Below, in pieces: positions 1 to 64,000 of a DNA stretch of 64,000 bases. A program made the position numbers and the translations under genes. The stretch is from positions 496,001 through 560,000 of the forward strand of contig JAPEUD010000006.1 of assembly GCA_026026165.1 (NCBI GenBank). The letters run 5' to 3'. Every line of letters starts with the position of its first letter. The first letter of the stretch is position 1. Under the pieces are notes generated by a model. The model had not been told where the DNA came from. It saw only the letters and a program-made list of their open reading frames with translations, and ran no database searches. The DNA is from Sarea resinae (taxonomy: Eukaryota).

Positions 1-492
1 TCAGCAAGAGCTTCACGATATGGTGCATGAGCTCGTATCGATCTTGTTCCTTTTCATCGTTGGGAAATTGATAGCCTGGCAACAGTGATCATTCAGTGAG
101 AAACTTTGTCATAATATAATAGTCGTAATCTCCCGAGGCGATAAGAGTTTGTTCCTCACGAAAACGACGAGGGTCTTTCGCAAAAGCATGAATACGCACT
201 TCCCGCTCGATAGCTGTGATATCTTCGGCCATTCTCCCACTGATATTTGTTTACGCTAGAGCTCAACGACGTGGTGTAGCTCGATCTAACAGCAGACTCA
301 TCAGCTTCCAATTGGTGTTTTGGAGAGTGCAGGGCGCGCGCACAGTTCGCTCCCATATGCCGAGTCGGAATCGCTTGCCGTATCCTGTTCGATGACGCTT
401 CTTCAGCATTGGGGAGAGAATCAATGGACGAAGGCCATCGACGCCTCACTCACCTCGGGCACCACAATAGCCGTGGCTTCGGGGTTAGACAT
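1..492 (-). CDS. LaeA-like SAM-dependent methyltransferase, 5' part (runs off the left edge; at least 3 introns)
   Basis: Spliced reading: MSNPEATAIVVPE|DTASDSDSAYGSEL|..SYTTSLSSSVNKYQWENGRRYHSYRAG|YQFPNDEKEQDRYELMHHIVKLLL. The ENGRRYH...Y.FPNDE.EQDR signature is typical of fungal LaeA-like methyltransferases. Confidence 0.88.
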
Positions 493-2070
493 TCTGATCG
501 AGGTGGTGCACTATGCGCTGCTGCTGATGACGATCAACGTATCGGAGACAGCAGCGAGGGATAGGTGGTGAGGTGGTGCTCTGCGTCAACAAGAGCGCGC
601 GATCCGGTTCAGAGCAAGCAGTGGAGGCAGGCAGTGGAGGCAATGCGAAGCAAAAAAGAAGACTGGTACGGGCAGAAGCACGAGAAAAAGGCCAGAAATG
701 AGATGGTAGGGTGACGAGGGCACGATGCAGTAGATGTATGGCCAATGCCAATCAATGGCGATGAGTGCCCGATCGAGATCCGTTAGTTCTGTTTTATGTA
801 TGGCCGGAGCAGTCGTCGAGTGCGGATGTAGGGCAGAGCGATAACTGTGCAGGCTGACGAGCAGACGAGCAGACGAGCAGACGAGCTGAGAGCAGGCGAG
901 CCGTCGTGCAATGGCGCGATGTGCGAACAAGCAGGACTGCGCACGGTGCATCGATATCAACAGATGAGGCTAATTGCGAGGCTGCGAGCTCGACTGCTTC
1001 CAAGACGACGATTACCTTACGAGTCTACAGCGTACGACTACCGAGATGCTGCACTGACGCTCCAGCAATCCTATTCCGCTCTCCCACTTGCCGTGTCTCA
1101 GCTCGTCCACTGCTCTGGGAGAGGGGGAGAGAAGAGGCAGAGGGAAGGATGGCGTGGGGAGGAACAAATGCGGGGCGGAGACGTCGAGTATTCGTCCTGT
1201 GGGATTTCTTCGCACAGCGTATGTAGTACTGCGCATCTCCGCCCAAGAGATGCTGCGAGTCGATCAGTAGAGGACTGCATCCAGAACCGCGTTCCGAACT
1301 ACCTACGGCCTACAGTAGCTGATTTGGGCTTTGGCCACGGACGGAGAGTCAGGGAGCAGCCACGTGCTGTCGTCAAGCGTCAGGGCAAAACGTCGGACAA
1401 TTTGGATGCTCAGGGATGTTCAGCGACAAATCCACGAGTTCTTGGCGCCGGAGAGAGGTCCGAGAAGTGGAGAAGTCGAAGAATGCGAGGAGATACGGAG
1501 TATCACTATGGAGTTCTCCGAGTACAGTCGAGGACTACGTACGATAGGGGAGCGTGGGAGACACATCCATAAAAGGGAGGCAACATCCACCGCCCAACAT
1601 CCATTCCCAACGGTAGTCGCGACTCGTAGCACTACGGAGTACGGAGTATGTAGCAGTATTGCCTCTGGACGCGCGGAATTGGTCCCTGAATCAGATAGAT
1701 GCCCGAGCTCGCTGCGCGTACTAGAGTAGCTGCGTACCCAAGGCCGTCTGGTAGGGCGACGGCATCTTCCACCCGCTCACCCGCTCACCCGCTCGCCTCG
1801 AACCAAGTGCCCGCATTTAGTAACGGGACTCAGTAACTTCCATTGGAAGGTAGTGGGCGCATCATGGAACGGAGACGACTACTCAGAGCTACAGTACAGT
1901 CGAGTACGCCGAGTAACTTCGTACGCCCAGGCGTTGTACCCCCAAAGAGCAGACATACTCGTACCGTGTACATGGCCTGCATCGAGTGACACATTGCAAC
2001 GCCAGCAACATCACCGCCATCATGGTCGTCGAAGGAATCCGCCGAGGATTCGAGACGTCGTGATGAAGCA

Positions 2071-3750
2071 TCACATACCTTCCTGCTCCCGTCTTTGGTC
2101 ATCACCCTCGCCACCGCTACCGTCACTGGGGCCTCCCCCGGCCGCCTTGATGGCTTCAGCATCTCCCCGCAGTTTCTCAAAGTACTGCTTGATGTCCTCG
2201 GCACCGACCGCTTGACCGCTCTCGGCGAAGGGCTGGAGAAAGCTCTTGACCTTGTCCTTGAGATGATTATATACCATGACCCCCTCTGCCACACGTTAGC
2301 TTCAGTAGACATGAATGGAATGACCATGGCATCTCGTGCCACCTACCGATAGCCCGCACTCGGTCGACATTGCTCAAGGCAGCCTCACCGCGGTCGAGCA
2401 AGCTGCCCGTCCCAACGCTACCCGTGCCCACATCTCCTTCATCACTCTCGGACAAGGGAGGCTCATAAGTTTCCTCCTCTTCCAGTAGCTGTGGCAATGG
2501 CGAGAGTTTAGGAAAGCAGGCACGACAGCGACAAAAGTGCTCTCTGAAATCTGCATTCAAGAATAGAGACATTGTCCCCGTGGGTGCGGGAGGAAGTGTC
2601 TCGTATGTACAAGTTCTGGCTGTTGCTGAGTCGCCTGGAGCTTCGTCGGCGCCCTTCTGCCGTTTGGTCGCCGAAGACGTCTCAACCTCATCATCCTCGG
2701 CCTTGCGCTTCGAGGATGGTTTCTCTGCAGGATCGGGTTCTTCCATGTTGCTTTCTGCCGAAGTCACTGGAGTCGAAGTCTCTTCTTGCTTGAGATCGTC
2801 CGGAGAGCTTGCATGATCTTTTTTGTAGACAGGTGGCAGAAACCCTGTTGAACCTGCATACCTCTTGATCCACGGGTGGCTCTCCACGCACTTGTAGCAA
2901 ATGAATGATTCAAACGCGTCTTCGGCTGGAAACCCCGGTGGCAGTGGTGGGTCGTCATCGCTATCGGCTTCAGCTGTAGGATCCTTGCTCTTGTCATTCG
3001 GCTCTACCTCGACCTTATGCTCCAGTCCAAGTAAGCATTCAGGATGCCACCAGTCCTCTCCACAACCGCCATCTTCGACGCTCCCCAGTCCCAAGCATTG
3101 AAACATTGTCCCTCTCTCCTGGTAAGCATCATATTCCTGCCCACACCCGCAAAAGCGATTCCGGAAATTCTGATTGTATCTGTTGCCCTTTGCGGCCTCT
3201 CTAGAGTGTACTCCTCCCTTGCGGCCTGTCTCTGAATTGTACCACAGATTGCACGGAGAAGTGGACGGCAGGCGAGTGCTACCACAGTCGCAGACAAAAT
3301 TGCGTTTGGCGAACAGCTCGACCAAGTTATGCTCCCCATGACAAGATATCGAGCAAGCATAACATACACCGGCAGGGGTGTACGGCTCGGTTTGAGAAGC
3401 CGGCGGAGGATTGCATGTTAGACATGAGAATAAATTCTGGCGCAAAGGGCCCTGGAGCCCAGTACAGGTATCGAACGCCTAGAAAAGTCAATCCCACTGT
3501 GTTCAAGGAGGACATGGAACTCATACATAAGGAAGCGCCTCTCGCGCATCTGCTTCGAGCTGTAGTTGACTGTTGATAAATCTGGCGGATTGGAAGGTAA
3601 GCATCCGCTCAGTGGTGGGCTGAATTGCGTGGAATATTTGTTTGTAGGGACAACATACTCAGCTGCTGTTTGTGGCTCATTTGATGCTTGCGAGAAGCTG
3701 GCCGGACGTGAAGTGCCGCTTGGCTCACGAGTTGGGAGACCTTCGGCCAT
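2071..3750 (-). CDS. UBR7: UBR-type zinc finger / PHD-like protein (UBR7/Mlo2 family E3 ligase), spliced; 3' end approximate
   Basis: Exons give QLEADAREALPY|AFDTCT..GPLRQNLFSCLTC..GVCYACSISCHGEH..KRNFVCDCG, FCGCG..GTMFQCLGLG..CGEDWWHPECL, and a C-terminal ALSNVDRVRAI|EGVMVYNHLKDKVKSFL. Confidence 0.9.
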
Positions 3751-3999
3751 TTGGCTGTCGTGGCCTTGCCTACCTCAGGGAATCTCTCACGTTGTTAAGG
3801 GTCTTGATAATAGGGGATATATTCGACCTATGCAAAATTGGTGGTAGGATATCCACGAGGGATGATAGCTTAAAGGGTTGATCGTGAGCAGTGAGCAGTG
3901 AGCAGTGAGCAGAGCTCCAGGGCGATATGATGATATCTCGTAGCTCTACTCCGTATCCCGTACTCGATCTAACCGATTCGAGGTTGTATATTGGTCCCG

Positions 4000-4041
4000 A
4001 CGCGTTTTGGGAAGCGAATCGCGCCCCCTTTCGCGACGCGT
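4000..4041. promoter_or_regulatory. Two MCB boxes (ACGCGT) plus a CGCGAAA-type element in the UBR7/MCM2 divergent promoter
   Basis: ACGCGT at 4000-4005 and 4036-4041 and TTTCGCG at 4029-4035, about 200 bp upstream of the MCM2 ATG. Consistent with MBF-dependent G1/S regulation of replication genes. Confidence 0.65.
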
Positions 4042-4238
4042 CTTACCCGCCCACCTCGACAATCACTTTCTATCATTGTATCCACATGGAAACTACCTAC
4101 CTGCTCTCAACTCATTCCACGCACCATTCTGCCATCGAAGTCAACAACAAAACAACCTCCATATTATCCACTCTGCTTGACTTGTGACCGAGTGTCGGAG
4201 ATTCCACTCCAGGCTTAGGTGGCCATCACACATCTGCA

Positions 4239-7216
4239 ATGAGGTGCGTACTGGCTGCGTTCCGTCTTTTCAACCTACCCGAAAGGCGTCAACCTCGACA
4301 TCGACCTGATCCCTACTGACTGATGCAGTTCGCCATTGCGATCAAACATGTCCTCTGCGAATCGCGGCATCGGAAATGCGAACCGGCGCAAGAGATCGAG
4401 AGAGCCCGACGACGATGTGCCCTCATCCTCTGCAGCCCCACCTTCCAGTCGTAAGTAATGTGGGTAGACTTTTTCGAGCTCATACTGACATATTCAATAG
4501 CACCACCTTCTTCTCCTCCATTATTGCCTAATGATGAAGATGAGGATGAAGAGGTCGAAGAGGAGAACGAACTGATCGACGACATTGACGACGTCGACGA
4601 GATGGCCGAAGAAGAAGCCGGCATTAATCTGTTCGCTGACAATTTCGAGCGAGACTACAGACCCAGAGAAAATGACGCCTACCGGGGTATGGACATCGAT
4701 GACGAAGGCGAGTATGAAGAGCTCGACCCGGTTGCTCGTCGGCAATTGGAAGCCCGTCTCGATCGTCGGGACCGTGAACTTGCGCGACAGCGCCGCATGC
4801 CAGCAGCTTTCTTGCAGGATGAGGACGATGGCGACATTGACCTGACCAGGCAGCCTAGGAGAAGAAGACATCATTACGACGAAGAAGAAGAAGATGAAGA
4901 GATGGGCGATAACATCATGGAGGAGGAGCTGTCTCTTGAAGCCTTGCAGGACGTCAAGGCATCGAGCTTGACGGAGTGGGTGGCTTTGCCGTCCGTATAC
5001 CGGACGATAGCGCGAGAATTCAAGGCATTCTTGACCGAATACACTGACGAAAACGGTATCTCGGTATACGGGACGCGTGTACGAACGCTCGGAGAGGTCA
5101 ACGCCGAATCTCTCGAGGTATCTTACGAGCACTTGTCCTCTTCTAAAGCTATTCTCGCCTACTTCGTAGCCAATGCGCCAGCTGAGATGCTCAAGATCTT
5201 TGACGAGGTCGCAATGGAGGTCACTTTGCTTCATTATCCCGATTACGAGAGAATTCACTCCGAAATCCATGTTCGAATTTCAGACTTACCGGTCCACTAT
5301 ACGCTTCGTCAACTGCGACAAACTCACCTGAACTGCCTGGTTCGAGTCGGTGGAGTAGTGACTCGCCGTACGGGAGTCTTTCCTCAGCTCAAGTATGTCA
5401 AGTTTGACTGCGGCAAGTGTGGAATGACTCTTGGTCCCTTCCAGCAAGAGTCTAATGTGGAAGTCCGCATCTCGTTCTGTCAAAATTGTCAATCCCGGGG
5501 CCCGTTCTCGCTCAACTCGGAGAAGACGGTCTACCGCAACTATCAGAAGATCACATTACAGGAGTCGCCTGGCACCGTACCTGCAGGAAGACTTCCCCGC
5601 CATAGGGAGGTCATCTTATTATGGGACCTCATCGATTCTGCCAAGCCCGGTGAAGAAGTCGAGATAACGGGCATCTACCGCAATAACTACGACGCGCAGC
5701 TCAACAACCGCAATGGGTTTCCCGTATTCGCCACAATCCTCGAAGCAAACTATGTCATCAAATCGCACGACCAACTCGCTGGTTTCCGTCTCACGGAAGA
5801 AGACGAAAGAGAGATCCGAGCTCTATCCCGCGATCCCCAAATCGTCGACAAGATCATCGGATCCATCGCCCCCAGCATCTACGGCCACACCGACATCAAA
5901 ACTGCCGTTGCTCTTTCCCTCTTTGGGGGTGTCAGCAAAGAAGCCCAAGGCAAACACCACATCCGCGGCGACATCAACATTCTGCTTCTTGGAGACCCAG
6001 GAACAGCCAAATCGCAAGTACTCAAGTACATTGAAAAGACCGCGCACCGAGCCGTCTTCGCAACAGGCCAAGGTGCCTCTGCCGTCGGTCTGACAGCCAG
6101 CGTCCGTCGCGATCCCATAACTAGCGAATGGGGACTCGAAGGCGGTGCCCTTGTCCTCGCCGACCGCGGCACCTGCCTCATCGACGAGTTCGACAAGATG
6201 AACGACCAGGACCGCACCTCCATCCACGAAGCCATGGAACAACAGACCATCTCGATCTCCAAAGCCGGCATCGTTACCACTCTGCAAGCGCGCTGCGCCA
6301 TCATTGCCGCCGCCAATCCCATCGGCGGCCGCTACAACAGCACCCGACCCTTTGCGCAGAACGTCGAGCTCACAGAGCCCATTCTCTCTCGCTTCGATAT
6401 CCTCTGCGTCGTCCGCGACACCGTAGACCCGGACCAGGACGAGCGTCTTGCGAACTTCGTGGTCAACTCGCATGGGCGGGCGCATCCGAAGACGAACACC
6501 GAGGATGCCAATGCCAACGCCATGGAGGTCGAGCATGAAACCGAGGTCAGAGAGCAAGAGGTCAACAACGGCGAACCAAAACAGGAGGGCGAGATTCCGC
6601 AGGAGATGCTACGGAAGTATATCCTGTATGCACGCGAAAAGTGCCGACCGAAGCTCTACCAAATCGACCAGGATAAAGTGGCGAGACTGTTTGCGGATAT
6701 GAGGAGGGAGAGTTTGGCGACGGGAGCTTATCCCATTACTGTATGCCTCCTGTCCCCTTTTTCCCCCGCTTTTTTCCCCCCCTCAGAAAGCAAAGCCAAG
6801 GAGATCCACTAATACAAGTCGTCCAAACCCAGGTCCGCCATTTGGAAGCCATCATGCGCATCAGCGAATCCTTCTGCAAGATGCGCCTGTCCGAATACTG
6901 TTCATCGCAGGACATCGACCGCGCCATCGCCGTGACGGTGGACTCGTTCGTCGGCTCCCAGAAAGTCAGCTGTAAGAAGGCGCTTGCCAGGGCGTTTGCC
7001 AAGTACGTTTTCTCTCTTTTTCTATCCCTTTCTTCTCGATCTGGTAGTCTCCTCGCGCGGACTGGGCTGGGCTGGCTTCTGGTCCTGTTGTTGCGATTTA
7101 CTGATGACGGTTTTCGTGTCTATAGATACACGCTCGCTCGACCAGGCCGGAATACCAATACGCCTCGAGCCATGGTTGCTACAGGTGCGCGGAGGGCGCC
7201 CACGGCTGTAATGTAG
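4239..7216 (+). CDS. MCM2: DNA replication licensing factor MCM2 (5 exons)
   Basis: ATGAG|intron|MSSPLR start, acidic N-terminus, C4 zinc finger (DCGKC..CQNC), Walker A GDPGTAKSQ, IDEFDKM, arginine finger SRFD and YPIT|VRHLEAIMRISE. Stop TAG at 7214-7216. Confidence 0.97.
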
Positions 7217-7851
7217 CGCAAACAAAAAGAATCACTGGTCCTAGCAGGGTTTGCTGAGATGGGGGCGACGCACGAGAAGGGGTAATTGGACTTTCTTTCT
7301 TTGTTTCTTGCTGGCTGGTTGGACTGTCTGGCTGGCATGGCGTTCGTTACAGGGAGGAGGTCAAGCGGGGGCCAGGAGGATTGCGCTGGAGATGGAGATG
7401 GTATGGAGATGGTATGGAGATGGGATAGGAGCGGGCGTTGCGTTGTGTTGCGTTGCGTTCCGCTTTTTTTTGTTCATGTTTTTTTTCGTGAAGCGTATTA
7501 TGTAGTGCATAGAAGAACTGTTTCATATTATGTGGAATGGAATATGAATGGGATGGGATAGGATGGGATAGGATGGGATGGAATTGGTGTAATGCTGGCC
7601 TCCTCCTCCTCTCCTCTCTACTCCTCTAGTCTACTATGCACATCATATCCAGACACTGCACAGTGAAGACCACGATTCAAGGGGCGCCGTTTTGTTCATG
7701 TCTTTTTTTCTTTTTCTGTCTTGTCTTTCTTTTCTATCTAGCTGATCTAGTTCATCAAATTCGTCTCCGTCTACTTTCACTCGTCTCTATACGGTGTGAC
7801 TCATCATCTCATGCCTGCCCCCTGGCTCGCTGGTTGCCGCAAAATACCCCC

Positions 7852-9331
7852 TCACACGTCTTTGGGGACCCCGAAAAGCGCCTTCCGCGTGTCATACGTG
7901 TACTTGAGATCCAGATGCCAGTAGTTGGGAGCTTGGGCCTTGGCCACGGCCCAGGCTTCATCGAGCGCCTGCACGACTTCGGCGGGGAGTGGGCCCTTTT
8001 CCAGGTCGGCGAGGTTGGATTGTAGGTGGGTGAATGAGGAGACGCCGATGAGGATGCCGCTGATTGGGGGGAGAGAGAGAGATGATGTGTCAGCTACGAG
8101 GAGAGGGGGGAAGGAGCATAGGGATGGGAGAGGGGAGAGGAGACCATAAGGATTGGAAGAGGGCAGGGGGGATTAGGGGGATCAAACTCACTCGTTGCCG
8201 TCTTTGATCTTGAGCGCCGAATGATGGACGACCCATCGAAGGGCCGTTTCCACCATGGTGAGTCCGTGCTTTGCGACGACGGGCTCGATGATGCTGATTC
8301 CGCGTCGTCAGCGGAGGGTTTTCGGATCGAATATTTCATGGCATTCAAAGACTCACCGTAGCGCATCCCATGTGGCATCGTGGAAGTACCGCTGGCGATA
8401 CAAATGCCCCATGCGGCCCACGCTGTCGCTGAACCGACCTTCTGTAGGCGCCGAGGAGCCCTTGTACTTTCCCGAGAGAAGGCCGCCGGCGATGGGGTTG
8501 TAGATGACAATGTCGAGGCCGTAGCGGCGACATGCGGGGATGAGCTCGGCTTCGATTTGACGGCCTGGATGGCAGTCCGTCAATGGTAATGCTCGAGACG
8601 GACGGGAAGAGCTACGTACTAATGGCATTATACATGCCCTGGTAGATGGTCGGGCGCACCCATCCATTGGCCTTGCACGTCATGACCACCTCGGCCACCT
8701 CGAAAGCAGTGAAGTTGCTCAGGCCCAACTGCACGAACTTGCCCTGCTTGTGCAGGTCATTGACGGCCTTGAGCGTGTCGGCAAAGGGCACGGCGCGGTC
8801 GGCCGCGTGCAGGTAGAAGATGTCGACGCAGTCTGTTTGGAGCTCCGAAAGGGATTTGTTGAAGTTCTCCGTCAGCACTTCGGGCTTGTGCGCGCCGGCC
8901 TCGAAGGGATACCATTTCGTGGCCTGCGTCAAGGATCAGTCAGCTCGGGGGGGTTTTTTGGACCCTGCGAGTGCTTCTCACCAGAGTCAATCCACGCTCC
9001 TTCCAGTGGGCTTGGGCCGTAAAGGCTTCTTGCTGGCCACCGATGTAGACACGTGCCGTGTCGACTTCGTTGTAGCCCTGTTGCTGGAAGTAGTCGAGAT
9101 ATTTGTTGAATTCGGCGAGCTCGGTGATCCTAGCGCCGGTTGCGGGGTCGGGGCCAACTTGACAGAGTCTGAGAATCGAATCCAAGTGTCTGTCGGGATG
9201 CGGTCGATATCAACTTACATGTCATCAAGCTGCGACGGTGGGGTTAGCCGCGGATCTCGAATATCGCAACAAGGGAGGAGGAATTACCCCAGGATGATTC
9301 TATCCTTTGGTTTTCCTGCGAGGAGAGGCAT
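7852..9331 (-). CDS. Aldo-keto reductase, aflatoxin B1 aldehyde reductase (AKR7)-like, multi-exon
   Basis: MPLLAGKPKDRIILG|LMT|FGPD, GYNEVDTARVY, DIFYLHAADR, LGLSNFTAFEVAE, PTIYQGMYNA, YNPIAGG, and C-terminal KGPLPAEVVQALDEAW..YWH. Confidence 0.93.
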
Positions 9332-9824
9332 CTTGAGAATTCCTTGGTGGGGGGTTCGAATGAAGATGAGAGATGATGGTCATCGATGGAGGATAGCCAC
9401 CGGTCATGATATCGAGCGGTGGTGGGGCAATGGATTTATAATGCGTCCTGGTCCTGTTCCTGGCGGACGTCCAGCGTTAAGTCCGAGATGGGCGCAACCA
9501 TGATGATCTACATTCTGCTAGTACGGTACCGCGCATCATGATATGTCTGATATGTACGACGTCGAGGTCTGCCGGCTCAGCATCCAAGAAGAATTGTTCC
9601 TTATTTGCACGAAGAGATTGGAGTGAATCGAGTCAATACAGTCAATAGAGTCAATCGCATCAAAAGAGTGGAAAGAGTGCAAGCAAGCCCGTCGTCGGTC
9701 GGGTTGGCCATCTCGTCTACCACGACGTTGCTCTGATCCCTTTCGATCCCTGCGACACCATCGACGACGGCGGTGAGAGCGAGCATCATATCATCAAAAG
9801 ACGTCAAGAATTCTCCAGTCTCGC

Positions 9825-11912
9825 ATGAGAATATCACCATCACCATCATCGCCTTCAACCTCATCATCCTCATTGTCGAGCTCGACTGGCGGACAGACAG
9901 CCCCTCGGTCATCATCCCGATGCGCTGCGAGACGGGGACATCGCGTGCCAGAAGCGCCATCGGACACTACTGAGGACATCGCTAGCCAGCTCGAGCCCGT
10001 GCTCTCCCCACACCCTCGAGACCACCACTATCGCGCGCGTGGCATGAACCCTTTCGATCGACCTCGTCCGGATACAGCTTCGAGCCATCATCATCATCAG
10101 CATCAGAAAACAACGACCTCTTCTTGCGCCGACACAGCCCCTCCAGACGTACTCGTAGACTCAGACGACGAATCCCCCGATCTACATCTTCAACATTCCA
10201 GTCTCTCCCAGCCCCTTCTTTCGGGCCCGTCACCACGGCATCTGCAAGGCCCACCGCCGCCCTCGGGTGGTCCGCATCGGGACGGCGAGGAGAGCAGCGA
10301 CGATAACAGACAGAGACACCACTGCCTAGACTCGAATCGAAATTCGTCGGAGACTGATCTCGAGCCTCGCGGGCGCGATTCGATGTCTCGGCCGCCTTAT
10401 CACCGACCATCCGAGGGGCGCTCACAAGTCTCTCTCCTCCAGAACAGTGATCAGCGCCCGCCATCGTACAGCTCTTCAGAGGCACCAAGTCGCCCCGCCT
10501 TCATCACACGGCGCTCGACTTTCCACGAGAGAGATCCAGCCGAGAATGCAAACGCCGCGACGAGGAAGAAGTACACGTATGCCGCCTTCTTTCTGGGCTT
10601 GAGCTTGATCAGTTTCGTCATCCAGACCGAAACGGCCGTCTACATACAGAGTAACCTAGGATGGAACAAGGCATATTGCATGCTGTAAGTCTTCCGGTCT
10701 TTGATTTGCTTCTCTAACACGGCGATGTCTAGATGGCTCACGCACGGCTCGTGGTCCCTACTCTGGCCAGTGCAGCTCCTCATCCTGCGCATCCAGAAAC
10801 GCAAGGACCCGTGGAAAGCCTTTTGGCGACGGCACTGCTACCTCCTCCGCACCACGGCGCAGATGATCGAATCGCAAGATCTGCACCCCTCAGGCCGCGC
10901 CGCGCAGAAGTCGCCCATCCCACACATGCTTAAGATGACGGCCATCGTCACCAGCTTCTTGACCATTGCAGGCGGCTCCTGGTACGTCGCCGTCGACCTA
11001 ACCTCGCCCTCGGACCTCACGGCCATCTACAACTGCTCCGCCTTCTTCGCCTACGCCTTCAGCATCCCGCTCCTGCACGAAAAGCCCCGCTTCGACAAGA
11101 TCTTCGCCGTGGCCGTGGCCATCGTCGGCGTCCTCGTGGTCGCATACGGCGACTCCGCCCAGACCAAACACGGGGGTCAATCCGGCGGAGCCGTCGGCGG
11201 CGGCCCACCGGCCCAGGACTCGGAAGCCAAGAATCGCACCGTCGGCAACATCGTCATCGGCGTCGGCAGCGTGCTCTACGGGCTCTACGAGGTGCTGTAC
11301 AAGAAACTTGCCTGTCCGCCCGAAGGCACATCTCCGGGCCGCGGCATGATCTTCGCCAACACCTTCGGTAGTCTAATCGGCAGCTTCACGCTACTCGTGC
11401 TGTGGATCCCGCTGCCGATCTTGCACGTCACGGGGGTGGAGAAGTTTGCGCTGCCGCAGGGCGAGGCGGCGTGGATGTTGCTGATTTCCGTGCTGGCGAA
11501 TGCTAGTACGTTTTGATCCCCATTTCTCTTTCGTTGCATGCGAGATGATAATTCTGACGCCTATCTTCCCACTAGCTTTCTCTGGCTCCTTCCTCGTCCT
11601 CATCTCCCTGACCTCTCCGGTTCTCTCCTCGGTCGCGGCTCTGTGAGTGTCCCATCTGCCCCTTACTTGATCCCCCTACTACAACCACACTAGCACTAAC
11701 ATGTCACGCCCGACAGCCTCACTATCTTCCTCGTGGCCGTAGTCGACTGGCTGCTCACAGGCACGCGCCTCTCGGCCGCCGCGATCGCCGGCGGCCTGCT
11801 CATCATCGCCGCCTTTGCGCTGCTGACATTCAGCACCTACCGCGAGATGGCCGAGGAACGGCGCCGGAAAGAAGAAGTGCTGAGTGAGAGCGAGAGCGAG
11901 AGCGATGAGTGA
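9825..11912 (+). CDS. EamA/DMT-superfamily membrane transporter (SLC35F/THI74-like); start could also be 10044
   Basis: A long disordered N-terminus is followed by about 10 hydrophobic segments (YAAFFLGLSLISFVIQTE, SDLTAIYNCSAFFAYAFSIPLL, VLYGLYEVLYKK, LTSPVLSSVAAL|LTIFLVAVVDW). Three GT-AG introns. Confidence 0.88.
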
Positions 11913-12489
11913 GCGAGCGAGCGAGTCTATGTTTGTCAGTTTTCCTCGCGGGTTATTTGCACTCGGGGACATGAAGGAACATCGGGCTGCCGGGTTGGCG
12001 AGCAGAGGGGGTCGGCAGGGAGGCGAGGCTCACTTGATTTGTGTCCCCTGGCCCCCCCTCGGGCTCGATAACGTGCTTCTGTCGTGTTTGGATCTGGATC
12101 TGGATATCTGTCTCACTTTCGTATTTCGTCTTATCTTCTTATCTTCTTATTACCTTGTCTTAGCATCGTTCCCGGCGTTCTCGTCTCTAGTTTCACTCCT
12201 TCCGTCATTCCATCATTCTATCATTCCATCAATGTCAGTCGAGGCCCGGCCGTGGCCCAGGCGTAGATGACATCTCTCTCGTAATTTCTCTTCCCCCACC
12301 ACCCTCGGGGGGTTTTGGGGGGGGTGTGATTTGTTTAGGACTACTTGGTTTTAGTCTCGACGATACAAGGGCTTGTGGTTTCTGGGAGCTATGCCGTAGG
12401 GTTGGGTTATGTGGGGATTGGTTCGAGGTTTGATGTTTGATGCTTGATGTTTGATATTTGATGTCCGATGTCGTGATTTATTTGATGGC

Positions 12490-12944
12490 TGGAAAGAAGG
12501 AGAGGAGGGAGAAGAAGAAGAAGGCGTCCTAGTAGTCGCAGAGAGAAAGGGGAGAAGCGGAGAAAAAAGCCAGTAGCAGAGAGAACGGATCGTGGCAGAG
12601 AGAAAAAAGGATCGTGGCAGAGAGAGAGAGGATAGGCGCAGAGAGAGAGAGAGAGAGAAAGGATAGAAGCAGACAACAGGCAGAAGTAGAGAAATGTTTA
12701 GTCGCAGAGAACAGCCAGCAGTAGCAGGAAGAAAGAAAGAAGAGAGGAAAGAGAGAAAGAGAAAACAAGAGATAGTAACACATAAACCAACACATATAAA
12801 CAGAAAAGAACAACCAAGAGAAATATCAGTCTTACGACGACTAAATAGGAAGAACAGGATAATAGGATAAGAGAAAGAAAGAAAGAAAAGAAAGAAAAGA
12901 AGAAAAGAAGAAAAAAAGAAAAACAGAAAAAAAAGAAAAGAAAG

Positions 12945-13002
<58 letters not shown>

Positions 13003-13330
13003 AACACTCATACCTAAGCCAAGCTCTCTTTTCTCCTCTCCTCTTCTCTCCTCTCCTCTTCTTTGCCTCTCCTTTATACCCTCTCTTTTATAGCCTGGCC
13101 TAGTCTAGCCTTAAATACTAGTATAGAGAACTTTACAAGGCAAGAAAGAAAGAAAAAAAATGGGCCTAGTAAATTATATATACTTGAATATATAGATAGG
13201 TAGATAGGCAAAGAGAAAGAGAGAGAGAGAAGTAGACTTCTCTTTCCCTTCTATCTCTTTCTCTTACCCTTTTCTTCTCTTCTCTCTAGGAGATAGGGAG
13301 ATAGGAGCGAGGAGAGATAGAGGAATGTCA
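12490..13330. repeat. Purine/pyrimidine strand-asymmetric low-complexity tract with (GA)25 at 12949-12998
   Basis: Almost pure A/G on the + strand over 12490-13000, a duplicated GGATCGTGGCAGAGAG at 12587 and 12609, then CT-rich blocks. Confidence 0.85.
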
Positions 13331-13500
13331 TGCATTATAATTAGTTGGTTAGTTAGTTGTCCGAGCGTTTGTCTGAGCGTTTGTCTAGCATATCACCATA
13401 ATATAGAATTGACGACTAAGGTAAGCAAGTAAATACACACATATACACATACAGTCACACACACACACGCACGTGCACATGCATATACAGAGGGAGAAAG

Positions 13501-13546
<46 letters not shown>
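13501..13546. repeat. (AAAG)n microsatellite
   Basis: Directly visible tandem tetranucleotide repeat. Confidence 0.9.
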
Positions 13547-13547
<1 letters not shown>

Positions 13548-14092
13548 GAAAACAGTATTCGTTCAGTGTCAACTTTCAAGCCATCTATAGAAATACAAAC
13601 ATTACAAACATTACAAACAACTCGACACGACACGACACGAGACATCCACCTTTCTCTGTCCTTTTCTTTTCGTTACTGTTACCGTCACTGTCACTGTTGT
13701 CTACCCCGCATCGTCCACATGACCGTTTGCTTTATTGTATTTCTCCTGGTTTTCTGCTCAAGGATAACGATAATGATGATGATGGTGGTAAGAGACAGGG
13801 AAGGGACTTGGTGAAGGAACGTGCAATGAAGGGATAGAAAACAAGGAGATAGAAAAAGACACAGCGCGCTCTCGATGCGAACTTTGCTTTCCTTTTTCTA
13901 TTCACCTGCACCTCGAAACTGGCGGCGTCGGCTCGGGAGCTAGACATACATACCGGCTTCGAGAGCCGTTTCCCTTTTTTGAATGCACATAGGATGAGGT
14001 TGATTGACTGGGTGATTGAATGATGGATTGATTCATTGATTGATTCATTGATTGATTCATTGATTGATTGATTCGATGGATGGATCTGTTTC

Positions 14093-15690
14093 TCATCTAG
14101 GTCCCAGCTTTTCCAGTGCGCGTGCCCCTTGTTCCTCCCATTCCGCCTTTGTGATCCACATGTTTTCTTTATCCGCCATCTGCAGGGTGTGCGAAAGGAA
14201 ATCAGTACATATTGAGGGGAGCATTTGAGATGAAATGGACAGGTGAAGAAAAAAAAAAGATGGGTAGGTACGGATGGAGGAGGTAAGTGGGATGGGGAAA
14301 GAGGCGGTAGACTTACGATATTGGCCAGCACGGCGCCGCCGAGGAAGACCATATGTCTCCGGCGCGGGGGATCTTCGATGCGGACCTTGAATTTCTATGT
14401 CGAGGGGTTGTATCGTTAGTACTGGACGGCACTAGACACATTACACGCATGACTCACATTCAACCTCTCTGGATTGCCCTGCAAAACTCTCGTCAACCAC
14501 AGTTGCTTCAATTCCTTCTCCAGTCGGCTCGGCAGGCCGGGATACATGCTGCTACCCCCCGAGAGCACAATAGCGCGATACAAGCTCGAGCGCACGTCGA
14601 CGTCGGCGGCTTGGATGGTGTTGAAGAGAAACTCGGCAATGCCGGGCTGTTCGACGTCCACGAGATGCGGCTGGAATAGACACTCGGGCGCCTCGAAGCG
14701 CTCGCTACCGACGCGGATGACGCGACCGTCGGGCAGGGTGTAGCTCTCGACGAGTACGGTGGTTTCTTCGGATAAGCGCTGGTCCAGCTCGAGGTCGTAG
14801 GAGACATAGCATAGTTTCTCTTTGATCTGGCGCACGGTTTCGAAGTCGGCCGTGCGGTTCAGCGCGTAGCCTCTGCGGAGGAGCAGGGCGATTAGGTTGC
14901 GCGTGACGTCGCGGCCGGCAACGTCGAGACGCCGCGTTAGGTGGTTGAGGACGGTGGATTCGTAGACGGGCACGATGTGCGTTACGCCATCGCCGGAGTC
15001 AACCACGACACCACTGCTGAGACCTACTTGCTATGAGAGGCCGATTGTGGGCTTTTGCTGAACTAGACGGGACATACCTTGTGCGTACAGAGCCAAGACG
15101 GCTTGTATGGCGACGTAGACTCCACCAAAGTTGTATCTCTCGAACATGACTTCGCACATCTGCTCTCTGTTCTTGAGGGGGTTCATGGGAGGTTCGGTGA
15201 GGAGGATCTTCCGGCCGGAGGGATCGATCTTCATCTTCTCGAAGAAGGTGTAGTCCCAGAGATGTTGCATATCATCCCACTTCTTGACGATTCCGTTTTC
15301 CATCTAGCAGGGTTTTCTATCAGTACTACCGCCGACAAAGCAGCCATCTCGAATGAGCATACAGGATAGGTGATCTGCAGCATTGACCGCGCCACTGATG
15401 CTTCCTCTCCGCACATTATATCCTTCACCACAATGTCTCCGGCTTGCTCCTCTGATCGCAGGATCGGCCGGCCCACTATCGAGGGATATTGGTGATCGGG
15501 AAAGTTCTGCAGAAAGACAATGCAATCAGTATTTCACCAATAATCGCAATTGCCCCAAAGCTCCACTCACTTGCCCGGCATATCCGGCCTTGAGGAATCC
15601 AGTCCCTCCATCCAGGACTATACGTGGACCTTGTCAGCTTGGCACTTCGAGAGCAGCAGAAGCGGGCCTACCTATTGGAGCCTCGGCCAT
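14093..15690 (-). CDS. ARP2: Actin-related protein 2 (Arp2/3 complex), multi-exon
   Basis: [65 protein letters not shown], and C-terminal [16 protein letters not shown]. Confidence 0.97.
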
Positions 15691-16231
15691 TGTGAGAATA
15701 CGAAGAGATGAGGCTGTATCCGCACGTCCAGATCCTCTCCCGCAGCAGTGTTATCAGGTATCTTGCCGCGTTTCACGATTTGTGGTCTTGTTGCGGGTGT
15801 CGATGCGGTTGCGCTGAGCCCCCGTCAGTGGAGCGGGACTTACCGAGCGAGCATGGCCCTACGTCGTAATCGGTGACGGAGACTCCACTTCACTCCGACC
15901 GCTGTAGTACCGCTACCTCATAAGGGCAAATTCCTTGCCTCGCCGTGTGTTGGACACGAAGCAATCATTGATCATCTATACTACAATGAATTCAAGGTCG
16001 CCTTTACGTGCTGAACCCCTCATGACGAAGATTCTATCAAATAAAGATTCATCCAAGGTACCAAGACGACGCCTGGCGTTCACAATTTCCGCGACATTAA
16101 TTCTTAAGACTCCTATGCTCTGTCGCTCCTTTTCAGTGACCCTCGAATTTATTCGGGAAGCATCACCACGGCTGAAATATGGCTTCAAACATGCATGCAT
16201 CCGAGACTCCATAGCCCCTCCGTCAGCACAA

Positions 16232-17876
16232 TCATAGCTTCACCCCCTCGGATTCCTCCTTCCCGCCCAAATCACAGAATGCCTTGAATGTGACAAAAGG
16301 TTCGTCGCCAGTGCTCTCGAGCACGCATTCGGCAGTAGCGCCAGCAAAGTAGACATATCCTGGTTTCACCTCCTCCGTCTTCGGTCCGACGCTAATCTTG
16401 CCTTCGCCAGAAGTGCAGATGAAGATGCTGGGGCCAGCTATCCCCTCGAAGGTAGCCTTGGCCGACTTCTTGTTCAGGTCGGTTTTGACAACGCTGAACT
16501 CGTCGATCGGTGGATCGTAAAGAATGGAAGACGAGCTCGAGGTATAAGCACTCAACGAAAGGGTCACGTAGGGGTAATCGACGGGATCCATTTTCTGCTC
16601 AGAGATAGGCGCGTACGAGTAGGTGAGCATGGAGGTCAAAGTAGACACATCCTTGAATTTTGGCGTGAAGCCGGCGCGCACAACATTGTCAGATGAGGCC
16701 ATGCATTCAATGATATCTGAGCAGTAATTATCAGCAAAATTCATTCGGTCTGGCGAACGGAAGAGTTACCTCCACTTAAATAAGCATGGATGTCATCAGC
16801 CTTCAGGAACATAGCTTCGCCAGGCGACATCTTCACATAATTGAGGAAGAATAACACAAAAAGCCCTATGTCTTCTGGGAATTGCGTGTTAAGTCGAATG
16901 ACAAGGTCACTGAGTTCCTTTCCCGAGTTCGAGGGTCCGCCTTCTCCAGCAAAATCGCTACCCTCGCTTCCTGCTGCAGCAACGAGCTCTTTGGACTTAG
17001 ATGCAACTGCATCCCTATCGGCATTCATCAGAGCTGTAAATGCCTCTTGGAGAGCCTTCTTATTGGATTCGACGTCCTCTTTCTTCTCTGACGTTTCGCG
17101 GCCTTTTACGGAGCTCTCGAATTTCTTTGCGGCATCTTCGCCAAGGAGCGTTCGGAAAGACGGTACAGTGGCTAGGAAATGCGAGATTTCCTCAAGAGGG
17201 CGAAAACCGCACAAACCATCGAACGGCGTGATGGCGATCGTCATTTCTGGCTTGTGGTTATCGTCTGCCGAAAATTAATCTTCTGTGCACATTTGTTGCT
17301 CTGTTGTGCTGAATACAAACCGGGGTAATTTTTGGGGTCCTTCTCATGCAACTTCTCCGCAAGCTTCTTGTTCGGGTGAGCTTGAATGCTCAGAGCTTTT
17401 CGTATCGACAACACCTTGAAGAGGAAAGGAAGCTTTTGCTGATAGCGTTCGCCGACGTCCGTCGACATCAACGCTTGGTTGTCTTGAACCAAGTCCAATA
17501 GTGTCCGCTGGGTCTCTAAATCTCGAGACGGCAACGAGGGATGTGTGCCCATCCATAGCTAGAGCGTCTCAATTAGTCGGAGAAGTCAAATCGTTCGTGT
17601 TGCCCCCACCTCCGCATATGGCTTTTGTTCCTCAATGGAGAAACCTTGTGACGGTGTGGCCGCAGCGTATTTGGCTGCCGCTGATTCATGGCCGACCTTG
17701 CCTTGGTTCGATTAGAAGGCTGAAGTCTTGTGGGCCCCGAAAGAGTCTTGAAAGAGAGCATACCCCAATCGTAGCTGTTGACGCCTGGGAACGAGATCAA
17801 TCAGCTGGAGACCCGACCGCAGCATGGAGGGGTATGTATTACCGCATTGCAGACGAAAGAGTGGTATAGCTGGCAT
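16232..17876 (-). CDS. PMI40: Mannose-6-phosphate isomerase (type I PMI), multi-exon
   Basis: [81 protein letters not shown]. Confidence 0.96.
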
Positions 17877-18493
17877 GATGAAAGATTCACGAGAGAAGTC
17901 GGTACTGGGGAAGGAAGAGCAGGAATTTCGCAAGCAGATATAACACGACCCTACGACGTTCAAGGTGGGCTGTCTACTGCCCGTATCTTACTTGAGATAT
18001 ATTCTTGAGAGTGGTACCCTGTTGAGCTGGCGGCCAGCGATATGACGAAGAGGGTAAGTGCCGTCCGAGATGCATCCTGGTTGCGGCAACTCACCCCACT
18101 ACTAGCGGTGTCAACTTGCCAAATCCACTGCATGTACTACATACTACTACGTAGTATCTTCGTCGCTTCAGAGCGCAGTCTAGCACGAGCGATTAGGCAA
18201 GGGAGGGAAGCCGTCGCCTTCTTCGCATCTTCGCATCTTCGCCATTTTCGCTTATTGAGCGAATCACACGCATCAGATCCCGGCTGATCTCCAAGGCCGC
18301 GGCCCAGCACAGTGATATGGAATAGCCGCTCTTCTGTTTCTGCCATGATCATGATGACTGTAAGGCCAACAACTCCCACTATGGCGCATCAATATATCAC
18401 ATGATGTATGGTCTGCCGACAGAGAACGCTAGATCAAGGGGATGAGCCCGTATACTCGACAGAGAACAACTGTGCAGAAGGCATATCAAAGTC

Positions 18494-20051
18494 ATGTCCG
18501 CTCGCAATAGACCCCGGGGGTCCCAGATCAAAGACGATGGAGCCGACGCCCACGAGGAGTTGACCATCTGGAAACAGCTGAATGGGGACATTGGGAAGCT
18601 TAAGACCTTGAACCAGAGAGCCGCTGAAGTTTCTGAAGAGATACTGAAGATCGAGGCAAAGCTGGGCGCTGATACCGGTGAGTGCCTTTTGTCTCCTATA
18701 TGCCTCGTTTGAGGTATTCAATTGTCGACCCTTCCTCTCTTTCCCGCGCTTCTTAAGTTTCTTCGTCACGTGGCATTCTCTTACACCTCGAATCATTTGG
18801 CTATCATCACACAACATCCATCCCATGAACTCATTGGAGCTGGAGCACTTCTTGATATACATTGTCCATGACCTCAAGTTCATTCATGCCACGGCCCTCG
18901 ATATTGAGAGGCATCTGTGGTACCGTATCGCATTTCAATATCCCTTCACAGTAGTTAAAACTGTATCGTTTCCGGTCTCAGCCATCAAAAGCCTCTCATG
19001 TACGTTTCAGTCCCCTTATGCTTTGCTATTTATCGTACTCTGTATATCCCCTCTCTTTGAATGGTGGCCTCGCTGTCCTTATACGTAGCCTTGTTTGTCA
19101 CTTTAGCTTTTGTTGGTTCAGATTGAAGTCTTCACGCCCGGGTCGCTGTGGGACTGCGGCGAAAGACTTGTCAAAAATTAACACGAGCAAAGACCTGACG
19201 TCAATCCAGCTCCAACCATCGCCGAAATCGACGCCCTTCAGCACCTTTACAGAGAAGGTCTCAAGCTCGCGGAAGAGGAGCAGAAAATCTTAAACGAAGA
19301 ACCCAACGACGTGATCAAGAATATTGGCATCCTAACAGCCCTACGAAATGCCAGCGAAATTGACCCTCCGCGTGCCGCGAACGTCAAGTCCAGAAACCAA
19401 AAGCGCAAGTTCGACGCCGACGGCTCTGTCGAGTCGCCTGGTCCCTCTCCCAGCGTTTCATCGACCGCCTCTCGTTTCAAGGGTGCAAGCGTAAGAAGCG
19501 GTTCCGTCCCTTCGGCGACCAGAGACGGCAGAGATGCGTCGTTAAAGCTCGAGGATGGCGATATTAGTAAAGGCGCTATGGCTGAGCGGATGGGAGGCCT
19601 AATCGTCGGCGCGGATGTTGCCTACAAGCAGAGCAAGGCGAAAGGAGTAGAGGGGGATTGGATTCAATGCACCATCCAGAACATTGTTGGCGATGGGAAC
19701 AAGAAACGGTATTGTCTCTCTGCACCGCAAGTCCAAGCATCCAAGCAGGGTTGTTAATTCCGATACTCTAGATTTGAGGTTCAAGACGCTGCTCCGGAAG
19801 ACAGTGGAACCTACAAGACATCGGCTGCTTCACTCATTCCCATTCAAAAACCTGGGATCCCGCTACCCGACTATCCCAAGGGCAAACAAGTACTCGGGCT
19901 CTATCCCGATACGACGTGTTTCTACCGAGCCGAGGTGGTCAGCACTAACAAGAAAGACAATACCTGTAAGCTGCGATTTGAAGGAGAGGAGGAGCTCAAC
20001 AAGGAGGTCGATGTCGAAAGACGTTTTGTTCTTGATCTTCCTGGACGATGA
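18494..20051 (+). CDS. SGF29: SAGA-associated factor 29 (coiled coil plus tandem Tudor), 3 exons
   Basis: N-terminal coiled coil, then a Tudor region: GADVAYKQ..GDWIQCTI..KR|FEVQD..KQVLGLYPDTTCFYRAEV..LRFEGEEE..VERRFVLD. Confidence 0.92.
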
Positions 20052-20688
20052 GGATTTCGGGGAAAGGCGTTACGTAGACATATTGTGGGTCGAACTTGTA
20101 AGCTTTTGAGAGGAGGTGCAGACGATCAATGACTCTCTCTTCTGGGCATTCTAGATTCAAGCTCTTAGAGGAGGAATGGGCCTCTGCACCGACTACCATG
20201 TTGGAATATAGTATTTCGAGTAGGATCAGGTACTTTGCGCGCGCCACTAAGCTACTGCATTTCTCAAGAGAACGAGGTCGAAAACACCCGCGAAGAGACT
20301 GGCTAATATGGGCTATCTTGTATGGTAGATGTGCGTATCTCCATGTTTACACCTTGAAACCGCTCTACGCTTTGCATCTCTTCAGCAGCTATCGAGGTAC
20401 TTCGTATTCCGTACCGACGGATAGAGAGTGAATTTGTCTGCGCCGCGAACCAGCAGCTCCGACGCAGCGGTCCGCCGTCTCGTCTCTTCTCGCTTCCTCA
20501 CCGCCCTGGACCACAAACAAACCCAAGTCCAGCTCCATCGCAACAACGTTGGAAGCTCCAGCAGTGCACCACACCCACCGAGGTAAATCAGCGCACTGCG
20601 AGCCATTGCGCATCGCCTCAACCGCGAGCGTTTTGATTTTGTACATACACGCTACGCTGCAGCCGCTGCCACCACCGCGCCACCCACC

Positions 20689-21587
20689 ATGCCTCCCAAA
20701 TCCTCCAAAGGGGAATATATCGAGACCGTGAATCCCCTTTCCCCCTCCCCCTCCCCCCTCCCCCAAAAGCTTTACCAAGCCTTTCCTCCTCTGCAGAGAA
20801 ACCCAGGACTGACAGCCCGCCCCAACTGCAGGATACAGGCAACAAAGTATCGCGCCGGTCCCAGATCCACGGGACCCAGCACATCATCCTAGGCGGCAAA
20901 ACCGTGATCCAAGCCGACGTCTGCATCCGCGGCGACCTATGCCGGCTCTCGACGCCGTCGCAGCCTCCACCACCGACCAGCACGGCGTCTTCGGGCGCGT
21001 CGTCTCTGCACCCGTCTTCGGCGGCGGCGGCGGCGGCGGCGGCGAAACAGTCGCGCTCACACGGCCACGCGGCCGCGCAACAGCAACAGCAGCAGCAGCA
21101 GCCGCACGTGTCGATTTCCATAGGGCGGTATACGCTGCTCTCGCCGCACAGCGTCTTGCACCCGCCCTCGCGACCGAGCCGGACGCCTCTCCCTCTCCCC
21201 GCTCCCTCAACCACCTCGACCTCGACCTCGACCTCCTTATCCATCCCCTCAGCAACCCCGTCAGCAACCCCCACCCCAACACCAACCTACACGCCCCTCA
21301 AAATCGGCGACCACGTGCACATCCACGCGTCCTGCACCATCTCGGCCGCGGTCATCGGGTCCTACGTGACCATCGGCGCGGGGGCCGTGCTGGGCAAGTT
21401 CGTGGTCGTCAAGGACTACGTGCGGATCCTCGAGGGCGCCGTCGTGCCGGAGCGCATGGTCGTGCCCAGCTGGTGCGTGGTTGGCGGGAACCCGGCGAGG
21501 GTGGTCGGCGAGGTCGGCGATGGCTGGGGCGTGCTCCCTGGGGCCGAGGGCGGGGATCTGAGGGAGGTTGTCAGGGGGGTGAGTTAG
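20689..21587 (+). CDS. DCTN5: Dynactin subunit 5 (p25), left-handed beta-helix, one intron
   Basis: MPPKSSKGEYIET|DTGNKVSRRSQIHGTQHIILGGKTVIQADVCIRGDL, then LKIGDHVHI..IGSYVTIG..VVGGNPARVVGE. Confidence 0.92.
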
Positions 21588-22503
21588 GCGTTTGTCCGCT
21601 GTCCGCTGTCCGCTGTCCGCCGTATCAGGCGAGAAAGAAGGGGGGAGGTGGATATGATACGATGGGATGGGACAGTAACAGTAGAGTCAAGGCGAAGGGC
21701 GGGACCAAAAATAGTAGTGTAGCTACATACCTACACTGAGCGAGCAGGGCGGGCGAACACGGCCAGCAGAGCAGGCAGAGCAGGCATGACAGGACAGGAC
21801 AGGACAGGACGGGACGGACAGATGGATAGATATCATATACCCGGAGTTTACGGCGTCCATTTAATCTCCATGCAAGCCCAGGAACTTCTAAAGGTAACGA
21901 GTAGAGCAGAGCAGAGCAGAGCAACATCAAACATCAAACATCAACGTGTGAAACATCAACGCGTGAGACTGACTGACTGACCGTCCTATCTAAAAGCCGA
22001 GTTGCGTCGAGCTGGATGGATGAAGCTACAGTAAGATAAGTCGAGTAGTCTCATCGTCACTAAAAACACCAAGCTTTCACTCTATTCCCCCCCACCACCA
22101 CCCAATGCATACATACACTTACACATCATACATACATACATGGGTCCCCCCAAACAAATCCCCAATTCAACTTATTATTCCATCATTTCTTTTCTTTTCT
22201 GTTTTTTTTTTTCCTTTTTTCTTTTCACGTCGATATTTATTCCATGGAGGCTTTGCGTGGAGTAGGTAGGTAGGTAGGTAGTCTAATCCCAACCGCCGAC
22301 CCTCAGATCAGAGAAAAGCATAGCCCCCTTTCCCCCCCCCTCCCCCCCACACCCCTCCAACAAACAAAACTATCTCCGATGATGCCGGGTGCCATGTCAT
22401 GCCATTAACTTTACTTTGCCGTAGCCCTTTTCTTTATTTTTTTTTACGAAAGAGAGCACGAGGTAAGGTACACGTACTGAGACCTTGTACTGCAGCCCCC
22501 GAG

Positions 22504-22610
<107 letters not shown>

Positions 22611-23212
22611 ACCGCCAAGATGGAAGGGTGGATGGATGGATGGATGGATGGAGAAAACTAATAAAAAAGGTTGAAAGCTGGAATGGATGAACCAGCAGGG
22701 ATCAAGGAAAGAACGAAAAGGAAACGCGAGGACCGGGAAAATCGAAATCGGGACACGGTACAAAGACGAAGAGAGAAGAGACAAAAGCAACGCTCGAATG
22801 GTGGTATCAATCAATCAGACGATAATCAATCAATCATTGGATGGACGGGTTGGTGGTCGACCAAGCAGGTCGGAAGGCGAAAACAGAAATTGAGAACGTG
22901 AGATTGGTGAGAGGCGATAACGCATGCTTCCGGCTTGGAAGCGGCGCAGGTGGGTGTCAGCGCCACTGCCGGGTATGAGGCAACGGAGAGCATTATTGGC
23001 TTGGACGGAAGATTGACAAAGGCGGCGGAGGCAGTGGTTTGGCTTATTCAATGTGAAAATCCGAAAAGATGCGCCGCGGACGTCGATGCGGCGCATCAAG
23101 CTTCTCTTTCAGACTCCAGACACGCTATGCGAACTGGAAAAGAGGGCGACTCAATCGTACAGGCGGGCATCGGAAAGCAGAAATGGTCGAGCGTGGTGGT
23201 CGGCGCTTCAGT

Positions 23213-24156
<944 letters not shown>

Positions 24157-26194
24157 GTTGGCGGATTGAGGCTGGAGAGGGCGGCTTCAGCGAGAGATGG
24201 ACACGATATTGGCTCAGAGGAGAAGCCGGCAATTGGAGAGGGAAGAGGTCGAACGGTGCACGATCCAAGGTGCCTGGGGAAGAGGGGTGTCTGCACGAAG
24301 GATGTGAACGCAAAGGGTATTATTGATTAGTGGTTCGACACCAGGTCGACGTCAGTGCGCAAGCGTGCAAGTGTAGCGATGAACGACGGCAACGGAAACG
24401 GAGAAGGCAGTTCAAGCCACTGCGATGAACGAGGGATGTCCCAGGATGTCTGTACGGCGCAGTATGTGCGTGCGGAGGGAGGCAGAATATGCAAGGCAAG
24501 GGATTTGGGGCTCCAAAAGATCGAGGCCGTGAACGTGAACAATGATACTCGCGAGTATTCGTACTCCGCAGTCGTACAGGCGCGTTGAACCCCTAACACT
24601 TGGTTGCAACCTGCAATTTGCTGATCCGAGCGAGGATGGAGATTGGATGAGATTGGATGAGATTGGATCCGATAGGGGAAGGGGGCGGTACCGCGTAAGG
24701 GAGGCACCTCAGAGCTGCGCAGTACAGTACGTAGTAGTATCTCTCGCTTACTCTTAGTTAGGGTCTGTGTCCGAGCGTGCCTGAATCCTGCAGGGAACGA
24801 AATGAAACACCATCATCATCAGCATTGATGATGATAATGATGATGACTGTACGAATGCATACCTTACCGTACTTGACTCGACAGTCCCCGTGTTCTGTTG
24901 TGTATCAGATGCCACGTGTAGCCGGAGCGGCGAAACGAACACGGAACAGCGTACATAGGTAGTACTACCAGGGACCTCAACAATGTTGTTGTTTCATCTA
25001 CTACTCCGGAGTACTACTGATTATTCCGCCCATCTACTTCAGTATCTCATCTACATAGTAATGGAACCCGTGCGGCTATTCGTACTCGACGGGGTCAATC
25101 CACGTCCTCGTTCGTCCTCGTCGACGTGGATTGATTCATGGTAGCAACGGCTGCAACCCGGTCGGTCTGGTCCCTGCATGCTGCAGGAATCCCCCAGCCC
25201 ACGTGTGTAGAAGACTCGTCGCTTGGATGATTGTTGCTACCGAGACACCAATGTCGCACTCTCGAACGGCTTCCCTTTCCCGACCAACGGCCTCTGCGGC
25301 TTCAGCGAAACCACAAGATTCAGCTTCGTCTGATACGATACGACGGTCTGGTACAGGTTCCGGGATACTTGATGCCCCGTCATCGCAGTCGGAGGAGCCA
25401 CCTCGCGTCTACCTCTGGACGACCAGCAACAGCGCTCATAGGATGGGTCATGTGCGCCAAGTAAGCCTCAATACGTGACAGCTCTGATCTTGAGAGCACA
25501 AACGGATGAGCGAAGCGCGTCCATCATGTCTGCTCAAAAGAAGTTACGTGTATATTGTGAGTGGTAGAGCAATGGATGACCCATCCGCTTTGATGATTCA
25601 ATGGTGCATTTTCGGTAATTAGACAGATCCATGAGGGATCTCTACTCGTAAGATTCTCTATTCCGATGGGGCAACCCAAGCTCTCTGGTACGCGTCCTGA
25701 GGGTGAACTGAATGGCTACCTTAGGTTAGGGGACATGTAGTCTTGTCTCCATAGGTATGTTTGATCCAATCGTGGCGTTTGCGTAGGCTTGGGATGTATA
25801 CATGGATGTTGTAGGATGAGCAAGCGGAGATGATAAGCGCGATGTGATTATTATGTCACTTGACCAGACCAACGCGCGCGGGATTCCCTTGTATCGACAC
25901 CAGACCATCGGTTTCCGGAAGATCCGGTCAACTGCGTCCTTTCCTTGGGGTCTGAGGCTTGGTTGGCCATATTTATGTACTGCAACTCTTGCCTGGGCGA
26001 CAAATCATCCCTCAAACTCATCTTACCGAGGACACGTATCAATCGCTTCCAGAAAAGGTACTCTGCCCAGAGCTAAAGAAGCCACTCCTTCTCGGGCTTT
26101 AGGCCTACCGCATGATTATCTCTGTCTGCGGCAGGGCGGACGGGTATGCTTCTCCTAGTCGTGAGAAGACCGCGGGACTCCAACATACAAGCGC

Positions 26195-27482
26195 TCATCC
26201 TTCCTTCAGACGCTTCGCGGGCCGCCCCACCGCACTGTCGTCAGGCAGGCCGCTCCGTTTCGTGCCGGGTAGACTGGCAGTGCGGATATCGTTATCGTCC
26301 TGACTGACTCTGCGGCGCGGATACTCTGTCTTCATTCCCTCAAAGCAGTTGGCGCTGACCTTGTCGTCGCCGTGAGCAGCGAAGTAAGGATGCTCGAGAG
26401 CTTGTTTGGCAGTAAGTCGTTTGTTGGGATCGTATTCGAGGAGGCCAGAAAGGAGTGCGAAACACTCGCGTCCTGGGGAGGCGGAGAGCGGAGAAGCTGG
26501 GTAGCCTGCTGATTTGATGGTCTGAGTGTACCACGCTTCTAGACCTTGAGGTTTCGGGGTACGGGGATTATTGGCAGCTGCAGAGAGTGATTGCAGCTGT
26601 GAATATTCTGGCTGGGAAATGAGACCGGGCCAGCGGTCTTTCGTCGGCACACCGAGGATCTCAATGATCTTCTGCATTTGGTTGCGTTGGAAAGGGACGG
26701 TTTTCTTGGAATCCATTTTGGCTTCTTCGCCTTTGAAGATGGGGCGCAGAGACAGGAGCTCAGCAAGAATGCAGCCAACGGCCCACATGTCCACGGCGGG
26801 TGTGTAATGCCTACTACCGAGGAGAAGTTCGGGGGCCCGATACCAGATTGTGACGACGACCTTGTCGCCGTTGAAAAGAGAGTGAAGGGGCTTGTAGAAG
26901 AGGCGAGCGAGTCCCAGATCGCCGATTTTGACTTCGCCTTGACTGGTCACCATGATGTTGGCGGGTTTGAGATCGCGGTGGAGAACCCAGTTGCTATGGA
27001 GATATTGGATGCCATTCAGGAGTTGAAATAAGATGCTCCGTATGGTGGGAGCGGGAATTGCGTGCCGAGTAGGCTGTGTATGGTGATGGATGATCTGGAG
27101 AAGGTCGTGTTCTGCGTATTCAAAGACCATGAAAATGCACTTGTCCTCGAGGATGATCTCGACGAGATGAATGACGTTTGGGTGAGAGAGCTCGGAACAC
27201 AATGCCATTTCTCGACATGCTGATTGAGATATGCCCGTATACTGGATTACTTCGCCCTCTTTATCGGGCTTGAATCTAAGGTTTTGCGTACGTTAGTCTG
27301 TCCCTTCGAGATGCTCGTCTTCAAAGACAAAGAGCGACTCACTTCTTGATGGCAAACTCTCCCGCCTGTCCGGTTCTGCCGACGGCCTTGTAGACTCGTC
27401 CATACGTCCCACTACTGATGAAGCCTATGACCTTGTATCGGTCTTGGACCTGGACCTTGCTTCTGTAAGCACCCGCGGGCAT
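26195..27482 (-). CDS. SSN3: Mediator kinase CDK8/Ssn3 (one intron; an additional 5' exon cannot be excluded)
   Basis: [73 protein letters not shown]. Confidence 0.96.
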
Positions 27483-30270
27483 CTTACTGGGATCCGATGG
27501 CTCTGATTGAATTGGTAGAATAATGAGCTTCAATCCCAGATTTGTTTTCGATAATAGTGGGCAAACATCTCTACGTAGGATGTGCAACTAGCTGTAGTAT
27601 CGACTAAGGGGAATGGAAGAGATGCACGATGCGAGCAAGCAAGCAAGCAAGCTATGGACCAAGCTCGAGGCTGACAGATTGTCGCAAACGAGTCGGATTC
27701 GTCACATTCATTGACCAAAGACACCAATTGAAACAAGCGGACCAAGATAGGGTCGGTTGGCAGCAAAGGCAAGAGCTCTTATTTATCAGAGAAGGAAGAA
27801 AAGAGGCACCAACCATCGAAAGCGGCCTGGACACTCCTCTTGAGACTCTGCGTGGCCGAGACACTTGCGGCGGCTCTGGCACTGGCGGCAGCAGACGGCG
27901 GGCCGCCGGCTGAGGAAGGCGGATTAGTGTAGCTCATTATTACTCCAAGTCTCCCAAGTCGGTATGATTATGTATCCATAGATGTAATAATGATGATGAT
28001 GATGCATGTAAGGAATGCGGAGGGTTTGAGGGTTAGGATCAATTAGGCATGAGCAGGTAGGATGAGCTGGAGCGGACTGCGATCAGGGACATCCGATATG
28101 CAGGTGATCAATTACCATGATCGTGATCGATCGTTCTCGCCGCGGACCATGGAGATAGGCAAGATACACGAGAGGAGTACGGAGCACGGAGTACGAGCGG
28201 TGGAGTGGAGTCAAGGGCTTTCGAAGACTACTCTACTGTGTACTATGTAGGCGATATATCTTGGGAACCCGGGTCCTGGAACGGATGTGGGATGACAAAA
28301 CGAATGAGCGCCCCAGAGCCCTGAGGTGTGTTGAGATGTGCGTACGGCGTACGGAGTGTACTCCATAGTATTCGTACTCGGTATACTAAGTATTTTGAGG
28401 AACGGTCTGACTCCACAGTGGGGACCGCCACGGAGCGGAGTAGATCGAGGTACGCAGGTAGCCGCAAGGTAGATGATGGCTGTACTCTGTAGCATTCAAT
28501 GATGATTGACCTGCGTTTACAGGAAGGAGCGCAGAAGCCGTCAAAGCGGGACGAAGCTCAGCATCGCGCAATCCGCGTGCGACTTGCTGATCTACATGGG
28601 CGGTACGGAACCTCGAATTCATCGACAAGGCCTCTGCGCATGCATCAATCAATTGATTAGAGGCCATCGGGTGACGAACACGCCGAATCGTCCGGAACGG
28701 TCAATGGAGCTACACTGGTTATCGCTCCATTCAGATGAGTCTTCCGAGGTTCGAGGTTAAGTCCTGCGCTCGCCTCGCCTCGCCTCGTGCTCGGCCTTTC
28801 TGAACTCCATCTCACCTCATCTTCCAACTTCTTATCTTGCGTGTCTGATTTGTGAGGTGATGAGGCTTTCTTTCGCATCCAGCCGGTTTCTTCCACGTGA
28901 GCCAACATTCTTTCGAAAGAATGGAAGCCGAGAATGTGGATTGCCTTCCAGAACGGCTTCCATTGGCACCCCTTGCCGCCAAAAGCCTGCGAGATTACCT
29001 TCTCGGCTCATGCTCTTCATACACTGAGGTTCTATCCCAAGCCCATCACGTCTTTGTTTTTGTTCTATCGTGCCTTTCAAGCTAGATGATGGCTTCTTCT
29101 TGGTGTTATTTGAAGATTTGGTGAAACGCGTCGCCATGATTAATCCTTCTTGTCTTGCTTTACCTTTACAACGTGGACACTGGCATTTGATCAAACAGTA
29201 CTTGTGAAGGCTGGCTTGCCCCCGTCTATTATTTTTTGCCTTGTCAGAGTTCTGCTGCTTTGTATTCGCTTTCCAGAAGACTAGTCCTTGACATAGGTGA
29301 GAAGCAACGGGCTCGCAGCTGCAACAGTTCCTTTTTTTTTTTGGACGGCACTCAGCGAAGCCTCATTGCCAATTTATTTGTGACAACTCACGCGGATACT
29401 GTCTTTTTCTCCAAGGGAGACAAAGGCCTGAAAATGGTGAACTTCTTAGATACTCCATAGCCACCCATGATAATGTATATCTGGGAGTAAGAAAATTGGA
29501 AGTAGGACGAGTTGCGAATCAACGAAGAGTTTCTTCTGCCAAGGCCGTACCAAAGATGCATCTCTACGCCCGAAGCTATGAAGGCCTTCGCTACAAAACC
29601 CTCTAATCCAAAACATCCTTCTGTCAACATCGCCCATCAAGAGCACCTTTCTCGAATCCTATTCAAGGTCGCGTTTTGAGGCCAGGTAAGGAAAGGCGAG
29701 GGGCTCCAACTTTCAGCAGGGGCGGCAGACAAGGGCTCAATAAGCCACGAGATAACTTCCAGGACAGGTACTTGTCAGTAGACTCGTGCCAAATTTGCTG
29801 CCTTCAATACCCCAAATCTACCTTGCACCCAGCTATATTACCTGAGCTGCACGTAGTCGCTATCGTGCTGTGCTGGATTAGACGTAGGTACGAAGTACTT
29901 CGTACCTACCAGGCTAAGGTGCCTTGCTGCGGTATGCCCAGTTATGTTTGCCTCGTCATTGGGCTTGCAACTAGAGCTTCGTGTCGTACCTGCCCAGTAG
30001 TCTCCCGCATCACGGCGATCAGCGATGATTAGAACTCTACGAAGTCTGCTGCAGTCGCTTTTAGCTTCACATCACGAAATCCTTCTCCAGTCAGAATCCG
30101 TATGAGAGATGTAGGGAGAGACCTGATTGTCGTCGTTTCAAAAGCCCGTCTCGACGCAAACGGCTATCTAAACAGCCATTGCATGCGTGCAGTGCTGCTA
30201 AATCGAGGACAATAGAAGAGTTTTGCATAAGAGAAACAAGAGCTTCCATCATAGCATATCCGTTCAAGCG

Positions 30271-31921
30271 ATGGAATCCGTCCAAACTCAAGATCGCGCG
30301 TCTATTCGAGATGTCACCGCCTACCTCGTCTGTCTCCTGTTTGTCTCGGCCATGGGGCCCCTACAATTTGGCTTCCATCTGGTATTGTCATCAGTCTGTA
30401 GCAGCACTTGATAGAATATTCTGACCCGACCTTTGGACAGGCCGAGCTGAACGCGCCACAAGAGATTATCACTTGCGAGAAGAAGTCCATTCGCGAGACG
30501 GGCCAGCCCAAGCTTCCCCAATGTATACCGATGAACGCAACCATGTTTGGGCTGGTGTCCTCTATCTTCACCCTCGGAGGTCTTCTTGGCGCCCTTGCGG
30601 CTGGACCATGTGCGACCAGGTTTGGACGTCTCCCGACGATGCGCGCTACCACCGCTTTCTTTGTTGCTGGCCCTTTATTTGCGGCACTGTCTTCGAATGT
30701 CGGTCTCATGGCTGCTGGCAGATTTCTGGCGGGTCTTGGCGCCGGAGCTGCCGTCGTGGTGGTTCCTATATTCATCTCAGAGGTTGCTCCTCCAAAGGAA
30801 AAGGGTGTCTTTGGTGCGTTGACGCAGGTGATGATTAATGTGGGAATTCTCATTGCCCAACTTCTTGGGTATTTCCTGAGTTACGGACAATATTGGAGAA
30901 TCATACTGGCTGTAGCAGGTGGACTTGGCCTGGTACAGCTTGCAGGCTTGCTCATCGTACCTGAGAGCCCCAAATGGCTGGCAGATCACGGTCGTGCTCA
31001 AAAAGCGAAGAAGAGTCTACGAAAGATCAGAGGGAGAGATATTGATATTGAAGAGGAAGTCAGTGGCTGGGGAGCCGAGAACGCAGAGGAGCGGGATGGT
31101 AAGATCTCACCTCTCCTTAGTATCATAATGACTGATCTAAGTTTACGCTAGAGGAAGAGGAAGCTCTCATCGACAGCCGAACAGATCGCAGTATTTCTTC
31201 GAACAATAATAAGCCTTTCGCACGGCCTCTTGTTGGCATATTTGATGTAGTTCGACACCCGACTTACCACTCTGCAATTATAGCTGTGGTTGGTGTAATG
31301 ATAGCCCAACAGCTTTGTGGTCCGCATCTTTGAGTCATATTGTCCCTGGCATCAGCTGACCCTTGCGTAGGAATCAACAGCATCGTTATGTACAGCGTCT
31401 CACTCCTTTCGGACCTTCTCAAATCCAACGCCGCTCTCCTCACAGTCGTTGTGTCGGCCATAAACTTGGTCGCGACCGTCGCCTGCGCTCCCCTCGTCGA
31501 CATTTTAGGCCGCAAACCCTGTCTGCTTCTTTCGATCGCCGGCATGGGCATCAACGCTCTTCTCATTGCCGTCTCCATCATCCGCGCCATTCCCATTCTC
31601 TCCGCCGTGGCCACCCTCTTTTTTGTTGCCAGCTTCGCCATTGGCCTCGGTCCTGTTCCTTTCATCCTGGCCTCTGAGCTCGTTGGTCCCGAGGCCGTTG
31701 GCGCTACTCAAAGTTGGGCTCTGGCAGCCAATTGGATCGCCACCTTCCTCGTAGCGCAGTTCTTTCCAGTCCTTAATAGTAAATTAGGGAAGGGAAAGAT
31801 TTATTTCTTGTTCGCGGGTCTCGCAGCGTTATTCTTCGCATTTGTTGTGTGGTGGGTCCCGGAAACTAAAGGGAAGAGGGATGTGGATGAGGTTTGGGGG
31901 CGGGAAAGAAGGGATGATTAG
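30271..31921 (+). CDS. MFS sugar-porter family transporter (Vps73-like), 4 exons
   Basis: GPLQFGFHL|AELN, FGRL, GRFLAGLGAG..VPIFISEVAP, PESPKWL, QQLC|GINSIVMYS, LGRKP, GLGPVPF, PETKG sugar-porter motifs. Confidence 0.92.
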
Positions 31922-32126
31922 GACACACTAGTCATTCCTTCATTTTTAGTCTAGTCTTCCGTATATTTCATTGGACTTGTTCAACGGCTTCACACTTCTG
32001 AGGCCCCATGCTCACACAAGAGCCACTGCAAAATCCAATTGCCGGATAATAACAGTGTCAGTGAGCTGTCACGAAATTGAACTTACATCATAGGATCCAA
32101 TAAGGGACCGCAACTGATGTGGCAAG

Positions 32127-32209
32127 GCCTTGATGGCGCAGTGGCTAACGCGTCTCACTCGTATGTTCGAATCATGAGAAGATCCCCGGTTCGATTCCGG
32201 GTCGAGGCA
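32127..32209 (+). tRNA. tRNA-Thr(CGT) with a 10-nt intron (32164-32173)
   Basis: Acceptor stem GCCTTGA/TCGAGGC, A-box TGGCGCAGTGG, anticodon stem TCTCA/TGAGA with loop CT-CGT-A, T-arm CCCGG-TTCGATT-CCGGG, discriminator A. 73 nt after splicing, with TTTT shortly downstream. Confidence 0.93.
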
Positions 32210-35200
32210 TGTTATTTTGGCTCGCTTTTTGATGCTGCACTCAGCCAAACCTTCAACTATATATATTTTGGTATTATTGATTCCTCTTTCAATAATTCCA
32301 CATCAAAGTATTATTGTATTGCGGAGAAGAAGTGAGGCTTTAAAATCTAATTGCTATTTTGAGAGTTGAATCATTCCAGGTCTTCGAATCTCTGCAGTCG
32401 CAAATTCGCGATGTCATTAGTGCGCAGGACAGTCGTAAGCGACTGCTTTGGACAAGCAACAACTTGAAAACCATTTTTCCCGCTTGTTGTCATCCATACG
32501 CAGACATTGGAAATCCTTCTTGCTGCCTGTAATAGAGTAGTGTCTTCGCAGAAGTCACAAACAACCTTGAGAATTGCTCGCAATCCCAGACGCCGGAGCA
32601 ATAACCACAACGGCTCAGGAGGAGTTCGCGTACAGTACGAATGCGATGATGCAAGATATCGATCTCGACTGAGCAATCCATCAGCAAATGTCTTACAATA
32701 AAGTTGACGCGTACATCTGCCCCGCTTTTTTGGTAACAAAGCACATGAAAGAGCGCAGAAGCTTTACTCCGGAGTAGAGTAACTCTACTTCGTACTCATA
32801 CTTTCAGGTGCTGCCGCTGACAGCTCAGATGAGAGTCACGGAAGATACCTTACCTTAGTCTACTCCTTAGACAGACGATGTTTGATGGCCAGTGATGGGC
32901 GCCGATCCCCCTGAGCCTAGTGCACTTCTATTCTTATTTGACGAGACGGCGTGGTGCGTGGGTGCGTGGGTGATGCTGCTTCTAAGGATAGTTGACATCG
33001 GCTCGTCGGGGATTGAGACACGGAGGGGAAGGAAGCTTCAAGGCCTGGTCCTGCTGATTCGTGCCAGATCGGTTCGAATCTGGCGGCTGGGTCTTGGAGT
33101 GTAATAACCAAAGCTACCTAAGCTTCAGCGGGTCGGGCGCAGCAGCCAGCCAAAACAAGAATATCTCCAAATTTCAACTACCTACTCGAGGCGGTGGACG
33201 ACCGGCCCGAGGTGGACTACGTAGCAGACGTCCGAGAAACGACTCAGACGACTCAGACGAGACGGACGTCGAAAGGCCATCTATCCATCCAGCACGCGGA
33301 TGCAACCGCCCGCCGCGGATCCAGGAGCCAGGTCCAAGAGCCAGGTTCAGGACCCGCTGTTTTGGGCAGATCGTAACTTCACTTCCCTACTGAAACTCTC
33401 GGGCGCGAGGGATCCAGACAGCGATCTTGCCTGCTTGGCCTTCTCATCTGGGAATTGGGGTTTGAGATGAAGTCGGTGGGGGCTGGGGTGGGGGTTCCAC
33501 CTGTCGAGACGGTCTTGGGCTGCTGTGGCTGTCTGTCTGGATGTCCTAATCGAGGATTGCCGGCTTAGTCTGCTCGGTCTGGCTTGGTTGGCGATGATCT
33601 CCCGACCGGACAACAGAACGAAACGAAACCAAGCAAGACTGGCTGTAACGCGCGGTGGTCCTGGATCGACGGCTCCTCTGCTTTGTTGCTTTCCTGGAAT
33701 AGAAGCAGGACAGGATTACCTAAGGCAAGCTACGATGTCGTTTGTCGTCTGTTGTCGTTGCTATTGTCGTTGATGGCTTCACGATCACATACGAATCCTC
33801 ATCGCTACGACTACTACTACTACCTGACCGCGCGTACCTGACATTGTATCACCCTGGGGCCTGCTCCCTCTGGCCCAAATCCCACCATTTCAATCACCGC
33901 TGGCTAGGTCAGGGCCAGCGAACGCTTGGCGAGCGCGCACCCCTTCCTTCTAGAAGCGAAAGGAAGACGACGAGCCTGTCAGTCCATGGCGCAAAGAGTG
34001 TGACAAGACAGGATACGGCGCAAGGCGCAAGGCGATAGACGCTCGGCCCCTTTGTGCGAGGTTACGCAAGTCCACGTACGAATACGTTTGGAAAATTCGA
34101 AAACTTTTCCAGCCAAGATGACTGCTCGAAGAGTCACATCAGAAAGGTAATGATAGATGATAGGCATTATTCCCACCCCCTGGCTGTCAAAAAGGTCCGG
34201 ACGCCGGAAAAAACAGTTTATCGCTCGCGACCTCCCCGTCGGTGCCCAGCGTTAAGCAGTCTGAGTCTCTGACAGATGGTGCCGCCGCCGCCCAATTGCC
34301 TTAGTAGGCAGTTTGTTGAATTTTGCGTTCCAAGGGAGTCTGGCCGTTGACGGCTGACGGTTGGGAGGCCAAACAGTGGCGGCACACGATGACGCTACTT
34401 TAGCATGATACTACTAAGTGGTAAGTAAGGTAACCGACCCTTCCTCTCGCCGTCTTCGATGGAACCTAGAGGTCCTGCTGGAAAAAAGCCGCCTGCACGA
34501 GGAAGGTGCGAGCCAACCTGGTAGGCTGCAGGTGCATCTGCTCTGCATTTCTGCTCTGCATCTCACCTGCACCCAGCCAGTGGAGCGGGTCCGTCTATTC
34601 ACGGATTTCGGATAGCTGTCTCGCTGCTTGCCCTCTCTTTGGTTTTTCTGTGCCCTTGATTGGGCCTGATAGGTACTAGGTACTTGAGGGGTGGCTGGAC
34701 CGGGATCTGGATCGGGATCCCTATGGCTGACAGATTTGATGTGGATGAATGAGTACCTACATAGTAACTGGCTGGCTGTCTGCACGTATCACTTCTGCTT
34801 CATGCTGCTCTAGCACCCACGACCTTATCCATTGGGTGAGGCCATTTGACAGCCACCACCTGGCCCAACCTGTAAGAAAGCGGCCGAGGGGACCGAACTG
34901 CCGGGGCCCTGCGGCTACCGGGCAAGGGCAGGCAGCCATCTCCAATCTACAATCTATCTCGGTGCATGGGATGTGGCGATCGCCCAACGACATACTTCTA
35001 CTACATGGTAGGTACGTAGTACGTAGCGAGAGCGACCGCTAAGGGTACCTCCTAGGGCTACTTCGTACGCTCGATGCACTCGATGCACTCGATGCCATGG
35101 AGAGCGCCAAAACACCAGCGATGCGCCTTCCCTTACTTAGTTTGAGCCCGTCGTCGCTGTAATCCCGAACGGTACGGTACGGAGTACGGAGTACTCGAGC

Positions 35201-36813
35201 ACACTACCTCGTCCCTTTGTACTCTGTATTCCGTACATTGCATGTCCCTTTCAACATCCCACGTCGGACGGAGTGGGTCTCAGGAGCTCCCTGTCCCTCC
35301 TGGATGGGATTAGGATTGGGGATTGTGATTTGCATTGGGATTGGAATTGCGATCACAGATGGATGGCAGTCGGCCAGTCACCTACGATGACCTACCTCCC
35401 TAGCTACCTACCTACCGCACCAGTAGACAGAGAAACTCTCCTCTCGAGTAGGGAGGGAGACACCGTACAGACAGTCCGTCTCTTCAAAACGGGCTGCATG
35501 GTCGAGGACTACGTCGTAGTCTCGGGAACTACGATTATAGTACTCCGGACCGTCCATTGCCTTCGGACATGTCGAATTGGATCCTTTCTCTTCTCTGCTC
35601 TTCCCTCGACCGGACATGCATCGGCCTTCCTCCTTGGCCATTGACATGTGCTCGGTGATGATTGCTGATCGATCGGCTGAAGTCCCCCTGGCCGTGCTGG
35701 CTCGCTGACCGACGCAGACCTCACCTGGCCGACTCTTGTACCTCGTCTCCGTAGTGGCAGACGGGATTGATGCTGGTCAGAAGCTATCGTGTTAGTTGCA
35801 GCTCTACCGAAACCCTCGTCCGCCACGACGGCGAAAGCTGTCAATTGCTAGAGTAGTGATCCGTGAGCATCGGACCATGGTGGTCCATGCGAGGGAAAGC
35901 TGAAGAAGCTACCGGGCATGGATCCATGGATCAGGCCGGCATCGAGTAGTTGTGAATGAATACTGAGTAATGATTGAAGCATGATTGATGTTGGATGGTT
36001 GGCTTCAGGCGTCTAGACTGACAATTTGCGACTTGAGGCAGCTATCTGCTATCTACGGAGTATATTCGCCATTCATTGAACCTCGAGGGGGCCATTCATT
36101 CACTCATTCACCCACCGCCACCACCTGTCTTTTATCTCTCTCCTTCCCCTCCTCCTCCTCCTCCTCCTCCTCCTTCTTCTTCTTCCTCCTCATCCGTCTA
36201 TCTCATCTTGACCTTGACCTCCCCTGCACCTTCCCTGTTCTCTCACTACCACGGACCTTGGTGGCCCGCCTTTCCCGAAGCGAATTGACGCCTCGCATAC
36301 AGATTCGTACGTACTTCGTACACGGATTTGAGTCCGGACCGCACGAACGGCGTTAGCATCAACATTCCCGGTCTCGTCAGAAACGTCACCGGTCGAAACA
36401 CTTGCCATTGTCCACTTTCCCCGTGGACTCTTACCGACCTTCTTTCTTCTCCATAGAGTCCCAATTCAGAACTCATTCCATATTAATACATTCTTGCCCT
36501 CTCACCTTCCCAATCCAGCTTCAATTCACTAAGCACTCCATTGTATCATATCGCCCTTCGCCAGACCACCCCGCATTGGCCGTTGATTCCTTCAGCTGAA
36601 CATATTTTGGCCGATTCATGAGCGTTGGCTATTCCCCGGTCATCCCGTCGTTACACCATATTACTCTTCGTACTCGCCGTCGTTGTCCGGAGTGCAGCAT
36701 TCCGACCCCAGCGGACGTCGAAGAAGATATACTTGACACTCCATCTACCGGCGGAGGAGCCTTGGTGTTGATTCATTGGCGTGCCACACCTCTGGTCGAA
36801 GTGATCGTCCACC

Positions 36814-39626
36814 ATGGCGGAGGAGCCCGGGACCAACCAGAACCCTTTTATTGGAGCACATGAGCAAGATGACAGCCCCAAAGACAGTCCCACAGATAGC
36901 CCCAAAGAGGTCAGCGCAGCCTCCAGTGCCGCACCAAGTCGTCCGCCTAGTCAACCACCGAGTAGGCCAGGGAGTGCGGGTGGTGATGAACGCAAACCGC
37001 GAGAGAGACATCGAGTGCGTTTCACCTCTGGAGAGGCACTTAATACCAAGAGACCCCACATGAGCAGAACTCGGAGTGAATCATCTTCTCGCAGTCGAAG
37101 TCCGGCTCTCAAATCGCCTACAATATCCCTGACGAGCCCGACACACTCTCGGGCCAACAGTGCTTCGAGTCTCTTGAGCGAGAGAGCACGTTCTCCCCCA
37201 GACATTGTCGATACGGATATATCAAAGGATATCACCGACCCCCCCACCAGACTGGTCGGACGGCCTCGCCCACCAATGTACAGAGGAAATTCCTACAATT
37301 CTTATAATTCCGACTTCGATAATATCGTGGAGGAGTCGCATGATGAGGAAGCAGATGACGAGAAGGTCTTTTCGGCTCTGTCGGCCCAGGAGCGAGCACA
37401 GAGACTAGCAACACTGGTCGGAAGCCACTCGGCCCCTGGTTCGAGGAGGACATCTCTCGATCTCAGCGGGCAATCGTCGCCGATCCCATCGGGCCCAAAT
37501 GGACTGCCAGTGAGAATCGACGACATCCCTCTTATGAACTTGAACGAAAAGAAAGTAGACGAATACGATAGTGACGATGACCTACCCAAGAAAACTCGGA
37601 AGAGAGCAGACACTGCAGAAGCACATAAGCTCGTTCGAGCTCACACCAGGAAAGAACCTTCGAACGTTCTCAGGACCGAAAGGCCTGCTCCAGGCCTCCG
37701 TTCTGGAGCGTCAACGCCCATAGAAGAGCGTGACCCGGAGAACTACGTGCCTCCACCGCCGCAGTATCGAGGTGGAATCCTATCGTCGTTGTTGAAACTC
37801 TACAATGCGCCTGGACAAGGTATACCAGGTGGCCCCGGACTACCACCTCATCATTATCGGCAGACCAGCATGGAGACTATCAATACCATCACTCCAAGCT
37901 CGAATGGATCTCCTACAGAATCTGGCGCTACTTCTGGCGCAACGACACCGAAGAGGCAAAAATGGTATCACAAGAGCCCAAATCAATCGACTAGCTCGCT
38001 GGCGAACCTCATCGGATCGTCGTCAATGCTCGCCGCTCCGGCTGCAAGTGCTGGGCTTGATGCTGGTTACGCAGATCGGCTTATCAAGAGCAAGGCAAGA
38101 CGGAAGGTCAACGCTGGCGGCATTGGTTCTGCGCTCAACCGAATGAGCAGACCGCGACTAGAAGACGAGATCCGGATTACTGTCCATATTGCCGAGATTC
38201 TGAGTAGGCAAAGGTATTTGATGAAGCTGTGTCGGGCATTGATGAGTTATGGGGCGCCTACACATAGATTAGAAGGTGAGGAATGCTCGCGGTATTCATT
38301 TTCTTTAGCTGGATGCTGACAGCGCATAGAGTACATGAAGATGACTGCCCGGATTTTGGAGATAGAGGGTCAATTTCTGTACATTCCTGGATGCATGATC
38401 ATCTCTTTTGATGATCCGAGTACTCATACGACAGAAGTCAAACTCGTCCGGACCGCTCAGGGCGTTGACCTTGGGAAGCTCCGAGACACACACGAAGTGT
38501 ACAAAGAAGTCGTACATGATGTCATCGGTGTTGAGGAGGCCACGCAGCGGCTGGACGGCATCATGAAGAGGAAACAGAAGAATCCCATCTGGCTCCTAGT
38601 CCTCGTCTACGGTCTTGCCAGTGCATCTGTCGGTCCTTTTGCATTTGGCGCAAGATGGATTGATCTGCCAATTGCGTTCATCCTCGGTTGTTTACTGGGT
38701 GTCTTGCAACTGATCGTCGCTCCTAAATCTGACCTGTACTCAAACGTGTTTGAGATTTCGGCCGCTGTCCTGACCAGCTTCCTTGCTCGTGCTTTTGGCT
38801 CCATCAGAGGGGGGGATCTGTTCTGCTTTTCTGCTCTGGCCCAATCTGCTATTGCTCTGATCCTCCCTGGTTACACTGTGTGTAAGTTGCCATTATACCT
38901 TCCTCTCCGATATCTGCATAGCTAACATCTCGGCTAGTATGTGGCTCTCTCGAACTCCAGTCCCGCAGTATCGTGGCTGGCTCCGTCCGTATGGTCTACG
39001 CAATAATTTATTCCCTCTTCCTGGGCTTCGGGATAACGATCGGAACGGCTATATTTGGTATTCTCGACCCAAAGGCCACCTCCGACACCAAATGCAGGAC
39101 AAAACTTCCTGAATACTACGGCTTCTTCTTTGTCCCCGCCTTTACCATCTGCCTCTGTATCATCAACCAGGCCAAATGGAAACAAATTCCTGTCATGGTT
39201 GTCATCTCATTTGCTGGATACATTGTCAACTTTTTCTCTGCTCGCCGCTTCGCCTCAAATGCCCAGATCGCAAATACCCTTGGCGCCCTCGCCATCGGCG
39301 TTCTCGGAAATCTCTACTCTCGCCTTCAACATGGCGTCGCTGCTGCAGCCCTGATTCCTGCCATTTTCGTGCAGGTCCCATCGGGCCTAGCTGCTACCGG
39401 ATCCCTGGTTTCGGGCGTGACGTCTGCCGATGCCATCACTCGCAATGTCTCGATGGCGAACGCGACGATCGGATCCACCACTTCTTCTTCCGACGTTAAT
39501 AATGTTGTGTTCAATGTAGGGTACTCGATGATTCAGGTCGCCATTGGAATTACGGTGGGCTTATTCCTAAGCGCCTTGGTTGTGTATCCATTGGGAAAGA
39601 GGAGGAGTGGCTTATTTAGTTTCTGA
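36814..39626 (+). CDS. PRM10: Pheromone-regulated membrane protein 10 (ThrE/DUF1212 family), 3 exons
   Basis: Disordered N-terminus, then RITVHIAEILSRQRYLMKLCRALMSYGAPTHRLE|EYM, QGVDLGKL, ILPGYTV|LCGSLELQSRSIVAGSVRM, PAIFVQVPSG, ending KRRSGLFSF*. Confidence 0.92.
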
Positions 39627-41180
39627 AGGCTTCAGTTCGGAGGTGTCTGTGCCGGGAAAATGGTGGAGCGTGGTGTTGCTGTTTGCTCCTGGGCTCATCT
39701 CCAATCTTGTTCTCATTGCTGGTGTCGGTCTCTTTTGTACCTTTGCATCTTCTTGTGGTCGACCCCACTCTCTCGAAAGACAGACAAACAGTCTCGTCTG
39801 AAACCACCAGAACACACAACTACCAGCACATCTCACAAAAAGGGCCTGTCAGGTGCACGCGGCGTACTCTAGAGGGTCTTTTTCTGAATCTCCAATCTTT
39901 TGGTTCTTTTGCCAGTATTGCTTTTCATTTGTTGGGTTTTCTAGGGGGAAGGTGACTGGTGGCATTGGGCGGTTAGATTCGACTCGACAGACAATCTCTC
40001 AGATGATACGGGTAGCATTCACCCGGCTCTACTTTGCTTTGTTTTTGCATCGCACCATCGGAAGGGGAATATGGCGTTCTTTCCCGCAGTCCAACTTTCA
40101 TTTTGCGTTCGTTGGGAGGTGGCACTCTTTTTTCGCGCATCAAGTACATACCTACGCGGCGGCATGGTTCGGTTCAGTGTACTGGAGGAGTTGATTGTTG
40201 GCTTCAACCGCGCATTGGTGATTGATTAATATTACCTTACGGAAGGAATTGCAGATAGGATGGGTCAGGTTAAGATAATCGGCTGGGTGTTGGTGGTGGT
40301 GGTGGTACTGGCAAGGATTGATAAATACAAGCTCTTGTTCCTCATTCCGAATGCTCTCGCCTCTCACCTCTCACCTCGGAGTGCACGTAGGGTCAACATT
40401 TCACATACCTAGGCATAGCGATTTCACGCAAGGCTGAAAGTCACAATTGCCGCCGGCCTACACAATAATACCTGAAGACTGCCTAAATGCATGCGGCACA
40501 TCCCCTGCACATCCATATCGATTGGCAGAGGGTGTGAAATCAATCTTCAAGAATACTGCGTTCGACTGGTAATCGCCATTGACCTTTCCATTTCGAGGAA
40601 TCCATCCGGATTGCTTTCTTGACTTCGCTCTGTTCCGGACGCCTCGACCGAACCTGAAGCCGCCATCGATGTCTAAGCGCCACGGATATCCAAGCTCTCA
40701 GGGCAGAGTTCTCGGAGCAAGGATCCACTGCCCGTGCAAAATGCAACTATTCACAGCTTGCCTTAGGAACCGACAGTCTGGCAATTGGAAGATGCCATCA
40801 GGCTGATGCGGCGGAACACTACCTGCCCAGTCGCTGCACTGCTCGTGCAAGGATTACTAACATCGAGGCGGACAGCCGTCCAGGAGGCGGTGTTCTTGAT
40901 GGGCAAAGATACAATCCTATAGTATGTACTCTTTCCGCATCAATGCAGCTGCAGCTGCATTGATCAGACGGTATTGCTTTGCTGGCCCGTAGAATGGCAC
41001 AGCGTTTGGTGCTTTGTGTGTGGGGGGATGATTGCGTGTCTGCCTGTTGTCCTCAGATCGATTATCTCGCATGTTTCATTCACTATATATGTGAGCCATC
41101 TTCACTAGCATGCTAGAATCAGAAGATTAGAGGGTCCAAAAGCGAGAAAGAACATTGTCATTTTCAGAAAGCATTTCAAC

Positions 41181-43710
41181 ATGTCGTCGACCAGCGAAAA
41201 CGAATCGAATGCAATGGCTTCGCCGCTTGGTTGGTATTCCTATCCTGATTGACAACTTTGACTGACATATTAACAGATCCTACACCTGAACCGCAACTCT
41301 CCACAAATACGTCTGACTCAACTCCGCTCGGGCAAGACTTCATTCCTGCTACCACTGCATCGCTTGACAAACTTCAAAATGATGAGCAGCGAAAGGTCCT
41401 CGACATTGTTGATTCGCTGCGACAGTGTGGACTGGAGGAGATCGTCTCCTTACCGCAGTTGGTCGTCTGCGGAGATCAGTCTTCGGGGAAAAGCTCGGTC
41501 CTCGAGGCAATCACTGAGATCCCGTTTCCTAGAAGAGAGAATCTTTGCACTCGTTTTGCTACTGAGATAGTCCTGCGCCGGGCTGCAAACCACTCTATCA
41601 GGACCAGAATCATTCCCGAAAAGTCAAGACCGAAGCACGAGCAAGATAAATTGGAACTTTTCAGAGAGTCTATCTCGGACTTTGACGAACTTCCTGGTCT
41701 GATCGATAAAGCCACGAAGCTCATGGGCATCGAAGAGGTCATTGACGGGACGCGAAAGGCTTTCGCCGGAGACGTTCTGAGCATTGAGATATCTGGACCC
41801 AATAGACCACAATTGACCTTGGTCGATCTTCCCGGTCTCATTCACTCAGAGAATAAGTTTGCAAACACGGAAGACATCCAGTTAGTGTCCAATCTTGTCG
41901 AACAATATATCTGTAATCCTCGGACAATCATCCTGGCAATTGTTTCAGCCCAGAATGATCATGCAAATCAGATCATCTTGAAGAGGGCCAGGATGTTCGA
42001 CAAGAAGGGAAGCAGGACACTAGGGATTATCACCAAGCCAGACGGACTTCATCCAGGCTCAGGCAACGAAAGCGCCTATATTGGTCTTGCGAAAAATGAG
42101 GATATTTTCTTCGCGCTCGGTTGGCATGTACTCAGGAACAGGGGCTTTCCTGAACGCCACGATAGCTTTGATCAGCGTAATCAATCCGAAAAGGCCTTTT
42201 TCAGCAAGGGTAGCTGGCAGAAATTGTCTTCTGACATGCTAGGGATCGAATCGCTCCGGGTCCGCTTGAGTGATCTTCTCTTCCAACATATCAAGTGGGA
42301 GCTTCCCAAGCTTCGAGAAGAGTTGAACAGAATTCATGATGAGACTGTTCGAGATCTACAAGCTTTGGGGAAGGAACGCTCCACAGTGGGCCAGCAAAAA
42401 GAGTACTTGATGCACCTCTGTCTGCAGTTCTACGACATTACTAGGGCGGGGGTCAACGGTCATTATGAATCCGACTACTTTGACAAGGTCAAGAGAACTA
42501 GGTCCTTTGGTTTTGCGCTTCATGAACGCCGACTGCGAGCCATGGTACAAGAACTGAACTTCAGGTTTGCGGAAGCGATGGGCAAAGCCGGGCATAAGTA
42601 TAGGATCAAGGGGCTGGCGTGCTTAGAGGACGATGATGCAGATGGAGATGATGAACCTCCGCAAGTTGTCGAGGCCATGAGCGAACAGGGCGAAGCCGAC
42701 GAGGATCAAGCCGACCACGATGAGAGCAACATCAGTTCGGAAGATGCTTCCGAAATATTGACTCGCTTGCCCAAAAACCTCAGTCGGTCTGATTCTCTTA
42801 GCTGGGTAAAGGAAATTCTTATCCGTACTCGAGGAAGGGAGCTGCCTGGAAACTTCAACCCTCTGCTCATCGGAGAGTTGTTCTGGGAACAATCCGAAAA
42901 TTGGCGAGAGCTGGCAGAGAACCATATCGAAGACGTCTCCAGACTCTGCGTCAACTTTGTCCAGGACTTACTCGAAGAGATCTGTCCTCCGGACGTCTGC
43001 TCCCGTCTTCAGACTTCAGCCATTGATGAGTCTCTAAGGCAGAGGCGGCTGGCTGGCGAAGACGAATTGGTCAAGCTCCTGAAAGACAGGAGACGTTATC
43101 CGATAACCTACAATCACTACTATACCACGGCAATCCAAAAGACGCGACGGAAAAAGCATCTGCCAGGGTTAGAGCAATGTCTACAAAGCGCAACAAGGAC
43201 CAGGAATATCTATCCCGGCAGGACTAGCACATTCAGACTGGCTGAGGAGGTGAAAGAGGTCGATAATGAGAAATTCCTTCGTTCTTTCGGCGAGAAGCTA
43301 GAGTTGGACATGGACAATCACTCGTGTAGCGATGCCCTTGATGATCTGCACGCCTTCTACAGAGTGAGTGTCTTTCCCTTGCATTACATCCCTCCTATTC
43401 AAATGCCCTCCTGCATCCATCACTTCCCCCAAAGAATCCTTTCGTTCCTAATCCTTCTCTCTTCAAAAAGGTTGCCCTCAAGACCTTCATCGACAACGTC
43501 ACGGTCCAAGTCGTCGAACGCCACATCGTCGACAAGCTCGAAGACGTCTTCTCGCCGCTGACCGTGAGCGCGTGGTCGGACGGCGAGGTGTCGGATCTCG
43601 TTGCCGAACCACCCACGACAGTCCGCCAGCGCGAGTATCTCAATAGCCGGAGACGCATGCTCGAGGACGGCAAGAAGGTCTTTCGGTCTGTCTTGAGAGG
43701 TCACGTATGA
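41181..43710 (+). CDS. Mx-like (fungal non-core) dynamin-family GTPase with C-terminal GED, 3 exons
   Basis: G1 GDQSSGKS (41471-41494), G2 CTRF, G3 DLPG, G4 TKPD, LGWHVLRNR, RGRELPGNFNP, PITYNHYYT. The last exon (VALKTFIDNVTVQVVERH...RQREYL) is GED-like. Introns near 41230-41276 and 43364-43470 keep the frame. Confidence 0.92.
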
Positions 43711-44089
43711 GTAGATTGTCTTTTTTTCATCTTGGTCCGTTTGGAGCTGGGTGGTTGAATTGGATGGAGATTGGGAGCGGGAACGGGAGTGGAAATGGGA
43801 GTGGAAAGGGGGATAGATCTGGGACCGGAAGTGGGACTGGATTTGGCATTGATTTGGAATCGGACTTGTGCTTAGATTCGTAACCAGCATGGGCGGCAAT
43901 GGAGATGTCGGATCATTAAGATTTTCCTTTGCCCTAAGTGAGGCCTTGCGAACAATAATGCCACCGGTGAGATAGTAAGTACGGCTCAGCTACCGTGACT
44001 ATGAGAATGTCAGTGGGAGAGATGGGGAGAGAGAGATTCTAAATACACAAGACACACTCTCAGTGGGAGGAGAGGTCCGGGTCCGGATC

Positions 44090-44385
44090 AGGTGTCTCTC
44101 TCTTCCTCACTTGGTTTGCTCATTTGCTTGTTTACTTGTCGAACTCACTTGCTTGTTTACTTGACTTGCTCACTTGCTCACTTGCTCACTCACTTATTTA
44201 TCTCCCTCACTTATTTTACTTATCTGTTTGTTCAAACTCACTTGCTTCCTTTCACTCACTCACTCCCTCCCTCCCTCCCTCCCTCCCTCCCTTACTCCTT
44301 TTCACCCTTTGTTGCTTTCCTGACAACCAAGAACTAAAGGGGCCTAGGGGCCCAGGGGCCCAGGGACCTAGGACCTAGGACCTGT
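44090..44385. repeat. Low-complexity (CACT/CTTG/CCCT)n tract and short GGG(A/C)CC(T/C)A repeats
   Basis: Directly visible degenerate short tandem repeats in the dynamin/F-box convergent intergenic region. Confidence 0.75.
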
Positions 44386-44565
44386 GCAAGAAACTAGTGT
44401 CAGATTTCACAGAGAGTAGAAACCTAAGCTTGAATTATACGTGTATATATAAACAAAGATTAGCAAACAAACAAACAAGTGAATAAATAAATAGAGAAAT
44501 GAACAGAAAGACGAAATGAATAAACTCGGGTTTATGGTATAAGGTATAGTAGGAGGAGGGGAGGG

Positions 44566-44624
44566 TAGGGTAAGGTAGGGTAAGGTAAGGTAGGGTAAGG
44601 TAGGGTAGGGTAGGGTAGGGTAGG
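44566..44624. repeat. (TAGGG/TAAGG)n pentamer array, about 12 units
   Basis: Directly visible; followed by (CTAG)n and, further on, (GAT)n. Confidence 0.9.
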
Positions 44625-45060
44625 CTAGCTAGCTAGCTAGTATCTATGATTACCTTGGGCGAAAAGGTGTAAAGGAAGGGATTAAGGTTGAATGTATTAA
44701 GGTTGAATGGACGACGACGATGATGATAGTGATGATGATGATGATGATGATGATGGCAGTAATGTGTATACGTCTGTAGGGACTACTGATTGATGCAAAC
44801 GTTTGATTATTATTATTGGAGCTAAAAATGTCTATGTCATGGAACTTTTCAGAGGACTGTATGTGTGTAGTGTGTAGCGGCCAAGTGATAAAGCCAGAAT
44901 CGCATCCCTTTACTTCACTTCACTCCACTTCCGTCCGCTAGGCTGTTCGGTTTAGAGTGTGGCTGTGACCAACAGAGCTCCTTCGGATAGCCGGCTGGCT
45001 GGCTGGCTGACGACGACGACGCTTCGAAGAAATATCAGAGAATCGGCCGCCTTCACAGCT

Positions 45061-46491
45061 CTATTCTGACCACTTCACGGCGCTCCTCTTCCACGTGCTC
45101 ATCCCCTCGATTTGCCAGCCACCCAAGTACCGGGGAGAAGCAAATTGGCTCGGGGGGTCTGGCTGGAGCACATATCCCAAGATAGGCAGAGCTTTCTCCA
45201 CGCCTCCGGTATAGATATCCAGCGTCTGGAAGTACTCGGCCGATGTCGTATACAGTACTAGACCTTCGAGGTTGTCCATGAGCGAATCATACATGTCGTC
45301 GATTTCCATCCAGGGATCGCGCGGCTCGGCGCGGGCGAAACGGGCTCCCTGGTCGAAGAGGTTGTCGATGTCCATGGGGTCGGGTTGGAACCGCACCGTC
45401 AGCGTGGTGAGATTGGGGAGGTTGGAGGGAGTGAGGAGGAAGTCTAGGGCGACCTGTTGGCATGCGAGCGGGAATATGGCAATGTATGTGAGAGCCCGAA
45501 GCCTGGAGAGGAAAGAGAGGGGTAGATCGGGATGCGAATCAGCAGCGACGAGGGCGGCCGACGCATCTGGGATGTGATGAAGAGTTGGATGAGAAGGGCC
45601 ATGGATGCGGCTGAGTGGTTCGATGATTGATGGTTGGACTTTTCGGACATATTCGTCGGTGCTGTATGCAAGCATCGATGAGCCTTCGCTCAAAGTCAAA
45701 GACGTCCAAGAGTAAGACGTGAGAATTTCGCTCGTAGAAGCAGGATGGGGCGGCGGCGAGGCACGTGAGGATGTTGGCGCCCTCTGGGTTAACTGAACTG
45801 CATGCAGGGGTTGGTCGAATGCCCAAGCATCACACCCGGTGGTGGTCGAGCGCAGGGGCAGGTTCAGGAGCGACGCGAGCGTTGAGGGTGGAGCGACGAT
45901 GGTGAGCTGAGTGGGACAGACGAAGGAGAGAATCTGCGGCCATACAAGTGCTCCAAGGCTGTTGGAGTCGCAGAATATGGGAATCCGTGCCTCGCCCGTC
46001 GTACGAGACCGAGAAAGAGATGGAGTCAGGTATGCCGCATCTGATACATCCGTCCAAGTGGAGATGAGAAAGGAAGAGACACAGCAAAGGAGGCCATGAG
46101 TGGTGAGAAACTGTTCGAGAGCCGCGATGTCTTGGGACAGTGTTGGGGGGAGTGAACTTGTATGATGTGCTAAGCAGCACGGATATTCATCTTGGTCTTC
46201 GTCTTCCGGACCGTGCGTGAGAGAAGATTTCTTGCACCAGCCTTCATGAAGGGATGATTCAAGCTTCAGTGACAAAGCGAGCCAGGTATGTTTGAACAGG
46301 TGCGGTAAGACCAATTGACGAAAATACTGCGAGACCAGGGAGACTTGTTTTATGCTGCTCTTGTGGTAGGGACGAGGTGCGAGGACGTATCGAGGCTCGC
46401 GGATGATGTTTCTCACTGAACAGGGAGCCTGGCCAAGGAAAGAAAAGACACGGTCGAGGATCTCCACCGGCAGATCTATCAGGGTTGGCAT
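45061..46491 (-). CDS. F-box domain protein, intronless, 476 aa
   Basis: N-terminal LIDLPVEILDRVFSFL...IKQVSLVSQYFRQLVLPHLF fits the F-box consensus. The ORF is long and uninterrupted. Confidence 0.82.
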   Translation of the reverse strand: MPTLIDLPVEILDRVFSFLGQAPCSVRNIIREPRYVLAPRPYHKSSIKQVSLVSQYFRQLVLPHLFKHTWLALSLKLESSLHEGWCKKSSLTHGPEDEDQDEYPCCLAHHTSSLPPTLSQDIAALEQFLTTHGLLCCVSSFLISTWTDVSDAAYLTPSLSRSRTTGEARIPIFCDSNSLGALVWPQILSFVCPTQLTIVAPPSTLASLLNLPLRSTTTGCDAWAFDQPLHAVQLTQRAPTSSRASPPPHPASTSEILTSYSWTSLTLSEGSSMLAYSTDEYVRKVQPSIIEPLSRIHGPSHPTLHHIPDASAALVAADSHPDLPLSFLSRLRALTYIAIFPLACQQVALDFLLTPSNLPNLTTLTVRFQPDPMDIDNLFDQGARFARAEPRDPWMEIDDMYDSLMDNLEGLVLYTTSAEYFQTLDIYTGGVEKALPILGYVLQPDPPSQFASPRYLGGWQIEGMSTWKRSAVKWSE

Positions 46492-46997
46492 CTTTGAATC
46501 GATGCCGTGCAGCTTTGTGAGATGGTTTGTTGAAGAAATGGTAATGCGAAAGCGTGGCGGAGAGAGTTGTGCGAGAGTGTATATCCGAAGATATCAGAGG
46601 GAGGTGGAGATCCGTCCAATTTATAGGCTCGGTCAGGAGCCATCTTGCTCATGCAGACTTCACAGCATTGAATCTCTATGAGGATGAATGGTGCATTGAA
46701 GCAACAATTAACGGAACAAAAGTATGGCGGGGTGGCCTATCACGTTTGTATCTAATCATATCAGATTCGATGACGTCAAATCTGAATACAAACAGACTTC
46801 CAGATGCAGCAACTACAGGTACGCTGTACCTGACCCGGAGTAAACTTACCTGACGACCTCGAAAAATACGAGACTATGCACGTAATTGTATTCTACTTTG
46901 CAGATACGTGCCTGTCTATCTATCTAGATTGTCTCGACATGGCAATCATGTCTGCCTTGTTCCATACTATACTTGTCCGCGAGGACCACTTATCGCC

Positions 46998-49900
46998 CTA
47001 GAGAGATAGATCCTGCAACATGTCCACCAGCTTTCGATTCCTTGCCTCAAACTCCTCACAGTAAGACTTGAGCATCTTAGCTTGATGCATCTGCGCTACA
47101 ATCCTAATGTCCTGCACATTATCGGGTCGAACATAAACGGTTGCATGCCTAAGGATATGCTGTTCGACCTTCTCGTGGAGAGCGGAAACAAGTAGGCGGT
47201 CAGTGTCTACAAGAAGATCAAGAAGAAAATCCAGGCTCGTTGCGATGGATTCATTGTCGTTGGCGTCGCTAAGGACGGGCCAGTCGATGTGGTTAGTATA
47301 AGCCCAAGCAACGATAGCTTCCAGACTGTTTGCTGTCATGTCTTCAAGCTCAATTGGGACTCCCGTGTCTAGATTGGCGGACCATGGACCCGAGAACTGG
47401 GCGTCGCAGTACGGGGAATAGATTGCTAGGATGCTACGGTGAGCGTAAATTATTTTGCCTGAGACGGAGAAAATGGCGTCGCAGTAATTTCCAGTCTCGC
47501 GTTGGCGCGCGAGCTTGGCCATAGTGGCAGTGGCAGAGGGCTCCGAGAATCTAGTTTCATTTCCAGAAGGCAGAGAAATGTCCGGGCGATAAACAGAGGC
47601 ACAGCCTAAAGCTCTAAGGAGCATTTCGTAGGGTGCGAGGAATGGTCTAACATATCGAATTGGAAGTGCATCAACGGGCGTATGGAGACATAAATGTTCA
47701 ATCGCTGTGAGGCTTTCTTTCACGTGTTTTATTCCCACGCTGGAAAGGTCGGTGGTGCTTAGATTGAGCCAAACTTTGGCTTGCTTTGCACCAGGGATGC
47801 TAGTGAGGAGGTCTGACGACTTTTGTAGAAAGCTATATGAGGCCTGGACGTCTTTAAGGATCTCTTGGAGGTCAGAGGAGACATACGTTCTCGTGGTTTC
47901 ATCCTCGTTGAACAGCGATATGAGATACCGCAGATGCTCCCATACTTGCTTGGTTGAGGGTGCGCCCTGATTGGAGACCTTTGAATAAACGTAGTCACAA
48001 GGCTCAATCTCAAGCGTTGGCGCCTGTGACCAAGAGACTCTGCTGTGCTTTGACTGAATGCTCTCGTCCAAGCTCCAAACCCAGTATTTGCTTGCTATAG
48101 CTAACATCCTATCTCGGCGATAGGAGCGTTCAGAAGAGAAATCCGTCCGCGCTGGGAAGATCGGGGAGCTAGCAATTAAATCCCAGGTATCACTCTTCCA
48201 GTCATGTATTGAGTGATTGTCCCAACGAAGATGGGAAAGGACTGTCTGGGCATCAGCAAGATAGTCAGATTGAGCAGCTTCTTCCATCATCCTTCTAGCT
48301 AGTGCCTCAATGCATTCGAGATACGCTCCTTCGGTGAAGCTACCATGCCCATCCCGTCGGCGAAGACCCGATTCACACCAGAAACGATAAAGATCGCAAA
48401 ACTTTTGATGAATGAAATGCGAACTCTTCTCTTTCCGGAAAGCCGCAGTGAAGACGGCGTCATGGTGGTCGTAGATATGTTCGATCGAACGTAGACAGCC
48501 GTCTCGGGTGGGGGCGACCCTAGCTCCGTAAAGTTCGCCAAAGCCTTGTGTGAAAAGGTGATGAATGTAATCATGATAAATATCCTCATTTTCGGGGGCA
48601 AGATAAGAGGGTTGAAGCTCGAGGTTTCGATCCACTATGCTTGCTGTTGACAGGAAAACCAAGCCAAGCTTTTCAAGCTGAGCGAAATGGTTCACGGCGT
48701 ATACAGGATCCATAAATCGATCTAGATGCTCTGTCCATGGAAGGAGTATCCTGGCTGACTCACAAGCAAGGAGCTTTCGAGCGGTGATGTACCGGATATC
48801 CCCTCCTATATGTAATGGCCAGATCGGCATTTCTCTCAATTCTGTATATAGGGCCCGGGTTGGTTCGGATTCAAGATAATGAAGGACAATTCCTTGCAAC
48901 ATCTAAATTCAATATGTGCTGTTAGCAAGCGCAATTCTCCCTAATCCTACGAAAACGAACAGTATAAGACTCACTTTCGGGTCGAATTTATCAAGCTGCT
49001 TTCTAAGAAAGTCTTCCAATGCTATCTCATCCTTCCTTGCTAATGCAAGACAGGAGCGCACAAATCGACCAAGTGATTCCGAAGAGAAAAGAGTCTCCTC
49101 CATGAGGAAACTTGGAAGTAGCTCACGATCAATAATTATTAAGCCTGAGATTCTTCGACATAATATAGACTGGTCGTGATCATTAGGTTCAAAAACACAT
49201 GGGGAATCGTTGATCGTGGCTGGGCAAATATGAAGTGCTTCTGTGCCCCTCTTTGCTGGATATATTGGTAGATCGAAGAGATTGTATCGCACCAAATATT
49301 CATGCAGAGTCGCCTTTGCTGAACCGGATTGGATTTCTTTTTCAAGGGCCTTGTTGAAAAGAGACCAGAATTTTGGTAGCCACAACCTTCGGGATTCAGA
49401 AGATTCTAGCATCGGAGATTTAGGAAGTCTCATAAGAGCGCCTAAATCCGAAATTGACAGTGGCCTAACATTGATCTTCTTCGAATTGAGTAAGCCTTTG
49501 ATTTGCTTCGGGGTCCGATTTTCAGCGCCAATATAAAGGGCCTTCTGATCGACAAACTTTTCGGGAGCGAAGTCAAAAACCTGATAGTCGTCTTCTGAGG
49601 CTAGGAAGAAAGTGTCCGTCGAGCCACTCGCATCTGCTATTGTACCCAGAGCGCCGTTGCGGAGAGGAAGAATTCTGCAGCCGACCAGCCGAGTAAAATA
49701 AGATTGATCATCGTAACCCTTGCCCTCTATCGTCGCTCTCTTCAGATTTTCGGTCAAAATGTATTCAAGCAAATCCGGTAATAGCTCTTTGTCGGCAGCT
49801 CTGCGAATCTGAAGGATTTGACAGGCGTCTTCGCCCTTGAAGGTCTGGCAAAGGTAAAGGCCGTCGATCCAGGTACCCTTGGCAGCAGAGATCGCAGCTG

Positions 49901-52900
49901 TGAGCTGGGCTGCCATCCCGAGTGGTAAGGGGACAAAGCTGTTGCAGAGCTCACGCAACAGCACTTCCAGACGTATCGTGCTTCTATGTGAGTTTAGGAA
50001 CTCGGCCGTTCTCAGGGTAGCAACCTGAACAGGTCTACGAGTTTTGCTACGAGCTAGTAAGGGGTTTATGACGATCTCTGGCACCTTGACGGGAAAAAGC
50101 TGTAGATTAAAAGAGCTCGCCTCTGCGAGTATCTCCCAGAAAGCCGTTCGAACTGTCTCTGAATATTGATCCTCTGCCTTCCATATTTTGGTAGGCCAAA
50201 AGTTCCTGTATATTGAATCTGGAAAGCTGCGCGCTAGCTGTTCTAGTAAGCTCAAGTATAGCCGGGGAATACAGGACTTTAGTAGCCACTGATTCCATTT
50301 TGATTCGTCTCGTCTAGCAGAATCATTGATCGGAATCGTCTGCCGGTCTCCCGTTATCATGAAGCTTCCGTGGATCGACACTGGCAAAGCGGTGGAAAAA
50401 GGCATTGGTAGAGTGCAGAAAACCCTTTGTGGCTTCCCCGGTAGTGAAACACACGCCGCAACCCCGCATTCAGTGAATTTCTGAGCCCTTCTGAATGGAG
50501 GAGCGATACCTTCGGGCTATTGAGTGTTAGTTTTGATTAGGCTCGAACTTATAGACCTTTGTACTTACAACGTTATCAAGGTCTTGGATAGCCACGTACC
50601 ACTTCTCGGTACCCTGTGCTTTACGCCCTTCGATGCCACCGGAGTAGTCTAGGTAGACTGGGCTGATAAAATTGGAAAGCTTCATTTCGCGTCCAACTTT
50701 AGTTGACCAGATTGGACAATCTTCGCCTCTGATACGAAAGCTGATCTGGCATATATTTCTTAGGAAGAGCAGGGATTGCCGAGCAGTAGGAAAATACTCC
50801 TCAAGCTCGCGCCTTGCAGAAGCTGGGCCAATGTGTTCGGTTCTTTCAGTCAGATGCGTAACGCTGCCGGCCTTCCGCAAAGGGAATCGGAAGAGGGTGC
50901 CGTTGTAGTAATCCTCATCCTTAAATCCGAAAAGTCCTGAAAATGGAGCCAGCTGGTCGCGAGAATACTCGCGGACAGACTTGAGTGGCAGCTTGAGACC
51001 TTGCATTCGCGATGAGCCAGATTTTCTCTTGGGTAGCAGTTCCTGTTGCGGATCTAGAATCACAAGGTACTTCCCCGAAATGAGCATGGGCGTATCTGTG
51101 AAATGATACGCTGTAATGGCACCGCGACCGAACATCCCAATCGCTCCAGCATCGTCCCTCTTGCTTCCTTTGCCGATGTTTTTGAAGCCAGCGAAGTCCT
51201 TGTCAGAAAAGACCCCGTCATTATGAACGAATATGGCTGCACCTTGCGATATAGCCAATCCCTCACTCAACAATTCAGTCTGTGCATGCTGCTCGTTATC
51301 CAACAGCCATGTCACATTGGTTGCACATCCACAATCTTCAGCATTTGCAAGGTATTCAGAGAACGTGGTTTGAATGGGGTATCGCTCCAGAGTATTTGAT
51401 ATGACTGTCGTGATTGACTCTTGTTGAATGTATTCATCTCCATCATCGTCATGAAGAGCGAGCTGGCCGCGTATGCAGGCTTCCCGAATTCCATCGATTT
51501 GCAAGTCTTTAGCAAGGCTGGCAGGGATAGCGGAGTGTACAAACTTTGTACCATCTGTCTCACCCAAGAGGCTGGGATCTCCGTGGGTCAATTGACTCAG
51601 TGGCACTAACATGCCTTGCTCATCCGGGATCATAAGATCTGTTAACGCATCTCTGGCACCTCGAGTAGCTCGCGGATGATCCTTCACCATCATTGTGACC
51701 AGTTTGATGAAGACCTGCAAATCCCTTTCCCCTAAAGGCCCTATTTTGCTGAGCTTTTCCTGGAGCTCGAATAAATCCTCGAGAGTAGGTCTGTTTCGAA
51801 TACCTAATCTCTTTAATAATTTTGGATGCACGAGCGAGAAGTGCCTGTCGACGTCATCTAAGTGTGGTGCAATATCGTACCGGGTATAATCCTTTTCCGC
51901 TAGAAAGGTATGCCGTGGCAGAAAGTATCGCGAACTACTGCCCAAGATACACTGCCTTTCTTTCAGCAAATCAGCGTAAACATCGATCCTAGCATCTGAT
52001 TCCATATAGCTGATAATCTTGTCAACATCAGCTTCCTGTTTGGCCGCAATAGAAAGTTCCAACTGTTTGAGGATCAGCTTCGGCTCAATCGGTTTGTCCC
52101 ATCCCAAAGGGAGAACCCAGGTTGGATCGATAGGAAAGTCCAGAACACCCAGCACGTGGGATACTAAGCTCTCTTGGTCTTTCCCGCGGCACTCGTGGCT
52201 TCGGATCAACTTGAAGCCTTCGGGTACTGTGGGTTGCTTTACAGGTAGCCAAAAGAACTGTCGCAAGTCTCTTTGGGATGTCTCATCGATTAGCATCTCC
52301 TCTGGGCACTTCAGCTGCAAGAGAGACCTAATTTTCTCTTCGACCTGTGGTCTTCCGCATGTTGAGTAGAAGGCAACCCGTTCCAGAACAATCTGCTTCG
52401 TCAGCGCCGTTCGTATCCCGTTTCCTGCCAGCCAGTTTTGATACCGAGCAAAGAACTCTGAATCAGGATGAACATCTTCATCTTCGAAATAGAGTGAGCG
52501 GAGAGACGTTGCATTTGGACTAATGATATCCCTTGGACATGCGTATCTCTTCTCTGCATCCGGGAATCTCGACAACGGTACAATGGGCAGAGAATCGATG
52601 GCTATCTTCCATGCCTTGGACCGCACACAATGCTCAAATATAAAGTCGATGAGGACGTCCTTGACCGCCGTCGAAATGTTCGGTACTTGATGATTCAGCG
52701 CCGGGAGCACATACTGATTCACAAGTTGTTTGAGTGATAATCGGGAGACAGCGCCATCCAATTCTTCGACGATAGAGGACGTTGAAGGGTAAGAGATATC
52801 TATGAATGTGACATCACGCGCAGGAGGCGCGACTGGCAGCATACCAATGGCTACGTAAGTTGTGTCCTCGACGAGAGAAGTCCATTCATACCCCAGAGAA

Positions 52901-55479
52901 CTACCGATGTCAGAAGGGCCGAGCGGCGACTAAAAGGCTTTAGACTTACGGGATATTGTTTTCAATCTTTGTAGTGGCCTTCCGAAAAATCGGAAGCTGT
53001 CGAAGCCGAGCTTTGACCAAAGCCGAAGTTTGCCGGCTCGATCGTCGTATTGCGGCATCGATGAGCTCTAGTGTATGGTCTTGCTCAAGGTCGAAGGCCC
53101 TGAACAAATGCTTACTGGAATATAGCCACGAGACAAGACCTCCTAAATCGTCTCCGAGAGCCAGTTTCAGCAAGGGCTCACTCGCCCAGGTCTTAATCAG
53201 TCCGATTGCCTGGTGACTTAGATAACTCGAGTCAAAGAGACCAGGCGATGAGCCTGGATCACGAGAAGCTAAGCACAGTGCCAGATTTTCGAGCTTCTCA
53301 TCTCCATGGTAGATGAGTGTGACGGGTAGTCTCTCATCAGGTTTAAGTTTTCGCAAGAGACCATGTCTCAACGGTATCAATCGCAAGGATTCTAGAGGCT
53401 CTCTCCGAGCCTTTTCATCCCATCGATCATGAATCCATTCCCATACGTCGTGGACCAAGCACTTCGTATCATCATTTTCGCCACCGCACTCGACGCAATG
53501 AAGTGTTTGCATCAGTGGCCAATCATACAGCAGATCCCCAAGATGACGGTAGCGGAGACAATCTCCGCTCGAATGGACATGTTTGTCAAGGACTTTCAAG
53601 CTTGAAGCGGAGAGTCTATCCAAGTCCACAGTCATTGAAGGCCTGGACCTCTGAAAAAGGCGAGCCTCTTCTTTGCTCCGGGGAAGATACTTAGTTGACC
53701 CACCTAAGGCACAGTAACTCCCATCACTCATTGGGAATAAAGGAAGTGATCCAGCATATTGGCATTGGTCGTCAGACAAGCAATATGTCAGCAGATCGGT
53801 CTTCGTAGCAGGTGAAGTGCTTTGCATCAAGTCGGATGTCTCTAAGAATTTCCGAATCGCAGGAGGCGTCAATAGAGGGATATGCCGTCCAGCACTCTTG
53901 ATAGCGACTCTTATACTCGATGGGCAATGGACTATTGGCATTTGAACGCTTGCCAAAGCTTTCAAGATTTTGGTGGAGGTTGACGCGGATGGGAAGAACA
54001 CTTTCGTAAATTCGAAGCATCCATGCCGCGAATACCAGACAGGCAGGTCACGATCAATGATTTGATTGACTACTGCAATATCCAGTACGTGCCACGGCTC
54101 CGTCGACTGGCCACTACACGTTGGCCAGAGACTGAAATTTTCCTCGGAGACTGCTCCCCTCAAGTGCAGTAGATGGGACCATGTTGAGGCTGCGCAGTCT
54201 TTGAACATGATAGAGTTCCATTTGACTGCGAGGTCATCGGAGGAGCTGGATGCGCTAGATGAAAGTCGTGCTCGGTCAGGAGCAATGCTCCAGAAACCGT
54301 GTATATGTAATGGCTGGTCTGTACGAATTGGGAGTCGAAAATACGAAAAAAGATGTCCTTCGAATCTTCTCTCTTCAGGGTCTTCTCCGCGCTGTAATAC
54401 GTTGGCATTAAATCAATCAAAGCTAGATCACGCATGGGATGTCTTACCTTCACTGGGGCGGCCATTCCAACACAAGGAAACAATTTTTGCTCCTTTGCCC
54501 ACTCATCTAATTCTTGATCGCCGCAAGACTTTCGTAATTGGTGGACTACAATGTACTCAGTTTGCTTTGTGGTCGCACCAAATGTGTGCTCCAATATTGC
54601 CTGGAAATTGTACTGGCAAAGGTTCTGCTGCGGCGGGTCGAAACCTTTATCCGGGGCGAATAGAGCTCGGAAGGCCTTGTTGATCTTTTCTTTTGCTTCT
54701 ATGACATCAGGACCGATAATCTTTGTAGAAGCAAAATTTTTAGCATCAACTCTGAGTCGCACGCTACTGACATGCCTTGCAAATATAATCCCACCATCTT
54801 CAAGCTCTCGCGCAAAGGCTGAAAAGTCAGCGACGATATCGGCCAGCGTTGCACTTTTCTTGACAATCTCGCTGGCTTGCGCCTGCTCTTCAGTTCGCAA
54901 CGGAATACGGATGATTGTGCCATTGAAAAAGCCGAAAGAGTCAAAAGAGAATGCCGAGAAAGCTTTGAGGTGGTTCTGCACTTTAGACAGTCCCTCGAGA
55001 TCATCTTGAGACTCCTCGTTGGTGCTATAGATAGGACCACCGACATATTCTGGTGGCAGAGATCTTGTCCAGCTATGATGAGGATCGAGAAGAAGTAGAG
55101 AATCCCCTGAGAAGATCGAAGGAGCATCAGTATAATGGAATACTGAGTTGAATCCCTGGCCGAATTTGCCGGTTGAAGTCGGGTCGTGAAGCTTGATAGA
55201 ACTACCAATGCTCGCTAATGATCCAAAATCCTCCTTTTGGAAGAGACTGTTGTTATAAACTAGAAGAGCGGGCCCTTCGAATTGACCGAGTTCCGCATGA
55301 AGCAACGGCCGATTGTCGTATGATCTGGTATCGAGAACAAATTCAACTTCCGTAGCTCCCGCATCATCTGCATTCTGAAGCAACTCTCGAAATATAGAGC
55401 GAGCAGGATAGTATTTGCAAATGTTCGCGATGGTGGTGGTTATCGATTGGTTCTGGCGAGCCGTGCCTCGGAGAGACAT
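46998..55479 (-). CDS. Sacsin-like protein: two GHKL (HATPase) sacsin repeat modules plus a C-terminal BTB/POZ domain; 5 exons, about 2750 aa
   Basis: Exons 55479-54448, 54391-52950, 52900-50569, 50516-48975 and 48902-46998 join in frame through GT-AG introns (8253 nt). Module 1: RELLQNADDAGAT..GPALLVYNN..GKFGQGFNSVFHYTD..IIRIPLR..LHIHGFW. Module 2: EYLANAEDCG..GAAIFVHND..GMFGRG..YHFTD..GTLFRFPLR..LPVSIHGSF. BTB: CDAIFSVSGKIIYAHRSILAIYSPY..FSGPW. Confidence 0.88.
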
Positions 55480-57145
55480 GATGCCAGCTCGAGTTTAGAT
55501 GCTTGGAACAAGTGTGAAAAGTGACTCTGGGTGGAAAGCAACAGAAAGGACATTGGAGATGAAGGGGACGAAATAGCACTCGGCACGAAGGTGAATGGCC
55601 GTATGTAAGTCATTTGGCATCTATCGTGAAGGGGGATGCCGCCGTCAGGTCACTGCCCCCACGGGATGAATGCATCTGTCAGGACCCTCGGCGGCTAGCT
55701 GTAACTGATTGACATGAAGAGGGCTCAAGGTGGGGGAGCTCCAGCGTCCTATCATGATCGCTTCCGACTGTCTGCCCCTGCGGCACAGCAACGGTGTAAC
55801 CCACGCACAGGGAGGATGTCCGGGCTCGGGGCTCTTTGCACGTTGTCCGAAGCATGATCAGGCTGACGGGAGGGAAAGCCTGTACTCTGTACGCTCAAAG
55901 GAGATGTATAGAGATATATAGCCCTGATTCGAAGGGTGGAGGGGCATTTGCCTACTATCATAGCCCTGGGCAGGTCTTTGACGTCTATTTAGAAGAACGC
56001 TTTGGCGGTAAGTGTTTATTGCCGAGAATTGGACCCTTAATTCCGAGCGCTATTTTGCATTTCTGGTAGTCACGTCCAGCCGTACGGCGTCCAACGGCGT
56101 GTCGCCAACCGTAGAATTCGAGACCTTGCCTTGATTTCTGCCAGTTTCCAGTCAAAACCCACTTCTCCATTGCAACCTCTCCAACCCTCCAGAAGTCTCC
56201 AAGCATCGAGATTATAATCTTCAAAACCCACGACAGGATCTTTGTCGAAGCAAAATCCTCCTATTCCAATCGAACATGCCTTTCATGTGGACCAAAGGCT
56301 GGGGCGATCGCCACTTCGGCGGCGGCATCGTCGTCGACAAGAACGGTGTTCGTCGAGCGCCCTTTCGCTTTACGCTGGGCAAGCTGAACTGTTTCCGCTA
56401 AGGAGGGCATGGCAATGGCTATCCTGGCCGAGCGCGGGAGAATGGTGACTACCTCCTCTGAGCGCAGGGAGCTACAGTCTTCGGTCTTCGTCGAATGCTA
56501 ATGTGCCACTTTTGTGCAGACGATACGATTTCGAGATGCGAGGAACGAGCGGCTTTGTTATAGCGATACGACATCCGATACGGGGACAACGGCACGAGAT
56601 TGAAAGACGTGCCTTTCACGAATGGGGTATGCGCTTAGGCAGACGGGCGGACGGGCGGACGGGCATTTGCAACACCTTCATATCGATGAACAGCACTCCT
56701 TCTCTTCAAGAGTATCAGCGAGATGATTCTCCAGTGTTTTAGCCGCTCTCCTTCTATACCCAATTCCAAATGTTTCTACCATCGAAGCCAAGCACACAAC
56801 TGCTTGTCGGGGCAGGCAATTCTTGCTTCGGCGTTCCTGGCACAGCCCCGTTAGGCTACTGACCCTGACGCAACAATTCGCGAAATCAGGGTCCGGAGCT
56901 TTGCGTCATCGCCTGCCGTCATTTTGTGTCAACCGCAACGCACAGACCAAGTGCTCAATGCTCTCCCCACAACTCCGAAGCAAAAGCAAAATCTCCGAAC
57001 TTTAAAGCCCAATGCGCAATCAACATCCAATCAGTCCCGTCATCTCAGCCGGGCCTACAATGACTATGCAATATCAATCATCTTCATAACCCTTCCATAT
57101 CGATTTCCCTTGCGGCAGCGAAACTGCCTGCGCGAAACTGCCAAA

Positions 57146-58110
57146 ATGCGCCAAATCTCCATCCTGATAATAAATCCCAACTCCACCGCATCCATGACCG
57201 CGGGTCTGGAACCATTAATTGACAGCCTAGGCTATGACAATGTAGTCTCCCATCCCTACAGCCTTCCCCTCAATCCCCATGCCGGCCCCAATTTGCCCCA
57301 TCACAGAACTGCAAAATTCCTACCCTAACACGGCGCCCACAGACAACCTATACATTCTTCACCTCTCCCGCCCCCTCCCCATCCAGCATCAACTCTCCCG
57401 CCGACGCCGCGAAAAGCACGACCATTACCCTCCCACACGTCCTGCCCCTGCTCCCCGCACATGACGCTTTCCTAATCGCATGCTACTCGCCGCACCCTCT
57501 AGTCTCGGCCCTGCGACACCACACCCACAAGCCCGTGCTCGGCATCTTCGAAGCCAGCATCAGCGTGGCGATGACGAGCTGCTCCCCCACGGAGAGATTC
57601 GGTATCGTATCTACAGGGAAGATCTGGGAAGCCGTGCTCAGCGAGGCGGTGAGCGAATTCTTCGGCACCAACTGCGCCGAAAACCGCGATGAGGAAGAGG
57701 AAGAGAGAGAGAAAGGGAACGGAATCAAGGCCGCAGCGCCCCCGTCGCGGTTCGCCGGCGTCGAAACAACCGGCCTCAACGCCACCGAACTGCACGCTGT
57801 ACCGGCCCCGGAACTGGCCCGGCGCATGTCAGAGGCGACGGCGCGGCTGCTCCGGCGCGGCCGCCACGAGAGCGGGACGGAGACCGGGCGCGGACACGGA
57901 CACGGAGACGCAAATGGAAACGAGACAACAGCCACGGGGAAAGTGAGAGCGATCTGTCTCGGCTGCGCGGGCATGAGCGGACTAGATGCCATCGTGCGCG
58001 GCGCGTGCGTGGCGGAGCTGGGGCCCGGAGAGGGCGAGAGGGTGAAGATCGTTGATGGCGTGCTGGCGGGTGTCGGGCTGCTACAGGGGATGGTGAGGAT
58101 GGGGCTGTGA
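57146..58110 (+). CDS. DCG1: Asp/Glu/hydantoin racemase family protein (Dcg1-like), one intron
   Basis: ILIINPNSTASMT, PSSINS, FLIACYSPHPLV, PVLGIFEAS, FGIVSTG, ICLGCAGM, IVDGV. Both catalytic-type cysteines are present. Confidence 0.88.
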
Positions 58111-58699
58111 ATCACTCGATGATTTCTTGCTCAATTGTGTACTAGATGTGCCTTCACGGGGGGGCTCATGATGCTAGCTTTGTGCAGGGCGATCTGGCTT
58201 CGCAGGGAGTCTTCAAGGGCGTTTCGGTCCATGGGATGGACTGTCTAAAAGTTGGCTTAGCGAGGGTTATGCAGACGACGATGGACACATCTATTCTTAT
58301 CAAGATGTCAAAGGTAATGCTCTACGGAGAAGTGACTCATCTGCGTTTGAAAAGCCTTGAAAGTGGCAGTGCTTTTTTGGTTCTAAGTTTTGATTCATCT
58401 GTTTCCATGCTAGTTCATTTTTTGCCTGCCATATCAGAATACCAAAGGGGTATCGTTTCATTATCGTATCGTATCATGCCCCGCCATCCATGCCACCAGT
58501 CAACAGTACGCCGCCACAAGCGCCATATTGGGACAATAGGAGATCAAAACGCCAGGAGATTGGGAGAAAGACACTCGGATGCAGTCATGCAAGGACCAAG
58601 CCAAGGCCCGAAGTCGTTCGCCAAAGCCTGGAAATCAAGCGTGCTGTGCACATGCCAAGGACTAGGAAAGATCGGGTTCGATGAGCAGCAGAAGCACGC

Positions 58700-61069
58700 C
58701 TAGTGACCAGAAGACGACTGCTGCGACTGTTGCGGGTCCTGCGCCGACGAAGACGCCACGTCAGGCCTATTATTGCCCCCACCGATCTCGTCCTCGTCCT
58801 CATCCACAGGCAGCCCGTGCAATTGCCTCAAACAGCGATTCTCGCTCCTCAACTCAGCCATAGCACGAATGATGTTCTCGTCGACCTCAGATGCAGCACG
58901 ATGCGCAAGCCGGATGTTTTCGGCGAGGCTGCCCAGACGACCCTGCCAGTCTGCGTGCTCGAGACGCAAAGCCAGACATTCCTGGCGTTCGGCAGCTAAT
59001 TGATCGTTGTAACGGGTGTGGATGGCCAGGGTTTCCTGGGTCTGGTTATAGACGTAGGAACGAATCATGTCCATGACGCGGCCGAGGGCATTTTCGTAGG
59101 TACCGTGTAGAGACGCCATTTCCTCGTTCTCATAGTTGAGTTGCGCGACTTCGCGTTCTTTGGCGGCGAGGCGGGCTTCTAGGTCTGCGATGCGAGCGGA
59201 GCCTGCTTGTAGTTAGTCAGAGGCCAAGAGAACGCAATCAGGTAACGCGAACTTACTATTCATCTCACCATTGACCTGCTGTAAGGCCGGCGGCGCACCT
59301 TCGGCAGTAGCACGAGTCTATGTAGTCGTGGTAAGCAAGCATGCCAATTGTCAAGGAACTAGGAAACCTCGTACCCTCAGCTCATCCACTCGACTCACGA
59401 TGTGCTGTGTTTGGGCACGATTGTTGTCCAAGACAGTGCTCAGTTCCTGAACGGTGTTCCAAAGGTGATTCAGATCCATCTGATGCCCAGCGTTGGTGGG
59501 GAAGCCGCCCATGCCGGCCATGGCACCAACACCATTGACTTGAGCATGCTGCGATGGCGCCGGAGAGACGGGGGCCCGAGGCAGCTGGTTGATGTTATTG
59601 GGCATCCCTGGGGAAGGCGAATCCAAGAACGAGGGGAAGTTCATCGACATGCCGTCGGTGGTGGAACGACGGAGCGTGGTACGGACCGCGGGTGAAAAGT
59701 CGTCGTCCTCTTCGACGTGAGAGATCTCGTTGCTGCGGCGGCGCCCTGGACGAGGTAGGCCTTTACCGCCTGAGGGAGGGGGAGTTGGCGGCGTAATGAT
59801 GAACTTCGGCAGTTCCAGCTGACCGGCCGGGAGGTTTCGATTGGAATTCTTGGTTGATGCTGAGTTGTGACCTGGACCTGAGCCAGCCGAGCCAGGGATT
59901 CGATACAGGCCGGATCCAGTCGAGGAAAGATTGAGGACGGTCTCGACGGAGGAGCTGGATTCGGTGGAGGCGTTGGAGCCAGTGCGATGGCGAAAGACGG
60001 TGGTCGATTGATCGGTGTTCTCCTTCTCCTTGGTCGAATGCTTGCCAGAGGTGGAGGTCTTGTCCGAGTTCAATTGGGCATAGTAGCGACGTGAAGCTGC
60101 GGACGAGGGTGAGGATGAGGATGAGGATCCCTTGGGCTGGTCCGTGCTGATTCTGGCCGTAACCGAACCAGGCGGAAGAGTACCGCGGCGATCTCCTTCA
60201 CTCTGCACAGCTGGAGCTCCAGGCACCACTCCAGAAGGTCCAGGCGCTGAAGCCGAGGAGCTTGATGGTCCTGATGGTCCTGATGATGATGATGATCCGG
60301 TTGAACCTGGGGGCCTCGACCGACGGTAACAATGACCGTCTCCCGCGCATCTCGGACTTCCGCAGAAGGGGCATTGGATGATGATCTCCGGCCAATTGAA
60401 AGCATCGTCACTCAGGTCAACATCCTCATTATCTTCATCGTAATTAGGAAACGAATCCTTTGGCGTGTTGCCTGCGCCCGTGGTCTGAGCTGAAGGAGCT
60501 CCATCGAACTGGTTGCCCGTGAGGTCGTCAGCCCATTCGACGTGGCGTACCCGGAGTCCCTCATCACTGTCGTTATCATCATGATGATGATGATCATCAT
60601 CATCATCCGTGGCGCGCTGTTTGCCCATGTCTTTAGCTGGATGACCTTCCTCATACTCTTGGTAGTCCGGGAACGACTCCATTCCACTTTCACCTGTGGT
60701 TTTCGAGTACGGAGCGCCATTGTCTGAGTCGGCTGTGGTTGCGTCGGCGAACTCAACATGGCTAACAGTGTACTCGTCATCGTCGGCCAAGAGCGCGGGC
60801 TGCTTGTCTTTGCTTTCGTCTTTGGATTGGAGATCTTCATCATACTCTTGGTAGTCAGGGAAGGCCTCAATTCCACCGTCATCCACGGTCGCGGACGATG
60901 GAGTGCCCGTGTCTGCATCAGCTGGGGTCTCACTGGCAAATTCAACATGGCTGACGCTGGCTTCCATGTCATCGTCGGCTTCGGCGGCCAGCTGTTTTGC
61001 TTTCCCACTATCCTCCATCTGATAGCCTTCCGTCTCAGCAGCGGCGTCGGTGCTTGAAGGCGTCGCCAT
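58700..61069 (-). CDS. Coiled-coil protein resembling the STRIPAK small coiled-coil subunit (Far3/SCI1/SipB-like), with a long in-frame acidic, repeat-containing N-terminal region; true start uncertain
   Basis: Conserved-looking core FPTNAGHQMDLNHLWNTVQELSTVLDNNRAQTQHIV|..|..ASLHGTYENALGRVMDMIRSY..AAERQECLALRLEH..ELRSENRCLRQL, with two GT-AG introns near 59.2-59.37 kb. The family assignment is from recalled similarity only. Confidence 0.55.
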
Positions 61070-61598
61070 CTCTGAAGCTGATGTCTCGAATCGTATTGAT
61101 GAACTGAAATAGGGTGTCTTCCGAATCGAGCAAGAGAGAGAGAGAGAAAGAGTGCGTGTCTTTAGCTAGGCAGCGCAGGCGTTCACAGGTTCACAGAAGG
61201 ACTGCTCAAGCTACTATTTCACGGCGAATCACGGTTCACGATCTATGCCCTAATGATCTCGCGGCAGAGCGATGGCGATGCGATTTCTCTGTGTTGCGAT
61301 TGGGTTAGATCCCATCAAGAGCTTCATGCCCGGTTTGGCGGCCCGAACGAAGGCAAACAAGATATAGCACAAGTGGGTATCATCGAGATCTAAGTCCCTC
61401 ATCCGCTCTAGGACGCCAACACATTTCCCCAGGACGCGCCTTCCTACCCTAATCGAGATCTATGAGATCGATCTCCAAAGGCGAGTTTGGGTATCAATCT
61501 GTCATTACACTTAGAACGCCAACACATTCCCTCAGAACGCCGTCGTGCCTTCCCAATCAGGGGATACGAGATCGATCTCCGGAAAGCATATGTTCTTG

Positions 61599-62734
61599 CT
61601 ATCTGCCCCCCAATAAAACCGCCAGCTTCCCCTCCTCGCTCTCCAGCTCCACAAAGACATCCTCCCTCCCCTTTGTGCTCTCCTTCAAGCCTCCAATTCC
61701 CTCTGCAACCTTGGCCATGAGAATCCTCATCTTGGTCAACTCCTGCTGTAATTCTCCGTCCCTCGTAACAAGATTCGGCTGGATGTTCTCTTGCGGGTTC
61801 TCGAAGGGCTCGAGAAGCTGTTGTAGTTGCTTGTAACGAGCCAATTTCTGCTGCATTTCCTGTCGTCGCGCAGCGAGCTCCGTGAGTCGTGTCTGTAGCT
61901 CCTGATATCTGTAGATCAAGAAACAACGTCAACATGAAGATTTCTCCAGAAATATATAAGAAGCGGAAAGAGAAAAGGAAAGCCCACCTCTCAATGTCTT
62001 CCCCATCTCCTTCCTCATCTTGGGGCCACTCTGGCGGCAACGCAGCAATGACCCTATTCCAACGTCAAGCATCAACCCGATATCCCCTTCTAAAAGCCGC
62101 TATCCACGCAAGGTACGGGAGACCTACTCATTTTTCCTCAAATCCGCATCCCTCCTCAGCCCGCTCTCCCGGCCGTCCATCTCGTCCTCAGGAGCCCCAG
62201 CAGCCCAATACAGCGCATCGATCTGTTCCGCCACGTGCCGCAGCGCCTCAGAGGAATAGGCAGCTCTATTATGCCGTCGGACAATCGCGTTCACTATTTC
62301 TAGCCGTACCCGTTCGGAACATGTCAGCTGAGAGCTCTCGTAAATTACACATTTTTTGAATTGTCGGACCGGGAGCCATCCTCTGGCAAACTAATCTAAT
62401 CCATGGCTTTTGGCAAGCCCTAATGTCGACAGATCCACTTCAAGAGAATCTTGAAGGCGGGACCTTATGATGGCGGGCCGATGCGGGGCGGGGGTGGAGG
62501 CATGAACGCACGTTTCATAACGACCTCCCGAACGACCTTATCACCAATTTCCCTCCGCCTTCCCCTCCCTCTTCTTCCGTCTTCTTCTTCATCATCATCC
62601 TCTTCGTCCTCCCAATCCACCCTATCCCTCCAACCCGAGGGCGGTTCGAGCCCCTGATTCAAGATCCGCACCTGGCTGCGCAAGAAGCGCTGCTTGACGT
62701 CTATGACCGTGTCCGTCGCGCGCGCCGTTGCCAT
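61599..62734 (-). CDS. FTA4: Kinetochore Sim4-complex subunit Fta4-like, multi-exon
   Basis: VKQRFLRSQVRILNQGLEP, LNAIVRRHNRAAYSSEALRHVAEQIDALYW, LPPEWP, LLEPFENPQENIQPNLVTRDGELQQELTKMRILM. Confidence 0.82.
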
Positions 62735-62926
62735 TCTAGGGGCTATGTTGTGCGTATTGCCGAGATGAGTATGACCGTCTGTTTTGCTTTTTGATCGGAT
62801 GCGGTTCGTCTGATGGGTCGAGATGAGTGACGCCCTGGAGATCTTGTTCCCTACGCTCTGGGTTGGTGGGGTTGAACGTGGTGATGCACGTCTCTGTTGC
62901 CCGATTTCGTACCTTAGGGTTGGGAG

Positions 62927-62932
62927 ACGCGT
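62927..62932. promoter_or_regulatory. MCB box upstream of the Fta4-like gene
   Basis: ACGCGT about 190 bp upstream of the ATG, with further CGCG cores at 62937-62976. Confidence 0.4.
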
Positions 62933-63665
62933 ATTCTCGCGGTACGAACACAGTATCGTGGCAAGCGCGAAGCGCGTGGCTTGGTAATACGGAGTACGTA
63001 CAGTATGACATCCACCCAATGCGTCCCTTACTCCCGGAGACAGAAATCTCACGTTTTCCCCGAGGGGACCTCTCTGCTTGGCGATATCATTATTGCAGAA
63101 CCATCTGCAGGTGGTCAAGATCAAGCATCTCCAAAGGCCCCCGAGGATGGAGCCAGAGCGTCCCACATGATTGTAGTATCGGATGTACAGATTATCTCCG
63201 CTACTGCAAATCGACTACTTGGGGACGACTTCAGGGGTTACGCACAACACCGATAGGCCCTTCCGGGTCTCAAGCACGGGGATCTCAAAAAAGAATTTCA
63301 ATACTCCCATAAAGGAAGCGGTGCTATTCTTACTCGAGACCATGTTCAGAATGTGCTATGCTTGCAGACGGGCAGACTTTCGTTCTTTGTGACGATCGAC
63401 TATGAAGGACTTCGTATAAAACTCTGGCTGCAAGCTCAACGCCTTACAGGGTATAAGAGACCGGAAGTTAGAACACAGAAATACAATCAATCTAGTCTGT
63501 ATGCCGGTCTGCCTTGAGAGAGTACTCCCACTTGCTTGTCAAGCACCTCGACATCCCAGCTACCCCCTTTCCACGGCTTGCTAACAAAAGGAAACCAATG
63601 CTACCCCGAAGTTCAACAAGCAAACTAGGCCGGTCTAGCAAGGGAGAGATAGAGGTGGGTGCTCC

Positions 63666-64000
63666 CTACAACGCAGCCACGATTCCCAGGATACCGACCA
63701 CGCCAGCAGCCGCCGCAGCAAGACCGCCCGTCGGCTGCGCGGGAGCGAATCCAGCGGCCTTGCTGCTCGATGTCTTGGCCGCCGCAGCAGCAGTGGCGCC
63801 AGAGGTCTTAGTAGCACTAACAACTCCGAAGCTCTTGCTCACTTGGCTGTTATTCTTATCCGCGATCTTCGATACCTGAGCGCCGATCTTCGACTCTGCT
63901 GACGACAGGCCGGCGGAGTACTTGGAACCCGTTTCGGTCTCGAGAGCGGTCACCATGGCCGACGCCTCGGACAGGATGCTGGACCATGTCGGCCCGATCT
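63666..64000 (-). CDS. Ser/Thr/Ala-rich GPI-anchored cell-wall or membrane protein, 3' part (runs off the right edge)
   Basis: The C-terminus SSSKAAGFAPAQPTGGLAAAAAGVVGILGIVAAL* has a small-residue omega region followed by a hydrophobic tail. Confidence 0.75.
   Translation of the reverse strand, partial: IGPTWSSILSEASAMVTALETETGSKYSAGLSSAESKIGAQVSKIADKNNSQVSKSFGVVSATKTSGATAAAAAKTSSSKAAGFAPAQPTGGLAAAAAGVVGILGIVAAL

Follow-up and report, generated by a model that had tools for sequence, protein, structure and literature searches.

The window analyzed here, a 64,000-nt stretch of Sarea resinae DNA, contains side by side genes for an Mx-like dynamin (MxF), a divergent F-box protein, and a protein that joins sacsin repeats to a C-terminal BTB domain (sacsin-BTB). 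A sequence-only reading had proposed that the three form a unit in innate immunity or proteostasis, raising the question of whether their adjacency reflects a shared function or is incidental. Hand-built models yielded three intact genes with GT-AG introns throughout and no internal stops, bounded by the start codons at 41181 (+) and 55479 (-) and flanked by genes for a ThrE-family exporter and an Asp/Glu-racemase-family protein (Pfam). The features are:

41181..43710, + strand: Mx-like dynamin (MxF), 791 aa; exons 41181-41229, 41277-43363, 43471-43710
45061..46491, - strand: divergent F-box protein, 476 aa, one exon; N-terminal split F-box, C-terminal alpha/beta repeats, fungal family
46998..55479, - strand: sacsin-BTB, 2,750 aa; exons 55479-54448, 54391-52950, 52900-50569, 50516-48975, 48902-46998
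54721..55449, - strand: GHKL ATPase head 1 (sacsin repeat 1), approximately aa 16-253; Pfam SACS
50722..51423, - strand: GHKL ATPase head 2 (sacsin repeat 2), approximately aa 1318-1551; Pfam SACS
47547..48902, - strand: helical/solenoid core upstream of the BTB; probable homology to the sacsin-NOV/Tiamat-like core
46998..47546, - strand: BTB plus 3-box/BACK-like helices; predicted Cul3-recruiting, dimerizing module; Pfam BTB

The gene models bear out the reported orientation, in which the dynamin converges on a tandem sacsin-BTB and F-box pair, and the domain calls were correct: Pfam identified Dynamin_N and M in the dynamin, and two SACS domains (E 3e-59 and 5e-49) and a BTB (E 2e-15) in sacsin-BTB, with F-box-like scoring below threshold in the remaining protein. 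Contigs of a single run contain the stretch (30 of 30 bins covered, depth 270-450, no joints); this run may be the source of the stretch, so its coverage is not independent support. Identical public proteins are those of the S. resinae MAG, M1819_005658 and M1819_005660, the latter annotated 596 aa too short and without the first ATPase head of sacsin-BTB. No RIP was seen in the window.

The window dynamin, which is identical to public protein P0020, possesses all of the G1-G4 motifs. When it was compared with PDB sequences, the best eight matches were human Mx1/Mx2 (E 1e-36 to 1e-32), with Vps1 behind (3e-27), a ranking that places its GTPase nearer to Mx than to Vps1, Dnm1 or Mgm1, as expected of an MxF. 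Relatives numbered 6,452 among 8,000 scored proteins; the nearest were Leotiomycete and metagenome proteins with 64-70% identity, and most others showed ~50%. A FastTree phylogeny, from which published MxF and animal Mx sequences were absent, set it apart from four other S. resinae dynamins. No SACS or F-box matches occurred in the ~20 kb examined at each of the five other MxF-like loci in the S. resinae genome. Dynamin relatives were not found in the viral contigs searched; one bacterial-type sacsin-NOV locus was observed there.

The F-box protein is less clear-cut. Both motifs cited by the sequence-only reading (DAWAFD and WTSLTLSEGSS) were confirmed, and an insertion splits the F-box, which accounts for its Pfam score of 17.7 bits against a cut-off of 24.3. 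Fifteen relatives were found at 25-29% identity, two of which carry the name F-box. In the protein atlas the protein fell near F-box clusters at 0.94-0.96 (best structural row, TM 0.57), and a fold search of the PDB with its model (pLDDT 64) returned no matches at E 0.001. The S. resinae genome contains at least 45 F-box-like matches, and F-box neighbors are therefore common.

Sacsin-BTB was found at 79 loci, of which 63 had usable flanks representing 26 distinct neighborhoods; flanks were limited to 6-7 kb beyond the gene, with at least 4 kb downstream in 18 of 37 DNA clusters. Neither a Mx-like dynamin nor an F-box gene was present in 25 of the 26 neighborhoods of sacsin-BTB relatives, and the window's own three families occurred together in none. 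The dynamin profile and the generic F-box profile each matched at one locus, and the F-box family of the window adjoined sacsin-BTB at 0 of 79 loci; the F-box of the window itself escapes the generic profile, and a regular expression recovers only 15 of 30 known F-box proteins, so divergent F-box neighbors may be missed. By locus-tag synteny, no genome was common to 20 sacsin relatives looked up and to named dynamins. The proposed three-gene unit thus failed the linkage test that had been suggested for it, and the caveat attached to the proposal, that adjacency to a widespread F-box family may be due to chance, is the better reading.

The single exception, locus L081, carries in order an RNA-polymerase-subunit gene, an MxF gene, sacsin-BTB and an F-box-ankyrin gene, and differs from the window in gene order, dynamin subfamily and F-box family. 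Its dynamin has 36% identity to that of the window and is sister to another S. resinae paralog, and a quick tree placed its sacsin in a different clade from the window sacsin-BTB. Judged from the trees, the L081 trio was put together independently of the window trio. Under uniform placement, 0.002-0.007 such loci would be expected, rising to 0.04-0.5 if a 5-10-fold enrichment of both families in variable regions is assumed; the L081 trio is therefore unlikely under uniform placement and plausible if accessory genes cluster. That the only locus with either partner has both could also mean that the genes serve one antiviral or non-self pathway and that selection repeatedly gathers them as eukaryotic defence islands. 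This idea draws on the antiviral relatives of Tiamat and MxF and on the HET (L026), NACHT-type (L095), TPR/hydrolase (L044), ankyrin (L034, L086, L092) and RdRP (L034) genes among other neighbors of sacsin-BTB. We nevertheless regard it as unlikely, given the absence of both partners from nearly all neighborhoods, the separate lineages of the L081 dynamin and sacsin, the expectation under assumed enrichment, and the many sacsin-BTB neighbors that are housekeeping genes.

The history of sacsin-BTB itself points away from a shared unit. Family members came from lichen fungi, from Leotiomycetes and from a single basidiomycete; the quick tree roughly tracks fungal classes, the nearest sampled relative of the window protein has 34% identity, and no paper describing a fungal sacsin-BTB family was found. 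At four loci (L032, L033, L034 and L039), the 8.6-kb gene retains 89-93% DNA identity in four unrelated contexts, with similarity stopping ~30-150 bp from the gene and flank similarity in none of six pairs, a pattern showing that the gene relocates by itself, without partners, in these relatives. In some lineages its position is stable, beside Ufd2 or Ndc1. Inheritance or co-transfer of the trio as a fixed three-gene cassette, for example as Starship cargo, could be read from the closeness of the window dynamin to Leotiomycete and metagenome proteins and from the GC3 of the sacsin gene (0.49), the lowest of 18 ORFs compared. Against it, no locus retains the arrangement, the nearest relatives differ between the sacsin and dynamin trees, no terminal repeats were seen, and no Starship captain (DUF3435) was among the matches listed on the window's contig; elsewhere in the genome there are at least five captain matches on three other contigs, all with stops. 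The cassette is thus largely refuted, and very improbable in our estimate. Rather than an inherited module, the trio is best read as three independently evolving accessory-type genes. We place a probability of roughly 0.7 on the combined reading that the trio is incidental and that sacsin-BTB is a stand-alone, solo-relocating gene, most likely for an ATP-gated Cul3 substrate adaptor.

Selection was examined across sacsin-BTB pairs, as the sequence-only reading had advised. Values of dN/dS ranged from 0.16 to 0.64 (26 of 27 pairs with a defined value), and pooled 125-codon bins did not exceed 0.46, indicating that selection is relaxed but purifying; positive selection was not found, two BTB-only windows above 1 (1.03 and 1.5) containing few changes. 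Balancing selection was considered on the basis of a dS of 0.106 for the sacsin gene versus 0.014 for the adjoining Ndc1 and was rejected, as the upstream region is even more divergent and the raised dS is therefore not specific to the sacsin gene. Tandem duplication with decay was observed at L084 and L095, a frameshifted allele in three of the eight L048-group loci reaching the BTB, and mosaic haplotypes among sacsin-BTB loci. These features fit a dispensable gene, as does solo relocation, and they speak against the view that sacsin-BTB is a chaperone or scaffold of the housekeeping kind, comparable to human sacsin, whose BTB would merely dimerize and have no ligase or conflict role. The purifying dN/dS, the approximate match of the sacsin tree to fungal classes and the description of sacsin as a chaperone in PMC3710099 agree with such a housekeeping role, which we consider rather improbable, also in view of the retained 3-box/BACK helices and the predicted Cul3 complex described below.

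Sacsin-BTB, the only two-SACS gene found in the S. resinae genome, aligned end to end with seven of eight full-length relatives at 29-32% identity. Head 1 gave matches to the crystal structures of sacsin (5v44-5v47; E 1e-36 to 5e-38), and both heads matched PADLOC TmtA (E 2e-33 and 1e-18, respectively), restricted to the ATPase part. The motifs ELLQNADD, GKFGQGF and DR in head 1, and EYLANAED, GMFGRG and DR in head 2, are retained, and by sequence comparison most relatives keep the ATPase motifs in both heads. The catalytic Glu/Asn, Gly-rich lid and DR arginine of the SACS GHKL superfamily are thus present; the last is assigned as a putative transducer Arg by analogy with the Tiamat preprint. 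The core upstream of the BTB matched a bacterial-type SACS-NOV_C protein of L100 (hhalign probability 86%, E 5e-6) and, by atlas features, clusters in which half of the members have DUF3684 (0.97). There was no match to S. resinae's own DUF3684 protein (hhalign 1%), no Pfam DUF3684 match in sacsin-BTB, and no PDB match to the core in whole-model searches, where the BTB dominated. An apparent BTB-less family member (P0210) proved to be the L024 frame broken at an intron-like GT..AG, and the same artefact was assumed by extension for P0216, P0222 and P0227.

The AlphaFold2 model of the BTB/3-box (pLDDT 90.8) resembled the SPOP BTB/3-box (Foldseek E 2e-7; Z 15.5, rmsd 2.4, 147 aligned), with 3-box/BACK helices after the BTB in the model, as in Cul3 adaptors. 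Its predicted complex with the organism's own Cul3 fragment scored 0.86, compared with 0.41 for the best of three controls; at least 97% of contacts agreed between runs, partner pLDDT was at least 87, and the predicted contact involves two Cul3 N-terminal helices, with residues 497-509 of exon 5 in the interface on the BTB side. Among microbial pairs, 51 of 78 solved and 2 of 108 mismatched ones attained the mark used for complexes; for eukaryotic pairs the figures were 39 of 65 and 2 of 126. Solved BTB-Cul3 complexes exist, so the pass may reflect memorization. The C-terminus of sacsin-BTB is probably a Cul3-recruiting module, as judged from these models.

As a stand-alone adaptor, sacsin-BTB would bind the N-terminal helices of Cul3 through its BTB, which, by analogy with SPOP and with Hsp90/Tiamat biology, may also dimerize the C-termini. 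The ATPase heads could open and close the resulting clamp, as in Hsp90/Tiamat biology, and the solenoid might grip a large candidate client, be it an aggregate of protein, a filament or a nucleoprotein, which Cul3-Rbx1 would then ubiquitinate. The MxF and F-box genes would work apart from sacsin-BTB. All three genes do come from families that turn over rapidly and have precedents in defence (MxF, Tiamat-like ATPase, cullin adaptors). Carried further, these precedents would make sacsin-BTB a Tiamat-related immune sensor in which the anti-phage nuclease was swapped for a Cul3-recruiting BTB and the clamp sends viral or non-self assemblies to degradation, a solo-hopping gene repeatedly parked by selection beside Mx-like dynamins and F-box genes as convergent defence islands (the window and L081); we consider this doubtful.

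The trio itself is probably ordinary, and the main find is the sacsin-BTB family. Cul3 adaptors are not known to engage their substrates other than by passive binding; with its two ATPase clamps, sacsin-BTB would be a ligase arm that actively remodels its client. Sacsin-BTB would add a predicted ubiquitin-ligase output to the sacsin/Tiamat superfamily and could offer a less complex system for learning what sacsin repeats hold on to. How an 8.6-kb gene with introns moves by itself, no terminal repeats having been seen, also calls for an explanation. The superfamily has been tied to antiviral defence, with the antiviral role of eukaryotic members left open (bioRxiv 10.64898/2026.09.30.754977 and 10.64898/2026.09.30.755639), and the fungal family offers a genetically tractable test of whether such members are still antiviral. 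The term "BTB" is absent from the main text of both preprints.

Among known systems, the window dynamin resembles fungal MxF (Langley et al., 2025; PMC11789081) in having Mx as its closest solved relative and in being one of several copies in the S. resinae genome, at least one of which is broken, and no difference was found. The F-box protein shares the N-terminal LPxE motif and F-box-named family members with fungal F-box/SCF adaptors and differs in its insertion-split motif and sub-cut-off Pfam score. With the bacterial anti-phage protein Tiamat (TmtA) and Tiamat-like proteins, plant NO VEIN among them, sacsin-BTB has in common a SACS-type GHKL ATPase, an apparently similar solenoid core after it and a C-terminal module that can be exchanged, both heads matching TmtA profiles and the pre-BTB core a SACS-NOV_C protein; it differs by having two ATPase repeats and, in place of the C-terminal NOV_C/PD-(D/E)xK nuclease, a BTB/3-box. 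Tandem sacsin repeats and the similarity of head 1 to sacsin crystal structures link it to human sacsin (SACS) and Arabidopsis AT5G23110, whereas it has two repeats rather than the three of sacsin proper, ends in a BTB, and lacks the ubiquitin-like, J and HEPN domains (Pfam). The C3HC4 zinc finger is a RING-type E3 module. Such a finger lies at the C-terminal end of an Arabidopsis sacsin-repeat protein, according to bioRxiv 10.64898/2026.09.30.755639, and this counts in favor of the adaptor reading of sacsin-BTB. With SPOP, KLHL/Keap1 and KBTBD, sacsin-BTB shares the BTB plus 3-box/BACK fold and predicted Cul3 docking, but in place of their passive MATH or Kelch arm it carries a putative 2,570-aa, double-ATPase substrate arm.

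The sequence-only reading had proposed that an Mx-like dynamin, an F-box gene and a sacsin-BTB gene form a defence or cullin-adaptor module. Their location was borne out by hand-built gene models, and splicing by hand yielded open frames with GT-AG introns for all three:

41181-43710 (+), Mx-like dynamin (MxF), 791 aa
46491-45061 (-), F-box gene, 476 aa
55479-46998 (-), sacsin-BTB gene, 2,750 aa

Dynamin_N/M, two SACS domains and BTB scored above the Pfam cut-off and the F-box-like match below it. Public proteins identical to those of the window carry the label Sarea resinae MAG. The public sacsin-BTB model (M1819_005660; 2,154 aa) equals residues 597-2750 of ours, starting inside exon 2 and missing 596 aa with the first ATPase head (53692-55479, minus strand). 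The full 2,750-aa model aligned end to end with seven of eight full-length relatives (29-32% identity), and coverage of the window by a read run that is the probable source of its assembly was even, with no joints. The spacer between the convergent 3' ends of the dynamin and F-box genes (44100-44780) is low-complexity and microsatellite-rich.

A metagenome scan with the SACS-region alignment as query returned 108 relatives, the best 80 of which were kept, giving 79 loci that, with flanks of up to 10 kb, formed 37 DNA clusters and 270 kb of non-redundant flank. Usable flank reached 1.5 kb or more in 63 loci, representing 26 neighbourhoods, a slightly low count given that two of the joins were made on distant similarity. 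In a search of six-frame ORFs from every locus, a dynamin profile matched at a single metagenome locus, L081, and the profile of the window's F-box family matched at none of the 79; the fixed three-gene unit is thus unsupported. An F-box motif scan and a generic F-box profile also found only L081, with limited sensitivity because the generic profile fails on the window's own F-box. None of the window's other neighbour genes occurred in the flanks of any sacsin-BTB locus examined, and the remaining five MxF-like loci of the window's genome had no SACS or F-box match in the roughly 20 kb surrounding each. Of 316 flank ORFs at 36 representative loci, 277 were annotated with Pfam, near-duplicates and phage-locus ORFs accounting for the 39 excluded; the company of sacsin-BTB genes is mixed, comprising Ndc1, Ufd2, ELP1, Cys-tRNA synthetase, GMP synthase and catalase genes as well as HET, NACHT-type, TPR, ankyrin, RdRP and transposase genes.

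At L081 (2329-17258), a metagenome contig carries MxF (+), sacsin-BTB (+) and F-box-ankyrin (-) genes in a row, the last with a Pfam F-box-like score of 29.3 bits, above the cut-off. We rejected this row as the same cassette as the window's: gene order and orientation differ, the F-box tail is of another kind, the dynamin shares 36% identity with the window's and groups as sister to another paralog of the window's genome (on contig C82), and the sacsin falls in a different starred clade of a quick tree. The L081 trio is an independent cluster, explained either by chance co-location of accessory genes or by convergent clustering. Such loci are expected 0.002-0.007 times at uniform gene densities, and 0.04-0.5 times on the assumption that variable regions are 5-10-fold richer in both families. 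Accessory genes of A. fumigatus include dynamin-family GTPases and F-box-like, NACHT and ankyrin domains, according to the accessible text of a pangenome preprint (10.64898/2026.04.14.718449); this favours chance, and convergent clustering of sacsin-BTB, MxF and F-box genes seems unlikely.

Since its eight best PDB matches are Mx1/Mx2, the window dynamin is consistent with membership of the MxF class, as outlined in the accessible part of Langley et al. (PMC11789081). It clusters with Stipitochalara and Bisporella proteins (FastTree, support 100; 67% full-length identity to the former), and shares 64-70% identity with a small Leotiomycete/metagenome clade, compared with about 50% for most other relatives. 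On these comparisons, horizontal transfer is possible, as is hidden paralogy as the source of the Leotiomycete-type affinity. MxF-like loci number six in the window's genome, and the GTPase domain of one is interrupted by three stops. On a 21-kb contig, an MxF paralog with stops (L105-L106; G000:C38:6657-13060) has an AAA ATPase and an alpha/beta hydrolase as neighbours. The F-box gene, with 15 relatives at 25-29% identity, was placed among fungal F-box clusters in a protein atlas. A short piece of it (46046-46115) is duplicated on a variant contig (L155; G000:C72:24499-24624; 71% identity, 46 aa).

Four loci (L032, L033, L034, L039) share 89-93% DNA identity across the whole sacsin-BTB gene, introns included; homology stops about 30-150 bp beyond the coding ends, and flank similarity was absent in all six pairs. 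The same pattern was seen in L044/L075 (96%) and L092/L093 (79-83%). Some flanks of relocated copies contain AT-rich sequence or transposases, and no terminal repeats were seen around these copies by eye. Near-identical copies in unrelated contexts show that the gene relocates alone, the copies being either orthologues in sister species or paralogues. Other lineages retain sacsin-BTB next to Ufd2 or Ndc1. Tandem copies at L084 and L095 (the latter with a NACHT-type fragment between the copies and a broken second copy), a one-base BTB frameshift common to the split frames of L053, L055 and L056, and mosaic divergence along loci add to the picture of gene turnover. Across L048-L056, the first 5 kb (upstream, with a phosphatase-like gene) differ by up to 7-12% and the Ndc1 side by about 1% or less. 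Selection on sacsin-BTB is purifying and relaxed, with dN/dS of 0.16-0.64 (26 pairs) versus 0.06-0.25 in five neighbour-gene pairs; pooled pN/pS per 125 codons never exceeded 0.46 (14 pairs), giving no arms-race signal at that resolution.

The sacsin repeat was reportedly defined by Anderson et al. in 2010, and the SACS-BTB architecture may be listed there or in the supplements of two Tiamat/sacsin preprints. No description of the fungal architecture was found in full-text literature, a corpus that leaves out most subscription papers, and the word 'BTB' is absent from the main texts, as far as accessible, of both preprints and PMC3710099. Searches with the last exon of the sacsin-BTB gene returned 401 clusters at E 0.001 and 103 at 1e-30, the weaker ones including plain BTB matches. 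Named SACS+BTB relatives occur in Gyalolechia, Bacidia, Cadophora, Tricladium, Sclerotinia, Vezdaea, Piccolia, Blastenia and the basidiomycete Crepidotus, and some members already bear the UniRef label 'BTB domain-containing protein'. A BTB gene cluster occurs twice with identical scores (G000:C84:154923-163272 and C123:46433-54782), as either an assembly duplicate or a recent duplication. The sacsin-BTB family, a variation on the sacsin/Tiamat theme, is worth pursuing in its own right, apart from the trio.

In both ATPase heads, as in most relatives, the ExxxNxxD, Gly-rich and DR motifs are intact. Both heads match profiles of TmtA (Tiamat, an anti-phage SACS-type ATPase); head 1 also matches sacsin structures. 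The pre-BTB region shows similarity to DUF3684 clusters and to the core of a bacterial-type SACS-NOV_C protein, with none to the DUF3684 protein of the window's own genome. Between housekeeping genes (L113:4809-9950; G000:C80) lies a separate, uninterrupted frame of 1,714 aa that pairs a SACS ATPase with DUF3684, as in Tiamat-like proteins. On a viral-collection contig (L100:9917-17422), a SACS-NOV_C gene precedes a NERD-helicase, resembling the Tiamat type outlined in the preprint. The modelled C-terminus (pLDDT 91) matches SPOP and KLHL BTB/3-box structures, and its predicted complex with a 130-aa N-terminal Cul3 fragment from the same genome scored 0.86 versus 0.41 for the best control, a pass that may reflect solved look-alike complexes. 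BTB domains provide both dimerisation and ligase recruitment. The Tiamat preprint, in its accessible text, envisages a clamp whose dimer contacts lie in the ATPase and in a C-terminal nuclease, the latter often swapped. Because BTB would supply dimerisation and ligase recruitment where Tiamat has this swappable nuclease, we infer that the sacsin-BTB protein would act as an ATP-gated Cul3 adaptor.
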